A stretch of 61,206 bases of DNA, the filler included. It is 5 parts of 5 records of this genome, joined end to end, with 100 filler letters (N's around TTAATTAATTAA, not from the genome) between each part and the next. Parts side by side here need not be neighbours in the genome. Positions count along the whole stretch, not along the records: positions 1 to 5,761 come from SRR22947725_3354; 4 more parts are not named here. One strand, written 5' to 3'. The translations under genes and the position numbers were made by a program. The notes under the pieces are model-generated. The model had not been told where the DNA came from. It saw nothing but the letters and a program-made list of their open reading frames with translations, and did no database searches. Numbering within the stretch: the stretch's first letter is position 1; every line of letters begins with the position of its first letter. Shown here piece by piece: positions 1-61,206 of the stretch.

Positions 1-6
1 GCATCG

Positions 7-63
7 GCAACAAACACATTCTAATTGAACCAGCATCCCGCAACAAACACATTCGAATTGAAC
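7..63. repeat. 33-nt period direct repeat
   Basis: gcaacaaacacattc(t/g)aattgaac at 7-30 and 40-63. Confidence 0.7.
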
Positions 64-211
64 AGAGCAGCATCGGCAAGAAGTGGCGCTGAGGATGACT
101 TCTTTCCGGTCCGTGCTGCATGTGCTTGGGCGGGGCCATGGCCTTCTCCAATGATTTTACGCATAGTGTCAACAATAGTGCTCTTGGTCACTGGCAGTTG
201 ATCAGTCACTA

Positions 212-2610
212 CTATTGTTCTAACAGGGCAGCAAGGTTGATCTTGGATCGGTTCGCCGTTGCCACGCCGATGTTCGTGCGATTGACTTGCTCCGCAAATC
301 GGAGTGTCTGCATTATTCGACACATCAAAAATATGGGAGAATCTACAGTAAGGTCACAAATGATCTGACACGGACAGGCGTCTGGGTCCGCACAACAGCA
401 ATGAATACATACTGGTATTGGGTATACCATGACACATGATCATATCTGCACACTCACACATATCGACTCCTTGATCGAGTCCCATTGAGGTGATACGTGT
501 GATATCATCAGCATTTTGCTTTCCCCTCCTGCTTGCGCGGATAAGTGATCATCGGTACCACCGTGAGTGGGCCGAGTGATTTTCAAGGACATTGTAAATG
601 TAAAAGTGAAAGTTTGAAGTTTGATTAGGCTAACTTGTTTAAATGAGTGCAATGCGACCACATCGCTGTGGCTTGTCGAGGTCACTTACCCAGTGCTTCC
701 TGTAGCAGATACGTCAATTTAGAGTCTCGATAAGGGATGTGATCGCTGCGGTTTGCCAGCGATGAGATGACCGCAGCTAATGCACTCAGGCTTCGGTTGA
801 TGTACTGTAAACCATCACACATGCAACAGGATATCGTGAACAGGCGTCACAGGTGAGTGTATGCATCCTTGATATGTGATCAATTGCTCAGTACTTATGC
901 AATTGGTGGGCTCAAAGCTGATCCATCATGAAACTGTAAACATGGCTCACAGCACTGCAATCATGGCATGTGGTCTGTCTGCATGTGCGTGCCATCGAAT
1001 CGGTGACTTGAAAAATGGTGAAGATGAAGCAGTGAAGTAATCACACCTGGGCCTCACGAAGCCTTTCTCCTTTGGCATCAGTCTTGGATATTCGTTCGCT
1101 CCCAGCCAGGTCGATCAAATTGAGAGAGCCTTTGATTGTACCAGTTGGCATATTGCAGCTGACATCGAGCTGAAAGACACTGTGGCTTCTTGATGACCTG
1201 TGATGTGCAGAAAATGAGTATCAGCACATTTATGTGCCTGATGTGCAAAAAAACAAAACTAAATATCAGAGCACACGTGCATGTTGCGGCATGCCGGCCC
1301 ATCTTATCCATCGCGGATATCTGATTCATTCACGACAGTCTGACAGCCTGTCAGTCTGTCAGTCTGTGGTGACATGTATCAACCTGGCGTTGGCGGAAGT
1401 TTCCCCAACACGTCGATTGGAACCAGCGATGTCGAGTAAGTGCATCACATCTTGTCTTGACTCCACTCTCACGACCTGTTATACACACAGACACACACAC
1501 ATACAAGTTTGATTCCACTCTCTCGACCTGCAGTATACAAACACATACTGTATAGTACATGTCCAAAAGTCATACTCGGATACCGAGATGGACATGTCTC
1601 GTGCTCACTGCTGATCTCTCATCACGCGATAGTCACGCGATAGTGATATGTAGTATGCAACATCTCTTGCTCATGGCCATCATTTGAAAACGCGATAGGA
1701 TACACTGTATGTCGCATGAACTCTGCGGCTACCATGACTCCGACCAAAAACATACCAAAAACATACCAAAAACATACCTGGGCCCCTTCGACGGTTGTGG
1801 TTCCGCGGTCATGCCTGATGGACAATTTCGGAGTCTTGGGGTGCCGTGTAGGAGAGGCGTGTCTGACAGGCGAACTGTGTTTGTTTGGTTGGTCTGACAC
1901 AAGTAAATCACGTAGTTGCTCGTTATACACTTCAACGAATCGACAGCTGATCTCGAACGTGCCTCCTTGCTCATTCTCCAGTTGCGACACCAAGTCAAAA
2001 ATCTTCTCGATGGCCCGTGGAATCACCCCTGCATAGTGCGATTACGTAATCGGTCTTTTGAGTACTCCCGGGAAACAACGGTCACAATTGGAATAACCAC
2101 TCACACAACACATATTGATGTGGTCAGCTGTTCGTAACCTTCTTTACGCAAGCGTAAATGCCATTAGTCAGCATTGCCTTAAAAAAGCGAACGCACGCAC
2201 ATTCAAACCCAAAATTGTAACGACCCAACAAGCAAGCATCAATCCACGCATACGGGCAGGAACCAACCTCTAAGTTCAGGATCCGTCTTTCCTTCGCCTT
2301 CCATTGTGTAGGTCTTGCCACTCCCTGTCTGACCATACGCAAAGATGCAAACAGAATATCCATCCAATACCGATTGAACCAGTTCCGACACCTCTTCAAA
2401 AACATTGAGCTGATCCGATCCCCTGATGACCTTGTCGTATGAAAACGTCATTTGTCCAGAGCTTCTGCCTTGTTCACGTACCTCCAAGATTTGCTTGCCC
2501 TCCCTATCCGACTCAGTGGGGTACCGATAAGGTCCTTCATCGTCAGCATTCACGGGAGATTCCAGTTGAGGTCGTACACGACAGTACACCCGAATATTAC
2601 CACGTAGCTC
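212..2610 (-). other. Kinesin-14 (Kar3/Ncd/KIFC-type) motor domain exons
   Basis: C-terminal motor preceded by the ELRGNIRV neck; ATPase and microtubule-binding motifs intact across 7 exons. Confidence 0.95.
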
Positions 2611-5573
2611 CTGTTCAGAAAACCGCCACATACACCAACATCACGGGAATTCAGAATACGGTATGTCGATGTCTAGCGAAAGAAATACGACTGAAGCATA
2701 TGGTCACATGTGGTCAAATGAAGAAGATGACCGAGCTTAATATCAAGCACATCTGATATCACCACAAGTGAAGCAAATGAAATGAACTCATCTGCGATAA
2801 GACATAACAGCATATCACGAGAGGACAAAGGCAAACCTAACCAATCGGAGGATCAATGTTGGTGATAGCCCCGTTACCTGTATCAGATTGTGCATACGAC
2901 GGCGATCTGTTTCGTACGTCTGGCACCGGGTCTGGAGCTCGTTCAAATTTGATTTCAAGCTCTGCAGCTCCTCTACAGCTGAATTCCTCTGATTGGCCGT
3001 CTCCTGCAGTTCGGATTGTATCGCCAGCATCGATGCCTCGGCATCTGACTGGAATGATGTCAGACTCTGTTGAAGACCCTCAGCCTTGCGCTGCCATTCA
3101 GTCGCGGTCTCTTCGGCTTTCTTGGCCCGTTCCGACGCCTTGTTGGACGTGGTGATCAGCTCAGCAGCACGCTGGTGCTGCGTATCGAGAGACGAGACTT
3201 GCTGCTTGTATTGCTGATCCTGATGCCGGAGCTTCGCTTGCAGATCACGTATCTGCGAGTGTTGCGCCTCCACCTTCAACAGCAACTCTCCATTATGCAG
3301 TGTAAGATGCTGGTACGGTATGGAGCTGACGGTCGTGCTGCAGAACGACGCAAGACTACCAACATCTTCCTCATCTTCTGTCTTGTCAACATTCCGTGCG
3401 ATGCTATTTCCAATCAACTCGGATGCTTGACCATCAGCAGGAATTGGAGTCCACAGCACCTTGGTATGATCCGTCACAGGTTTGATGAGCTCAGTGCCTA
3501 GGTTGAAGCCGACAGGCTCCACCCCTTGACGCACCACCTGTGTCGTGAATTTATGACAGGATTTGACAGTGAGCATTTCAATCTATTGGTGTAAACCATG
3601 AATGCACCCACGCACCTGCACTTCTCCCGCATGTTCATGCCGCTGCAACAGTTTTACGTGAAGGTGGGCGGCAGAGATACACTCTGCAGCGGCATCACTT
3701 CCGATCCATATACACACGAAATCACCGCTCCCCTGTGAGTTGTTTAGGTTGCCGCACTATACGTCAGTTGATTATAACGCAGCAGGAGTCACGTGACCAT
3801 GCATATCCTGATCCGGTAGATCCTCAGACCTCAAATATGCCCTGCGCTATGACGTCCATCTGCGTGCCACGGGGCAACGTGACCTTTGATCGGAAGAATC
3901 GACACGAACCCCCACCGATCATTCAAGGCATTATGTCAAGAAGGGAGCGATGCGTTGGTGACAGGATGACCTGCATTACGAATACGTCGGTGTTGACAAC
4001 GTTGTAGTTGTTGTCCACATCACGCTTGATTCGTGGCATCCAATCAAGCTCTGTTTCATGAGAGTAGGCTTCCATCCAATACACTACCCGCCTTTTTGCC
4101 CCGACTGCGTGGTGGCCAATTCATTTTCCTTGTGGTTTCCTTTTCACCTTTCGTGCTACACTTAAAAATGCACTTGACACTGACAGTCAGCGCCGGCGAT
4201 TCAAGCGATTTTTACCCAACAGAGTCAATACATGCAGTCATTGGACTCTCACCCTTCAGCCTCGCTTCCAATTCCATGAGCTGTGCCATATATCCAGAGA
4301 GTAGAAGCGGAATCGATTTTGGAAGTCGGACTGCTTGAAATGCATCATTATAACAGAGTCCATCTTGGAGCATCAAGCATGACACACACACAGTCAGTGA
4401 CGGCGATACGTCCAGGCAGGAGACCATAACCTTACCCGACTGCCTGCGAGCGTCGGATATGATCTCTGTGCATTTGTATATAACGCATATCATGTCATTT
4501 GAGTGATCGTCGGGGATGAATAAGGGCACGTGATTGATGCTGGGGTCCATTGCATTGGTTTGCAGTTTAGGATTATCCAGCTTGTCCACGAGGTTGATCA
4601 CATGAGTGATTCCTTTGGCTGACCACATCGTCCTGCAGTGAAAGAGAGCGCATGTCAGTCGATGCGTTGGGACTGAGTGCGAGCTGTACTGAACAGGTAA
4701 CAGGAAAGAACGTGCGAAGTGGAAGGAAGTGCATTCCACAGTGAGGTGAGAGGTGGTGGAGAGGTGGACAAGTGGAGAGGTGAGCGAGTGCGTGGAGAGG
4801 TGAGCGAGTGCGTGGAGAGATGAGCGAGTCGGTGGAGAGGTGAGCGAGTCTGGATAAGGGCGACGGGGGAGGGAACATTCACGCAGGCGGCCGACCAGCA
4901 CACACAAACCAAACCAAACCAAACCTGGACAGTGGAGTATCATCCAACGCCATGTAGAGGTAACATGTGATTTCCAACACTGATTCCACCGGATTAGATG
5001 TGATCTCCAACACTGATTCCACCGGATTTTGCGGCCTGGTGGATTGCAGCGACGCAGCTGAAGATTCAGGTTGACTCTCAGTGTCAAGGATGGAGGAAGA
5101 TGGTGATATCATGGCAGAAGTCGTGTTGGAAATGACCGATGAATCTGTGACGGGTTCGGAATGTGATGATCTGGTTGAGTTTGGTGTGGAGAGAAGGTCG
5201 ATCAGGAAGGAGCCCGAGGTCTTGCGGATCGGAGTGGTCGATGTGGAAGAGACGTCTGCGGTATTGGGGGTGGAGGGCACGAGTGTGGGAGTGACGGAGG
5301 CGACATTGTGTGGGATAGGGTCAGGAGTGATGGGGGAGGTATCTGATGGAGATCCTTGAGAAGCTTTGGTATCGAGTGGACCAAATGTACTGAGCTCGGA
5401 GCCAGGTGCTGTGAATTCAACAGGCAGTGGAGGGTTGCCTGTAGTGTTGGAGGTGCTCATGGTGGTGGTGGTGGTGGTGCCTTCACGATGCAATGGAGCG
5501 GGGAAGGCATCATCGGTGGATGTAGTGGACATCGAGAGCTGCCTTGTGACAGATGGGCCAGTTGAACAGTTGC
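212..5573 (-). CDS. Spliced eukaryotic gene: DSP-like + gelsolin-like + coiled coil + C-terminal kinesin-14 motor (12 exons, probably 5'-truncated)
   Basis: Hand-spliced exons (minus): 5573/5532-4925, 4632-4253, 4104-3971, 3732-3616, 3537-2878, 2610-2268, 2028-1778, 1475-1384, 1197-1047, 804-690, 528-458, 307-212. All introns are GT..AG and all phases match; 3018 nt from ATG 5532 gives 1005 aa + stop. Kinesin motifs: neck [24 protein letters not shown]-loop GQTGSGKT, switch I NARSSRSH, switch [24 protein letters not shown] pyrimidine-rich CAG acceptor at 5576-5574 suggests further upstream exons. Confidence 0.85.
1746..1778. repeat. 11-nt tandem repeat x3 containing the 5' splice site
   Basis: (aaaaacatacc)x3, i.e. 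GGTATGTTTTT x3 on the minus strand. Confidence 0.9.
3505..4104 (-). other. Gelsolin/villin-like repeat (MKP1-type)
   Basis: Spliced [18 protein letters not shown]...[22 protein letters not shown]...[30 protein letters not shown] carries the D-(V)F-hydrophobic, WIG and QGxEP..F gelsolin-repeat hallmarks. Confidence 0.7.
4253..4995 (-). other. Dual-specificity-phosphatase-like domain with degenerate active site
   Basis: EITCYLYM...KGITHVINL...LFIPDD...[31 protein letters not shown]...YNDAFQAVR...[10 protein letters not shown] follows the DSP consensus; the HCxxGxSRS loop appears as SCLDVSPS. Confidence 0.8.
4772..4851. repeat. Intronic 20-nt minisatellite, about 4 copies
   Basis: gtggagaggtgagcgagtgc-like units within intron 4633-4924. 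Confidence 0.85.
4965..5028. repeat. 33-nt in-frame exonic tandem duplication
   Basis: atgtgat(t/c)tccaacactgattccaccggatt at 4965-4995 and 4998-5028, encoding [10 protein letters not shown] twice. Confidence 0.9.
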
Positions 5574-5761
5574 CTGCGTCATGACAAAGAGTGCATGTTG
5601 CACGAAACAGAGACTAAATGGGGTGAGAAGTGGCGGAGAAATACCGTAGAACGCCGTCTCACAGCATGATGGTATGTTAGCTGATACAATGGTGGTACTA
5701 AATGGCATACACATGTAATGGTACTACATGTCATGCCCGTGCAGTCAACTTCCACACAGCA

Positions 5762-5861
5762 NNNNNNNNNNNNNNNNNNNNNNNNNNNNNNNNNNNNNNN
5801 NNNNNTTAATTAATTAANNNNNNNNNNNNNNNNNNNNNNNNNNNNNNNNNNNNNNNNNNNN
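5762..5861. other. Artificial contig linker
   Basis: N-run + TTAATTAATTAA (stop in all six frames) + N-run; composition changes abruptly across it. Confidence 0.98.
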
Positions 5862-5862
5862 T

Positions 5863-6012
5863 GCAGGTCTTTTTGGAATACTTGTTCCCGTTTCTTTAAA
5901 AAAATTAAACATAGATCCTGCTTTAGCTTCTAGTGTTTTTGTTACAACAATTACAGATGTAATAGGTTTCTTATCGTTTTTGGGTTTAGGATCTATTTAT
6001 TTTTTAAATTAA
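5863..6012 (+). CDS. mgtE: Magnesium transporter MgtE, C-terminal fragment
   Basis: AGLFGILVPVSLKKLNIDPALASSVFVTTITDVIGF motif; truncated at contig start. Confidence 0.85.
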   Translation, partial: AGLFGILVPVSLKKLNIDPALASSVFVTTITDVIGFLSFLGLGSIYFLN

Positions 6013-6824
6013 ATATTATCAATTAATCTAATATTATTAATATAATATGCTGCAAATAATCTAAATTCCTTTTTTAATTTTTTGTTTTTTCTAAAATCTT
6101 TTATAAATAAATTTTCCACATAATCAATTTTAGTTGCACCTAGCGAAATGAGATCTTTTTTTATTTTATTCAATCTCAATAATTTATAATTTTTTTTTAT
6201 TTTTTTATTTAACTTGAATAGATACCAGTAAATACTTGAAGCAATTAATAATTCATTATTATTTAAATTTAAATTTCTAGTAGAGCAAGCTACACCATTA
6301 TTTTCTCTGACAGTCTTACACTCAATAACTTTTGTTCTGAGCTTGTTATTTTTTATATGGTTTTCAATTAAGATTAATTGCTGAAAATCTTTAATACCTA
6401 AAAAAATATACTTAGGATTTAAAATTTCAAGAAAGCGATTTACTATATTTAAAACACCTTCAAAATGTCCTTTCCTAAACTTACCACATAATTTTTTAGA
6501 AAGTTTATCTACATGTATTTTATTTTTAGTTTTAAAAGAGTAAATATCAGCATTAGTTGGTAAGTAAAGGTAGTGAATTTTAAGTTTTTTAAGCTCTTCA
6601 ATGTCTGATTTTAGTTTCCTGGGATAATTCTTAAAATCATTTTTATTGTTGAATTGAGTTGGATTAACAAATATAGACACACAAATTTTACATTTGTATT
6701 TTTTTGCTTTTTTTATTAAGGATAAATGTCCTTTGTGTAGACCACCCATAGTAGGCACAAATGATAAGCAATTGTCTTTAGAAATCTCTTTTTGTAGAAT
6801 TAGTTTATTTTTAAATATTTTCAT
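6009..6824 (-). CDS. panC: Pantoate--beta-alanine ligase
   Basis: FVPTMGGLHKGH, SIFVNPTQF, RKGHFEGV, GIKDFQQ motifs. Confidence 0.95.
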   Translation of the reverse strand: MKIFKNKLILQKEISKDNCLSFVPTMGGLHKGHLSLIKKAKKYKCKICVSIFVNPTQFNNKNDFKNYPRKLKSDIEELKKLKIHYLYLPTNADIYSFKTKNKIHVDKLSKKLCGKFRKGHFEGVLNIVNRFLEILNPKYIFLGIKDFQQLILIENHIKNNKLRTKVIECKTVRENNGVACSTRNLNLNNNELLIASSIYWYLFKLNKKIKKNYKLLRLNKIKKDLISLGATKIDYVENLFIKDFRKNKKLKKEFRLFAAYYINNIRLIDNI

Positions 6825-6862
6825 TTCTCAACTTCAATGATATCAACTAATATAAGAATCTT

Positions 6863-7678
6863 ATGATAAAACAAGCAATTATTCCTTTAGCAGGACTAGG
6901 TACTCGTCTACTTCCATTAACAAGCGTAATGCCGAAAGAATTATTGCCTATTAACGGTAAACCTAATCTTGAATATATATTAGAAGAATGCATAAACGCA
7001 GGGGTAAACCAGTTTATTTTTATAATATCAAAAAAAAAGTTAAGTATAAAGAAATATTTTTTTAATGACTCTTTTTATAAAAAGATAATTAAAAGAAAAA
7101 AGGATAAAAGAATTATTGAAGAATTTAGAAAAATAAAAAAATATCAAAAAATGATAAAATTTGTTTACCAAAATAAACCAAAAGGTACTGGGGATGCAGT
7201 TTTAAAATGTGAAAGATTTATTAAAAATAAATTTTTTTTAATGTTGTTACCTGATGACCTAATAATTAAAAAAAATTGTACAAAAGAAATGATTGAATTA
7301 CACAATAAAACAAAAGGCTCTATTATTGCCACTAAAAGAGTTGATAAAAAAACTGTATCTAGATGGGGAATCCTATCTTTTGAAAAAAAAAAAAAAAATT
7401 ATTTTCAAATCAATAATGTTATTGAAAAACCAACTATTAAAAAAGCACCATCTAATTATGCAATTATTGGTCGATATATTCTTCCAGTAAATATTTTTGT
7501 TGAAATAAAAAAACTAAAACCTGGTCAAAATGGAGAAATACATATTACTGATGCAATACGAAACCTTATTTTGAAAGGCAGTAATTTTTTTGGAAATATT
7601 TTTAGAGGAGAATATTTGGACTGTGGAACTATTAATGGATACATTCAATCAAGTATTAAAATTTTTAAAGGTAAATAA
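6863..7678 (+). CDS. galU: UTP--glucose-1-phosphate uridylyltransferase
   Basis: AIIPLAGLGTRLLP..PKELLP, LLPDD, EKP, GRYIL, GEIHITDA; adjacent to ugd. Confidence 0.85.
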   Translation: MIKQAIIPLAGLGTRLLPLTSVMPKELLPINGKPNLEYILEECINAGVNQFIFIISKKKLSIKKYFFNDSFYKKIIKRKKDKRIIEEFRKIKKYQKMIKFVYQNKPKGTGDAVLKCERFIKNKFFLMLLPDDLIIKKNCTKEMIELHNKTKGSIIATKRVDKKTVSRWGILSFEKKKKNYFQINNVIEKPTIKKAPSNYAIIGRYILPVNIFVEIKKLKPGQNGEIHITDAIRNLILKGSNFFGNIFRGEYLDCGTINGYIQSSIKIFKGK

Positions 7679-8982
7679 TGAAAATATGTATGATAGGAAC
7701 AGGTTATGTTGGTTTAGTTAGCGGTACTTGTTTTGCTGATATTGGACATCAAGTTTACTGCGTCGATAAAGATTTATCTAAAATTAATCAACTGAATTCT
7801 GGAATTTCTCCAATTTATGAACCCGGGTTAGACGAATTAATTAACAAAAATCACAAAGCTAAAAGATTATATTTTACCTCAGATTTAAAAAAAGCAATTA
7901 CTGTATCAGATATTATTTTTATTTGTGTTGGTACACCTAATATTAAAGGTTCTTTAAAAGTTGATTTATCATTTGTCTTCAAATGCACTAAAGAAATTCT
8001 TGCAATTACAAAAAAGAAAAAAATAATAGTAACAAAATCTACAGTGCCTATTGGGACAGGTGACCAAATTGAAAACATTATTAAAAAAAAGAAAAAATTA
8101 TTTTCAGTAATATCTAATCCTGAGTTTTTAAGAGAAGGCGAGGCAATTCGCGATTTTAGATATCCCGATAGAATAATAATAGGATCAAATAGTAAAAATG
8201 AATTCAAGATTATGAAAAAATTATATTCTCCTCTTATTAACAAAGGTGCAAAATTTTTTACCACCTCAAGAAGGGGCGCTGAATTAATCAAATATGCCGC
8301 TAACGCATTCCTAGCAACTAAAATAACTTTTATAAATGAAATAGCTAACTTGTGTGAAAAGTCAGGAATAAATGTTAAAGATATTGCGCTTGGAATTGGA
8401 TCAGATACAAGAATAGGCAGTAGATTTTTACGTCCCGGACCTGCTTACGGCGGTTCATGCTTCCCTAAAGACACAAAAGGCCTAGTATCAGCTGCTGAAA
8501 AATTCAAAACAAATTTATCAATAGTTAAATCCGTCATTAAATCTAACAGTGATAGAGTAAATTTTTTAATTAAACGCGTTCATAAAATTTTAGGAAATAA
8601 TCTAAGAGGTAAAAAGATAAGTATTTTAGGTGTTTCTTTTAAGCCTAATACTGATGATATGAGAGACTCAACAAGTTTAAAAATGCTTCCTTATCTAAGT
8701 AAAAAGGGAGCGATAATTTCATATTACGATCCTACTGGTGAAAAGAAAGAATTTAAAAAACTATTAAATTGTAAATTTAAAAAAAATATTAAGGAAAACT
8801 GCTTAAATGCTGATTTGATTGTTCTATTGACTGAATGGGATGAATTTAAATCAATTGATTTTAAGCAGGTGGTTAAAAAGAAAAACTTTAAAATCTACGA
8901 TTTAAGAAATATTTATACAGGCGAAGAAATGAAGCGAAATAAAATTAAATATTATTCAATTGGACGGCCTGATATCAATTAA
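7678..8982 (+). CDS. ugd: UDP-glucose 6-dehydrogenase
   Basis: GTGYVG, KSTVP, SNPEFLREG, GGSCFPKD, FKPNTDDMR. Confidence 0.93.
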   Translation: MKICMIGTGYVGLVSGTCFADIGHQVYCVDKDLSKINQLNSGISPIYEPGLDELINKNHKAKRLYFTSDLKKAITVSDIIFICVGTPNIKGSLKVDLSFVFKCTKEILAITKKKKIIVTKSTVPIGTGDQIENIIKKKKKLFSVISNPEFLREGEAIRDFRYPDRIIIGSNSKNEFKIMKKLYSPLINKGAKFFTTSRRGAELIKYAANAFLATKITFINEIANLCEKSGINVKDIALGIGSDTRIGSRFLRPGPAYGGSCFPKDTKGLVSAAEKFKTNLSIVKSVIKSNSDRVNFLIKRVHKILGNNLRGKKISILGVSFKPNTDDMRDSTSLKMLPYLSKKGAIISYYDPTGEKKEFKKLLNCKFKKNIKENCLNADLIVLLTEWDEFKSIDFKQVVKKKNFKIYDLRNIYTGEEMKRNKIKYYSIGRPDIN

Positions 8983-9439
8983 GTTCAAATATACCGTCAA
9001 CTTCTACAGCAACGCCTAAAGGTAAACTATTAACGCTTACAGCTGCTCTTGTGTGTTCGCCTTTTTTATCAAAAATTTTAGCAATTATGTCTGATGCTCC
9101 ATTAATAACTTTTGGTTGATCAATAAAATCGTCAGTAGAATTAACATAACCAGTTAGTTTAATACATGATTTAATCTTCTCTAGATTTCCACCACACGCT
9201 TTTCTAGCATGAGCAATTAAACTAAGTCCACATCTTTCAGCTGCAGCATAGCCTTGAGTTAAATCTAGATCTTTTCCAATTTTTCCTTTAATTAAATTAT
9301 TATCTTTATCTATAGATACTTGCCCAGAGATAAATAATAAGTTTCTGCTTATTTTAGTAGCAACATAAGCTCCTACTGGGGCTTTTGGATCAGGCAATGA
9401 TATATTTAATTTTTTAAGATTTGAATCTATAGAATTCAT
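8975..9439 (-). CDS. RidA/YjgF family protein
   Basis: PVGAYV, ISGQ, NGASD, HTRAAV..LPLGVAVEVD. Confidence 0.88.
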   Translation of the reverse strand: MNSIDSNLKKLNISLPDPKAPVGAYVATKISRNLLFISGQVSIDKDNNLIKGKIGKDLDLTQGYAAAERCGLSLIAHARKACGGNLEKIKSCIKLTGYVNSTDDFIDQPKVINGASDIIAKIFDKKGEHTRAAVSVNSLPLGVAVEVDGIFELN

Positions 9440-9654
9440 TTATTTAACTTTTTCTTAACCCAATCAGTTAATTTTGAGTCTGTATTAAGACTTTTTAAAC
9501 TTTTTTTACCTACTTTTTTACTTTTTTCTGCAATACATTTTGAATACTCAATTGGCTTGTCTGTTAAATCTCTGCAATCGATTTTTTCTTCTGAATATGA
9601 ATTAGAAAAATACATTGATGATATAATAATAAATATTAGTATTTTTAATTTCAT
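9436..9654 (-). CDS. Small putative exported hypothetical protein
   Basis: 72 aa, signal-peptide-like N-terminus, two Cys; ATGA overlaps with topA and the RidA gene. Confidence 0.7.
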   Translation of the reverse strand: MKLKILIFIIISSMYFSNSYSEEKIDCRDLTDKPIEYSKCIAEKSKKVGKKSLKSLNTDSKLTDWVKKKLNK

Positions 9655-12236
9655 TTTTTTTTCTTTTTCTTTTTCATTTTGTCATATTCTCTTCTTTTTT
9701 CAATTAAAATTAATGCGTCATCCATAGTTAATTCACTAGGATCCTTTTCTTCAGGTATTGTCGCGTTTAAGGATTTGTATTTAATATAAGGTCCGTATTG
9801 CCCTTTCATAATTCTTACAGGTTTTTTATCTTCTGGATGTTCACCCAAATCTTTAATTAATGAAGAAGATATTCTACCAGGTTTAGCTTCAGCTATTAAA
9901 GTTATGGCTCTATTTATTCCTATTGAAAAAAGTTCTTCAACATTTTCAAGTCTAGCAGATTTATTTTCACATTTTAAGTAGGGACCAAATCTTCCTGAAT
10001 TTAACGTGATATCTTTTCCCGAGTCAGGATGTTGGCCAATTATTTTTGGTAGAGAACAAAGAAAATTTGCTTGTTTTAAATCAACGCTATCTATTTCAAT
10101 TCCTTTAGGTATAGAAACATTTTTTAAATGATCATTGGTTCCAGTTTTTTTCTTTCTTTTTTTCTTTTTCTTTTTAACTTTTTCTTCAGCATCTGAATTT
10201 TCTAATTCTTTTTCATATTGTAAATACGGTCCAAATCTACCATTTTTTAAGTATATATCTTTTCCAAATTCATTTTGACCTATTAGTTTTGGTTCGGCAA
10301 GATTGTATTGAGCTGCAGCTTTTGCTTTTGAAAGAGGTCGTGTAAATTTACATTCTGGATAATTTGAACATCCAATAAAAGCCCCACCTCTAAAACTATT
10401 TTTAAGACTAAGTTCTCCACTAGAACAAAGTTTACATTTTCTATCAATTGAGTCTTTAGAATCTCTATCAAATATTAAGGCACCTAAACTTTCATTTAAC
10501 ATATCAAGAACTTCACGTGTTCTTATTTCTTTAACATCTCCGACATTTTTGTAAAAATCTTTCCAAAAATTGTTTAAAACCTCAACCCATTCAATTTTTC
10601 CACTTGTAATCTCATCCAATTGATTTTCTAAATCAGCAGTAAAGTTATAATCAACATACTTTGAAAATAATTTTTCTAAAAATGCTGATATTAATTTTCC
10701 CCTATCAGTAGGATGAAATCTTTTATTTACCTGCTCGACATAGTTTCTAGTAGATAAAACTGATATAATACTTGCATATGTGGATGGTCTACCAATTCCT
10801 AATTCTTCCATTTTTTTAACTAAACTCGCCTCAGAGTATCGTGGGGGAGGGTCAGTAAAATGTTGTTCATCATTAAGTTTGAGTATACTTACATTCTCAC
10901 CAACCTTTACTTCAGGTAATATATTTTTAGTATCCTCATCAGTTTCCTGCACATCATAAACCTTTAAAAAACCCTCAAATTTTATTACTGAACCAGTTGT
11001 TCTAAAATTAATTTTTTTGTCTGATGATGTAATTAAAATTGTATTTCTATCAAATTCAGCTGGATTCATTTGAGATGAAAGAGCTCTACTCCATATTAAA
11101 TCATAAAGTTTATACTGATCTGCATTAACATATTTTTTAATGTCTGCTGGTTTGCGACTGACGTCAGCAGGTCTTATTGCTTCGTGGGCTTCCTGAGCAT
11201 TTTTAGCTTTTTTTCCTGCATAACTATTTGGTTGATCGGGTAAAAAATCTTTTCCAAAATCATTTTCAATTAATTCTCTGAATTCGTTAACAGCTTCTTT
11301 TGATATATTTGTTCCATCAGTTCTCATGTAAGTAATAAGACCTGTTGTCTCTCCTTCAATATCTATACCTTGATATAATCGTTGTGCTATTTGCATAGTT
11401 CTCGAAGCACCGAAACCAAATTTACTAGAAGCCGTTTGTTGAAGAGTTGAAGTTGTAAAAGGAGCTAAAGGATTTCTTTTAAAAACTTTTGTATTAACAT
11501 CTTCAATAGTAAATTTTGATTTATTAATAATATTAATAGCCTCATCCATTTCTTCTTTTTTTTTAAAAGTAAATCTCTCAATTTTATTATTTTCATATAA
11601 ACTAAGTTTAGACGTAAAATTTTTGTTCTTTGTGTTCGTAAAGTCAGAAGTTAACGTCCAGTATTCTTTAGGATTAAATAATTCAATTTCTTTTTCACGC
11701 TCTGTAATTAATTTTAAAGCAACTGATTGAACTCTACCTGCTGATTTTGATCCAGGTAATTTAGTCCAAAGTATAGGGGAAATATTAAAACCTACTAAAT
11801 AATCTAGTGCTCTTCTTGCCAAATAAGCCTCAACCAAAGGAAGCTCTATATCTCTAGGATTTTTTATTGCATTTAAAATTGCAGATTTTGTTATTTCATT
11901 AAAAACAACTCTTTCTAATTCTTTTCCTTTAAGTAATTTTTTAGCTTCCAAAACTTCTTTCACATGCCAAGCAATAGCTTCACCTTCACGATCTGGATCG
12001 GTTGCAAGAATGATTTTAGAAGATTCTTTTGCCGCGTTAGTTATTTCTTTTAAATATTTTTTTGAAAATGAGTCAATTTCCCAAAGCATTGAAAAATTTT
12101 TATCCGGGTCAACGGATCCATTTTTTGATGGAAGGTCTCTTATATGTCCATAACTAGCTAGTACTAAATAATCTTTACCTAAATATTTATTTATAGTTTT
12201 TGCTTTTGCTGGACTTTCAACAATAACTAAATTCAT
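9651..12236 (-). CDS. topA: DNA topoisomerase I
   Basis: MNLVIVESPAKAKTI, ATDPDREGE, SAGRVQS, ITYMRTD, GIGRPSTY, one Zn ribbon and GRFGPY C-terminal repeats; start set at ATG 12236. Confidence 0.97.
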   Translation of the reverse strand: MNLVIVESPAKAKTINKYLGKDYLVLASYGHIRDLPSKNGSVDPDKNFSMLWEIDSFSKKYLKEITNAAKESSKIILATDPDREGEAIAWHVKEVLEAKKLLKGKELERVVFNEITKSAILNAIKNPRDIELPLVEAYLARRALDYLVGFNISPILWTKLPGSKSAGRVQSVALKLITEREKEIELFNPKEYWTLTSDFTNTKNKNFTSKLSLYENNKIERFTFKKKEEMDEAINIINKSKFTIEDVNTKVFKRNPLAPFTTSTLQQTASSKFGFGASRTMQIAQRLYQGIDIEGETTGLITYMRTDGTNISKEAVNEFRELIENDFGKDFLPDQPNSYAGKKAKNAQEAHEAIRPADVSRKPADIKKYVNADQYKLYDLIWSRALSSQMNPAEFDRNTILITSSDKKINFRTTGSVIKFEGFLKVYDVQETDEDTKNILPEVKVGENVSILKLNDEQHFTDPPPRYSEASLVKKMEELGIGRPSTYASIISVLSTRNYVEQVNKRFHPTDRGKLISAFLEKLFSKYVDYNFTADLENQLDEITSGKIEWVEVLNNFWKDFYKNVGDVKEIRTREVLDMLNESLGALIFDRDSKDSIDRKCKLCSSGELSLKNSFRGGAFIGCSNYPECKFTRPLSKAKAAAQYNLAEPKLIGQNEFGKDIYLKNGRFGPYLQYEKELENSDAEEKVKKKKKKRKKKTGTNDHLKNVSIPKGIEIDSVDLKQANFLCSLPKIIGQHPDSGKDITLNSGRFGPYLKCENKSARLENVEELFSIGINRAITLIAEAKPGRISSSLIKDLGEHPEDKKPVRIMKGQYGPYIKYKSLNATIPEEKDPSELTMDDALILIEKRREYDKMKKKKKKK

Positions 12237-12304
12237 TATTCGTTTATTTTCAAAATTAAACGAATTTGTCAAATTTATTATTTAAAAACTAAAAAAGACA
12301 CCAT

Positions 12305-12883
12305 TTATAACTTAATTTTACTTTCTTCAGAATTTTTTAATCGAACTATATTTTCTCGATGTGTGTAAAGGATAATTATAAAAAAAATAAAAAATATCAA
12401 AGAAAAATTGTTATTAAAAAAATATGAACAAACAAAAACAATTAAAGATGAAATGATCGAAGATAATGATGCGTATCTAAATAAAAAAGATAAGACAAGC
12501 CAACTAATTCCAAAGATAAGAAAAAATTTATATGATAAAGCCAATATAACACCTAGGTAAGTAGCAACTCCTTTACCTCCTTTAAATTTTAACCAAACAG
12601 GTAAAATATGACCAATGAAACAAATCAAAGCTGAATATGAAATTAGATTTTCAAAATAAGTAAATGTTATGATGATAGAAAAATATCCTTTCATCAAGTC
12701 GAGTATGAGGGTACCAGCTGCGAGAGATTTCTTTCCTGTTCTTAAAACGTTTGTTGTTCCAATATTTCCTGATCCCATTTTTCTAATATCTTTTTTTAAA
12801 AATATTTTTGTTAAAATTAATCCAAAAGGAATAGATCCTAATAAATAAGAATACACCGCAACTATTATTAAATTTATATCCAT
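12305..12883 (-). CDS. plsY: Glycerol-3-phosphate acyltransferase
   Basis: YLLGSIPFG, GSGNIGTTN, FKGGKGVAT, HRENI. Confidence 0.95.
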   Translation of the reverse strand: MDINLIIVAVYSYLLGSIPFGLILTKIFLKKDIRKMGSGNIGTTNVLRTGKKSLAAGTLILDLMKGYFSIIITFTYFENLISYSALICFIGHILPVWLKFKGGKGVATYLGVILALSYKFFLIFGISWLVLSFLFRYASLSSIISSLIVFVCSYFFNNNFSLIFFIFFIIILYTHRENIVRLKNSEESKIKL

Positions 12884-14172
12884 TATTTTGAATAAACTAG
12901 TTCACCGTTAAGATAGGTCATTAAAATTTTTCCTTGAAGATTTCTGTTTTCTATAGCTGTATTTTTTGATTTAGATTTCAGTTTATCAGCATCTACTTTC
13001 CATGGAGCTTCTAAATCAAATATACAAATATCACCATCTGATCCTTTTGCTAAAGTTCCTTTTTTTATTTTTAATATTTTAGCAGGGTTAATGGTCAAGG
13101 TTTCTATTATTTTATTCAGATAAAGAGATTCATTGTGATACATTTCTAATGCAAGAGGCAGAAGGGTTTCTACGCCAATAGCGCCTGTAGCTGCTTGTGC
13201 GAATGGTAGTCTTTTGCTTTCTTCATCTTCAGGTAAATGATCCGAAACTATTACATCTATTAATCCATCCTTGATACCCTGAACTAATGATAATCTATCT
13301 TCTTCAAGTCTAAGAGGTGGAGATAATTTTAAAAAAGTTTTAAATTCACCTATATCATTCTCATTTAATGATAAATTATTGATTGAGACACCTACGCTAA
13401 ATTTTTTACCATTATTTTTATTTTTTCTAATTACATCTAAAGACTGTTTAGATGAAATTTGATTTATGTGATATCTACAAGGATATTCACTAAGTAAACT
13501 TAGGTCTCTTTCAATTATTATCTTTTCAGCTAGCGCTGATACACCTTGCAGTCCGAGTCTAGTAGCTATTTCTCCATCGTTAATACAAGAATTTTTTGAC
13601 AACTCATAGTCTTCTGCATGTTGCATTATCAAAACCCCAATATCAGAGGCATAATCCATTATTCTAGACATTAGTTCTGTATTTTGAATAGTTTTATTTA
13701 CATCGCTAAAGCCAATTATTCCCCTTCCAGAGAGCAAACCAAACTCAGTCATCAATTTACCTTCACATTGTTTGGTTATTGAAGCACAAGGAAATAGGTT
13801 AACATTGGCTTTGTCTCTTCCTCTTCTAATAATGAAATCTACCATTGAAACGTTATCAATAATGGGTTTTGTATTAGGCATGGTTACTATGGAAGTTACA
13901 CCTCCAGCTAAAGCAGCTTGGCTAAGTGTTCTAAAGTTTTCCTTATATTCATATCCTGGCTCACCAACAAAGGCCTTCATATCAACTAATCCTGGAATTA
14001 AAACATTACCTTTTAAATCAATTATATCAGCATCTTTGTTGGCATCAGTTTTTTTTACATTTTTTCCTATAGCTTTTACTTTTCCTTTCTCATTTAAAAT
14101 TAAAGAACCTACTTCATCCATTTTTTGTGACGGATCTATAATTCTAGCGTTTATAAATATCTTTTCTTTCAT
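12883..14172 (-). CDS. pyrC: Dihydroorotase family protein, likely inactive PyrC'-type
   Basis: PGLVDM..GEPG, GGVT..MPNT, PPLR, SDH; directly downstream of pyrB; the HxH metal motif is replaced by KAF. Confidence 0.85.
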   Translation of the reverse strand: MKEKIFINARIIDPSQKMDEVGSLILNEKGKVKAIGKNVKKTDANKDADIIDLKGNVLIPGLVDMKAFVGEPGYEYKENFRTLSQAALAGGVTSIVTMPNTKPIIDNVSMVDFIIRRGRDKANVNLFPCASITKQCEGKLMTEFGLLSGRGIIGFSDVNKTIQNTELMSRIMDYASDIGVLIMQHAEDYELSKNSCINDGEIATRLGLQGVSALAEKIIIERDLSLLSEYPCRYHINQISSKQSLDVIRKNKNNGKKFSVGVSINNLSLNENDIGEFKTFLKLSPPLRLEEDRLSLVQGIKDGLIDVIVSDHLPEDEESKRLPFAQAATGAIGVETLLPLALEMYHNESLYLNKIIETLTINPAKILKIKKGTLAKGSDGDICIFDLEAPWKVDADKLKSKSKNTAIENRNLQGKILMTYLNGELVYSK

Positions 14173-15117
14173 TTACTTACAGTACCTTTTTAGACAAGCC
14201 ATTCTTACGGCAACACCTAACTCAACTTGTTCTTTTACCAAACTTACATTTATATCGTCAGCTAATTTTGTATCAATTTCAACACCTCTGTTCATTGGAC
14301 CCGGGTGCATAATTAAAGCATCTTTACTTGCAAATTTTAATTTTTCTGGAGTTAATCCATAAAACTCGTAGTACTCTCTTTTTGATGGTAGGAATGACCC
14401 TTGCATTCTTTCATTTTGTAATCTTAACATCATTACAATATCACATCCATCAAGGCCTTTTTTCATATCAGTGAAAGATTTTACACCCATTCTTTCTATT
14501 GATTTAGGCATTAAAGTTTTAGGAGCAATGACGTTTACCTCAGCACCTAACATATTCATCAAATAAATATTTGATCTAGCTACTCTTGAATGAAGTATAT
14601 CTCCACATATTGCAATTTTTAATCCTTCAATTTTACCTTTTCTGTTTATTATAGTCAGCGCATCTAATAAAGCTTGAGTAGGGTGCTCTCTCCTTCCATC
14701 TCCAGCATTAATTACAGCACAATTAACTTTTTGAGATAATAAATTTGGTGCACCAGAGTCTTGGTGTCTAATTACAATTAAATCTGGATGCATCGCATTT
14801 AAAGTCATTGCGGTATCAATTAAAGTTTCACCTTTTTTAAGAGCTGAATTGTCCATATTCATTGTCATTACATCGGCACCTAATCTTTTGCCTGCTAAAT
14901 CAAATGAACTTTGAGTTCTTGTCGATGGTTCGAAGAATAAATTAATTTGCGTTTTTCCCCTTAAGATATCTAATTTTTTTGAGTTACTTCTATTTAATAT
15001 TATGAAATCTTTAGCTTCATTTAAAATATCTTTAGCCTCTAGAATAGATAGGTTTTGGATACCCAGAAGATGTTTAGGAGAGTTTTTAATAGCTGTATTT
15101 TTTTTCTTAACTGCCAT
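14173..15117 (-). CDS. pyrB: Aspartate carbamoyltransferase catalytic subunit
   Basis: [34 protein letters not shown]. Confidence 0.97.
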
Positions 15118-15147
15118 TAAAATCAACTCTATAGGCGTTTAACGGTA

Positions 15148-15294
15148 TTAGATCAAGTATTTTCTTTAGTTAAGTAATCTAGTGCTCCTTGCAATATAAA
15201 TTGAGCAGAGTTTTGATCTAGTTTGCCAACTTTTTTACTCGTATTAACGCCGAAATCATTGGATAAATTGAAAGCTCCTTGACTGGATAGTCTC
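15148..15294 (-). CDS. ruvX: RuvX/YqgF, C-terminal fragment
   Basis: RLSSQGA...KLDQNSAQFILQGALD; conserved position upstream of pyrB. Confidence 0.8.
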
Positions 15295-15394
15295 NNNNNN
15301 NNNNNNNNNNNNNNNNNNNNNNNNNNNNNNNNNNNNNNTTAATTAATTAANNNNNNNNNNNNNNNNNNNNNNNNNNNNNNNNNNNNNNNNNNNN
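15295..15394. other. Artificial contig linker
   Basis: N-run + TTAATTAATTAA + N-run. Confidence 0.98.
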
Positions 15395-15961
15395 CGCCAA
15401 AAAGAGCCGATGCCGTTGATCGGTAGAACCGTTGACGTTATCGACCTTGGAGAGCCTGTTGCGCAGTGGCTCTCTGAGGCCTTCGGCAAACGGTTACGCT
15501 TAGTCAAAGCCGCGGCAGGCGAGGCTATATCGATTCCACTGCCGGTATTTGCGCGCCTTGAAGGCACGGTGCAATCCAAAACGGTGGATGTCGCGCCACT
15601 TTTATTAGCGAATCAAGCATCACTTGATGATTTAAATCAGCGGCTTGAGGCGCCAGTCCCTATGGACCGATTTCGAGCCAATATCGTGGTCTCAGGACTT
15701 GCAGCCTACGCCGAAGATGCGCTTGATACACTGCGTCTCGGTGAGGTGTCTTTTGACGCCGTGACCGCTTGCGAGCGGTGTGCCGTGACGACCTTTGATC
15801 AAGCCCCAGATGGCGCAAGTGATGTGGCCAGTAAGGAGCCGCTGCGGACCTTGAGCCGCTATCGCCGACGCGAGAACGGCTATGCGGGCGGGGTCATGTT
15901 TGGGACCTATATCGCACCGCTTAAAGTGGGTCGGATTCACGTCGGCGATTACGCTGGGTGA
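15395..15961 (+). CDS. MOSC domain protein (5'-partial)
   Basis: ASLDDLNQRL..MDRFRANIVVSG...EDA, CERC, FG; truncated at contig start. Confidence 0.88.
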   Translation, partial: RQKEPMPLIGRTVDVIDLGEPVAQWLSEAFGKRLRLVKAAAGEAISIPLPVFARLEGTVQSKTVDVAPLLLANQASLDDLNQRLEAPVPMDRFRANIVVSGLAAYAEDALDTLRLGEVSFDAVTACERCAVTTFDQAPDGASDVASKEPLRTLSRYRRRENGYAGGVMFGTYIAPLKVGRIHVGDYAG

Positions 15962-15980
15962 CGCGCAACGCCCGTCATGG

Positions 15981-17138
15981 CTAAAACGATCGCGGCATCT
16001 TCAGGACATGTTCGCCGATGTAACTCAATATCAAATTGGTTGAGATCGGTGCGATTTGGTAGAGGCGGGTTTCCCGAAACTTGCGTTCGATATGATATTC
16101 CTTTGCGAACGCAAAGCCGCCGTGGGTTTGCATGCAAACATCACCCGCTCGCCAAGACGCTTCCGATGCCAGCATTTTCGCCATGTTGGCTTCAGCGCCG
16201 CAAGCCTCACCCGCATCAAATAGGTGTGCTGCTTTTTCAACCATTAACCACGCCGCTTCAACTTCTGTGTAACATCGCGCAATCGGAAATTGCACGCCTT
16301 GGTTTTGGCCGATGGGGCGATCAAAGACGACCCGATCGGTCGCATAGCGGCTTGCTTTATCGATAAAGTACCGGCCATCGCCAACACATTCTGCCGCAAT
16401 TAAAATGCGCTCTGCGTTCATGCCGTCGAGAATGACTTTGAAGCCTTGGCCCTCAACTCCGAGCAGGTTTTCGCGCGGAATCTTGAGATCATCAAAGAAC
16501 AACTCGCAAGAATGGTGATTGATCATGGAATCAATCGGCCGGATCTCGAGGCCGTTACCGACGGCTTTGCCGACATCAACAATGAAGGCGGATAAACCTT
16601 CGGTCTTTTTGTTGGTCTCTTCTTTGGGGGTCGTACGCGCAAGGAGCACCATTAAATCCGAATGCTCAATTCGGCTAATCCAGACCTTCTGGCCATTGAC
16701 CACGTAATGGTCGCCATCCAATCGGGCGGTCGTTTTTAAGCTCGTGGTATCGGTGCCGGTTGTCGGCTCGGTAACGCCAAAGCTTTGAAGCCGCAATTCA
16801 CCGGCCGCAATTTTGGGTAAATAGTACTGTTTTTGTGCTTCACTGCCGTGCCTTAACACCGAGCCCATGACGTACATCTGCGCGTGACACGCGCCTGCAT
16901 GAGCGCCTGCGCGGCAGACTTCTTCCATGATAATAGAGGCTTCATACACGCCAAGACCCGATCCACCATAGGCTTCCGGGATCAAAACGGTGAGAAATCC
17001 GCTTTCGGTCAGGGCTTGAACGAATTCCGTCGGGTAGCCTCGGTCTCGGTCGAGTTCGAGCCAATAGGATTCGCCGAATTTGGCACAGAGTTGTCTGACG
17101 GCGTGACGGATCTCGGTAATGTCGCTGGCTTCAGGCAT
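15981..17138 (-). CDS. Acyl-CoA dehydrogenase family protein
   Basis: GVTEPTTGTD, NGQKVWIS, RVVFDRPIGQNQ, QTHGGF, IERKFRE. Confidence 0.93.
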   Translation of the reverse strand: MPEASDITEIRHAVRQLCAKFGESYWLELDRDRGYPTEFVQALTESGFLTVLIPEAYGGSGLGVYEASIIMEEVCRAGAHAGACHAQMYVMGSVLRHGSEAQKQYYLPKIAAGELRLQSFGVTEPTTGTDTTSLKTTARLDGDHYVVNGQKVWISRIEHSDLMVLLARTTPKEETNKKTEGLSAFIVDVGKAVGNGLEIRPIDSMINHHSCELFFDDLKIPRENLLGVEGQGFKVILDGMNAERILIAAECVGDGRYFIDKASRYATDRVVFDRPIGQNQGVQFPIARCYTEVEAAWLMVEKAAHLFDAGEACGAEANMAKMLASEASWRAGDVCMQTHGGFAFAKEYHIERKFRETRLYQIAPISTNLILSYIGEHVLKMPRSF

Positions 17139-17211
17139 AGGGCGTCGCTCGATGATTTTTAAGTGCCGTAACCCTACCCAAGTCTGCCTCCGGTCTCAAT
17201 AAGGCATTGTC

Positions 17212-18099
17212 TCAAAGAATCTGGGCGCGCTGTAATGTCTCGATGCGTTGCTCTAGCGGCGGGTGGCTGAGAAAGAGTTGACTGATGCTGCTGCGAGACC
17301 CGGAGATCCCAAAGGCTGCAAACTCGCCCGGCAAATCTTTTGGCGCTTGGACCTGCTGAAGTTTTTTCAAAGCGTTGATCATGTTTTGTTTTCCCGCTAA
17401 TCGGGCGCCCCCTTCATCGGCTCTAAATTCACGTCGTCGCGAGAACCAAAGCGCAATCACGGTTGCGATGCACGACAGAAAAATTTGCGTAATGATCGAG
17501 GTGATGAAATAACCCATGCCCAAACCGCGCTGATTCTTGAGAATCACTTTGTCAACAAAAAAGCCAGCAAGGCGAGACAGGAAAATGACGAAGGTATTGA
17601 GTAGGCCCTGCAACAGGGCCATGGTGATCATATCGCCATTAGCAACATGTGCGACTTCGTGCCCTAAAACGGCTTCGACCTCAGCCTGGCTCATCGTGTT
17701 AAGAAGACCGGTCGAAACAGCCACCAGCGAACGGTTACGGGTCATCCCCGTTGCAAAGGCATTGGGTTGCGGTTGTTGAAAGATGCCGACCTCTGGCGCT
17801 TCGATCCCAACCTTTTTAGCTTGGCGATGAACCGTATCAACCAACCAGCGCTCCTGAGCGTTTCCGGGTGTGGTAATCATTTGAACGCCCATACCGCGTT
17901 TCGCCATAAACTTCGACAAGGCGAGTGAGATAAAGGCGCCGCCGAAACCGAAGCAGGCCGCAAAAGCCAACACACCGGCGGTATTAAACCCAGTGCCACT
18001 TTGTACGAGCCAGATATCGAGTCCAATGAGCTGAAAGACAACCCCCATGACCAGCAGAATGCCAAGGTTTGCCGCGGCGAAAATAATAACTCGGAACAT
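17212..18099 (-). CDS. htpX: Zinc metalloprotease HtpX
   Basis: PNAFATG, HEVAH..NGD, FSRRREFRAD, SHPPL; GAGGAG Shine-Dalgarno upstream. Confidence 0.95.
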   Translation of the reverse strand: MFRVIIFAAANLGILLVMGVVFQLIGLDIWLVQSGTGFNTAGVLAFAACFGFGGAFISLALSKFMAKRGMGVQMITTPGNAQERWLVDTVHRQAKKVGIEAPEVGIFQQPQPNAFATGMTRNRSLVAVSTGLLNTMSQAEVEAVLGHEVAHVANGDMITMALLQGLLNTFVIFLSRLAGFFVDKVILKNQRGLGMGYFITSIITQIFLSCIATVIALWFSRRREFRADEGGARLAGKQNMINALKKLQQVQAPKDLPGEFAAFGISGSRSSISQLFLSHPPLEQRIETLQRAQIL

Positions 18100-18333
18100 A
18101 TTAATGACTCCTCTTTGTGGAAATGATTGGGTCGGCTGGTGAAGATTTCAAGGCTTTTAAAAGGCTTTGAGGGCTGGCGTGGATTGCGTTGGATCATCAG
18201 TTGACAATAGTTTGCGCCGGTTTAACCTTTCTTTACAGGGATGCTTACTTGTACGATGTTTTGCTTGGAAGGGGTGTTGGGAGCAGGCCCGCGGAGCGCA
18301 CAATGGATTCAAGCATTGATCTTGAACGATCGG

Positions 18334-18378
18334 TTTGATGACAGCGCCTTTCATGACAGCGCCTTTGACGACAGTGCT
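18334..18378. repeat. 15-nt tandem repeat x3
   Basis: tttgatgacagcgcc tttcatgacagcgcc tttgacgacagtgct. Confidence 0.75.
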
Positions 18379-18487
18379 CATGCGTCCTGCCCCAACGCAC
18401 CGTTTAACGCGCTTGGCATCCAATCAACAGCGGTTGCGGCACGCGGTACTCAATCAATTAATCCATCAATTACCAAGGATTCGGCCT

Positions 18488-19828
18488 ATCAAACAAGAAA
18501 CATTTAAAACGCCCTTAGGGTTCTTAATGGCGGCGGTTGGCTTTGCGGTTGGTCTCGGAAATATCTGGCGCTTTCCTTATATCACTGGTGAAAACGGCGG
18601 TGCTGCGTTTGTACTGGTGTATCTTGCCTGTGTGCTCATTATTGGGCTGCCCATTGTCATGTCTGAGATTGCGCTCGGTCGACGGGGCCAAGGGGACCCA
18701 CTTCAGACCTTCGGCCGACTTGCCAAAGCGTCTGGGGCGGCGCCACTCTGGCGATGGGTGGGTGGTTTGAACCTGTTGACCGCATTTTTAATTATGGCGA
18801 CCTATGCAACGGTTGCAGGCTGGGTGCTCTATTACCTTTGGTCGGCGTCCAGCGGCGCGTTCTCGTCAATCGATGAAATCGCGTCCAACACGTATTTCGA
18901 GACGCTGCTCGCCAGCCCTGTCGTCATGTTTATGTGGATGGCGCTCGCGATGACGCTAACCGGCATCATTATCTCAGGCGGGGTTCAAAAGGGTATCGAA
19001 CGTGCTGTGCGGGTCCTCATGCCCTTGCTGTTCTTGCTCATGCTTGCCCTGGTTGTCTACAACGCTTTTGATCCCAGTTTTTGGGTGGGATGGGACTATT
19101 TGTTTCAAGCCGATTTTTCGAAGATCACCCCGCAGGTCTTTTTAGCAGCAATCGGGCAAGCCTTCTTTTCAATCGGCGTTGCCATGGCCGGACTCATGAT
19201 TTTTGGGGCCTACTTACCGCCAGGACAGTCGATTGTGCGTTATGGGTTTTTGATTATTGTTGCCGATACCGCCATCGCGCTCTTGGCCGGTTTAATGATC
19301 TTTCCATTGGTATTCCGGTATGGATTGGATCCGGCTGGCGGCGTTGGGCTCATCTTCAAAGTGTTGCCCATCGCGTTTGGCCAGCTGCCCTTTGGTGCGC
19401 TGGTCGGCGGCTTGTTTTTCTTGCTGCTGTCGGTGGCTGCGATGACCTCAATGGTTGGGTTTGTGGAGCCGTTGGTTGCCACGCTTGCGCGGTTAACGGG
19501 GATGAGTCGTTTGAAAAGCACTTGGTTAATGGTGCTTTCTTTAATTTTAGTGTCATTGATGAGCATTTTGACCTACAGCGCCTGGTCTAGCCTTCAAATT
19601 TGGGGTCGCGATTTGAACGGGTTGATCGACTTCATCTCCAATCAATTGCTATTGCCCATCGGGGGATTACTAATTGCTATTTTCGCAGGTTGGGTTCTCA
19701 AGCGGGATCAACTTGCCGCGGAGGTGGTCTTTCCCCGGGCTTGGCAGTTTAAGCTTTGGTACGGGCTGCTTAAATACCCGTTGCCCTGTGTTATTTTGGT
19801 GATTCTGATCTCAGGCCTGGCAACCTGA
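18488..19828 (+). CDS. Sodium-dependent transporter, NSS/SNF family (start uncertain)
   Basis: GFAVGLGNIWRFPY, NGGAAF, GQAFFS, multiple TM helices; ORF extends back to 18335 but recognisable family sequence starts near 18488. Confidence 0.9.
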   Translation: MKQETFKTPLGFLMAAVGFAVGLGNIWRFPYITGENGGAAFVLVYLACVLIIGLPIVMSEIALGRRGQGDPLQTFGRLAKASGAAPLWRWVGGLNLLTAFLIMATYATVAGWVLYYLWSASSGAFSSIDEIASNTYFETLLASPVVMFMWMALAMTLTGIIISGGVQKGIERAVRVLMPLLFLLMLALVVYNAFDPSFWVGWDYLFQADFSKITPQVFLAAIGQAFFSIGVAMAGLMIFGAYLPPGQSIVRYGFLIIVADTAIALLAGLMIFPLVFRYGLDPAGGVGLIFKVLPIAFGQLPFGALVGGLFFLLLSVAAMTSMVGFVEPLVATLARLTGMSRLKSTWLMVLSLILVSLMSILTYSAWSSLQIWGRDLNGLIDFISNQLLLPIGGLLIAIFAGWVLKRDQLAAEVVFPRAWQFKLWYGLLKYPLPCVILVILISGLAT

Positions 19829-20171
19829 TCCCAATCGTTGAACGGGGCCGGCGGCAGGGCAGATGAACGCTACCTGGGCAATTGTTGCCTGATCTAAATC
19901 TCCTGGTGGTGGAACCCGCCTCGTGACCCCTTGCGCTGGCCGCGTCAGCCTGTCTTTAGGCGACCCTGCGCCATTTTTCTCTTGAGCGTTTCAACCCCTG
20001 AAATCGCACCAAGTTGGCGGGCAGGGTTTGGGCGGTCGAGCGTTAACGCTGCGCGCAGCAAGCAACGAATGCGTTATCCCACTCGGTCAGGTCGTCGGTC
20101 GTGCTTCATGGACGTTGTGCTGACACGGAATTTGTCAGAGACTGGGCTGTCTTCGCGTAATTTGGTAGTCA

Positions 20172-21274
20172 ATGACGGTCCATCGATTAAAATTTCCGGT
20201 CATGTTTAGCTTTGGTTTTGGGCAACTGGCAGAGGCCATTAAGAATTCTGGGTTCAATGTCTTTTTATTGTTTTATTACAATCAAGTGTTGGGCGTTTCG
20301 GCAACGCTGACATCCGTTGCGTTGGCAATTGCGCTCATGTTTGATGCGGTTTCAGACCCGTTGGTGGGCTCTTTTTCGGACAAGCTGCGGACTCGGTTTG
20401 GTCGCCGCCATCCGCTGATTTTAATGGCGGCGCTGCCTCTGGGGCTGAGTTTTTATTGTTTGTTTAATCCGCCGAGTATGACCTCTGATTGGGCGCACTT
20501 TATTTGGCTATTGGGTTTCGCAATTTTGGTCAGGGCGTCTTTGACGCTTTATCACGTGCCGCATCTGGCCTTGGGCGCCGAGTTGGCAGAGGACTATCAT
20601 CAGCGCTCTACCTTGTATGCCATGAGCACATTTTTTGGGTTTTTGGGTGGGGCGCTGTTTGTTCCGGTTTCTTATACCTTGTTTTTCCCAACAACGGACG
20701 TCTTCAATCCCGCATTGCTCAATAAAGCCGCGTATCAACCCTGGTCGCTTATGGCAGCTGGCTTAATGATCTTTGCCATTGTTGTTTGCGTTATTGGGAC
20801 TCGCCGAGAGATCCCGCGCTTGGTTCAGCGGGTCGATTCAGATGCTCGGCAACTGATGCGGGTGTCGGCGTTAATTCAGGAATTCCGGGAAGCGTTTAAT
20901 AACCGATCTTTTCGAGCCATCTTTTTTGGCATGATGCTCAGCACGCTGGTTTTGTCGGTTGAAGGCGTTTTTAATCCTTTTATGGGCTTCCACTTTTGGG
21001 GGTTAACCACCGAGCAATTGCGCTGGATTCCACTGGCACAGCTTGTTGGTCTGTTCCTGTCGTTATCGCTACTGCCGATCATGACCCGGTGGCTGGATAA
21101 AAAGCGAACGCTGATTGTGTCTGCTTTGCTGGTCATTTTGAATATTAATATCCCGATCGTGCTGTCGCTTTCCGGGGTCTCTTGGTTTCCCGCACAAGGC
21201 AGTCAAAGTCTGCTGATCGTCTTGATTTTGAGCGGTCTGGTGACCGCCATACTGGCGCCGATTATCTTTGCCAC
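20172..21274 (+). CDS. MFS transporter, GPH (MelB-like) family, 3'-partial
   Basis: FDAVSDPLVG..SD..RTRFGRRHP, PHLALGAEL; runs into contig end. Confidence 0.88.
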
Positions 21275-21374
21275 NNNNNNNNNNNNNNNNNNNNNNNNNN
21301 NNNNNNNNNNNNNNNNNNTTAATTAATTAANNNNNNNNNNNNNNNNNNNNNNNNNNNNNNNNNNNNNNNNNNNN
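21275..21374. other. Artificial contig linker
   Basis: N-run + TTAATTAATTAA + N-run. Confidence 0.98.
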
Positions 21375-21891
21375 CGTGATTGCCGGCAATGTCATCGGCT
21401 ACGGAGCGACCGGAGGCGAGATTTTCCTCCGCGGCAATGTCGGCGAGCGCTTCTGCGTCCGCAACTCCGGTGCGCTCGCCGTGAGTGAGGGCATCGGCGA
21501 TCACGGCTGTGAATACATGACCGGCGGCCGGGTGGTCGTGCTTGGGGAGACCGGCCGCAACTTTGGTGCCGGGATGTCCGGCGGCATTGCCTTCGTCTAT
21601 GACCCGAACGGCGAATTTGCGAGCAAGGTCAACTATGAGATGGTCAAGTTGGAAGAGCTGACGGCGGAGGATCGTGAGTTCCTGCGTGACACTGTGACCC
21701 GTCATCGCGACTTCACCGGCTCATCCGTTGCCGAGGGACTCCTTGCCTCGTGGCCACTCAAGGTCAGCGAGTTCCGCAAGGTGATGCCAACCGACTACAA
21801 GCGAGTTCTGAACGTCATCGCCGAAGCCGAGGCATCAGGCCTCGACGAAGATGCCACCGTTAACGCCATCATGGAAGCAGCGAGGTCCTGA
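21375..21891 (+). CDS. gltB: Glutamate synthase large subunit, C-terminal fragment
   Basis: GERFCVRNSG, GDHGCEYMTGG, GRNFGAGMSGG, KVMPTDY. Confidence 0.95.
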
Positions 21892-21892
21892 C

Positions 21893-23347
21893 ATGGGCAA
21901 GCCCACCGGTTTTCTCGAATGGGAGCGTCAGACTCCTGCACATCGTCCCGTTCCCGTCCGCCTGCGAGACTGGAACGAGGTGTACGAGCCATTCGATGCC
22001 GAAGCACTGAATCACCAGGCGGGGCGTTGCATGGATTGCGGCATCCCGTTCTGCAACAACGGTTGTCCCCTCGGGAATCTCATTCCCGATTGGAACGACC
22101 TCGTGTACCGCAACCAGTGGCACGATGCGATCGAACGGCTGCACGCCACGAACAACTTCCCCGAATTCACTGGGCGGCTGTGTCCAGCGCCCTGCGAGTC
22201 AGCATGTGTGCTCGGTATCAGCCAGGATCCGGTTGCGATCAAGCAGGTTGAAGTCGAGATCATCAACCGGGCTTTCGACGAGGGCTGGGTGACGCCGCAG
22301 ATTCCGTCGGTTCGCACCGGTAAGCGGATTGCGGTCATCGGCTCGGGGCCCGCGGGTCTCGCTGCCGCGCAGCAGTTGACGCGAGCAGGGCACGACGTCG
22401 TGGTGCTGGAGCGTGCGGACCGTATTGGCGGACTGCTGCGCTACGGCATCCCAGAGTTCAAGATGGAGAAGCGGCACATCGATCGTCGTCTCGCACAAAT
22501 GGAAGCCGAAGGAACCGAGTTCCGCACGAACGCCGTCGTCGGTGAGAACGTCGATATCGAGGTGCTGCGCGCCAGCCACGACGCGGTGGTGCTCGCCTGC
22601 GGCGCAACGGCATGGCGCGACCTACCCGTACCTGGACGTGAGCTTGCGGGAATCCATCAGGCGATGGAGTACTTGCCGGAGTCGAATCGGGTGCAGTTCG
22701 GTGATCAGGAGCAGTCTCCGATCGATGTGAACGGCAAACACGTGGTGATCATCGGTGGTGGCGACACTGGCGCTGACTGTCTGGGTACGGCGCATCGCCA
22801 AGGCGCGGCCTCGGTGACGCAGCTCGAGATCATGCCCCGACCGTCAGACGAACGGAATGGGGATCGCAACCCGTGGCCACAGTTCGCAATGGTCTACAAG
22901 GTCACCAGCGCGCACGAGGAGGGCGGAGAGCGTCTCTACAGCGTCAACACCGAGCGTTTCGTGGATGACGGGACCGGCCGGGTCAAGGCGCTGATGTTGC
23001 ACGAGGTCGAGTTCGTCGATGGTAAGTTCGAAAAAGTCGAAGGCACGGACAGGGAGATTCCTGCCGACTTCGTCTTCCTCGCGATGGGCTTTGTTGGTCC
23101 GGAGAAAGGTTCGTGGCTTGACGAGCTCGGCGTGGACTACGACGCACGCGGCAACGTGGTGCGCGATGACAACTACATGACGAACCAGCACGGACTGTTC
23201 GTGGCCGGCGACATGGGCCGGGGACAGAGCCTGATCGTTTGGGCGATTGCTGAAGGTCGAGCAGCAGCAGCGGGAGCCGACGCACTGCTGATGGGCGAGA
23301 CAACGCTGCCGCGGCCAATCGCGCCGACCGAACGCCCCTTGATGTGA
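21893..23347 (+). CDS. gltD: Glutamate synthase small subunit
   Basis: MGKPTGF, RCMDCGIPFC, CPAPCE, GSGPAG, GGGDTG. Confidence 0.96.
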   Translation: MGKPTGFLEWERQTPAHRPVPVRLRDWNEVYEPFDAEALNHQAGRCMDCGIPFCNNGCPLGNLIPDWNDLVYRNQWHDAIERLHATNNFPEFTGRLCPAPCESACVLGISQDPVAIKQVEVEIINRAFDEGWVTPQIPSVRTGKRIAVIGSGPAGLAAAQQLTRAGHDVVVLERADRIGGLLRYGIPEFKMEKRHIDRRLAQMEAEGTEFRTNAVVGENVDIEVLRASHDAVVLACGATAWRDLPVPGRELAGIHQAMEYLPESNRVQFGDQEQSPIDVNGKHVVIIGGGDTGADCLGTAHRQGAASVTQLEIMPRPSDERNGDRNPWPQFAMVYKVTSAHEEGGERLYSVNTERFVDDGTGRVKALMLHEVEFVDGKFEKVEGTDREIPADFVFLAMGFVGPEKGSWLDELGVDYDARGNVVRDDNYMTNQHGLFVAGDMGRGQSLIVWAIAEGRAAAAGADALLMGETTLPRPIAPTERPLM

Positions 23348-23428
23348 AGGCCGGGTATTCAGGATGGGTGTGCCGCGCACATACTGCCCTGCCAACACTG
23401 TCTTGATAAGACCACGTACGATGCCCGT

Positions 23429-24070
23429 ATGGGTTTGAAGAACATGGGTAAATTCGGTCGGATGAGCGTGCTGACATGGCCAATTGTGGCTGGCGCGCTG
23501 GTTCTCGCGAGCTGTGGCAGCGACGCGACGAGCGGCGCTACGGCGTCGACGATCAACCTCGACGCCACCAATTACATCGTCAAGGATCCCGTCACGACGA
23601 CTATTGCGCCATTGTCGGGCGGGGACGAAACGGCGACCGGATCTCAGACGTATGTCGTCCAGTCGGGTGACTACGCCATCAAGGTCGCCGATCAATTCGG
23701 CGTGCCGCTCGCAGACCTCCTCAACTTCAACGGGTGGGCCACCGGCAACGAGTTCCCGTTCCCTGGCGAAGAGATCAAGATTCCGCCGGGCGGCACGACA
23801 CAGGCAGCGGCGACTGACGCCGACACCGACGTTACGGCAGCAGCAGGCGAGGACGGCGAGGCCTCGGTCGGCGAGACGATTCCGGACACCGGCTCAAATT
23901 GTGCACCCGGTTCGTACACGATCGAAGACGGTGACAATGCCCGTTCGAAGGTGGCCAACAAGTTTGATGTCACGGTCGAGGCACTTGACGCGGCGAACGC
24001 CGGAACGAGTGGCTACTCGGCGTTTTACCCCGGCCTGAAGATCGTCATCCCCGCAAAAGCCGACTGCTAA
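23429..24070 (+). CDS. LysM-domain lipoprotein (two LysM-like repeats)
   Basis: Lipobox LASC; YVVQSGD..VADQFGV and YTIEDGD..VANKFDV. Confidence 0.85.
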   Translation: MGLKNMGKFGRMSVLTWPIVAGALVLASCGSDATSGATASTINLDATNYIVKDPVTTTIAPLSGGDETATGSQTYVVQSGDYAIKVADQFGVPLADLLNFNGWATGNEFPFPGEEIKIPPGGTTQAAATDADTDVTAAAGEDGEASVGETIPDTGSNCAPGSYTIEDGDNARSKVANKFDVTVEALDAANAGTSGYSAFYPGLKIVIPAKADC

Positions 24071-24161
24071 ATCCGGCTGCAACGACCTCAGTGACTTTGG
24101 GGTCGCGAGCAGACATAGCCGAGCAGGTGTGACTGAGCAGCTGTGACTGACCAGCCGTGAC

Positions 24162-24863
24162 TCAGAGGCCTTGGAAGATGTAGTTGTGCTGGACGACGTG
24201 GTCCATGCGTGCCGACGGTGCCGCTGAGTATTGGTGGCCGGGGTACAGAATCGTGTCACCTGGGACCCTGGCGAGTCGCTGCAGGCTTTCGATCATCTGT
24301 GCCCCATTGGACCCGGGGAGGTCGGTTCGGCCGCAGCCGTCAAGGAACAGCGTGTCACCAGCAACAAGCTTGCCGTCGACGAGAAAGCACTGGCTGCCGG
24401 GTGTGTGCCCAGGTGTGTGGAGCAGGGTGATGTCGATGGCACCGACGCTGAGGACATCACCGGAGCCGTGCTCGACGAGGTGATCAGGGCTGACGTGGGT
24501 GGTCTTTCGGACCCATTCGGTCTCATCGGCCTGAATGTGAATGGGACAGTCGACCTTGTCGAGGAGGGACGCGATGCCATCGATCTCCATGCCCATCATC
24601 GAACCACCGACGTGGTCAGGGTGGTAATGCGTGGCCAGGACGCCGGTCACGGTCATGTCGTCGGCTGCGACAACGTCGATGAGTTCTGCCGGGGCGTAGG
24701 CCGGGTCGACGAGCACGCACTCGCCGGTCTCTCGGTCGCCGATGGCGTAGACGAAGTTGACCATCTGCTCGGCGAGCTGATCGCCGTGCGCGAAGTCGCG
24801 TCCGGACAACAGCTGGCGGAAGTAGAGACGATCGTTGTTGGGAGCAGGTGCGTTCTCAGTCAC
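24162..24863 (-). CDS. Metallo-beta-lactamase-fold hydrolase (glyoxalase II-like)
   Basis: THYHPDH, HTPGHTPGS, GDTLF..GCGRTD, PGH; GTG start at 24863. Confidence 0.9.
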   Translation of the reverse strand: MTENAPAPNNDRLYFRQLLSGRDFAHGDQLAEQMVNFVYAIGDRETGECVLVDPAYAPAELIDVVAADDMTVTGVLATHYHPDHVGGSMMGMEIDGIASLLDKVDCPIHIQADETEWVRKTTHVSPDHLVEHGSGDVLSVGAIDITLLHTPGHTPGSQCFLVDGKLVAGDTLFLDGCGRTDLPGSNGAQMIESLQRLARVPGDTILYPGHQYSAAPSARMDHVVQHNYIFQGL

Positions 24864-24868
24864 CCCTG

Positions 24869-24880
24869 CAGCGTACGCTG
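24869..24880. promoter_or_regulatory. Palindromic bidirectional -10 element (CAGCGTACGCTG)
   Basis: Perfect palindrome giving TACGCT on both strands, 6 nt from GTG 24863 and 9 nt from ATG 24889. Confidence 0.65.
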
Positions 24881-24888
24881 AGGCCCCT

Positions 24889-26022
24889 ATGAGCCCGCAG
24901 GCAAGCGACACTCCCATCAGGTACGGCGTCGTCGGTGTCGGCATGATGGGCGTCGAACACATCCAGAACATTCTCGCTCTCGACGATTGCGTCGTGACCG
25001 CTGTGGCCGACCCTCATTCTTCTTCGCTTGACTCGGCGCAGCAGGCCGTTGGCGCCGAGACGCCGCTGGCGAAGTTCAGCACGGTGGAGGAGCTGATTGC
25101 ATCGGGGCTTTGCGATGCGCTCGTCATTGCCTCTCCGAACTTCACGCACCACGACATCCTGATTCCGGCGATCGAGTCCGGTCTCCACCTCCTTATCGAG
25201 AAGCCGCTGTGCACCACGCTCGATGACTGTCGCGAGATCACTGATCTGGTTGCCACGCGACCGGCTGAACAAGTGATTTGGATGGGTCTGGAGTACCGGT
25301 ACATGCCGCCCCTCCAACGGTTGATGGCCGAGATCGCCGCCGGTACCACCGGCGATGTGAAGATGGTTGCCATCCGCGAACACCGCTTCCCGTTCCTGGT
25401 CAAAGTCGACAACTGGAATCGGTTCAGCAAGAACACGGGGGGCACCCTCGTCGAGAAGTGCTGCCACTTCTTCGATCTCATGATCCAGGCCACGGCGAGC
25501 CGTCCCGTGCGCGTGATGGCATCAGGATCACAGGACGTCAACCACCTCGATGAGGTGTACAAAGGCGAGCGGTCTGACATTCTGGACAACGCCTACGTCA
25601 TTGTCGAGTTCGAGAATGGCAGCCGCGGCATGCTCGATCTGTGCATGTTCGCAGAGGCGAGCAAGAACGAGCGCGAGATCGTCGTCGTGGGCGACAAGGG
25701 AAAGCTTGAGGCACTCGACACGGAGTCGATCGTGCGCATCGGTCAGCGAACCGATGATATTTGGAGTGGCGTCAACGTGGTGACCGAAGAGACGGTCGCC
25801 GACAGCAGCATCAAGCACCAAGGCCTTCATCACGGAGCGAGTTACCTCGAGCACGTCGACTTCGCCGATGCGATTCGCTCCGGTCGGCCTGCCGACGTGA
25901 CCGTGCTCGATGGACTCTGGTCTGCCGCCGTCGGCTTCGCAGCGCACCGCTCGCTCGAGACAGGACTCCCCGTTGTGCTCGACGATCTGCCCCAAATGGC
26001 GGGCATTGGGTTCGGACAATGA
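24889..26022 (+). CDS. Gfo/Idh/MocA family oxidoreductase
   Basis: GVGMMG, IEKP, EHRFPF..WNR..GGTLVEKCCHFFD. Confidence 0.9.
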   Translation: MSPQASDTPIRYGVVGVGMMGVEHIQNILALDDCVVTAVADPHSSSLDSAQQAVGAETPLAKFSTVEELIASGLCDALVIASPNFTHHDILIPAIESGLHLLIEKPLCTTLDDCREITDLVATRPAEQVIWMGLEYRYMPPLQRLMAEIAAGTTGDVKMVAIREHRFPFLVKVDNWNRFSKNTGGTLVEKCCHFFDLMIQATASRPVRVMASGSQDVNHLDEVYKGERSDILDNAYVIVEFENGSRGMLDLCMFAEASKNEREIVVVGDKGKLEALDTESIVRIGQRTDDIWSGVNVVTEETVADSSIKHQGLHHGASYLEHVDFADAIRSGRPADVTVLDGLWSAAVGFAAHRSLETGLPVVLDDLPQMAGIGFGQ

Positions 26023-27518
26023 GCCGCCTCATTGCATTGACCGCAGGTCAGCAGGTCGTCTTCGGTGGTGACCAGGTGGTCGAGGTCTCTGCCGAACTTG
26101 CTGACGCATTCCAAGTCGGGGATCGGCTGGTGGTGGTCCAGGAGGATGGCGCGCTTCTGCACATCCCGGCAAGCGAGCACGCCATCGTCGATGCCGCTGT
26201 CACCGCAGCGCGCACCGGGTTCGCTGAGCTGGCCGCTGTCACCGATGATGCGATCTCCGATTTCTTTGAGCATTTCGCGGCGGGACTTGCCGATGATGTG
26301 GTGTTCGCTCCCATCGCCGCGGCCAACGCCCTGGACATCGATCGCGCCCGGGAACGGGGACGGTCCACCACCAGACTCGAACTGAGCGCCGCAATGCGTG
26401 CCGACATGGTGGCCGGCCTACGCGGCTGGCGCGACGCTTCGGTATCTCGCGACGAGATCGTTCGAACCATTGAGCACGAGGGGTGGTCGGTCGAGGCGCG
26501 ACGAGCACCGCTCGGTGTTGTCGGTTTTGTTTTTGAAGGCCGACCAAACGTGTTCGCGGATGCCTGTGGTGTTGTGCGTAGTGGCAACGCTGTGGTGTTT
26601 CGCATCGGATCCGATGCACTCGGTACTGCTCTGGCGATCGTCGACCATGCCCTTCGTCCGGCGCTGGCAGAGTCTGGATTGCCCGACGGGGTCGTCCAGC
26701 TGGTCGAGTCGGCGGCTCACAGTGCCGGTCACGCCTTGTTCAGCGATCGTCGCCTTGCACTTGCTGTGGCGCGCGGTTCGGGCGCCGCCGTTGCCCAGTT
26801 GGGCGCGGTGGCCTCGCAGTCAGGTGTTCCGGTCAGCCTGCATGGAACTGGCGGCGCGTGGATTGTCGCAGGGGAGCATGCGGACGCCGACACGCTGCAC
26901 GCCGTCGTGCAGCACTCACTCGATCGCAAGGTCTGCAACACGCTGAATGTCTGTGCGATTCCTGCCAGCCGAGCTGCTGAACTGATCCCGGCCTTTCTCG
27001 CAGGGCTCGACGCCGCAGGTGTAGCTCGGCTCACGACTCCGCGGTTGCACGTCGTGGATAGCTCGGCCGCTTTCCTGCCACCGGAGTTGTTCGATCGGAG
27101 CGTCGACGTTGACCGCGCGTCCGGCACGGTCAACGAGCGTTACGCCACCGTCTTGCCCGAATCTGATCTTGCCATCGAGTGGGAGTGGGAGAACTCGCCC
27201 GAGGTGACCCTCGTGGTCGTTGACGATGTGGATCAGGCCGTGGTGCTGTGCAACACCTACAGCCCTCACTTCACGGCGTCGCTTGTCAGCAGCGATCTGC
27301 ACGAGCACGATCACTTCTACGGCGCAATCGACGCGCCGTTCGTGGGCAACGGTTTCACGCGGTGGGTCGATGGGCAGTACGCACTCGATGCCCCCGAGCT
27401 GGGCCTGTCAAATTGGCAGGGTGGACGAATGCTCGGACGCGGAGCGATTTTGTCAGGCGACAGCGTGCACACCGTCCGCTACCGTGCCACGGTGACCGAC
27501 CACCAGACACACCGCTGA
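26019..27518 (+). CDS. ProA-like aldehyde dehydrogenase with atypical N-terminal extension
   Basis: RAPLGVVGFVFEGRPNV, KVCNTLN catalytic Cys, TRWVDG..ELGLS; ATGA overlap with the upstream gene. Confidence 0.8.
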   Translation: MSRLIALTAGQQVVFGGDQVVEVSAELADAFQVGDRLVVVQEDGALLHIPASEHAIVDAAVTAARTGFAELAAVTDDAISDFFEHFAAGLADDVVFAPIAAANALDIDRARERGRSTTRLELSAAMRADMVAGLRGWRDASVSRDEIVRTIEHEGWSVEARRAPLGVVGFVFEGRPNVFADACGVVRSGNAVVFRIGSDALGTALAIVDHALRPALAESGLPDGVVQLVESAAHSAGHALFSDRRLALAVARGSGAAVAQLGAVASQSGVPVSLHGTGGAWIVAGEHADADTLHAVVQHSLDRKVCNTLNVCAIPASRAAELIPAFLAGLDAAGVARLTTPRLHVVDSSAAFLPPELFDRSVDVDRASGTVNERYATVLPESDLAIEWEWENSPEVTLVVVDDVDQAVVLCNTYSPHFTASLVSSDLHEHDHFYGAIDAPFVGNGFTRWVDGQYALDAPELGLSNWQGGRMLGRGAILSGDSVHTVRYRATVTDHQTHR

Positions 27519-27558
27519 CCGCGGTCAATGCGGGGTCGCCCCCGACTACGATTTTCTC

Positions 27559-29127
27559 GTGTACCAACCAGCGCGACGCGCAGCCCCTCTGCTGAGCCTC
27601 GCGCTGCTCATGGCGGCCTGTGCTGCGGACTCCGGCGATGTCTCGTCCGAGCGGGCGGACACGATTCCTGCACCTGCACCTGCACCTGCGCCTGCGTCGT
27701 CGTTGCCCGCCGAGCCCGAAGTTTCGGTTGAGGAACCCGTTCCGTCGGCGACAGAAACGGCGACGACCGTTCCGACGACGACGACAGATCTCCCGGTCGA
27801 GCCAGTCGAATTTTCGCAGGGTCTCGACGATCGACTCTTCCCGGAACTCGGAGCGCCTGGGGTTGATGTGCTTTCCTACGACGTTGTGCTTGATGTTGAT
27901 GTGGCAGCGGAAACCTTCGATGCCATGATCGACATCACCACGGCGGTGGCGCCGAACCTCTCGCAATTGTCGCTCGACGCAATCGGTTTCAACGTCGACA
28001 CCGTCCTCGTCGATGGAGCAGCGGCCGTCTTTGAACAGTCCTTCGAGGAACTGGTCATCGACCTCCCGGCGAACCGGGACGATGTCGTGGTTGCGACCGT
28101 CAATTATTCGGCATCGCCGGACGGCGGCACCTCGGCGGTCGGGCTGCCCGTGGGGTGGTTCCCGACCGAGGGAGGCGCCTATGTGCTCAACGAGCCAGAC
28201 GGGGCACGGACCTGGCTGCCGAGTAACGATCACCCCTCAGATAAGGCACTGTGGCGATTCGAAGTGACGGCACCTGAAGCCGACGTCGTGTCGGCGAATG
28301 GGACGTTGATCCAACGCGGCGGAGCGACCGAGGCGTGGATCTGGGAGAGCGAGGACCCGATGTCGACCTATCTCGTGCATCTCGTCATCGGCGACTATGA
28401 GCTCATCGAGGACGCTTCGATTGCGCTCGAGTCAGGCACTGATCTTCCGATCACACACCTCGTACCGTCGGGGACTGCGGACGTGCACCGTGTGTTCTTC
28501 GAGCAAACTGCGCCACAGTTGGCGTTTTTCGAAGAGCGATTCGGGCCATATCCGTTGAGCGAGTACGGGCTGGCGTTCATCGACAGCCCTTCGGGCCTGG
28601 CAATGGAGACCCAGGGCCGCTCATTGTTTGCTGCCGCCGATTTCCGTCGCGGCGAGTTGGGCTTCATTCAGCACCTCCTGCTCGCTCACGAGCTCGCGCA
28701 CCAGTGGTTCGGCAACACTGTCAGCCCGGCAACGTGGTCCGACCTGTGGCTCAACGAGAGTTTTGCGACGTACGCGCAGTGGCTCTGGCTCGACGAGGTT
28801 GATCAGGCGGTGCTGGAGTCTCAGGCAGAAGTCGCGCTCCAAGCCCGGCAGAACGGTCGACAATCGACTGGTGAGCCGAGCGTTTCAAACCTGTTCGGGT
28901 TCGAGACGTACGACGGAGGCGCGGTGATTGTGCACGCCCTGCGGCAGGAACTGGGTGACGAGGCCTTCTTCGCACTGCTCCAAGGCTGGCTTACGGAGAA
29001 CGCCGGGTCGTCGCAGACCACGGCGGCGTTTATCGAGCGTGCCGAACAAGAAGCTGGACGGGACCTCAGCGGATTCTTTGAGGCGTGGCTCTTCGCCGTC
29101 GATCCGCCTGACGAGTTTCCGAGCTGA
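27559..29127 (+). CDS. M1 family aminopeptidase lipoprotein
   Basis: Lipobox MAAC, PA-repeat linker, AMET (GXMEN-like), HELAHQWFG...WLNE. Confidence 0.9.
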   Translation: MYQPARRAAPLLSLALLMAACAADSGDVSSERADTIPAPAPAPAPASSLPAEPEVSVEEPVPSATETATTVPTTTTDLPVEPVEFSQGLDDRLFPELGAPGVDVLSYDVVLDVDVAAETFDAMIDITTAVAPNLSQLSLDAIGFNVDTVLVDGAAAVFEQSFEELVIDLPANRDDVVVATVNYSASPDGGTSAVGLPVGWFPTEGGAYVLNEPDGARTWLPSNDHPSDKALWRFEVTAPEADVVSANGTLIQRGGATEAWIWESEDPMSTYLVHLVIGDYELIEDASIALESGTDLPITHLVPSGTADVHRVFFEQTAPQLAFFEERFGPYPLSEYGLAFIDSPSGLAMETQGRSLFAAADFRRGELGFIQHLLLAHELAHQWFGNTVSPATWSDLWLNESFATYAQWLWLDEVDQAVLESQAEVALQARQNGRQSTGEPSVSNLFGFETYDGGAVIVHALRQELGDEAFFALLQGWLTENAGSSQTTAAFIERAEQEAGRDLSGFFEAWLFAVDPPDEFPS

Positions 29128-29343
29128 CCGTCCGCTGACCGTCCGCTGCCCGTCCGCTGTCGGACACGAGCAAGTGTGGCGGCGCGGGCGAGCGTGTCCG
29201 ATCGGCGGATGTCATCGACGCTGTCGACGCTTGATCTGACAGACCCCTTGGTCGATAGCGTCCCGTCGATGGCTGATCTGACCGATGGCGATGCAATGTG
29301 CGAGACGCGGGCCGCAACGCAGGTGGCCACTCAGGTCACGATC

Positions 29344-29427
29344 GTCAGCGGGGAGACCAGCGGGGAGGCCAGCGCGGATGTCAGCGGGGAGGCCAGCGGG
29401 GATGTCAGCGGGGAGGCCAGCGCGGAC
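29344..29427. repeat. 12-nt G-rich tandem repeat x7
   Basis: gtcagcggggag / accagcggggag / gccagcgcggat / gtcagcggggag / gccagcggggat / gtcagcggggag / gccagcgcggac. Confidence 0.9.
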
Positions 29428-29446
29428 TTTGTCGGGGGAGCTCGCA

Positions 29447-30145
29447 GTGCCGCTGTTTGAACGTCGCCACGTCGATCTGGTCGTCGTGTTGTGCGCTCTG
29501 GCCGCATCAAACCTCGCGACCGCATTCCTCTTGGATGGATGGCCAGAGGCGGTCGCGCAGGTCGGCGCGGCAGTTGCGCTGGTGGCCTTCGCCCGCTGGC
29601 GCGGCTCTTCCGTTGATTCACTCGGTCTGTCAGCGCGAGCCGTTCGTGCAGGACTTCGGCTCGGTGCGGTGGTCTCTGGTGTCATCGTTGTGGGCGTCAT
29701 CGTGATCGCCGTGGTGCCGTTCGGTCGGTCGTTTCTCGAAGACGATCGGTTTTCAGAGCTGTCCGGCTGGAACGCGACGTATCAGCTGGTTATTCGTATC
29801 CCGTTGGTGACGGCGCTCTCAGAAGAACTGATCTTTCGATCGGTGCTGCTGGCAGTGCTGCTGGCCTGTGTTTCAGCACGTTGGGCGGTGGTGTGGTCGT
29901 CTGTGGCATTCGGCTTGTGGCATGTCCTCGGCACGCTGGGTGATCTGGGCGGCAACGCTGCGACCGATTCGCTTGGTGCGGTTGAACGTGCAGGGAGCGT
30001 GGCCGGCGTCGTGCTGGCAACGACAATCGCCGGAGTCATCTTCGCGTGGACGCGACTCAGGTCGGAGAGCCTCGTCGCGCCTTGGATGATCCACGTCGCG
30101 TTCAATGGGGCGACGTTCGCTGCCGGCCTTGTGGTCGCAACCTGA
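29447..30145 (+). CDS. CPBP (Abi/CAAX) family intramembrane protease
   Basis: SEELIFR, FGLWH, PWMIH..FN; GGGGAG Shine-Dalgarno before GTG 29447. Confidence 0.85.
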   Translation: MPLFERRHVDLVVVLCALAASNLATAFLLDGWPEAVAQVGAAVALVAFARWRGSSVDSLGLSARAVRAGLRLGAVVSGVIVVGVIVIAVVPFGRSFLEDDRFSELSGWNATYQLVIRIPLVTALSEELIFRSVLLAVLLACVSARWAVVWSSVAFGLWHVLGTLGDLGGNAATDSLGAVERAGSVAGVVLATTIAGVIFAWTRLRSESLVAPWMIHVAFNGATFAAGLVVAT

Positions 30146-30204
30146 GAGCTGGGCTGGGCCGGTCGTGGCACCGGGATCACGCTGGCACGATCCGGGTTGG
30201 CGGA

Positions 30205-31053
30205 CTATCCGCCGTACTCGTGTTCAGCCGCTGGATAGATCCCGGCCTCGACTTCTTCGCGGTATGTCCGGGTTGCTGCGAGCAGGGTCTCACGTAGGTT
30301 GGCGTACTGCTTGACGAATCGGGGGATGCGGCCTGAGCCGAACCCGGCCCAGTCGGTCCAGACCATCAGCTGACCGTCGCACAGCGGCCCAGCACCAACC
30401 GAGATGGTGGGGATCGACAGTTCGGCCGTCACCTGGCCGGCGATTGCTGAGGGCACCATTTCGACCACCACGGCAAATGCGCCCGCCTCCTCCACTGCAC
30501 GGGCATCGGTGAGCAATTGTTCGGCACCGTCACCGCGGCCCTGAATCATGTGGCCGCCGAGACCGTGCTCGCTCTGCGGCGTGAATCCGATGTGGGCCAT
30601 GACGGGGATGCCGGCATCGACGATCTTCTCGATCTGTGGCGCACTCCGTACGCCGCCCTCAAGCTTCACGGCCTGACAGCCAGTCTCTTTCATGAAGCGA
30701 ATCGCGGTCTCGAGGGCCTGTCGTCTGCCGTTTTCGTACGAGCCGAATGGCATGTCTGCGATGACCAGGGCTCGACTGGCGCCCCGGACCACGGCGGCGG
30801 TCAGCGGGATCAACTCGTCGAGAGTGACGGGAATGGTGGTGTCGTACCCGAAGACGGTGTTGCCTGCTGAGTCGCCGACGAGGAGAAAGTCCACCCCCGC
30901 CTCGTCAAAGATCGATGCCGACATAAAGTCGTAGCTCGTGAGACCGGTGATCTTGATCCCGTTCTCTTTGGCACTCTTGAAGTGGCGTGTCCGTACACGC
31001 TTCAACGTCGGGTCGCTCGCTCCGCTGCCGTAGGGTCGTTGCTCGTCAGTCAC
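30205..31053 (-). CDS. panB: 3-methyl-2-oxobutanoate hydroxymethyltransferase
   Basis: LTSYD, LLVGDS, ADMPFGSY, VKLEGG, HIGFTPQS; GTG start at 31053. Confidence 0.95.
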   Translation of the reverse strand: MTDEQRPYGSGASDPTLKRVRTRHFKSAKENGIKITGLTSYDFMSASIFDEAGVDFLLVGDSAGNTVFGYDTTIPVTLDELIPLTAAVVRGASRALVIADMPFGSYENGRRQALETAIRFMKETGCQAVKLEGGVRSAPQIEKIVDAGIPVMAHIGFTPQSEHGLGGHMIQGRGDGAEQLLTDARAVEEAGAFAVVVEMVPSAIAGQVTAELSIPTISVGAGPLCDGQLMVWTDWAGFGSGRIPRFVKQYANLRETLLAATRTYREEVEAGIYPAAEHEYGG

Positions 31054-31109
31054 AGTGCGCACCGTAGACGCTCCGACTGCAACCCGGCATACCCTGACCT
31101 GCAGTTTCC

Positions 31110-31910
31110 ATGACAGCGTTCCCTCCTCCCACCGGTCTGCCCGTGACCAGCAGTTCTGCGGCCGCGGAACCGACATTCGCTCCAGCGCGCGAACCGCATC
31201 CCACGCTTCCGATCCAGGTAGCCGGGGGAGCGATCGTCGTGCTGATGGTCTCGCTGTTCTCGTCCAAGTACCTCCTTGACGCACTGATCACGTTTGAGTG
31301 GCCAGTGGTCGTCTACGTCACGTTGCTTGGCGCTATCGGCTACGGCCCTTCGCTGATCTGGGCCCGCTATGCGACGAATCGATGGGGGAGTGGCCGCTTC
31401 TTTCGCGACGTCGGCCTGCAACCTGAGCTCAGTGACCTTGGATGGGGCCCCGTTGTGTGGCTGGCTGCGATCGGTACGCAGATCGTGGTGGGCGCGATCG
31501 TGCTCGGTCTCGGAGTCCCGCTTGAGAACAACACCGACGGCATCAGCGAACTCACCGACGATCGCACCTATGTGATCTCGATCATCATCACTGCGGTGAT
31601 CGCTGCACCCTTCGTCGAGGAGATCGTCTTTCGTGGACTGGTGATGCGGGGGCTGCGCAGCCGCTTGCCGGTCATTCCTACGATTGCTCTCCAGGCTGTG
31701 CTGTTCGGAGTGGCCCACGTCGACCCGGTGCGGGGGACGGGCAACATTGGTCTCGTCCTCGTGCTTTCAGGCGTCGGCGCTGCCTTCGGGGGAGGTGCGT
31801 ATCTGCTCAGACGGATCGGTCCGACAATTGTGGCGCATGCCATCTTCAACGGCGCCGTGCTCGTCCTGGTGCTGACCAATGCCCAGGAGTGGTTGCAGAA
31901 CAACAGCTGA
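31110..31910 (+). CDS. CPBP (Abi/CAAX) family intramembrane protease
   Basis: APFVEEIVFRG, FGVAH, AHAIFN. Confidence 0.9.
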   Translation: MTAFPPPTGLPVTSSSAAAEPTFAPAREPHPTLPIQVAGGAIVVLMVSLFSSKYLLDALITFEWPVVVYVTLLGAIGYGPSLIWARYATNRWGSGRFFRDVGLQPELSDLGWGPVVWLAAIGTQIVVGAIVLGLGVPLENNTDGISELTDDRTYVISIIITAVIAAPFVEEIVFRGLVMRGLRSRLPVIPTIALQAVLFGVAHVDPVRGTGNIGLVLVLSGVGAAFGGGAYLLRRIGPTIVAHAIFNGAVLVLVLTNAQEWLQNNS

Positions 31911-31912
31911 GG

Positions 31913-32785
31913 TCAGGCGTCGCTGAGCTCGAAAAGGTCGCGATTGTCGATCAGTCGGACGTCGCCAAACCAGACGGCCGTCGCGATGCGCGCGTTGCCG
32001 GGCACCGGCGGAACATCGGCGAGGTCGTCGAATTCGATCAATGTGGTTGCGTCGAACACCGTCACGTACTCCAGCAGTGCGGCATCCTCGGCGTCGATGA
32101 CCGACGTGGCGGCACGGATCACGTCGGCAACGGCGTCGCCGGCAACGGCCGCGGCGATTGCCGCGTCGAGCGATCTGGGTACCGCAACCGCAGCGGCGCG
32201 TTCGGCGTCTGTCAGACGCACGTTGCGGCTCGATTGTGCGAGTCCGTCTGGGTCGCGCGCGATGGGATGTCCCACGATGTCGATCCCGAACTCCAGGTCG
32301 GCAGCCATCTGGGTGATGAGCCGGAGCTGCTGGTAGTCCTTCTGTCCGAATACCGCCACGTGCGGACGGACCGCCCCGAACAATTTCACCACCACGGTCA
32401 GGACACCTTCGAAGTGTCCCGGACGTTTCGGTCCCTCCATCACAGCGCCGAGCGGACCCGGCACGACACGTGTCTGGAAGCCCGTGGGATACATCGCCGC
32501 AGCCGTTGGCGCAAACACCGCTGCCACTCCGGCTTGCTCACACGCGGCTACGTCGTCGTCGATGGGACGGGGATAACCATTGAAGTCGCCAACTTCGTTG
32601 AATTGCAGCGGGTTGACGAAGATCGAGACGACGACGTCGTCGGTTCGGTCCGCAGCGTCCGCGATGAGCGCCAGGTGTCCGGTGTGCAATGCGCCCATGG
32701 TTGGAACAAAACCGATGCGATGCCCTGTGGCGCGGCGGGCGTCGGACCATGCCCGCATTTCGGCGGGGGTCGAAAAGATGTGCAT
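31913..32785 (-). CDS. panC: Pantoate--beta-alanine ligase
   Basis: FVPTMGALHTGH, SIFVNPLQF, RPGHFEGV, FGQKDYQQ, SSRN, RLIDN. Confidence 0.96.
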   Translation of the reverse strand: MHIFSTPAEMRAWSDARRATGHRIGFVPTMGALHTGHLALIADAADRTDDVVVSIFVNPLQFNEVGDFNGYPRPIDDDVAACEQAGVAAVFAPTAAAMYPTGFQTRVVPGPLGAVMEGPKRPGHFEGVLTVVVKLFGAVRPHVAVFGQKDYQQLRLITQMAADLEFGIDIVGHPIARDPDGLAQSSRNVRLTDAERAAAVAVPRSLDAAIAAAVAGDAVADVIRAATSVIDAEDAALLEYVTVFDATTLIEFDDLADVPPVPGNARIATAVWFGDVRLIDNRDLFELSDA

Positions 32786-32787
32786 TG

Positions 32788-33891
32788 TCAGGAACGGTAG
32801 ACGGACGGACAGAGATCGCGGTATGCCGCGAGCGGGCCGATGGTCGTCGCGGCGAGGACCGCATGCGTGCACGCCGCGGCAAAGGTGTCAGCAGCGGCTA
32901 CCAAGATCAGGTTCAATGCCTGGTGACGAGCCTGGGCAGGCAATGGGTGCGAACCGGTGGCGAGTCCGAACACCGTGTCGCCATCGGTCATTGAGTGTGC
33001 CGGTCGAACGGCTCTGGCCATGCCGTCGTGGGCTACCGATGCCAGCTTCGACGTCTCAGCTTTGTTGAGGCGCGCGGATGTCGCGACGACGCCAATCGTC
33101 GTGTTGAGACTCTCGCTGACTCCAAAACCCGGTACAGCTGGGCCCGCCAGCGCCGCGGCAAGCGCGAGTCGCTCGTCGGCCGGCGGGCGCCGCAATCGAA
33201 GCCCGCTGGGCTCCCACGGCAAACCGCTGACCGGGTCGATGACCGAACCGTTTGGATTCGCCACCGCCAGCGCTCCAATGGTGACCTCGATGTCGGTCCC
33301 GGTGACCGCGCCGCTGGGCTGCCCCGGAAGCCGCACCGTCGTGGACGCTGTGCCGACGCCACCCTGCAAGCCGCCGGCCTTGGCTCCGGCGCCCGCGCCG
33401 ACGGAACCCCACTTGGTCTGGGCGCTGCGTGCGTTGTGGGCCGCCTTCGACCCGAAGTCAGCATCAGGTCGGTTGGCGCCGTTCCCGCCTCTTCCCAAGT
33501 CGAAGATCACCGCACCTGGAACGACCGGAACGACAGGAACGACTGGTGGGATCCCTGCGCCGCTGCCGATTGGGAACCCGAGACTGCGCTCCTCGAGCCA
33601 CGCCATCAGCCCATATGAGGCGGCGAGTCCGAACGCACTGCCACCGGTGAGGCAGATGCCGTGGATCTCTTGCACCAGATTCTGTGGATCAATGGCATCG
33701 GTCTCGCGTGTTCCTGGACCGCCACCGCGAACATCGACGCCTGGTGTCGCGCCACCGGCGGCAATCACAACGGTGGTGCCGGTCTGCCACCCGCGGCCCG
33801 TCCGCTGAAAGTGGCCGACGTTGATGCCGGCGACGTCGGTGATGGATCCGAATGGCAGTTGATCGGTGGGGCTCCGACGTGTCGAAGTCAC
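32788..33891 (-). CDS. P1/S58 (DmpA/ThnT-like) self-cleaving hydrolase
   Basis: ITDVAGINVGH, VDVRGGGPGTRETD, GGSAFGL, NTTIG autoproteolysis site, HDGMARAVRP.H..DGDTVF. Confidence 0.9.
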   Translation of the reverse strand: MTSTRRSPTDQLPFGSITDVAGINVGHFQRTGRGWQTGTTVVIAAGGATPGVDVRGGGPGTRETDAIDPQNLVQEIHGICLTGGSAFGLAASYGLMAWLEERSLGFPIGSGAGIPPVVPVVPVVPGAVIFDLGRGGNGANRPDADFGSKAAHNARSAQTKWGSVGAGAGAKAGGLQGGVGTASTTVRLPGQPSGAVTGTDIEVTIGALAVANPNGSVIDPVSGLPWEPSGLRLRRPPADERLALAAALAGPAVPGFGVSESLNTTIGVVATSARLNKAETSKLASVAHDGMARAVRPAHSMTDGDTVFGLATGSHPLPAQARHQALNLILVAAADTFAAACTHAVLAATTIGPLAAYRDLCPSVYRS

Positions 33892-35519
33892 AGTTCGTCG
33901 TGCTCGCCGGCGACCCATTGCTCGCGCAGCTTGTACTTCTGGATCTTGCCGGACCCGGTGAAGGGAAAATCCTCAATCGAGAACCACTGGCGTGGTGTCT
34001 TGTGCGGAGCGAGATGCTCTCTGAGGTAGCTGAACAGCAGACCTTTGTCGACCTCGTACCCGGGTGCCGGACGGACGAACGCGCCGACGGTCTCGCCCCA
34101 GCTGTCGTCCGGGAGGCCGACGACGGCAACCTCTCCGACTGCCTCGTGCTTGAAGAGCAGCTCCTCGAGTTCTTTGGGGTAGATGTTCTCGCCGCCCCGG
34201 ATGATCATGTCCTTGAGCCGGCCTTCGACCGTGCAATAGCCACGTTCGTCCATTGCGGCAAGGTCGCCCGTGTGGAGCCAACCGTCTTTGTCGATCGCCT
34301 CAGCGGTGGCCTCGGGCATCTCGAAGTACTCGTGCATCACGTGGTAGCCGCGCGTCAGGTACTCGCCGACCTCGCCGATGGGCAGAGTCTCGCCCGACTC
34401 CGGACCGACGATACGGACCTCAACGTTGGGCATCGGTGGGCCGATCGTGCTGGCCTTGTCCTCGATGGTGTCGGTCGGTCGGGTCATTGAGGCGACCGGA
34501 GAACACTCGGTCTGGCCGAACACGATGGTGAACGGTGCGCCGAGCTTGTCTTCGAATGTGCGGACCAACTGTTCAGGGACGAGGGAGCCGCCTGAGCAGA
34601 GCGCCTTGAGTGACGTGAGGTCGGCGTCTGGGAAGTCCGGGTGTTCAAGAATCGCCACGAGCATGGTGGGGACGCCGAGCATGGCGTTCGAGCGGTAGGT
34701 CTGGCTGAGTTCGATCACCAGTCCGGGGTCGAACAACGGCACCAGTACTTGTGTGAGCTTCTTCGATACGCACCCGAGGACGGACAGGGCGCTCCCACCG
34801 GTGTGGAACAGCGGCATGGTGGCCACGTAGACATCGCCGTCGTCAACGCCAAGGCGGTCGACGCAGTGGTGGCCGTTGTTGATGAGTCCGCGGTGATGGA
34901 GGAGCGCACCCTTGGGGAAGCCTGTCGTGCCCGAGGTGTACTGCAACATCACGGGGTCGTCCGGAGCAACAGTGGGCAGCGGGCCGTCGAAGGCGTCGCC
35001 GCCCTCAAGAAAGTTGGCCCAGTCGCCAAAGCTGACGACATCACGCAAGTTTGGGCAGTCGGGCTGGGTCTCGGTCGCTGTGGCCAACATTGGATTCCCG
35101 CGATGCGACGGAACGACGAAGAGCGCCGTGGACTTGGATTGCGTCAGAACGTAATGGAGCTCGTGGCGCTGGAATGCTGGATTGACGGTGACGAGGACCA
35201 TGCCGGCCAGAGCACAGCCGAATTCCAGCAACTCCCATTCGGGAATGTTGTGCGCCCAGACAGCGATGTGGTCGCCGGGTGAGTACCGGGCGAGGAGCGC
35301 CCGCGCGGTGCGCTCGGCATCCGCGAGAAATTCGGTGTAGGTCCACTGTCTGCGCACCGACGCGTCCTCGCCATCGGCCAGCGGGATGCCCTCAATGAGC
35401 GCAATACGATCCGGAGCCTCGGCCGCGGCTTCACGGAGGAGATCTCCAATGGCGATGTCGCGGACGGGCGGTGTCGTTTGGCCGATGGCATGAGATTGAG
35501 TGAGTGGCGTTGCGCTCAT
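33888..35519 (-). CDS. AMP-binding acyl-CoA synthetase
   Basis: YTSGTTGFPKG, FGQTE, TGD, GRLKDMIIRGGENI, GSGKI; ATG 35519. Confidence 0.93.
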   Translation of the reverse strand: MSATPLTQSHAIGQTTPPVRDIAIGDLLREAAAEAPDRIALIEGIPLADGEDASVRRQWTYTEFLADAERTARALLARYSPGDHIAVWAHNIPEWELLEFGCALAGMVLVTVNPAFQRHELHYVLTQSKSTALFVVPSHRGNPMLATATETQPDCPNLRDVVSFGDWANFLEGGDAFDGPLPTVAPDDPVMLQYTSGTTGFPKGALLHHRGLINNGHHCVDRLGVDDGDVYVATMPLFHTGGSALSVLGCVSKKLTQVLVPLFDPGLVIELSQTYRSNAMLGVPTMLVAILEHPDFPDADLTSLKALCSGGSLVPEQLVRTFEDKLGAPFTIVFGQTECSPVASMTRPTDTIEDKASTIGPPMPNVEVRIVGPESGETLPIGEVGEYLTRGYHVMHEYFEMPEATAEAIDKDGWLHTGDLAAMDERGYCTVEGRLKDMIIRGGENIYPKELEELLFKHEAVGEVAVVGLPDDSWGETVGAFVRPAPGYEVDKGLLFSYLREHLAPHKTPRQWFSIEDFPFTGSGKIQKYKLREQWVAGEHDEL

Positions 35520-35553
35520 GTGACAACAGTACGCATGCCGTACGTTCGGGGCT

Positions 35554-36456
35554 ATGACTGACGGCGAGCCTGCGGTGTTGTACGAAGAGCGTGATGACAT
35601 TGCGATCATCACGATCAATCGGCCACACAAGAAGAACACCCTGACCGACGCGGTCATCCAAGGATTGGCGGACGGCATTGATGCCGCCACCAAATCGAGC
35701 GATGTCGCCGCAGTCGTCGTACGCGGCAGCGGCGGCACCCTGACCGGCGGGTATGACCTGACCGCAGCATCGGACTACTCCAAGAGCGATGACCACCCAC
35801 CCGGCTGGTCGACCCCCTACGGCGCCAAGGGCCCGAAGCCGCGCGAAGGCGCCTGGGATCCCGTGCGGGACTATCAATTCATGAACAACAACGTCCGGCG
35901 CTTCATGAAAATCTGGGAGTGTCCGAAGCCGGTGATCGGCGAGATTTCAGGATGGGCGGTCGGCGGCGCCACGGACATGGTGCTGTGTGCCGACTTGCTG
36001 TTCATGGCCGATGACGCGCACATCGGATACGCCCCCAGCCGTATCTACGGCACGCCGACGACGATGATGTGGGTCCACCGGCTCGGACTCGAGCACGCCA
36101 AGCAATTCCTTCTCACGGGACGGGCGATCGACGCTGAGACTGCACATCGGATTGGACTCGTCTCGCAGGTCATGCCGGCCGACGAGATCAGCTCAGCCGT
36201 TGAGGCTGAGGCCCGCCGGTTCGCGACCATCCCGGCCAATCAGCTCGCCCTCAACAAACTGCTCATCAACCAGGCCTACGAGAACATGGGGATGCGTACG
36301 TCGCAAATGCTCGGAACATTCTTCGACGGCATCACCCGGCATACCGAAGAAGCGTACCGCTGGACCGAAGACATCGCCGAGCGCGGATTCAAGCCGGTGA
36401 TTGCGGATCGCGATGGCCCCTGGCAGGACTACAGCCAACGTCCTGACCACCGCTGA
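35554..36456 (+). CDS. Crotonase/enoyl-CoA hydratase family protein
   Basis: ITINRP.KKN, GYDL, PKPVIG.ISGWAVGG, LLTG..IDAE.A..IGLV. Confidence 0.9.
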   Translation: MTDGEPAVLYEERDDIAIITINRPHKKNTLTDAVIQGLADGIDAATKSSDVAAVVVRGSGGTLTGGYDLTAASDYSKSDDHPPGWSTPYGAKGPKPREGAWDPVRDYQFMNNNVRRFMKIWECPKPVIGEISGWAVGGATDMVLCADLLFMADDAHIGYAPSRIYGTPTTMMWVHRLGLEHAKQFLLTGRAIDAETAHRIGLVSQVMPADEISSAVEAEARRFATIPANQLALNKLLINQAYENMGMRTSQMLGTFFDGITRHTEEAYRWTEDIAERGFKPVIADRDGPWQDYSQRPDHR

Positions 36457-36476
36457 CAGTTCGGTATCGTCACGGC

Positions 36477-37118
36477 GTGCTCGAACGTGACCCGGTGCCC
36501 GACTCACTACGTCAGCGCGCACTCACGGGCGCCAAGCGGGCGGCAGGAGATGTCGTTCACTTCGGCTGGGACGCCGCACGCGAGCTTGGCGCTATTGGCC
36601 CGGATACCCGGCGTGGCAAACGATTCGGCAAGCTCGGCGCAAACAGTGTGATTTGCTTTCCACCGAACACGCTCTTCAACGAGCAGTACATCGAGATTGG
36701 GAGCGGCACGTTGTTCGGGCCGCAGGTCACTCTGTCGGCGGGGATGGTGCCTGGGCAGCAAATGATCACCGACCCCGTCATTTCGGTCGGTGATCGTTGC
36801 TTGATCGGTAAAGGCAGCGGCATCGTCGGCCATTTACAGATCACCATTGGCGATGACGTCTGGACCGGGCACCACGTGTACATCACGGATCAAAATCATG
36901 GCTACGAGGACCTTGACCTGCCGATTTCGCAGCAAGTGATGCCGGAACGTCCGGTCTCGATTGGCGACGGGGCGTGGCTCGGTCACGGCACCGTCGTGCT
37001 GCCGGGCGCCGTCATCGGGCGTCACGTCGTCGTGGGGGCGAACAGCGTCGTCACCGGGGAGCTGCCCGACAACTGCGTTGCTGCTGGTGTGCCCGCGAAG
37101 GTGATCAAACAGCTCTAG
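36477..37118 (+). CDS. Hexapeptide-repeat (LbH) acyltransferase
   Basis: IGDDVW, DQNHGY, IGDGAWLG, VGANSVV, GVPAKVI. Confidence 0.88.
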   Translation: MLERDPVPDSLRQRALTGAKRAAGDVVHFGWDAARELGAIGPDTRRGKRFGKLGANSVICFPPNTLFNEQYIEIGSGTLFGPQVTLSAGMVPGQQMITDPVISVGDRCLIGKGSGIVGHLQITIGDDVWTGHHVYITDQNHGYEDLDLPISQQVMPERPVSIGDGAWLGHGTVVLPGAVIGRHVVVGANSVVTGELPDNCVAAGVPAKVIKQL

Positions 37119-37135
37119 TTGCGCTCGGGTGGCAG

Positions 37136-37717
37136 CTAGACGATTGAGCCGCGCGGCGGAGCGCAACTCGGCATCGCGTTGTCGCCAGCGAAGGTTTCGA
37201 TGCGCTCGGTGATCGGCACGCTGCGTACGGCCGACTCGGTGAACGGGACGTCCTGTCCCGCGCGTAGCCGCTCGGCGTAGTTGTACCGATCCTGAACAAG
37301 GGTGCGCCAATCGGCGATCCAGTCGGGGACGATCGCCTGACCCTTCGGGTCGTCGGGTTGGACTGCTTCGATGTCGTCGAGCATCGCCGCCAGCAAGTCG
37401 GTCGACTCGGTCACCAGGTCAGCGCGGACCGCCAGGCTGGGATTGGCGAGCAATTCCATCGAGCGCAATTCGGCTTTGACTGGGGCACAAATCTCTTCGG
37501 CTCGCTCGGTCCAGGCCGTGTCCTCGATCTTGTTGACGGCGGTCTTGGATGCGAAGAAGAGCGCCCAGGTCCAGAACCCGACGAAGAGGACGACGCCGAT
37601 CGGGAACAGCACCTTGAACGGCGTGATCCCGCCCCGGCGTTCCTCGCGCCGGAAATGGCCGTATTCGTCGAGGCGCGAGTCGACCTCTGGGTCGGACTGT
37701 TCGTCGTGTGTCACCAC
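37136..37717 (-). CDS. Hypothetical membrane-anchored protein
   Basis: One TM helix then a helical domain with two Cys; GTG start at 37717 chosen because the longer ORF overlaps the ABC gene. Confidence 0.7.
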   Translation of the reverse strand: MVTHDEQSDPEVDSRLDEYGHFRREERRGGITPFKVLFPIGVVLFVGFWTWALFFASKTAVNKIEDTAWTERAEEICAPVKAELRSMELLANPSLAVRADLVTESTDLLAAMLDDIEAVQPDDPKGQAIVPDWIADWRTLVQDRYNYAERLRAGQDVPFTESAVRSVPITERIETFAGDNAMPSCAPPRGSIV

Positions 37718-37760
37718 AACGCCTGACGTTATGGCGCCCCGACGCTGGTAGAAACGCGAT

Positions 37761-39512
37761 GTGCCCGACGCGACGACAGTTTCCTCAACCTCGCGCGCCA
37801 GGGCCAACTGGCGGCTGATTCGCTCGATGCTCGCGCTGCATCCTCGGGAGTTCATCGTTGCCTTCACGGGAGCTGCGGTGTTCGCACTCGCAACGGTGGC
37901 CTCAAGCTTCGCCATTCGCTGGGTGATCGACAATGTCATCGTCGTTCGATTCGACGCAGGGGAAGTGACCAGCGGTGCGGTCATGACCGGCTTCGGGCTG
38001 ATCATCGGCATCGGGTTGATCCGCGCCGTGGGTGTTGTGTTCCGCCGAGCGTTCGCATCGATGGGTATGTGGCGCGTCGCTCAGACGTACACCAATCAGG
38101 TGATCGACAAGCTCGTCTCGCAACCACTGGGCTGGCATCGTCGTCACGCCAACGGTGATCTGGTTGCTCGTGCTGGGGTAGATACCGAGGCAGCCGTCAG
38201 CGTGATTGCGCCCATTCCATTCGCGTCCAGCACGGTGCTGATGATCTTCGTCTCGACGATCTGGCTCTTTCTGACTGACATTCCGCTCGGACTCGTCGCC
38301 ATCGTGGTCTTCCCACTGCTCATCGCAACGAACGTGGTCTATGAGCGCGCTGTGGCAGTGCACTTCACCGACGCGCAAGACCGGTTGGGAACCTTTTCCG
38401 CCGGCGTCCACGAGAGCTTCGAGGGCATCCAGCTGATCAAGTCGTACGGCGCTGAACAACGCGAGACGCAACGTCTGAACGCCCTGGCCGGCGACGTGTT
38501 GGCGCCACGCGTGCGCGCCATTCGCATGCGGAGCTGGTTCGAGGCTCTCTTAGAGCTGATCCCGACACTGACCAACATCGCTCTCGTCGTGATCGGTGCG
38601 CTGCGTGTCAACACGGGCGACGTCACCATCGGCGAGTTCTCGAGTGTGATCTTCTTGTTCACACTGCTCGTGCTGCCACTCCGGCTGATTGGGTACACGC
38701 TGTCTGAGCTGCCTCGGTCCATGGCGGCGTGGACACGCATCCAGGCGGTCGTGACCGAGCCGGTTGAACCCGACCCGGTACGCGGGATCACCATCGCCGA
38801 ACCGGGAATCGGCGTCCGCTTTGACGACGTCGTGTTCCGCCATGCCGGTGCCGAGACTGATGCCGTTGGCCCTGTGTTGGTGACGCTTCCATCTGGCTCG
38901 ATCACCGCACTCGTTGGGCCGACTGGCGCCGGCAAGAGCACCATGGCGGACCTCGCCGCTGGTTTGGTTGCCCCGACATCGGGCGCAATCGCCATCACCG
39001 ACGGTCCGCGCTCGATTGTCTTTCAGGAGGCGTTCTTGCTCGCCGGCACGGTCCGGGACAACATCGAGTTCGGCGACCAGCTTGACGACGAAGAAATTTG
39101 GGAAGCGCTTCGTATCGCTGCAGCGGAGACGTTCGTGGATGGCCTGCCAGCGCAGCTCGACACGGTGGTGGGCGAGCGCGGCGTCAGCCTCAGCGGCGGC
39201 CAGCGGCAGCGGGTAGCGCTCGCACGCGCACTCGTCCGGCGTCCATCGCTCCTGATTCTTGACGACACGACGTCAGCGCTCGACCCTGCAACCGAATCAA
39301 CCGTGCTCGACAACATGCGTACCGCGCTGGCATCGACCACCGTGCTCTTGATCGCTTCACGACCTTCCACGATTGCACTTGCCGACGATGTGGTCTTCCT
39401 CTCTGCCGGAGCGATGACCGGACACGGCTCGCACGATGAGCTGCTCCGGACGCACGCGGAGTACCGCCAGCTTGTCGAAGCCTTCGAGGCGGATCGGCAG
39501 GGGGCGCGATGA
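37761..39512 (+). CDS. ABC exporter, TMD+NBD subunit 1
   Basis: GPTGAGKS, LSGGQ, LILDD. Confidence 0.92.
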   Translation: MPDATTVSSTSRARANWRLIRSMLALHPREFIVAFTGAAVFALATVASSFAIRWVIDNVIVVRFDAGEVTSGAVMTGFGLIIGIGLIRAVGVVFRRAFASMGMWRVAQTYTNQVIDKLVSQPLGWHRRHANGDLVARAGVDTEAAVSVIAPIPFASSTVLMIFVSTIWLFLTDIPLGLVAIVVFPLLIATNVVYERAVAVHFTDAQDRLGTFSAGVHESFEGIQLIKSYGAEQRETQRLNALAGDVLAPRVRAIRMRSWFEALLELIPTLTNIALVVIGALRVNTGDVTIGEFSSVIFLFTLLVLPLRLIGYTLSELPRSMAAWTRIQAVVTEPVEPDPVRGITIAEPGIGVRFDDVVFRHAGAETDAVGPVLVTLPSGSITALVGPTGAGKSTMADLAAGLVAPTSGAIAITDGPRSIVFQEAFLLAGTVRDNIEFGDQLDDEEIWEALRIAAAETFVDGLPAQLDTVVGERGVSLSGGQRQRVALARALVRRPSLLILDDTTSALDPATESTVLDNMRTALASTTVLLIASRPSTIALADDVVFLSAGAMTGHGSHDELLRTHAEYRQLVEAFEADRQGAR

Positions 39513-41365
39513 CCGACCCCCAGACCTCCTCATTCGGCACCGGCACGGCGGATCCAGCAATCACGACAATTCGTCGCGGCCTCGAGGCAGCGCCGGTGCT
39601 CCGCGACGGCCTCGGTCTCACGTTTGCCTTGGCGGCCGTTGGTTCGGCGGGCCGGATCGTCGTACCGATTCTGATCCAACAGGCGATTGACAAGGGGATT
39701 GCCGGTCGCGACGAGGTGCGCGTCGGTTTGGTCGTGCAGTTGGCGCTGATCGCGGTCGTGGCGGTCTGCGTAGCGGCACTCGCGTTCCGGACGGCACAGG
39801 TGCGGCTCGGAGACCGCAGCGAGCGGGCGCTCTACGACTTGCGGTCAAAGCTGATTAACCACATCAATCATCTCAGCCTCGCTGACCACAACGAGGAGCG
39901 TCGCGGCGGGCTGGTCGCGCGGGTCACGTCCGACATCGAGACGCTGACGCAGTTCTTTCAGTGGGGTGGCATGGCGTGGATGCGCAGTAGCACGCTGATG
40001 GTCATCGTCGGGATCGCCATGCTTGCCTACGACTGGCTGCTTGCGCTCATCGCCTTTGCCATTTCGTTTCCGCTTGCGCTTGTCCTGCGAGCTGTCCAGA
40101 AGCGACTCGTCGTGGCCCACGGCCAAGCGCGCGAAAGCAACGGCATCATGCTCGGTGCGATTGCCGAGGTCGTGTCCGGCGCTCCGGCGATCCGGGCCTA
40201 CGGCGCAGGACCGATGTTGGCTGAGGTTGTTGAGGAGACAACGGAACGCAAGGCGCGTGACCAGATTCGTGCCGCTCTCTACGGGGCGTTTCTCTTCCCG
40301 TCGGGCGAGATCTTCGCTGTGTTCACCGTGTCGGCCGTCATCGGTGTCGGCGTGTGGCGGGGACCTGCCGAAGGTTTGACCGCCGGAGCACTCGTGAGTT
40401 TCGTGTTTCTCACGTATCGCTTTCTCGAGCCCATCGCTGAATTCACCGAGATCATCGACCAGACCCAGACGGCGGTTGCCGGCTTGCACCGCGTGCTGTC
40501 AGTACTCGATATGCCGATCACACCGACGGAGCCGGACGAACCCACTCCGCTCCCGCCGGGCCGCCTCGACATCGCCATTGAGCACGTCGACTACTCGTAC
40601 CCAGTTCGCCTCGGCGAACACATCGACACGGCTGGGGCTGGTGGGGTGCTCGTTCTTCGCGATATCTCGTTGTCAATTCCCGCTGGGCAGCAAGTTGCCA
40701 TGGTCGGATCAACAGGTTCAGGCAAGACCACCCTGGGCAGGCTGGTCGCCCGTTTTGCCGACCCGACGAATGGCACGGTCGCCGTTGGTGGGGTGCCACT
40801 CACCGATGTGGCGCGCAGTGATCTGCGTTCGCGTCTCGTCGTGGTGTCGCAGGAACCGTTCCTTTTTGACGACACGGTCGAGCGGAATATCGCCTTTGCT
40901 CGCTCCGGCGCGGGCCGCGCCGATGTCGAGGCCATCGTGCGGGACCTTGACGTGGGCGAGTGGGTCGATGCGCTCAGTGAAGGACTCGACACACGAGTCG
41001 GTGAGCGCGGCGGCCAATTGAGCGCAGGTGAGCGCCAGTTGGTGGCGCTCCTACGCGCTGGGCTTGCCGATCCCGATGTACTGATTCTCGACGAGGCAAC
41101 CTCCAGCGTCGATGCACTCACGGAGGTGCGCATCGCCCGAGCGCTCGACGTGCTGGCGTCAACTCGAACCACCATCGCGATTGCCCATCGGCTCTCGACG
41201 GCAGCACGCTCTGATCGGGTGTTGGTCCTGGCTGACGGTGTCCTCGTCGAAGACGGCCACCATGACGACCTGGTCCAGCAGGGTGGAACCTATGCCGGCC
41301 TCTTCGACGCCTGGGTGTCAGCCACCAGCGTCGGAGAAGCCGAGTCCATACAGTCGAGCACATGA
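39509..41365 (+). CDS. ABC exporter, TMD+NBD subunit 2
   Basis: GSTGSGKT, LSAGE, LILDE, IAHRL; overlaps subunit 1, consistent with a heterodimer. Confidence 0.92.
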   Translation: MTDPQTSSFGTGTADPAITTIRRGLEAAPVLRDGLGLTFALAAVGSAGRIVVPILIQQAIDKGIAGRDEVRVGLVVQLALIAVVAVCVAALAFRTAQVRLGDRSERALYDLRSKLINHINHLSLADHNEERRGGLVARVTSDIETLTQFFQWGGMAWMRSSTLMVIVGIAMLAYDWLLALIAFAISFPLALVLRAVQKRLVVAHGQARESNGIMLGAIAEVVSGAPAIRAYGAGPMLAEVVEETTERKARDQIRAALYGAFLFPSGEIFAVFTVSAVIGVGVWRGPAEGLTAGALVSFVFLTYRFLEPIAEFTEIIDQTQTAVAGLHRVLSVLDMPITPTEPDEPTPLPPGRLDIAIEHVDYSYPVRLGEHIDTAGAGGVLVLRDISLSIPAGQQVAMVGSTGSGKTTLGRLVARFADPTNGTVAVGGVPLTDVARSDLRSRLVVVSQEPFLFDDTVERNIAFARSGAGRADVEAIVRDLDVGEWVDALSEGLDTRVGERGGQLSAGERQLVALLRAGLADPDVLILDEATSSVDALTEVRIARALDVLASTRTTIAIAHRLSTAARSDRVLVLADGVLVEDGHHDDLVQQGGTYAGLFDAWVSATSVGEAESIQSST

Positions 41366-41745
41366 CCAATCCAGCCTCGAAGTCGCTGGCCGCGTTACTC
41401 ATTGCAGCGGTGGCTGTCTGCGCCAGCGGTTGCGGAGCAGACGACGATCGGCGCAACGATATGTCGCAACCAGTCTGCCAACGCGCCGAGGTGGCGGTAC
41501 CGACCGACGAGATCCCTGACGATGCACCAGCGTTGATCCTGCTGCTCGGCATGTCCGAGACCGAGTCGTTCTGGGGGCTGCTGAATGACGAGGTCATCCA
41601 TGTGACCGAGGGCAGCGTGCGACGGGCACAGTTTGCTGAGTTGGCCGACGAGTACCGCGACGCCGTTGACAACGGGCTCGACGAGACCGTTGCTTCATTG
41701 GCCCGTCAAGACGACGGTGGTTGGGCCTGTCGATCCGAAACCTGA
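41362..41745 (+). CDS. Hypothetical lipoprotein
   Basis: Lipobox ASGC; ATGA overlap with the ABC gene. Confidence 0.65.
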   Translation: MTNPASKSLAALLIAAVAVCASGCGADDDRRNDMSQPVCQRAEVAVPTDEIPDDAPALILLLGMSETESFWGLLNDEVIHVTEGSVRRAQFAELADEYRDAVDNGLDETVASLARQDDGGWACRSET

Positions 41746-41757
41746 TCGGGTGGCTGA

Positions 41758-42534
41758 TCAGGTGCCCGGGTCGACCCCGTACGGGAGCGGACCGCGGACG
41801 GCTCCGACGATGCACTCAAGCTCACGTTCGCCGACATTGCGGGTGGCCTCGAACGTCTGGGTCTGGCCGGGCGTGACATCATCGATGACAACGTTCGCCT
41901 GGTACCGCGCGTTGTCGGTGCCTGGGCGGACGAAGAAGACGCGGACCGTGTACGTCGACGTGCTGTCGCTTGTGTTGGTGAGCGTCCCGCGTGCGATGAC
42001 GTCGTCGCCGGAGCGCACACACGATGTGATCGCTGCGTCGTGCATGGCCGGATTTTCGAACTCGTCCACGGCCTGCAGCAGTGACATCGTGAACAGCACG
42101 CCGCCCGCACACACCAGCAGGCCAACGATTCCGGTGATGAGCCCCGTCGTGGCGAAGCCCGCTCCGACACCGGCTGTCTTCGCTCGCCGACGTCCTGTGA
42201 TGCCAAAAACGATGGCGAGCAGCGCGGCGACGACGCCGAGCGCGACGATGACTGGCATCCATCCGATGCCGATGGAGATGATGCCGAGCACCATCGAGGC
42301 AGTTGCGATCGGATTCCGCCCGACCGGTGCACTTGATGCGGCCTGGATCTGTGGCGCGGCGGTCGGTGCGGTGGGTCGTGATCCTGCTGGATCGACGAAC
42401 CGCTCACCGTTGGTTGAGACGTCGGCGGTCCAGGCCCGACCATTGTGGTAGCGCAGCTCGAAACGGGAGGCCGGGTCGGGATGCCAGCCGGCGTTGCCCT
42501 GCGTTCCGCTCGGAGCGTCGATGCCTTCCTCCAT
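41758..42534 (-). CDS. DUF2510 + DUF4190-like membrane protein with C-terminal beta-sandwich
   Basis: AGWHPDP..ELRYHNGRAWT; NPIATASMVLGII; C-terminal GTLTNTS..YTVRVFF. Confidence 0.8.
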   Translation of the reverse strand: MEEGIDAPSGTQGNAGWHPDPASRFELRYHNGRAWTADVSTNGERFVDPAGSRPTAPTAAPQIQAASSAPVGRNPIATASMVLGIISIGIGWMPVIVALGVVAALLAIVFGITGRRRAKTAGVGAGFATTGLITGIVGLLVCAGGVLFTMSLLQAVDEFENPAMHDAAITSCVRSGDDVIARGTLTNTSDSTSTYTVRVFFVRPGTDNARYQANVVIDDVTPGQTQTFEATRNVGERELECIVGAVRGPLPYGVDPGT

Positions 42535-42540
42535 GGCGCC

Positions 42541-42572
42541 GCAACCTACCGAGCCGCAGCCGGATAGGTTGC
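42541..42572. promoter_or_regulatory. Mirror-symmetric divergent promoter pair
   Basis: GCAACCTA...TAGGTTGC inverted repeat gives TAGGTT on each strand, each 8 nt from its ATG (42534 and 42579). Confidence 0.65.
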
Positions 42573-42578
42573 GCCCCC

Positions 42579-43256
42579 ATGGAGATCGTTCTCATCCGAC
42601 ACGGACAGCCGGAGTGGATGCGCAATGACCTCAACGTCGTGAATCCCCCGTTGACGGACCTCGGGCATCATCAAGCGAAGCGAATGGCCGAAGTGCTGGC
42701 CACCGAGTCGTTTGACGAAGTGCTTGTGTCACCGTTGCTGCGTGCGCGCCAGACTGCCGAACCGCTGTATTCGGTCCTGGACCGACCCGAGGTGATCGAG
42801 CCGTGGCTCCATGAGATCGGCGACCCAGACTGGCACGGGACACCGTATTCACTGGCGCAAGAGGCGTACCGAGAGTTACTCGCTCGCCCATCACTCGAGC
42901 GCTGGACGGGTCTCGAAGGCGGCGAGTCGGTGCGCGAGTTCGCCGACCGGATCATTGCGGGCGTCGACGGGTTTATGGCGCAGCGAGGTGGCGTCCGAAC
43001 TGATGGGGCGCTTCCGGTGTGGCACCTCGACCGTCCGGACCAACGCATCGCGCTCGTCGCTCACGCCGGAACGAACTCGATGGCCATCGGACACCTACTC
43101 GGCATCGATCCGGTCCCGTGGCAGTGGGAACGCTTCCAACTCAACCACACCTCGATCACCCGCATCCAGACGTTTGAACTCGGTGACGGTCACGCGTTCG
43201 GGTTGAGCTCGTTGGGCAACTCCGAGCATCTTGCAGTTGACGATCGCAGCCGCTGA
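42579..43256 (+). CDS. Histidine phosphatase (phosphoglycerate mutase-like) family protein
   Basis: IRHGQ, SPLLRARQTA, GES, VAHAG. Confidence 0.9.
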   Translation: MEIVLIRHGQPEWMRNDLNVVNPPLTDLGHHQAKRMAEVLATESFDEVLVSPLLRARQTAEPLYSVLDRPEVIEPWLHEIGDPDWHGTPYSLAQEAYRELLARPSLERWTGLEGGESVREFADRIIAGVDGFMAQRGGVRTDGALPVWHLDRPDQRIALVAHAGTNSMAIGHLLGIDPVPWQWERFQLNHTSITRIQTFELGDGHAFGLSSLGNSEHLAVDDRSR

Positions 43257-43290
43257 CGAACAGGCGATGGCGGAAAACTAGAGTCGCGCT

Positions 43291-44394
43291 ATGACAGACG
43301 CGACCATGGTCGAGACCGATCCCGACAAGCTGAAGATGTTCGGGTTCAACGTCTTCACGCAGTTGAGCGGAGCTGTGACCGCCGGGATGATTCATCTTGG
43401 TGACCGGCTCGGACTCTTCACGGCGCTCGCTGAAGCGGGCACAGCGATTACCACGATCGAGCTGGCGGATCGAACGGGTCTCTCGGAACGTTGGGTTCGC
43501 GAATGGGCGTACAACCAAGCAGCGGCTCGCTTGCTTGATGTCGACGACACCGCGGGGGCGGGCAACGAGAAGTTCGGCCTGTCCCCGGAAGGCGTGGCGG
43601 TCCTCGCGTCACCGGATCATCCTGCGAGCGGTACCGGAATGTTTCACCGCTTTCCGCAGACAATGGCGGCACTTGACCTCATGCCTGAGAGCTTCCGCAC
43701 CGGGGTCGGCCATGACTACGACAGCCACGGCCATGAGGGGGCGGTCGGTATCGAACGAAGTTTCGAACCCTGGAACAAGGCCCACTTGATCCCGACGGTG
43801 CTGCCAAGTCTCGATGGCATCGTCGAACGTCTGCGCACGGGGATCACGGTGGTGGACATCGGCTGTGGCGCCGGGGGAGCGGTACTGATGATGGCTGAGG
43901 CCTTCCCGCATTCGACCTTCGTCGGCTACGACATCTCGCAGCACGCCCTCGACCGTGCCGAGTCGCGCCGTGTCGAGTCCGGTATCAAGAACGCGCGATT
44001 CGTCGACCCGCGCATCGATCCGTTACCCAACGACCAGTCGGTCGATTTCGTCACGACATTTGATTGCATCCATGACATGTCGCATCCCACCCAGATGGTC
44101 GAAGCAATCCGCTCGGCGCTCGCTGCGGACGGCACGTGGTTGCTGGTGGACATCAAAGGGCGCGACACCTTCACCGACAACGTTGAGCAGAATCCGATGG
44201 CGGCCTTGATGTACGGCATCAGCGTTTTGTCATGCATGTCTTCAGCACTGTCCGAGCCCAACGGGGAGGGCCTCGGAACGCTCGGACTCCCGGAGAGCAA
44301 GGCACGCGAGATGTCCGGAGCGGCAGGGTTCTCGCAGTTCCGCACGCTTGACGTGAAACACAACCTCAACGCCTTCTACGAGATCCGACCATGA
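43291..44394 (+). CDS. Class I SAM-dependent methyltransferase with N-terminal wHTH (Rv2258c-like)
   Basis: GDRLGLF..ELA.RTGL.ER.VREW; DIGCGAG; FDCIHD. Confidence 0.88.
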   Translation: MTDATMVETDPDKLKMFGFNVFTQLSGAVTAGMIHLGDRLGLFTALAEAGTAITTIELADRTGLSERWVREWAYNQAAARLLDVDDTAGAGNEKFGLSPEGVAVLASPDHPASGTGMFHRFPQTMAALDLMPESFRTGVGHDYDSHGHEGAVGIERSFEPWNKAHLIPTVLPSLDGIVERLRTGITVVDIGCGAGGAVLMMAEAFPHSTFVGYDISQHALDRAESRRVESGIKNARFVDPRIDPLPNDQSVDFVTTFDCIHDMSHPTQMVEAIRSALAADGTWLLVDIKGRDTFTDNVEQNPMAALMYGISVLSCMSSALSEPNGEGLGTLGLPESKAREMSGAAGFSQFRTLDVKHNLNAFYEIRP

Positions 44395-45182
44395 CGCGCC
44401 TCTCGCAACTGTCGCGTTCCTTGCACGGCAGCGTCGCCATCGTCACCGGTGCGGCCAGCGGGATGGGCCGGGCCACCGCCCACCTGCTGGCTGATGAGGG
44501 CGTGCGTGTTGTCGTCGCCGACCTCGGCACAGCGCGTGTTGCCGCAGTTGCCGATGAGATCAGCGCGGTGCATGGTGGGGACGCCGCGCTCGGCGTTGAG
44601 TGCGATGTGGCGAGCCATGACCAACTCAAAGCCTTGGTGGCGCAGACACTGGACTGGGCAGGTCATCTTGCCATCGTGGTCAACAACGCCGGGGTGTCGA
44701 TGATCAACTCGGCATTTCAGCCGGAGGACGAGTTCGAAGCCAACTGGGCCCAAACCATCGACATCAACCTGACCGCGCACGCTCGCCTGATCCGTCTGAC
44801 GGTTCCGCACCTCGTCGAGTCCGGCGCCGGTCGGATCGTCAACATTGCATCGACTGAAGCACTCGTCACCACCGCAGGTCTTGCCGCATACGCGGCGTCG
44901 AAGGCTGGCGTTGTCGGTCTGACGAAGAGCTTCGCAGTCGAGCTGGGTCGAACGGGCGTGACGGTCAACTGTATTTGTCCGGGACCGATCGATACCGGCA
45001 TGACCTCCGGTATCGAGGCGGCGGCCAAGGAGAAATACGCGCGTCGACGCGTTCCACTTCGGCGTTACGGCGCGCCTGAAGAGGTGGCGCACATGACGCT
45101 CAACCTCTGCCTGCCTGCCTCAAGTTTCGTCAACGGCGCGATCATCCCCGTCGACGGCGGCATGAGCATCCGCCACACCTGA
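44391..45182 (+). CDS. Short-chain dehydrogenase/reductase
   Basis: TGAASGMG, NNAG, YAASK, CPG. Confidence 0.93.
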   Translation: MTRLSQLSRSLHGSVAIVTGAASGMGRATAHLLADEGVRVVVADLGTARVAAVADEISAVHGGDAALGVECDVASHDQLKALVAQTLDWAGHLAIVVNNAGVSMINSAFQPEDEFEANWAQTIDINLTAHARLIRLTVPHLVESGAGRIVNIASTEALVTTAGLAAYAASKAGVVGLTKSFAVELGRTGVTVNCICPGPIDTGMTSGIEAAAKEKYARRRVPLRRYGAPEEVAHMTLNLCLPASSFVNGAIIPVDGGMSIRHT

Positions 45183-45185
45183 AAC

Positions 45186-46322
45186 TCAGCCCGACCAGCC
45201 GTCGTTCAAGCCGATGAGTCCCGTTGGATCGTGGCGGCCAACAGCAAGTTGTTCGAGAGTGCCCAGGCCGGAGTGCTCGCCGAGACCGCCGGTCGTCGTC
45301 GCTCGTACGATCGACTGGATGTGCATGTGATGGAACGCGTTCGGATCCGCAACGGGCAATGTCCACCGGTCGCCACCAATGGCCAACTCGCCTTTCCACG
45401 CCCCGTGCCGCCATTCCGGGTGGCCGTAGCCAATGCCGAGCATGTGGAAGTCGAAGAGTGGCTCGAGCCGGATGGTCGACGCGTCGCCTTGCCATGGCTC
45501 GAAGTCGATCTCGAACCACTCGGCACGTCGGGTACCTGGTTGCCAGCCAATGCGATAGTCGACCGATCGCATCGCATCGGCAGGCTCCGCCACTGCGTCG
45601 GTGTTGGCGAGTGCCACGAACCCGGTCTCGTGCCAGCGTTTGCCGTCGAACATCTCGTTAATGTCGAAGTGCGTAGAAAACGCGTCGAAGTTAAGCGGCG
45701 CCCACAGCCAGTAGAACTGCGGATCCGCGACCGGCGCGCCGGTCGGAGCGGGCTCGCCGACGGGGCGCACACCCCACGACCGGTCGCGGCTGCCCAGAGT
45801 CTCTCCGGGTTCCAGATCGATCACTTCGCCGTCGACCTCGATCCAACCTTCCCACCCGCCGAACTGGGTCATGCGAGTGGAATCCATGAGCACACGCTGG
45901 CCCACCTGGTGGAAGAAGTGCGGTTCCTGGATCGGCGCGGAGCGGCGCACAAAGGTGAGGTCGGCGCGAAGGCCGTGTTCGGGCGCGTCGACAGCGATCC
46001 GTAGCGCGTGTAACGGTTCGAGTACCTCGACCTGGATCGGGCCGACGGTATTGGCTTCGGACCGGTCGAGTGGTGCCCGGCGTGATGCGTGGACGTTGAT
46101 TTGTTCGGCATCGACCGTGGTGCCGTTCACGACAACGCTGAAGTGAGCGTCCGCCACGTGACGATTTGGATACAGCCCCATGGCGGCAGCGAAGAACAGC
46201 CGAGCGTCGCGCGTGTAGCCGTTGAAGAAGTACCGGTCGTAGTGATTGAGATCAGTTCCTGCCGTTTGGGCGATGGGATGTGACGTCTGATGGATGGGAA
46301 AGTCGTCGAACGAACTCAGCAC
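45186..46322 (-). CDS. Conserved hypothetical protein
   Basis: 378 aa with high-GC coding pattern; motifs DDFPIHQ, YDRYFFNG, RDRSWGVR. Confidence 0.8.
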   Translation of the reverse strand: MLSSFDDFPIHQTSHPIAQTAGTDLNHYDRYFFNGYTRDARLFFAAAMGLYPNRHVADAHFSVVVNGTTVDAEQINVHASRRAPLDRSEANTVGPIQVEVLEPLHALRIAVDAPEHGLRADLTFVRRSAPIQEPHFFHQVGQRVLMDSTRMTQFGGWEGWIEVDGEVIDLEPGETLGSRDRSWGVRPVGEPAPTGAPVADPQFYWLWAPLNFDAFSTHFDINEMFDGKRWHETGFVALANTDAVAEPADAMRSVDYRIGWQPGTRRAEWFEIDFEPWQGDASTIRLEPLFDFHMLGIGYGHPEWRHGAWKGELAIGGDRWTLPVADPNAFHHMHIQSIVRATTTGGLGEHSGLGTLEQLAVGRHDPTGLIGLNDGWSG

Positions 46323-46352
46323 ACCGCTGACGCTAGTCGTAGCCTGACAGGT

Positions 46353-47282
46353 ATGGCAGCGCTACGCGACGTCACCCGATATCGCCAACTCGCCATTGTG
46401 ACGACGGTGGGCGTTTGTTTGCTCACGGTGGCGGGCGGAATTGTTCGCCTCACCGGGAGCGGCCTCGGCTGCGATGACTGGCCGAACTGCAACAGCGAAC
46501 GCTTCGTCGATGTCTCGTCAGGGCATGCGGCGATCGAACAGGTCAATCGCTTGCTGAGCGGGGTGATTGGAGTTCCAACACTGCTTTTAGCTATTTCTGC
46601 GTTCCGGGTTCGTCCGCGAGTCATCGGACTGCGGTGGCCCGCTATCGGCGTGCTCGTGTCTGTGCTGGCAAACGGCGTCGTCGGCGGCGTTGCTGTCAGA
46701 ACGGATCTACACCCTGCTCTCGTGCAGTCACACTTTCTGCTCGCCATGGTGTCGATTGCGTTCGGTGTTGTCGCGGCGCATCGCTCGTCGAGCAGCGCCG
46801 GCCAATCCAGCCGCACAACAAGTTGGCGCAGTCGACCTAGTCGGCTAACCGCCGCGTTGACGTCGCTCACAGCCATCGCACTTGTGACGGGTACTGTCGT
46901 CACGGGCACTGGACCCCATGCGGGCGAACAGGACGTGCGCCGGTTCAGTTTCGACATCTCTAACGTGGCCCGCATCCACAGCGCAACGGTGATCGCCGCT
47001 CTCGCCGTAGCAGGTCTGCTGGCATGGACGCTACGGGGTGGTGCTGACTCTGCCGCAGCGGTCCGAGCCGCACTGTCAGGATGGATTTTCGTCGGGCTCC
47101 TTCAGAGCGCAGTCGGCTACACGCAGTACTTCAACGGAGTTCCCGAACTGCTGGTTGGTACTCACATCGCGCTGGCGACAGTTTTATGGGTGATGACGAT
47201 GAGGCTGCTTCTCATGACTGTCGAACCGCCGACGCCGGAGTACAACACGAAGATGATGCTGGCGACTACAGCGCGCGTCTAG
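46353..47282 (+). CDS. ctaA: COX15/CtaA heme A synthase family protein
   Basis: GGIVRLTGSGLGC.DWP.C, EQVNR, GTGPHAG, conserved His residues in TM helices. Confidence 0.85.
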   Translation: MAALRDVTRYRQLAIVTTVGVCLLTVAGGIVRLTGSGLGCDDWPNCNSERFVDVSSGHAAIEQVNRLLSGVIGVPTLLLAISAFRVRPRVIGLRWPAIGVLVSVLANGVVGGVAVRTDLHPALVQSHFLLAMVSIAFGVVAAHRSSSSAGQSSRTTSWRSRPSRLTAALTSLTAIALVTGTVVTGTGPHAGEQDVRRFSFDISNVARIHSATVIAALAVAGLLAWTLRGGADSAAAVRAALSGWIFVGLLQSAVGYTQYFNGVPELLVGTHIALATVLWVMTMRLLLMTVEPPTPEYNTKMMLATTARV

Positions 47283-47292
47283 AGTGTGATCC

Positions 47293-48672
47293 GTGTTGCT
47301 CAGGTCTCTCGGGGAGCCGTCCGTTGGGCGAGCGACTCAAACCCCACATCAGCGACCCGGTCGGCGTCCGACTTGGTTGACCACTCTGCTTGGATTTGTC
47401 GCTGCATTTGTGGCGATCCTCGCTGTCAACGGAACGGCGATGGCTCAAAACGGTGATGAAACCGTCGGCGGAACCATGCGCGCCAAAGATGAGTCCGGCG
47501 AGAACGTCTTCGTTGAGGGCGTGGAGTTCTCCGTCGTTGATGTTGATGGCAACGAAGTCGGAACTGCCACAACCGACGCCGACGGCGTCTGGCTCGTTGA
47601 GCTACCCGGCCCGGGCGTGTACTCCGTTCTGCTCGACACTGAGACACTGCAGGGCTTCGAGTTACGTAATCCTGACAAGAACCCGTTGACTGGCGTTGAG
47701 GTGCAGCCCTCCACAAACAAGAACACGCTGTTCCCGTTGGGTGAGCGAGTGCTCGAGGAGTCCAACTCGATCCGAGCCGTGCAGCTCTTCGTGGACGGAA
47801 TCAAGCTCGGCATGATCATTGCGATGTGTGCCATCGGCCTGTCGCTGATATACGGCACGACGGGCCTGACAAACTTTGCCCACGGCGAAATGGTCACGTT
47901 TGGTGCAATGACGGCGTACGTCTTTCATGTGACCTGGCAACTTGATTTCCTCGGCACCTGGATGACGTCGCTCGCATTTGGCGCGATCATGGCTGTCCTC
48001 TTCGCCGGCATTGCGGGCGGTCTGTTTAATCGATTTGTTTGGAAGCCGCTCCGCAATCGTGGCGCCAGTCTGATCTCGGCGTTAGTGGTCTCGATTGGCC
48101 TGTCGATCTTCTTTCGATACGTCTTCCTGTATCAGTTCGGTGGTCGTGCCGGCTTTTATCGGGATTACCGGATTGGCCAACAGGTTGAATTCTTCGGATT
48201 GTTCACGATGCTGCGCAAAGACATTTTCATCGTGGTGTTTTCCGCTTTGGTGCTCGTTGGTATTGGCACAGCGCTTAGCCGAACGCGTGTGGGTAAAGCC
48301 ATGCGGGCAGTCTCTGACAACCGTGACCTCGCCGAGTCGTCAGGCATCGACGTCGAACAGGTTATTCGCTACGTGTGGATCGTCGGTAGTGCGTTGGCTG
48401 GCCTTGGTGGGGTGCTCTTCGGTCTGACCGAAAACATCAACTGGGAGATGGGTTTCCGTTTGTTGCTCCTCATGTTCGCCGGGGTCACTCTCGGTGGCCT
48501 CGGTACGGCCTACGGCGCATTGCTTGGCAGCATCATCGCCGGTGTGTTCATTCAAATGTCGACTCTGGTCATCCCAGGAGACATGAAGAACGTTGGCGCG
48601 CTGATGGCGCTGATCATCATCCTTCTAGTGCGCCCGCAGGGCCTCCTAGGGCGAGCTGAACGGATCGGATAG
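47293..48672 (+). CDS. livH: Branched-chain amino acid ABC permease (LivH-like) with N-terminal extracellular domain
   Basis: GLSLIYG..NFAHGE, GKAMRAVSDN..LA..SGID. Confidence 0.85.
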   Translation: MLLRSLGEPSVGRATQTPHQRPGRRPTWLTTLLGFVAAFVAILAVNGTAMAQNGDETVGGTMRAKDESGENVFVEGVEFSVVDVDGNEVGTATTDADGVWLVELPGPGVYSVLLDTETLQGFELRNPDKNPLTGVEVQPSTNKNTLFPLGERVLEESNSIRAVQLFVDGIKLGMIIAMCAIGLSLIYGTTGLTNFAHGEMVTFGAMTAYVFHVTWQLDFLGTWMTSLAFGAIMAVLFAGIAGGLFNRFVWKPLRNRGASLISALVVSIGLSIFFRYVFLYQFGGRAGFYRDYRIGQQVEFFGLFTMLRKDIFIVVFSALVLVGIGTALSRTRVGKAMRAVSDNRDLAESSGIDVEQVIRYVWIVGSALAGLGGVLFGLTENINWEMGFRLLLLMFAGVTLGGLGTAYGALLGSIIAGVFIQMSTLVIPGDMKNVGALMALIIILLVRPQGLLGRAERIG

Positions 48673-48681
48673 GTAACCGTC

Positions 48682-49722
48682 ATGGATTGGGGATCAATCA
48701 TCGAGAGTCTGTTCCGTGGGCTCATCGGGGAGAGCTTCATTGTTTTCGCCCTGGCTGCGATCGGCCTGAACTTGCACTTCGGCTATACCGGCTTGCTCAA
48801 CTTTGGCCAAGCGGTTTTCATGGCCGCTGGCGCCTACGGCCTCGCAATGATGGTCGCAACCATCGGACCTGCGGCAAACCGCAACTTTGGTTGGGATCTC
48901 AGCGAGAGCACCCTGTTCTGGCTGGGCATCTTCGTTGGCGTGGTCGTGTTTCCTGTCGTCTTCGCTTTAATCATGGGTATCCCGACACTCCGCCTTCGGG
49001 CGGACTACCTGGCGATCGTCACCATCGCTGTTGCAGAAATTTTCCGCATCGTCGTCCGTTCGCCAACGCCCAGCATTAAGAAGTGGACCAACTCGTCAGA
49101 CGGGTTGACGGGCTTCTCAGGCACCTTCTACGACATGAGTCCCTTCAGCACGCAGGACCGTTACCTATTTAACTTGTTTACCGGCAACCAGATGTTCTTG
49201 GTGATCGTCGGCTGGGGAGTTTTGGCGATCGGTGCCACGATCTGTTGGCTCCTTGTCCGGAGCCCGTGGGGACGCGTACTCAAAGCGATTCGCGAAGACG
49301 AGGACGCGGCACGGTCGTTGGGCAAGAACGCCTACTCCTACAAGATGCAGGCTCTGATTCTGGGCGGCGTTTTTGGTGCTGTCGGAGGCATGATCCGCGC
49401 CATCGGCTTCTCGGTTGCTCAGCCCGACAACTTCATAACAGATGTCACCTTCTTTGTTTGGGTGGCGCTGATCCTCGGTGGCGCCGGCAAGGTGCTAGCG
49501 CCAATCGTTGGAGCGTCGCTGGTGTATGGCCTCCTCAACTTTTCGGATACGTTCCTCCGAGAAGGGGTTGCAGCAGAGGTGATTCCAGAATCGATCATGA
49601 CCGGCACACAAGTAGGCCAGGTCCGATTCATGCTGATGGGCCTCGGCCTAGCGTTGCTGGCTGCCTTCAGGCCGCAGGGCATCTTTGGGAACAAGGAAGA
49701 GATGGCACTCGATGACCGGTAA
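48682..49722 (+). CDS. livM: Branched-chain amino acid ABC permease (LivM-like)
   Basis: GYTGLLNFGQ, LRLRADYLAIVT, AIREDE.AA.SLG. Confidence 0.9.
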   Translation: MDWGSIIESLFRGLIGESFIVFALAAIGLNLHFGYTGLLNFGQAVFMAAGAYGLAMMVATIGPAANRNFGWDLSESTLFWLGIFVGVVVFPVVFALIMGIPTLRLRADYLAIVTIAVAEIFRIVVRSPTPSIKKWTNSSDGLTGFSGTFYDMSPFSTQDRYLFNLFTGNQMFLVIVGWGVLAIGATICWLLVRSPWGRVLKAIREDEDAARSLGKNAYSYKMQALILGGVFGAVGGMIRAIGFSVAQPDNFITDVTFFVWVALILGGAGKVLAPIVGASLVYGLLNFSDTFLREGVAAEVIPESIMTGTQVGQVRFMLMGLGLALLAAFRPQGIFGNKEEMALDDR

Positions 49723-50689
49723 CGACTTTGACGACGAACTTAAAGATGTCCTGATTCCTGACGCTGGCCCGCACGCTGGGCCTGCAACACACAGCAGCGA
49801 CATGAGCGTGATCACGTCGGACAAGATCGCTGGTGTCGATCCGCAGGCCGCTCGTGCTGCGCTCGCAGATGTGCCATGGGAGCCGGGCGCCAAGAAGCCC
49901 GACCCGATTCTGGTCGCCGACAATGTCGTGCGCCGTTTTGGTGGTCTTACCGCTGTTGACGCTGACCACGTAGAGATTCAGCGAGGTGTGATCACTGCGC
50001 TGATTGGCCCCAACGGTGCGGGCAAGACAACTTTCTTTAACTTGTTGACGAATTTCGACGCTCCCGACGAGGGCACGCGAGTATTCGACGGGCACAACAT
50101 TGACAAGGTGCCGGCACACAAGATCGCCAACTACGGCATGGTTCGTACCTTCCAGCTGACCAAGGCGCTGTCGAAGATGACAGTCATTGAGAATATGAAG
50201 CTTGGGGCCACGGGCCAAAAGGGCGAATCTCTGTGGCGTTCGGTTCTGCCATTTATGTGGAAGAACCAGGAGCGCGAAATCGAGGCCCGCGCTGACGCCC
50301 TGCTTGATCGCTTCAAGCTCTCACATATGCGCGACGAGTTCGCTGGAACGATGTCTGGCGGTCAGCGCAAGCTCCTCGAAATGGCTCGGGCGTTGATGGT
50401 GGAACCGTCAATGGTCATGCTCGACGAGCCGATGGCGGGCGTCAACCCAGCGTTGACTCAGTCCTTACTAGGGCACGTCACCGGGCTGCGAGACGCCGGA
50501 ATGACCGTGCTTTTCGTTGAACATGACATGGACATGGTGCAAGAAATTTCGGACTGGGTGATCGTGATGGCCGAAGGTCGCATTATCGCCGAAGGTCCAC
50601 CTGCATCGATCGGTCAGAATCAGGCGGTCGTCGATGCTTATCTCGGCACGCACCACCATGCGGCGCTTGATCTCGAAGCGGAACTGTGA
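49712..50689 (+). CDS. livG: Branched-chain amino acid ABC ATPase (LivG-like)
   Basis: FGGL.AV, GPNGAGKT, RTFQ, LDEPMAGVN, VEHDM. Confidence 0.9.
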   Translation: MTGNDFDDELKDVLIPDAGPHAGPATHSSDMSVITSDKIAGVDPQAARAALADVPWEPGAKKPDPILVADNVVRRFGGLTAVDADHVEIQRGVITALIGPNGAGKTTFFNLLTNFDAPDEGTRVFDGHNIDKVPAHKIANYGMVRTFQLTKALSKMTVIENMKLGATGQKGESLWRSVLPFMWKNQEREIEARADALLDRFKLSHMRDEFAGTMSGGQRKLLEMARALMVEPSMVMLDEPMAGVNPALTQSLLGHVTGLRDAGMTVLFVEHDMDMVQEISDWVIVMAEGRIIAEGPPASIGQNQAVVDAYLGTHHHAALDLEAEL

Positions 50690-50692
50690 GTA

Positions 50693-51466
50693 GTGACGAT
50701 GTCTGAAACCTCAACAACGCCAGAAACAAAGCAGCCTGAGCCGCTCCTGATAGCGGACAACTTGACTGCCGGTTACATTCCGGGTGTCAACATTTTGAAC
50801 GACTGTTCGTTGGAGCTCGCCGAAGGCGAACTTGTGGGTATCATCGGTCCGAACGGCGCAGGCAAGTCGACCCTCGTCAAAGCTATGTTTGGTCTGGTCA
50901 ACGTCCGTGGCGGCCAAGTTCGACACCGCGGCGAAGAAATCACGAACCTGAAAGCAAACAAGCTCGTGAGCCGGGGTATCGGCTACGTGCCGCAGAACGA
51001 CAACGTGTTCTCCGCCCTCACTGTCAGTGAGAATCTCGAGATGGGCACATTCCTCAACCCGCCCGTATACAAGGACCGTGTTGGTGTCATCGGTGACATG
51101 TTCCCTCGACTTCTGGAGCGCGCTGATCAGCGCGCGGGGTCACTTTCAGGTGGCGAGCGTCAGATGTTGGCGATGGGGCGAGCACTCATGATGGATCCCT
51201 CAGTGCTACTGCTTGACGAGCCATCAGCCGGCCTTTCGCCGGCACTCCAAGATGAGGTTTTTATCCGTTGCCACCAGATCAACAAAGCCGGAGTCTCAAT
51301 CGTGATGGTCGAGCAGAACGCAAGCCGGTGTCTCCAGATCTGTGATCGTGGATACGTGCTCGATCAAGGGTCTAATGCCTACACAGGAACGGGCAAGGAA
51401 CTGTTGACCGACCCGAAGGTGATCGAGCTTTACCTAGGCACCCTGGTTAAAGATCATCAGAACTGA
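50693..51466 (+). CDS. livF: Branched-chain amino acid ABC ATPase (LivF-like)
   Basis: GPNGAGKS, LSGGERQM, LDEPSAGL, VEQNA. Confidence 0.9.
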   Translation: MTMSETSTTPETKQPEPLLIADNLTAGYIPGVNILNDCSLELAEGELVGIIGPNGAGKSTLVKAMFGLVNVRGGQVRHRGEEITNLKANKLVSRGIGYVPQNDNVFSALTVSENLEMGTFLNPPVYKDRVGVIGDMFPRLLERADQRAGSLSGGERQMLAMGRALMMDPSVLLLDEPSAGLSPALQDEVFIRCHQINKAGVSIVMVEQNASRCLQICDRGYVLDQGSNAYTGTGKELLTDPKVIELYLGTLVKDHQN

Positions 51467-52106
51467 TCTCTATTGCCAGAGTTCCGGCTGCTGTCACGAT
51501 GGGGTGCCGCTTGATTAGCGGACGGTAAGAACCGACCGTTGGGAGGCTGATGGCGTGTGAAAGCCGCGAACGTTCGCCTTGCTGGCGGACATTGCAGCAG
51601 TCGCAAGATGACCGCAAGCGGCTGTTTCGCTCTATGACTTTCATCATTGACGGTGCTTTCGACGTGCTGGGCAACGGGGCGCTGCCCAGCCAGCGAACTG
51701 GCTTACTGGTGGTGACTCCGTCTTGGCGACCCGGTCGCGCTCTGGACGCAGAAACAGCATGAGTTGCGAGTGTGAGCTTTCAAGCCCGCTGGTAGCCCTG
51801 AATTGGGATTGCACTCTTGGTTTTGCGGTGATCATCCTTGTGGCACGCAGATCGCAATATCGAGCGATGGAGGCGGGAGCGTTGTTTCATTTTGGAATTA
51901 CCGCTGTCAGGGTGCTGACGACAATCGTGACCAAAAGATGGACTGCAGTTGTCGTGGAGGTGCTTTTGCTCTCGGTTGTTGAGTGTGAAGTTAACGGCGA
52001 TCTCTGAAAAAGAACACGTGTTTCCGCACGCCGACAAGGGCCAACGACATGCCGAGAGGCGCTTCTTATCGAGGGCTTGGTGGGTGTCTCCCAGCTGAAA
52101 AACCAA

Positions 52107-52135
52107 AGAGCCCGGGGCAAGTAGCCCCGGGCTCT
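52107..52135 (-). terminator. Intrinsic terminator hairpin
   Basis: Perfect 12-bp stem AGAGCCCGGGGC / GCCCCGGGCTCT with 5-nt loop, followed on the minus strand by TTGGTTTTT. Confidence 0.8.
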
Positions 52136-52174
52136 CTAGCTGTTGATCAAAAGATCAGCAAGGTGCTGAATAAA

Positions 52175-52206
52175 TCAGACCTCGACTGAGCCCTGAACGG
52201 CGCCCT
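52175..52206 (-). CDS. 3' end of an unidentified gene (possibly the ABC substrate-binding protein)
   Basis: GAVQGSVEV-stop just upstream of the terminator at the contig edge; identity is a guess from context only. Confidence 0.3.
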
Positions 52207-52306
52207 NNNNNNNNNNNNNNNNNNNNNNNNNNNNNNNNNNNNNNNNNNNNTTAATTAATTAANNNNNNNNNNNNNNNNNNNNNNNNNNNNNNNNNNNNNN
52301 NNNNNN
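52207..52306. other. Artificial contig linker
   Basis: N-run + TTAATTAATTAA + N-run. Confidence 0.98.
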
Positions 52307-52504
52307 TCTTAAAAAACCATAACCTTCTTGGAGTATATCTAAAACACCATCTCCCAAAACCTCCTCTTCATTGTCAGCCTTGTGTTTAAGAATTGCAAAG
52401 ATAAGGGTTTGTTTTTTTGCTCTGGAAATATTTTCAATACCGAGAGACTGAGCAAGTTCAAGAAGTTCGGCAGGCGTTTTAATTTTAAGTTCTGATAGTT
52501 TCAT
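52307..52504 (-). CDS. rho: Transcription termination factor Rho, N-terminal fragment
   Basis: MKLSELK..ELL..A..LGIEN...LIFAILK...GDGVLDILQEGYGFLR; trxA-rho order. Confidence 0.95.
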
Positions 52505-52630
52505 ATAGATTTATAAGTTTGGTGAGAGATGGCAAAATGCCAGATGAAACAAAAATGGATATAAATATTTGTTTTAAAGAGTGTTTTATTTAGAGTTTTA
52601 TATTATTTATTTAAGAAATTAGGTTAATAG

Positions 52631-52957
52631 TTAAATATTTGAATCCAAGAAAGCGTTAAGATTCGCCTTTGAGAGAGCGCCAACCTTTGTGGCCTGAACA
52701 GTTCCATCTTTAAATAAGAGCATAGTAGGAATTCCTCTTATGCCATATTTGGGTGGCAATTGAACGTTTTCATCTACATTGACTTTAGCAATTGTAATCT
52801 TTCCATCATATTCATCTGCGATTTCATCAAGGATTGGCGCAAGAGCCTTACAAGGACCACACCACTCTGCCCAAAAGTCCACTAACACTGGTTGTGAAGA
52901 ATTTACAACATCATCCTCAAAAGAGGAGTCACTAACTACGATAATTTTGTCGTTCAT
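52631..52957 (-). CDS. trxA: Thioredoxin
   Basis: [17 protein letters not shown]. Confidence 0.97.
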
Positions 52958-53070
52958 GTACTAAAAAATGGAATGTATAAATAGAGATGAAATAACCTAC
53001 ACTATCATTATAACACTTCTTCTAAGGAATTCTGTTTATTTAAAAAAAGATTAATTATAGGAACTTCTTA

Positions 53071-54009
53071 TTAAATAAATGCTAGTAATATCGGTATCGT
53101 TACAAATGACAAAATAACTTGCGTGGTTATTATGCTGGTCATTAATTGATCATCTGCCCCAAACTGTCTAGCTAGTGTATGAGAACTAACAGCAGTCGGC
53201 ACCGCTGCAAAAATAACTGCGACTATCACTTCAATTTCACTGAGTTCCAAATAATTCGCTACAAAAAAAGCAATCGTTGGTAAAGCTAATAATTTGAGAA
53301 AATTGGATATTATTATTGGAGTAATTGTTAAAGCTAAATCTCGAACCTTAATCTTAGCACCAATAGTCAATAACATTATTGGAAGAGCCGCAGAACCAAG
53401 CAAACCAGAAGTATCAATAATTACTTTTAATTTTTCTGATTGAATTATTGAAAATATTAAACCTGCAATCATTGCTAAGATAAAAGGATTTTTGCTTAAC
53501 TCGATAAATACAGTTATAAATTCATTGTTTGATGCATTTTTTTTTGATTGGCCGAAATTCATTACCATCGTTGTCACTATGATAATATTTATGCTAGGAA
53601 CATAGATGAGCATAAATATAGAGGCTATTTTTAAACCTTCATCTCCAAAAAGACTTCCAGTAATTGCTAAAGCAATAAAAGCATTTTGTCTGACTGCTCC
53701 TTGAAGTATTGAAGTCCATCTTTCTGGAGGGTATCCAAGCAATTTTCCAAGAATAAGAACAGTCAATATTGCAATAAAAAATCCTACATAAATGATTATA
53801 GAGTAGCTATAAAGCATTTCTGAAGATAAATTAATTTGAGATATATAGTGGAATAATAATGCCGGAATGAGAACCCAATAACATAACTTATCGTTAATCT
53901 CCCAAAAAGAAACGTTAGGTACTTTTATCCTTCTTAAAAAATTGCCAAGAATAATTAAAAGAAAGACTGGCGAGACCAATAGAAAGATTTGAAAGAAGTT
54001 TGAAAGCAT
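53071..54009 (-). CDS. AEC (auxin efflux carrier/MdcF-like) family transporter
   Basis: About 10 TM helices; PALLF, N..FI.L, NPFI, LL.IG, PTA...LA..FG.D. Confidence 0.85.
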   Translation of the reverse strand: MLSNFFQIFLLVSPVFLLIILGNFLRRIKVPNVSFWEINDKLCYWVLIPALLFHYISQINLSSEMLYSYSIIIYVGFFIAILTVLILGKLLGYPPERWTSILQGAVRQNAFIALAITGSLFGDEGLKIASIFMLIYVPSINIIIVTTMVMNFGQSKKNASNNEFITVFIELSKNPFILAMIAGLIFSIIQSEKLKVIIDTSGLLGSAALPIMLLTIGAKIKVRDLALTITPIIISNFLKLLALPTIAFFVANYLELSEIEVIVAVIFAAVPTAVSSHTLARQFGADDQLMTSIITTQVILSFVTIPILLAFI

Positions 54010-54036
54010 TTACTCTTTAATGTGAAATAGTATTTT

Positions 54037-55422
54037 CTAACAATTACTATTAATCCAATCAATAGCTTTTTCTAGTCTGGCTAAGGTTCTTTCTTTGCCA
54101 ACAAATTGAGCACTTATATCAATACTGCCAGACTTACCATTTCCACTAAGTGCCAACCTGAAAGGCTGTCCAACCTTACCGAAACCTACATCATGCCTTG
54201 CACAAACAATCTTTATGACTGAATGAATGTTCTCAGCAGTCCAATAATCAATTGAATTGAGATTGGCAACTAGATCCTCTAGAATTGGCTTAGAATTTAT
54301 GTTGAATACCTTATTTGCCTGAACCGAATCAAACGCATCAAAATCACAATAAAACATGACACAGCTCAGCGCCATATCAACTAGTGATCCTGATCTTTCT
54401 CTGAGAGACTCTGCCAACTCATAAATACTTGGGCCATTATCTTCATTAATATTTAAATTATTGAGGTGCCATTTGAGATTTTCAACAAGATTATTGATAT
54501 CAGTCGACTTAATATAGGACTGATTAATCCACTCTAACTTTTCTTGATTGAAGCTAGCTGGCGAATTATTTATATTTTTTAGCTCAAAAAGATCAATCAT
54601 CTCTTGTACTGAAAAAATTTCTTGATCTCCATTTGACCATCCAAGCCTCACAATATAATTTAATAGTGCTTCAGGCAAAAAGCCTTCATCTCTGTATGCC
54701 AGAAGGTTGAGCGCTCCATGTCTTTTTGATAAACGAGAACCATCTGAGCCAAGGATCATTGGAACATGCGCAAACTCGGGCAAAGGCCATCCCATAGCTT
54801 TATATAGATTAATCTGTTTTGGAGTATTATTGATATGATCATCGCCCCTTATCACGCAGTCAATTTCCATGTCATGGTCATCAACTACAACAGTTAAATT
54901 GTATGTTGGAGATCCATCTGTCCTTGAGATAATTAAATCGTCTAACTCAGAATTTGCAATTCTCACCTCACCTTTTACAAAATCATTAAATAATACTGAT
55001 CCATCGTCAGGATTAAGAAATCGAATAACACCATTCTTTAGGACTTTATCTCGGCAACATCCATCATATTTAGGCTTCTCCTTACTGGCAATCTGATTAT
55101 CTCTCATCTTCTCTAAACGCTCTTTAGAGCAATCACAATAATAAGCCTTGCCATTTAAAAGGAGCTCATTAATGACCTCATTGTAACGTTCAGTCCTATC
55201 ACTTTGATAGATTGGGCCTTCGTCATAGTCAAGACCCAGCCAATCCATTCCATCTAAAATGGCGTCTACAGAAGTCTGAGTTGATCGCTCTTTATCAGTG
55301 TCTTCTATTCTCAATACAAATTTACTGCTTGTTTTTTTAGCCCAAAGCCAAGCAAAAAGAGCAGTTCTGGCGCCGCCAATATGCAAATAACCCGTTGGTG
55401 AAGGTGCAAATCTTGATTTCAT
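54037..55422 (-). CDS. gltX: Glutamate--tRNA ligase
   Basis: RFAPSPTGYLHIGG, LRIEDTD, RGDDH, RLSKR. Confidence 0.96.
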   Translation of the reverse strand: MKSRFAPSPTGYLHIGGARTALFAWLWAKKTSSKFVLRIEDTDKERSTQTSVDAILDGMDWLGLDYDEGPIYQSDRTERYNEVINELLLNGKAYYCDCSKERLEKMRDNQIASKEKPKYDGCCRDKVLKNGVIRFLNPDDGSVLFNDFVKGEVRIANSELDDLIISRTDGSPTYNLTVVVDDHDMEIDCVIRGDDHINNTPKQINLYKAMGWPLPEFAHVPMILGSDGSRLSKRHGALNLLAYRDEGFLPEALLNYIVRLGWSNGDQEIFSVQEMIDLFELKNINNSPASFNQEKLEWINQSYIKSTDINNLVENLKWHLNNLNINEDNGPSIYELAESLRERSGSLVDMALSCVMFYCDFDAFDSVQANKVFNINSKPILEDLVANLNSIDYWTAENIHSVIKIVCARHDVGFGKVGQPFRLALSGNGKSGSIDISAQFVGKERTLARLEKAIDWINSNC

Positions 55423-55572
55423 TAATTACTCTTTAAAAAAGACAATAGAAAAAGTTTTTGAACATTATAAAAATAAATCGATTGTTATTGATCGCTTCAA
55501 ACAAATCAAAATGCTATGTTAATTTTACACTGTTATAATATTCCTCCAACACCCAAATATACTTGCAAATTA

Positions 55573-55935
55573 ATGGAATTCACTCAGCAAAATGCGAATA
55601 CAAACACCATTATTTCAGTTGATGAATCCTCTATAACAATCTCACATACTAAATTAAAAAGGCCGTGCTTTGTTTCAGCTAATATTTCTAGTGAAGTTTC
55701 AATCAAAAATTTAGGGGAGATTGGAAAAGAATTTTTATTTCCACTAGTTGCTAAAGACCCTATTGATCTATTGATTATTGGAACAGGAAAATCGCCAAAA
55801 TTTCTTTCTCCTAAGCAGCAAATTGAACTCTCAGAATTTGGCCTTGGCGTAGAATGCATGAATAATTCATCGGCATGTTCAAGTTTTAACCTTCTCTTAG
55901 GCGATCTTAGGAAAGTTGGTTTATTACTTTTATGA
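55573..55935 (+). CDS. Mth938-like domain protein
   Basis: LLIIGTG, GVECM...AC..FNLL..D.RKV. Confidence 0.85.
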   Translation: MEFTQQNANTNTIISVDESSITISHTKLKRPCFVSANISSEVSIKNLGEIGKEFLFPLVAKDPIDLLIIGTGKSPKFLSPKQQIELSEFGLGVECMNNSSACSSFNLLLGDLRKVGLLLL

Positions 55936-57068
55936 TTGCTTTTTTAATAAAAAAGTTAGTCATCTTTTATAAATTCTTCAAAATTGATACGCCTCTTCTT
56001 ATTCTTCTCATACTTCTATCATCTTTTGGATTATTGATTTTATATAGTAGTTCAGGAGGCTCTCTAAGCCTTGTCTATAGGCAGATGGTCCATCTTGGCC
56101 TTGCCACCTCTGTGATGCTTATAATTGCACAAATTCCGCCAATCATTATGCTTAGGTTTGCTCCAATATTAATGCTTTTGGGCATTTTTCTACTAATACT
56201 TGTTCTATTTTTTGGAAGCTCTGGAGGTGGCGCCCAGCGTTGGCTCGACCTTGGATTTGTTCGGTTTCAGCCTTCGGAGCTAATGAAGATTATTGTTCCA
56301 ATGACTATTGCAGCAATACTGAGTGAAAAAACGCTACCTCCAAGGGCATTCCCGGTCATTATTTCACTCATAACAATTGCTACTGTTGTACTTTTGATTG
56401 CGAGACAACCTGACCTTGGCACCTCCCTATTAATTGGCGCTTCAGGGGTGTATGTATTATTCTTCTCTGGATTTAGAGTGATGCTCGTTAAAAATATTTG
56501 GCTCAACCTCGTTATTTTATCGAGCGCTTTTACAGGATTACTCTATTTTGCTTGGAATTATCTATTGATTGCCTATCAAAAAAGAAGAATTCTCACTCTG
56601 TTTAACCCTGAATCAGATCCACTTGGATCAGGTTATCACATCATTCAATCGAAAATTGCAATTGGCTCAGGAGGCTTTACAGGCAAAGGAATTGTGAGAG
56701 GCTCTCAGTCTCAACTTGATTTTGTACCTGAACAGTCCACAGACTTTATATTCTCTGTATTAGCTGAAGAACTTGGATTCCTTGGATTTTTATTACTAAT
56801 CATAATCTATGCCCTTATTATTTACCGATGTATGATTTTATCTCTTAAGTGTGATGACAATTTCTCTAGACTTCTTGGGGCAAGCCTCACCTTCGTATTT
56901 TTTACCTATATTTTTGTGAATATAGCTATGGTATCTGGACTCTTGCCTGTTGTTGGGGTTCCATTACCCTTGGTAAGCTATGGCGGCTCATCCTTAATTA
57001 CCCTTATGGCTAGTTTTGGAATTATTATGTCGATTCATAAACATAAAAGTCCAAGATATTTACAGTAA
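55932..57068 (+). CDS. rodA: Rod shape-determining SEDS protein RodA
   Basis: GAQRW, FQPSE, QPDLGT, GYHIIQSKIAIGSGG, PE..TDFIF, SYGGSS. Confidence 0.92.
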   Translation: MIAFLIKKLVIFYKFFKIDTPLLILLILLSSFGLLILYSSSGGSLSLVYRQMVHLGLATSVMLIIAQIPPIIMLRFAPILMLLGIFLLILVLFFGSSGGGAQRWLDLGFVRFQPSELMKIIVPMTIAAILSEKTLPPRAFPVIISLITIATVVLLIARQPDLGTSLLIGASGVYVLFFSGFRVMLVKNIWLNLVILSSAFTGLLYFAWNYLLIAYQKRRILTLFNPESDPLGSGYHIIQSKIAIGSGGFTGKGIVRGSQSQLDFVPEQSTDFIFSVLAEELGFLGFLLLIIIYALIIYRCMILSLKCDDNFSRLLGASLTFVFFTYIFVNIAMVSGLLPVVGVPLPLVSYGGSSLITLMASFGIIMSIHKHKSPRYLQ

Positions 57069-57151
57069 CTCGTTATAATCAAATTGTTGAATACAATGAC
57101 TTAGATTAGTTAACCTCTTCAATCAATCAAATACTGGGCAAATACAATCTC

Positions 57152-58294
57152 ATGAAATCAAATATCTTCACATTTTTAAAATCTTTCTTTTTAATATTTA
57201 TATTCTCAAATGTCATTGCCGAGGAGCCCCGTTTTTACATTCCTGACTCCCCTCCAATCGCAGCTAAGTCTTATGTTTTGATGGATCATAACTCTGGCAA
57301 AATTCTTGCGGCTGAAAATGAAAATGAAAGAAGATCTCCTGCTAGTTTGACCAAGATAATGACCTCTTATGTAATCTTCAAACGAATAAAAGAAGACTTT
57401 ATTTCTCTTGATGATGAGGTCAAGATAAGTGAAAAAGCATGGAAAACGGGCGGCTCAAGAAGCTTTATTGAAGTCGGTAAAATGATTAAGCTAAAAGACC
57501 TACTTATGGGAATGATCATTCAATCAGGCAACGACGCCTCAGTTGCTCTTGCAGAGCATGTAGCTGGCTCCGAAGGTACCTTTGTTTTATTTATGAATGA
57601 TTATGCTCAAGAAATTGGCATGACAAACTCGCGCTTTGAAAACTCCTCTGGCTTACCTCACAAGGACCAGTATACAACAGCCAAAGATATGGCCCTCCTA
57701 TCATCAGTAATCATAAAAGAATTTCCTGATTTTTATGAATGGTATGGCCAAAAGGAATTTACCTATAATAACATTAAGCAAATTAACCGCAACAAGCTTC
57801 TGTTCACGGATAGTACTGTTGATGGTTTAAAAACGGGCTGGACTGAGAAGGCAGGCTACTGTCTTGTAACGAGTGCAAATCGCGTCGATATGAGGCTTAT
57901 TTCAGCTGTACTAGGCTCTGCAAGCCCTACCATCAGAACAGCTGAGACTGAAAAACTGCTTGACTATGGTTTTCGTTTCTTTGAAACGCAATCAGTAAAT
58001 GACATATCTCATCAGGTTCCTGTTTACAAATCCAAAATAGGAAACATTAAAGTGGGTGTGGCGGATTCTAGCTACTTAACATTGCCACGAAATCAATTTA
58101 AATACACAACCCAAACAATCAATCTTGAAGGCGACTTAATCGCCCCAATTAACCAGGGCGATCAAGTTGGAACTCTTGCTATTAGCTTCAATGATGAAGA
58201 TATCGCTACGCTCCCTCTTATAGCTTTAGAAGATGCTAATGAAGCAGGCTTTGTTACAAAAATGATTGATACTGTGAAACTTATGTTTAGATAA
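57152..58294 (+). CDS. dacA: D-alanyl-D-alanine carboxypeptidase (PBP5/6)
   Basis: PASLTK, SGN, KTG motifs. Confidence 0.92.
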   Translation: MKSNIFTFLKSFFLIFIFSNVIAEEPRFYIPDSPPIAAKSYVLMDHNSGKILAAENENERRSPASLTKIMTSYVIFKRIKEDFISLDDEVKISEKAWKTGGSRSFIEVGKMIKLKDLLMGMIIQSGNDASVALAEHVAGSEGTFVLFMNDYAQEIGMTNSRFENSSGLPHKDQYTTAKDMALLSSVIIKEFPDFYEWYGQKEFTYNNIKQINRNKLLFTDSTVDGLKTGWTEKAGYCLVTSANRVDMRLISAVLGSASPTIRTAETEKLLDYGFRFFETQSVNDISHQVPVYKSKIGNIKVGVADSSYLTLPRNQFKYTTQTINLEGDLIAPINQGDQVGTLAISFNDEDIATLPLIALEDANEAGFVTKMIDTVKLMFR

Positions 58295-58296
58295 TT

Positions 58297-59130
58297 TTGG
58301 TTTATTTAAACGGTAACTTTATAGAAAAAGATAAGGCATATATATCCATCATGGATCGAGGATTCCTCTTTGGAGATGGAGTCTACGAGGTCTTCCCAGT
58401 TTATGATAATAAAGTTATTGGATTAGAGCCTCATTTAAATCGACTCCAAGATGGCCTTGATGCAATCAATATAGAAAACCCTCACTCTAAAGACGAATGG
58501 ATAAATCTCATCAACAAGATTGTTAAGCTTAATAATATAAATTCAAGTCAAGCAATATATTTGCAAATCTCTAGAGGTTGTGATGAAAATAGAAAACATA
58601 CTTATGGGAAATTAAAACCAACCGTCTATATTCAATCAAGCGGCATTGAACCAAAAGACAAAAGAGACCTAATAAATGGAAAATCTGCCATCACAAGAGA
58701 AGATATTAGATGGCTTAAAAGCAATACTAAAGCAACCTCTTTACTAGCTAATACGCTTTATGCGCAAGAAGCCAAAGAAAGCAATTCGGAAGAAGCCATT
58801 CTTTACAGAGATGGAATCATTACTGAAGCCTCAAGCTCCAATGTGTTTATTGTTAAAGACAGTATCTTATATACGCATCCAAAAGGACCAAACATTCTCC
58901 CAGGAGTTACCCGTGACATTGCAATCCATTGCGCTGAAAATTTAGGCATTAAGGTTATGGAGGAGAAATTTACTAAAGAGCAGCTAATGCAGGCAGATGA
59001 AGTATGGATTAGTAGCTCAACAAGAGAAATTCTTCCGATAACAATTATCGATGGTGTCTCGATTTCAAACGGACATGCAGGTCCAGTATGGTCATTAGTT
59101 TACGATCAATACCAAAAACTTAAATCTTAA
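58297..59130 (+). CDS. dat: D-amino-acid aminotransferase (class IV PLP enzyme)
   Basis: DRGFLFGDGVYE, DIRW....K.TSLL, ILPGVTR; follows dacA. Confidence 0.85.
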   Translation: MVYLNGNFIEKDKAYISIMDRGFLFGDGVYEVFPVYDNKVIGLEPHLNRLQDGLDAINIENPHSKDEWINLINKIVKLNNINSSQAIYLQISRGCDENRKHTYGKLKPTVYIQSSGIEPKDKRDLINGKSAITREDIRWLKSNTKATSLLANTLYAQEAKESNSEEAILYRDGIITEASSSNVFIVKDSILYTHPKGPNILPGVTRDIAIHCAENLGIKVMEEKFTKEQLMQADEVWISSSTREILPITIIDGVSISNGHAGPVWSLVYDQYQKLKS

Positions 59131-59192
59131 AAAACACACCTAATCATCCAATATAAAATAATTAGAATAATCATTTCAAGTAAAATCCAAAC

Positions 59193-59297
59193 TAGTGTCG
59201 AGGGTAAACCGACAATAAATAGTTATGAACCCCGCCAGGCCTGGAAGGGAGCAACGGTAATAATTTTTTTATGTGTTGGATTCTATTCTCGGCACTA
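59193..59297 (+). ncRNA. ffs: Signal recognition particle RNA (4.5S)
   Basis: CCGCCAGGCCTGGAAGGGAGCAACGG domain IV with GGAA tetraloop; terminal stem TAGTGTCGAG / CTCGGCACTA; located upstream of dnaX. Confidence 0.92.
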
Positions 59298-59322
59298 CCT
59301 TAATTCAATGACCTAATTTGCA

Positions 59323-60942
59323 ATGAGTGAACACTACGAAGTTTTAGCTAGAAAATATAGACCTCATAATTTCAAAGAACTAGTTGGTCAAACTCACACC
59401 ATAAGAACACTTGTAAATGCATTAGACAATGACAATCTTCATCATGGATTTTTGTTTACTGGAACGCGTGGCGTCGGAAAGACAACAATTGCAAGAATTT
59501 TTGCAAAATCAGTTAACTGTGAGGTAGGTGTTAGTTCGAATCCATGTGGAAAATGTGCGACCTGTATTGAGATTGATAAAGGTCAATCAGTTGATTTAAT
59601 TGAACTTGATGCTGCTTCTCATACCGGCGTTGACCACATGAGAGAGATTCTTGATAATGCGCAGTACACGCCTACCAAAAATCTATACAAGATCTACCTT
59701 ATTGATGAAGTCCATATGCTTTCAAAGAGCAGCTTTAATGCACTCCTCAAAACTTTAGAAGAGCCACCTTCTCATATTAAATTTTTATTGGCGACAACTG
59801 ATCCTAAGAAACTGCCTATCACAATCCTCTCACGCTGCCTCCAATTCAACTTAAATAAGCTTTCTCATGATGAGATTTTGAACCATCTCAAGTTTGTTAT
59901 GAATGAAGAGAGCCTTAAGTTTGATGACAATGCACTATCAAAAATTGCTGAATTTGGAAATGGCTCAATGAGAGATGCACTAAGTCTCCTTGATCAGTCG
60001 ATATCTTTTGGAAATGGTAGTGTTTTAGAAAAGGATTTAAAAGAAATGCTTGGACTGGTCAATCATGATGAGATTAATCACCTTGCATCTTTAATCTGTG
60101 ATCGAGATGCCGAGAAAATTTTATTATTTGTAAAAGAAATGGCGCATAAAGGAGAAAATCTCTCAAATGCACTGAAAGATTTAACCTCGCTATTTCATAA
60201 AATTTCCATAACTCAAATAATAAACGATCAAAAACAATTCTCTCCAGAACTAATGGATCTTGCCAATCAATTTACTTCTCAAGATTTGCAGCTTTACTAT
60301 CAAATAGCAATTAATGGACAAAAAGATATGAGTCTTTCTCCTAGTGAGCAAATTGGCCTTGAAATGACGCTTCTAAGAATGGTTACTTTTCATCCAAATT
60401 TTGAAGCGGGTGAAAAAAAAACTCTAAATCTTAATCCTTCTATATCTCTGAAGAAAAATCCAAGCAAAGACAACTCTAAGGCCTCCTCAACATCTTCAAA
60501 TAAACAGAGTGATATTTCTATTAAGGAGGTCAATCACTTAGATATCAAATCCCAAGATGGATGGGAAAAAATCATAACTCAGCTTGACTTTAATGGTGCA
60601 GCGAAAATGCTAGTGAAAAATACAGTATTTAAATCATTAATTGATCAAAACCTGACGCTGACGCTGAGCGAGGAATTTGTTAACTTGCATACAACTAAAA
60701 CTGAAGAGTCAATTAGAAATGCGCTGCATAAAATCTATCCAGCCCTAGTAGTAATGATAGAGCCAGGTGAGACTAATGGAAGCTCTTTATCACAAAAAGA
60801 GTCAGTTAAGAATAAACAAATACAAAAACAAACAGAAAATCAATTTTTAAGTGATGATGGCCTTCAAGAGCTTCAGGAGGTCTTTAAATCTCAGGTTGAT
60901 CTAAAATCTATTAAATCAATAAAGGAGTCTGATAATGTTTAA
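59323..60942 (+). CDS. dnaX: DNA polymerase III subunit gamma/tau
   Basis: LARKYRP, GTRGVGKT, Zn-finger Cys cluster, DEVHML, SRC, GSMRDA. Confidence 0.97.
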   Translation: MSEHYEVLARKYRPHNFKELVGQTHTIRTLVNALDNDNLHHGFLFTGTRGVGKTTIARIFAKSVNCEVGVSSNPCGKCATCIEIDKGQSVDLIELDAASHTGVDHMREILDNAQYTPTKNLYKIYLIDEVHMLSKSSFNALLKTLEEPPSHIKFLLATTDPKKLPITILSRCLQFNLNKLSHDEILNHLKFVMNEESLKFDDNALSKIAEFGNGSMRDALSLLDQSISFGNGSVLEKDLKEMLGLVNHDEINHLASLICDRDAEKILLFVKEMAHKGENLSNALKDLTSLFHKISITQIINDQKQFSPELMDLANQFTSQDLQLYYQIAINGQKDMSLSPSEQIGLEMTLLRMVTFHPNFEAGEKKTLNLNPSISLKKNPSKDNSKASSTSSNKQSDISIKEVNHLDIKSQDGWEKIITQLDFNGAAKMLVKNTVFKSLIDQNLTLTLSEEFVNLHTTKTEESIRNALHKIYPALVVMIEPGETNGSSLSQKESVKNKQIQKQTENQFLSDDGLQELQEVFKSQVDLKSIKSIKESDNV

Positions 60943-61206
60943 AGGTGGAATGGCAGGAATGATGCAAAAAGCCAAACAAATGCAGGAGGACATGGAATTA
61001 GTTCAAAAAGAAATTAAATCACTCACCTGTGAGGGTGCCTCGGCTTCAGGAACTCTAAAAGTAGAAATGAATGGTGACCATCAAGTTACAAATATCTTTA
61101 TAGATGAAACACTCATGTCTGACAAAGACATGCTGGAAGATTTAATTATGATGGCTGTAAACGATGCCTCTTCAAAGATAGGCGAAATTTCAAAAGAAAA
61201 AATGAA
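60935..61206 (+). CDS. ybaB: YbaB/EbfC nucleoid-associated protein (3'-partial)
   Basis: MFKGGMAGMMQKAKQMQ...DKDMLEDLIMMAVNDA; AAGGAG Shine-Dalgarno; overlaps the dnaX stop. Confidence 0.92.
   Translation, partial: MFKGGMAGMMQKAKQMQEDMELVQKEIKSLTCEGASASGTLKVEMNGDHQVTNIFIDETLMSDKDMLEDLIMMAVNDASSKIGEISKEKM

Follow-up and report, generated by a model that had tools for sequence, protein, structure and literature searches.

A kinesin-14 gene that appears to carry an MKP1-type pseudophosphatase and gelsolin module in its tail

Can a kinesin-14 motor and the phosphatase module of a MAP kinase phosphatase belong to one and the same polypeptide? This question is raised by a locus in a window of 61,206 nucleotides, the whole stretch of DNA analysed, in which five unrelated contigs follow one another with N/TTAATTAATTAA spacers between them. 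The gene-bearing contig is the first one (window 1–5761), a separate, eukaryotic, intron-containing contig of marine origin with a GC content of about 0.47–0.50. From the remaining contigs of the window, the record is seen to be a mixture of organisms. The fusion gene, known from this one 5.8 kb metagenome contig only, is confirmed there as an observation, and it probably represents one eukaryotic gene encoding a 1005-residue kinesin-14 fused to an MKP1-type phosphatase module.

Twelve exons and 11 introns, all on the minus strand as are all features described below, give a single open frame of 1005 codons followed by TAG at 214–212. Each of the 11 introns is GT..AG with fitting exon phases, the splice dinucleotides being intact throughout (22/22), and all 11 end in CAG when the acceptor at 528 is used. 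The initial annotation had joined 12 GT-AG exons into one frame of at least 1005 amino acids, and this model stands; its region start at 5573, on the other hand, is not the gene start, as the first in-frame ATG lies at 5532 (5532–5530) and an in-frame stop is located upstream at 5616–5614. The protein begins with an acidic Ser/Thr/Pro-rich region, a dual-specificity phosphatase (DSP) domain that lacks the catalytic arginine, and a single gelsolin repeat; these are followed by ~65 linker residues, a ~145-residue helix, a kinesin-14 neck and, at the C-terminus, a motor whose ATPase motifs are intact. Profiles for testing the model were built solely from database proteins, leaving out the window sequence. 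The DSP+gelsolin profile (82 MKP1-type proteins) aligns to residues 186–424 as one domain (137.7 bits, E 3.1e-44) across four junctions, and the kinesin-14 profile (103 proteins) aligns to residues 595–994 (463 bits) across the remaining seven. At 10 of the 11 positions, no other GT/AG pair that keeps an open frame scores better than the junction of the model. The four junctions named initially (4253/4104, 3971/3732, 3616/3537 and 2878/2610) are exactly those of the final model, the last three ranking first in homology and 4253/4104 (junction 2/3) ranking 4/16, at most 2.6 bits from the best, its position not being fixed by homology. A single transcript for both halves would have its basis in homology across the junctions, not in RNA.

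The N-terminal part begins with exon 1 (4925–5532), which encodes ~185 acidic Ser/Thr/Pro-rich residues (S+T+P 0.50; K+R 6 vs D+E 18; 8 S/T-P sites) and then, from about 4977, the first 17 DSP residues, with the DSP+gelsolin profile match beginning at residue 186 within this exon. Its frame is open, the other two frames hold 3 and 9 stops, a Pfam scan of the exon returned no family, and junction 1/2 ranks 1/36. Where the DSP domain begins, exon 1 also contains a 33-base tandem duplication at its edge. The core of the fold is encoded by exon 2 (4253–4632; Pfam DSPc E 3.3e-13, 50 bits with a cutoff of 33.5), and among solved structures it comes closest to MAP kinase phosphatases such as 1mkp PYST1 (E 2e-6), DUSP9, DUSP4 and DUSP7, with 2r0b, a serine/threonine/tyrosine-interacting protein, also among the solved DSP matches (E 0.0017). 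The catalytic P-loop (4398–4421, residues 274–281) is degenerate, keeping Cys275, carrying Pro280 in place of the catalytic Arg and being one residue shorter than HCxxGxxR, as seen when it is aligned with HMMER to chains of the DUSP6 type and to the profile of 82 proteins. CX5R is absent throughout the DSP region of the fusion protein, whereas it is retained in 146/150 of the nearest DSPs and 81/82 of the gelsolin-bearing ones. Because this motif has been lost, the initial designation as a pseudophosphatase is justified, and the phosphatase part is predicted to be a dead enzyme; Cys275 is retained and therefore residual or altered chemistry is possible. The nearest relatives are of MKP1 type, not STYX, with a best identity of 38% to any MKP1-type family member. 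Among 100 nearest DSPs scanned, Pfam Gelsolin occurs in 32 and MPK1_gelsolin_C in 16, and a post-DSP module is common to 82 of the 97 matches having at least 80 residues beyond the DSP.

This post-DSP module continues over the next three exons. Exon 3 (3971–4104) encodes the DSP–gelsolin linker together with the N-terminal half of the repeat, and exon 4 (3616–3732) the repeat core, the counterpart of the Pfam Gelsolin match in homologues. With MKP1-type post-DSP profiles, exon 3 alone scores about −1.6 to 2.8 bits and exon 4 alone 25.6–27.7, rising to 30.8–32.9 for the two together (junction 3/4 ranks 1/21) and to 38.4–38.9 bits for spliced exons 3+4+5 (E about 5e-14; three module profiles). 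The C-terminal end of the repeat is formed by the first 11 codons of exon 5 (3505–3537), and including the start of this exon improves the score by 5.6 to 7.9 bits relative to exons 3+4 alone or to intron 4 read-through. When its first 15 residues were shuffled, 0/200 sequences reached the real score of 141.1 (shuffles mean 135.8, sd 0.7, max 138.0). The gelsolin call relates to family-specific profiles built for this analysis, not to Pfam's own Gelsolin model, which matches no single exon; of the domain matches initially expected, DSPc and Kinesin are found by Pfam and gelsolin by the family profiles. One repeat is present, at the spacing after the DSP that is usual for the family, and the C-terminal gelsolin domain of MKP1 is absent from the contig. 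The MKP1-like assignment holds for the DSP and the first gelsolin repeat, but not for a multi-repeat module or the C-terminal domain.

As initially described, exon 5 (3537–2878) runs from the gelsolin end through the linker and the 145-residue helix into the first half of the neck. Because the gelsolin end (11 residues), the helix and the neck half share this exon, the join rests on one 78-base intron, intron 4. Two transcription units could be read at this point, a DSP–gelsolin gene ending by intron 4 retention at a stop at 3585–3583 and a separate kinesin-14 starting near 3576, such that the fused protein is never made or is a minor form and the kinesin-14 part is a gene or isoform of its own. 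Read-through of donor 3616 does meet that stop after 10 codons, and from an ATG at about 3576 within intron 4, 13 codons before the acceptor, a frame of 233 codons runs uninterrupted into exon 5, making a kinesin-only transcript possible; the databases searched also yielded no fused orthologue. However, the stop and ATG are just a few bases apart, therefore leaving no space for a terminator or promoter, and retention cuts the gelsolin repeat 11 residues short (31.0–33.3 bits for read-through vs 38.4–38.9 spliced), while MKP1-type relatives extend well beyond the repeat. The ATG-started frame gains nothing, its 0.4–2.9 bits in the profiles being those of exon 5 alone, and intron 4 is canonical GT..CAG like the other ten, with the spliced junction 4/5 ranking first in two rankings (1/34 and 1/23). 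Separate units are considered unlikely, and the single fused gene is the preferred reading.

Within that fused gene the linker (3316–3504, exon 5 residues 12–74) is without recognisable homology, no family being found in searches, and AlphaFold2 gives pLDDT <50 over most of exon 5 residues 1–74. An assembly chimera, joining in this linker (about 3504–3316) a DSP–gelsolin gene and a kinesin-14 gene of different organisms, would be in keeping with the linker's lack of homology to anything, with a single metagenome contig in a mixed-organism record, as the window's other contigs reveal, and with the only other sequencing run found, which matches the contig in just two identical 151-base pieces (34–184 and 317–467) and has no match across the join region. 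Against this, exon 5 stays open over 220 codons in a frame that a random join would need to keep, whereas 10 and 11 stops interrupt its two other frames, and the linker contains no repeat able to seed a misjoin. GC, GC3 (0.56 upstream of the gelsolin/kinesin join vs 0.55 downstream), the range of intron lengths and the GT..CAG intron signature are also alike on either side, and the chance of a chimera is regarded as very small.

Following the linker of the fused gene, the coiled-coil stalk and first half of the kinesin-14 neck occupy 2878–3315 (exon 5 residues 75–220). The stalk is predicted by AlphaFold2 as a single helix of 145 residues (exon 5 residues 75–219, pLDDT >90). For two copies, the prediction is a dimer with parallel chains in register and a score of 0.52, a pass that may stem from likeness to solved coiled coils, compared with 0.00 for the best of 3 controls; contacts agree by at least 98% over three runs, with a partner pLDDT of at least 87. 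The mark applied is passed by 21/30 proteins solved as same-chain pairs and 0/23 single chains in a microbial calibration, and by 17/29 and 0/30, respectively, in a eukaryotic one. The kinesin-14 profile then runs from residue 595 across junction 5/6 (rank 1/8), matching the first half of the neck without a gap.

Exon 6 (2268–2610; Pfam Microtub_bd E 3.7e-28, Kinesin E 1.1e-22) completes the neck and begins the motor, including the P-loop at 2334–2311 (residue 726), and the best solved relatives of this exon are Ncd (94 bits), Kar3 (93) and KIFC1 (83). Exon 7 (1778–2028; Kinesin E 7e-10) contains an insert of ~17–25 residues, roughly 1886–1812, which has no counterpart in the kinesin-14 profile of 103 proteins, leaving a gap in the alignment, and harbours three S/T-P sites (residues 800, 806 and 813). 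Exon 8 (1384–1475) reaches 13.8 bits for Pfam Kinesin, a score under the cutoff, but fits collinearly into the profile alignment, with ranks of 1/30 and 1/15 for junctions 7/8 and 8/9. Switch I (residue 863) and switch II (residue 891) are both held by exon 9 (1047–1197; Kinesin E 2.6e-13), which is followed through junction 9/10 (rank 1/6) by exon 10 (690–804; Kinesin E 4.3e-14). Exon 11 (458–528) has tandem acceptors at 528 and 525. The former ranks 1/6, raises the kinesin-14 profile score from 463 to 474 bits and removes the sole gap in the alignment (474.0 vs 465.2 bits); the acceptor at 525, with its lower score and remaining gap, was rejected. Exon 12 (212–307; junction 11/12 rank 1/18) encodes the motor end and the stop TAG at 214–212, the profile alignment extending to residue 994. 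With P-loop, switch I and switch II all intact, the motor is predicted to be live, and by sequence the protein belongs to the kinesin-14 motors, with the motor at its C-terminus (463–474 bits), in agreement with the initial annotation. The subfamily is unsettled, as tree and similarity scores appear to point different ways: a quick motor tree places it, on a long tip branch of 0.88, beside a protein annotated as KIFC2/3 and a kinesin that has a CH domain (support 0.9), while BLAST and the scores against solved structures speak for the Ncd/Kar3/KIFC1 type. A reading of the locus as a fusion in decay and without function, a recent exon-shuffling accident with a dead phosphatase under no selection, would suit a catalytic signature lost through several independent changes, the 33-base duplication in exon 1 at the DSP edge and the lack of any orthologue found to show conservation, yet it is highly improbable in view of 1005 codons open over 12 exons with 22/22 splice dinucleotides intact, perfect motor motifs, a DSP fold above the Pfam cutoff, a joint DSP+gelsolin module at 137.7 bits and the standing of pseudophosphatases as a known functional class in PMC8907265.

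A kinesin occurs in 0/150 of the nearest DSPs, and the DSP–gelsolin module in 0/120 of the nearest kinesin-14s and 0/80 metagenome kinesin-14 loci. No orthologue with the DSP–gelsolin–kinesin architecture was found in the databases searched, and the literature searched held neither a kinesin combined with an MKP1-type phosphatase nor a STYX protein fused to a motor. None of the databases and papers searched thus contained the combination to which the initial annotation had drawn attention.

In classical kinesin-14A motors the tail is basic and binds microtubules independently of ATP. The fusion protein resembles kinesin-14A (Ncd/Kar3/KIFC1/plant ATK) in its C-terminal motor, directly preceded by a conserved neck and with intact ATPase motifs, in its long helical stalk and predicted dimer, and in a whole motor 47–50% identical, but differs by an acidic tail with a DSP fold and gelsolin repeat, by the additional S/T-P-rich insert in the motor and by the unsettled tree position. 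Among other kinesin-14 motors, KCH has a calponin-homology tail and KCBP a MyTH4-FERM tail. The idea of a minus-end motor whose tail has taken over a folded module from actin-related or signalling proteins would be common to these and the fusion protein, whereas the borrowed module in the latter is a phosphatase fold plus gelsolin repeat, and CH, MyTH4 and FERM domains are found on none of its exons. A CH-domain kinesin (P0009, PF00307) also differs, its motor being merely 36.5% identical to the fusion motor.

STYX lacks the catalytic Cys, whereas the fusion protein keeps it, loses the Arg and has a shortened loop. A catalytically inactive DSP fold, as predicted for the fusion protein, would nevertheless be shared with STYX and MK-STYX, which PMC8907265 describes as DSP-fold proteins inactivated by catalytic-motif changes. 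Plant MKP1-type proteins, whose architecture is given as DSP+gelsolin in PMC11182583 and is DSPc + Gelsolin + MPK1_gelsolin_C in Pfam terms, likewise have the DSP followed by one gelsolin repeat in the same order and spacing. In contrast to these, the fusion protein is without CX5R and the C-terminal gelsolin domain, and beyond the first repeat has a kinesin stalk and motor instead.

Taken as a working protein, the exon 5 helix would form a parallel homodimeric stalk, and the C-terminal motor with its conserved neck would walk towards microtubule minus ends. The dead phosphatase and gelsolin repeat would replace the usual basic second microtubule-binding tail and may act as a cargo or targeting adaptor. 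By analogy with STYX-type pseudophosphatases, the likeliest class of ligand would be a phosphorylated protein held without dephosphorylation, and a phospho-MAP kinase would come first among the candidates, given the descent of the fold from MAP kinase phosphatases; such a phospho-MAPK-binding role of the tail is proposed tentatively and with some doubt. The initial interpretation is partly supported, in that its structural part stands, while the fusion protein may carry or scaffold a phospho-MAPK or link actin to microtubules. The NACK1/HINKEL kinesin, which belongs to a family other than kinesin-14, gives a precedent for a kinesin tied to a MAP kinase cascade. In the NACK-PQR pathway it is physically coupled to the cascade via the NPK1/ANP MAPKKK, according to PMC2951530, as separate proteins and with a kinase, whereas the fusion protein has a phosphatase fold within the motor chain itself.

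The window comprises five contigs rather than one locus, separated by four spacers at 5762-5861, 15295-15394, 21275-21374 and 52207-52306 (each 44 N, TTAATTAATTAA, 44 N), and the contigs are unrelated, their GC content lying between 0.24 and 0.65. Long prokaryotic-style ORFs fill contigs 2-5 densely. The first contig (1-5761, GC about 0.47-0.50), which harbors the gene described here, is the sole one of the five without such ORFs. The gene model was rebuilt mechanically from the window sequence and consists, on the minus strand, of 12 exons and 11 GT..AG introns of 78-302 bases, with consistent phases and a frame that stays open from the first in-frame ATG at 5532 to a TAG at 214-212; an in-frame stop is located 27 codons upstream of this ATG. 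The initial annotation had proposed, for 212-5573, a kinesin-14 motor fused to an MKP1-like pseudophosphatase and gelsolin module, MKP1 being a plant MAP kinase phosphatase. Its junction coordinates are identical to those of the rebuilt model, its length of 1005 amino acids is matched by 1005 codons when the exon 11 acceptor is shifted three bases upstream to 528, and the observation overall is confirmed by the rebuilt exons together with the profile alignments. The shift to 528 also removes the sole gap in the motor alignment and leaves CAG at the end of all introns. Before exon 11, tandem acceptors lie three bases apart (525-531, minus strand), 528 giving the canonical double-Gly motor motif and 525 one Gly fewer, and because the two differ by a single Gly, one-codon alternative splicing is possible at this site.

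The phosphatase portion is carried by exon 2, which is recognised by Pfam as a dual-specificity phosphatase domain (DSPc, E 3.3e-13, 50 bits; cutoff 33.5). Among solved structures, the exon matches MAP kinase phosphatases best, with PYST1/DUSP6 (2e-6) in the lead, followed by DUSP9, DUSP4 and DUSP7. Exhaustive HMMER comparison of the exon with 1.84 billion representatives, at E up to 1e-3, returned 241 proteins, and since the best of these has 38% identity (E 1.2e-10), the domain is without a close relative; the ESM Atlas likewise gave generic DSPc clusters only (score 0.90). A structure of the exon alone, predicted by AlphaFold2 with no alignment, had a pLDDT of 41.9 and was left out of the fold search. 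When the catalytic HCX5R signature was looked for, no CX5R was found in the DSP of the gene. The active-site loop is one residue shorter than in the solved MAP kinase phosphatases and places a Pro at the position of the catalytic Arg, the Cys being retained. This signature is otherwise kept by 146 of the 150 nearest DSPs among the matches listed, and by 81 of the 82 gelsolin-bearing ones. The gene resembles STYX-type pseudophosphatases in having a DSP fold whose catalytic motif is disabled, whereas its closest sequence relatives are MKP1-type proteins and not STYX/MK-STYX, the STYX chain 2r0b appearing only at E 0.0017. Exon 1 contains a 33-base tandem duplication at 4965-5028 (1.9 copies, 96% match), so that an 11-residue peptide is repeated immediately ahead of the first DSP strand.

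Downstream of the DSP follows a gelsolin repeat that is split over several exons. Among the 150 listed DSP matches, 97 continue for at least 80 residues past the DSP, and 82 of these 97 share one post-DSP module, from which profiles were built using database proteins only. Spliced exons 3+4+5 score 38.4-38.9 bits with three family profiles (E about 5e-14), compared with 30.8-32.9 bits for exons 3+4, 25.6-27.7 bits for exon 4 alone and about 0 (-1.6 to 3.0 bits) for exon 3 or exon 5 alone. Furthermore, a joint DSP and gelsolin profile of the 82 proteins aligns as one domain with residues 186-424 of the model (137.7 bits, E 3.1e-44), with small gaps only and spanning junctions 1/2, 2/3, 3/4 and 4/5. 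The repeat scores 24.6 bits with a profile whose seed was the C-terminal gelsolin domain as defined by Pfam; this profile also absorbed the first repeat and was used solely to count gelsolin-type segments. The only such segment is at residues 370-424; a second one, or an MPK1_gelsolin_C domain, was not found in the model or in six frames of the contig. Pfam PF00626, searched exon by exon, gave no match on single exons, and exons 1, 3, 4, 11 and 12 gave no Pfam match.

In the published description of its architecture, plant MKP1 consists of a DSP followed by gelsolin (PMC11182583). The MKP1-type relatives gathered here are ordered as DSPc, a Gelsolin repeat some 40 residues on, a long spacer and MPK1_gelsolin_C. 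A Pfam scan of the best 100 of the 150 listed DSP matches, with one 2970-residue protein left out, detected DSPc in 100, Gelsolin in 32, MPK1_gelsolin_C in 16 and Kinesin in none; with just 16 of 100 carrying it by Pfam, the C-terminal domain is therefore not universal in MKP1-type proteins. The gene shares with this type the DSPc and Gelsolin repeat at the same spacing, and differs from it in the missing CX5R and the missing C-terminal gelsolin domain. Actin binding by its single gelsolin repeat is no more than a possibility.

The connection between gelsolin repeat and motor lies inside exon 5 (3537-2878), a single 220-codon open frame with 10 and 11 stops in the other two frames. Residues 1-11 of this exon complete the gelsolin alignment; the next stretch, residues 12-74, could not be aligned and was predicted with low confidence; a single helix with pLDDT >90 spans residues 75-219, and the exon closes with the first half of the kinesin-14 neck. 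Because the exon thus runs from the end of the gelsolin repeat to the neck, the fusion hinges on one splice, that of the 78-base intron 4 (3615-3538), with no long-range choice. Junctions were assessed by taking all GT donors and AG acceptors within 90 bases that keep the frame open and scoring the products with database-only profiles. The proposed pair for junction 4/5 ranks first of 23, and first of 34 in a wider scan. First place is also held at junctions 1/2 (of 36 pairs), 3/4 (of 21), 5/6 (of 8), 6/7 (of 26), 7/8 (of 30), 8/9 (of 15), 9/10 and 10/11 (each of 6) and 11/12 (of 18); at junction 2/3, in a variable linker, the proposed pair ranks fourth of 16, at most 2.6 bits below the best. 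When the first 15 residues of exon 5 are shuffled, the score falls from 141.1 to 135.8 on average (sd 0.7, max 138.0), and none of 200 shuffles attains the real value.

Two overlapping transcription units at the locus are a possible alternative, one ending at a stop 10 codons into intron 4 and the other beginning at an ATG 13 codons ahead of the acceptor. Such an arrangement, however, would truncate the gelsolin repeat, which then scores 31.0-33.3 bits rather than the 38.4-38.9 bits of the spliced form, and intergenic space is absent. An assembly chimera is unlikely because exon 5 is a single long open exon with GC3 and intron signatures alike on both sides, and a decaying pseudogene is unlikely because the frame stays open for 1005 codons, the splice sites are intact and the motor is perfect. 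The fusion architecture is well supported by homology, and what the sequence describes is probably a single-gene fusion, known from one short metagenome contig.

The exon 5 helix matches weak coiled-coil families only in Pfam and generic coiled-coil clusters only in the ESM Atlas. Two copies of it are predicted to pair in parallel and in register, with contacts in 3-4 spacing and a score of 0.52 against 0.00 for the best of 3 controls; three runs agree on at least 98% of contacts, and the partner has a pLDDT of 87 or more. Among proteins solved as pairs of one chain, 21 of 30 passed the mark applied, and among those solved as single chains none of 23 did, the corresponding figures for eukaryotes being 17 of 29 and none of 30. 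Dimerisation of the stalk helix is a prediction of the modelling, and resemblance to coiled coils of known structure may account for the pass.

Membership of the motor in the kinesin-14 family is firm. Pfam assigns Kinesin and Microtub_bd to exons 6, 7, 9 and 10, Kinesin being above cutoff on these four and below threshold on exon 8 and Microtub_bd reaching 98.8 bits on exon 6, and the motor motifs are intact (P-loop at residue 726, switch I at 863, switch II at 891). A kinesin-14 profile of 103 database proteins covers residues 595-994 as one domain with 463 bits, and with it the neck aligns gap-free over junction 5/6. The motor is C-terminal, ending 10 residues before the stop, and the conserved neck lies immediately N-terminal of it. 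Compared with solved motors, exon 6 scores 94 bits with Ncd, 93 with Kar3, 83 with KIFC1, 72 with KIFC3, 64-69 with KCBP and 50 with kinesin-1, and identity over the whole motor is 47-50% to KIFC1/Kar3/ATK-type sequences and 36-42% to CH-kinesin and KIFC2/3-like ones. These scores favour kinesin-14A (Ncd/Kar3/KIFC1/ATK), at the level of sequence comparison, while the tree placement differs: FastTree, on 104 sequences from a 14A-biased reference set, put the motor on a long branch with divergent CH-kinesin and KIFC2/3-like sequences, a placement set aside for subfamily assignment because of that long branch and the biased sampling. The classical kinesin-14A N-terminal tail is basic and provides a second microtubule-binding site. 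Unlike this tail, the N-terminal 185 residues here are acidic (6 K+R against 18 D+E), half of them being Ser, Thr or Pro. Exon 7 carries, at about 1812-1886 (minus strand), a motor insert of some 17-25 residues relative to 103 kinesin-14s, whose three proline-directed Ser/Thr sites include two with an Arg two residues further on; the insert is a candidate regulatory phosphorylation loop.

Several searches were directed at the combination itself. No kinesin motor occurs in the 150 nearest DSP proteins among the matches listed, and no DSP-gelsolin module in the 120 nearest kinesin-14s listed or in 80 metagenome kinesin-14 loci read in all frames (464,867 bases; at most 54% identical). Indexed protein searches against longer proteins gave no orthologue through the DSP exon (67 candidates) or through exon 5 (1190 candidates), both weak evidence, and a metagenome scan with the DSP exon gave no match. 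Exon 6 has no relative more than 54-56% identical among the 80 metagenome loci and the 120 listed database kinesin-14s, so the source lineage seems poorly sampled. Full-text literature searches turned up no description of a kinesin that carries a DSP or gelsolin domain. The main text of a survey of 1624 kinesins from 45 genomes, in which 105 architectures are reported, most of them in one species alone, makes no mention of phosphatase or gelsolin, while its supplementary architecture tables may include such a kinesin (PMC2867816). Given this abundance of mostly single-species architectures, as the main text presents it, a new kinesin tail would be unsurprising in itself.

Kinesin tails set the cargo of the motor and its place of action, and what stands out here is the type of module: a MAP-kinase-phosphatase fold that has lost its catalytic signature, is well folded as judged by profile, and appears to be covalently attached to a putative minus-end motor. 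The product would be a homodimeric, minus-end-directed motor whose tail, a non-catalytic MKP1-derived DSP fold with a gelsolin repeat, may act as an adaptor. The most plausible ligand of such a tail would be a phosphoprotein, for example an activated MAP kinase, which it would hold without dephosphorylating it, a suggestion drawn by analogy with pseudophosphatases and with the coupling of kinesins to MAPK cascades in plants, as outlined in two accounts (PMC8907265; PMC2951530). In the plant account, kinesin-MAPK coupling is known solely between separate proteins (PMC2951530). It is a tentative and rather unlikely step further to regard the dead phosphatase as a phosphoprotein reader that either hauls activated MAP kinase to minus ends or binds phosphosites of the motor insert (residues 800-813). 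In the former case the activated kinase would be clamped and taken to basal bodies or spindle poles, and a signal otherwise free to diffuse would be given a position; in the latter, phosphorylation of the insert would switch autoinhibition within one chain. Either option, if true, would be a motor-signalling coupling undescribed for any kinesin. If expressed, the fusion would offer a natural, genetically compact handle on the positioning of phospho-signalling along microtubules, and would hint that the MKP1-type gelsolin repeat and DSP fold form a transferable binding unit. The case also shows that gene models with several exons, on short metagenome contigs of uncultured eukaryotes, can be validated by homology profiles.

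One DNA run (share 0.07) mapped to the contig gave no reads over any exon junction. It contributed two identical pieces of 151 bases, covering 34-184 and 317-467 of the contig, its other matches coming from other organisms and falling on conserved P-loop or repeat stretches. Intron 1 contains a 20-base tandem repeat at 4772-4849 (3.9 copies, 93% match), where this run also shows small indels from other contigs. Intron 7 includes, at about 1508-1531 (minus strand, by eye), a decoy copy of the exon 8 acceptor and first codons, which looks like a partial duplication of the start of exon 8. At the contig end (1-80), presumably within the 3' untranslated region, two imperfect copies of a direct repeat of some 25 bases can be seen by eye.
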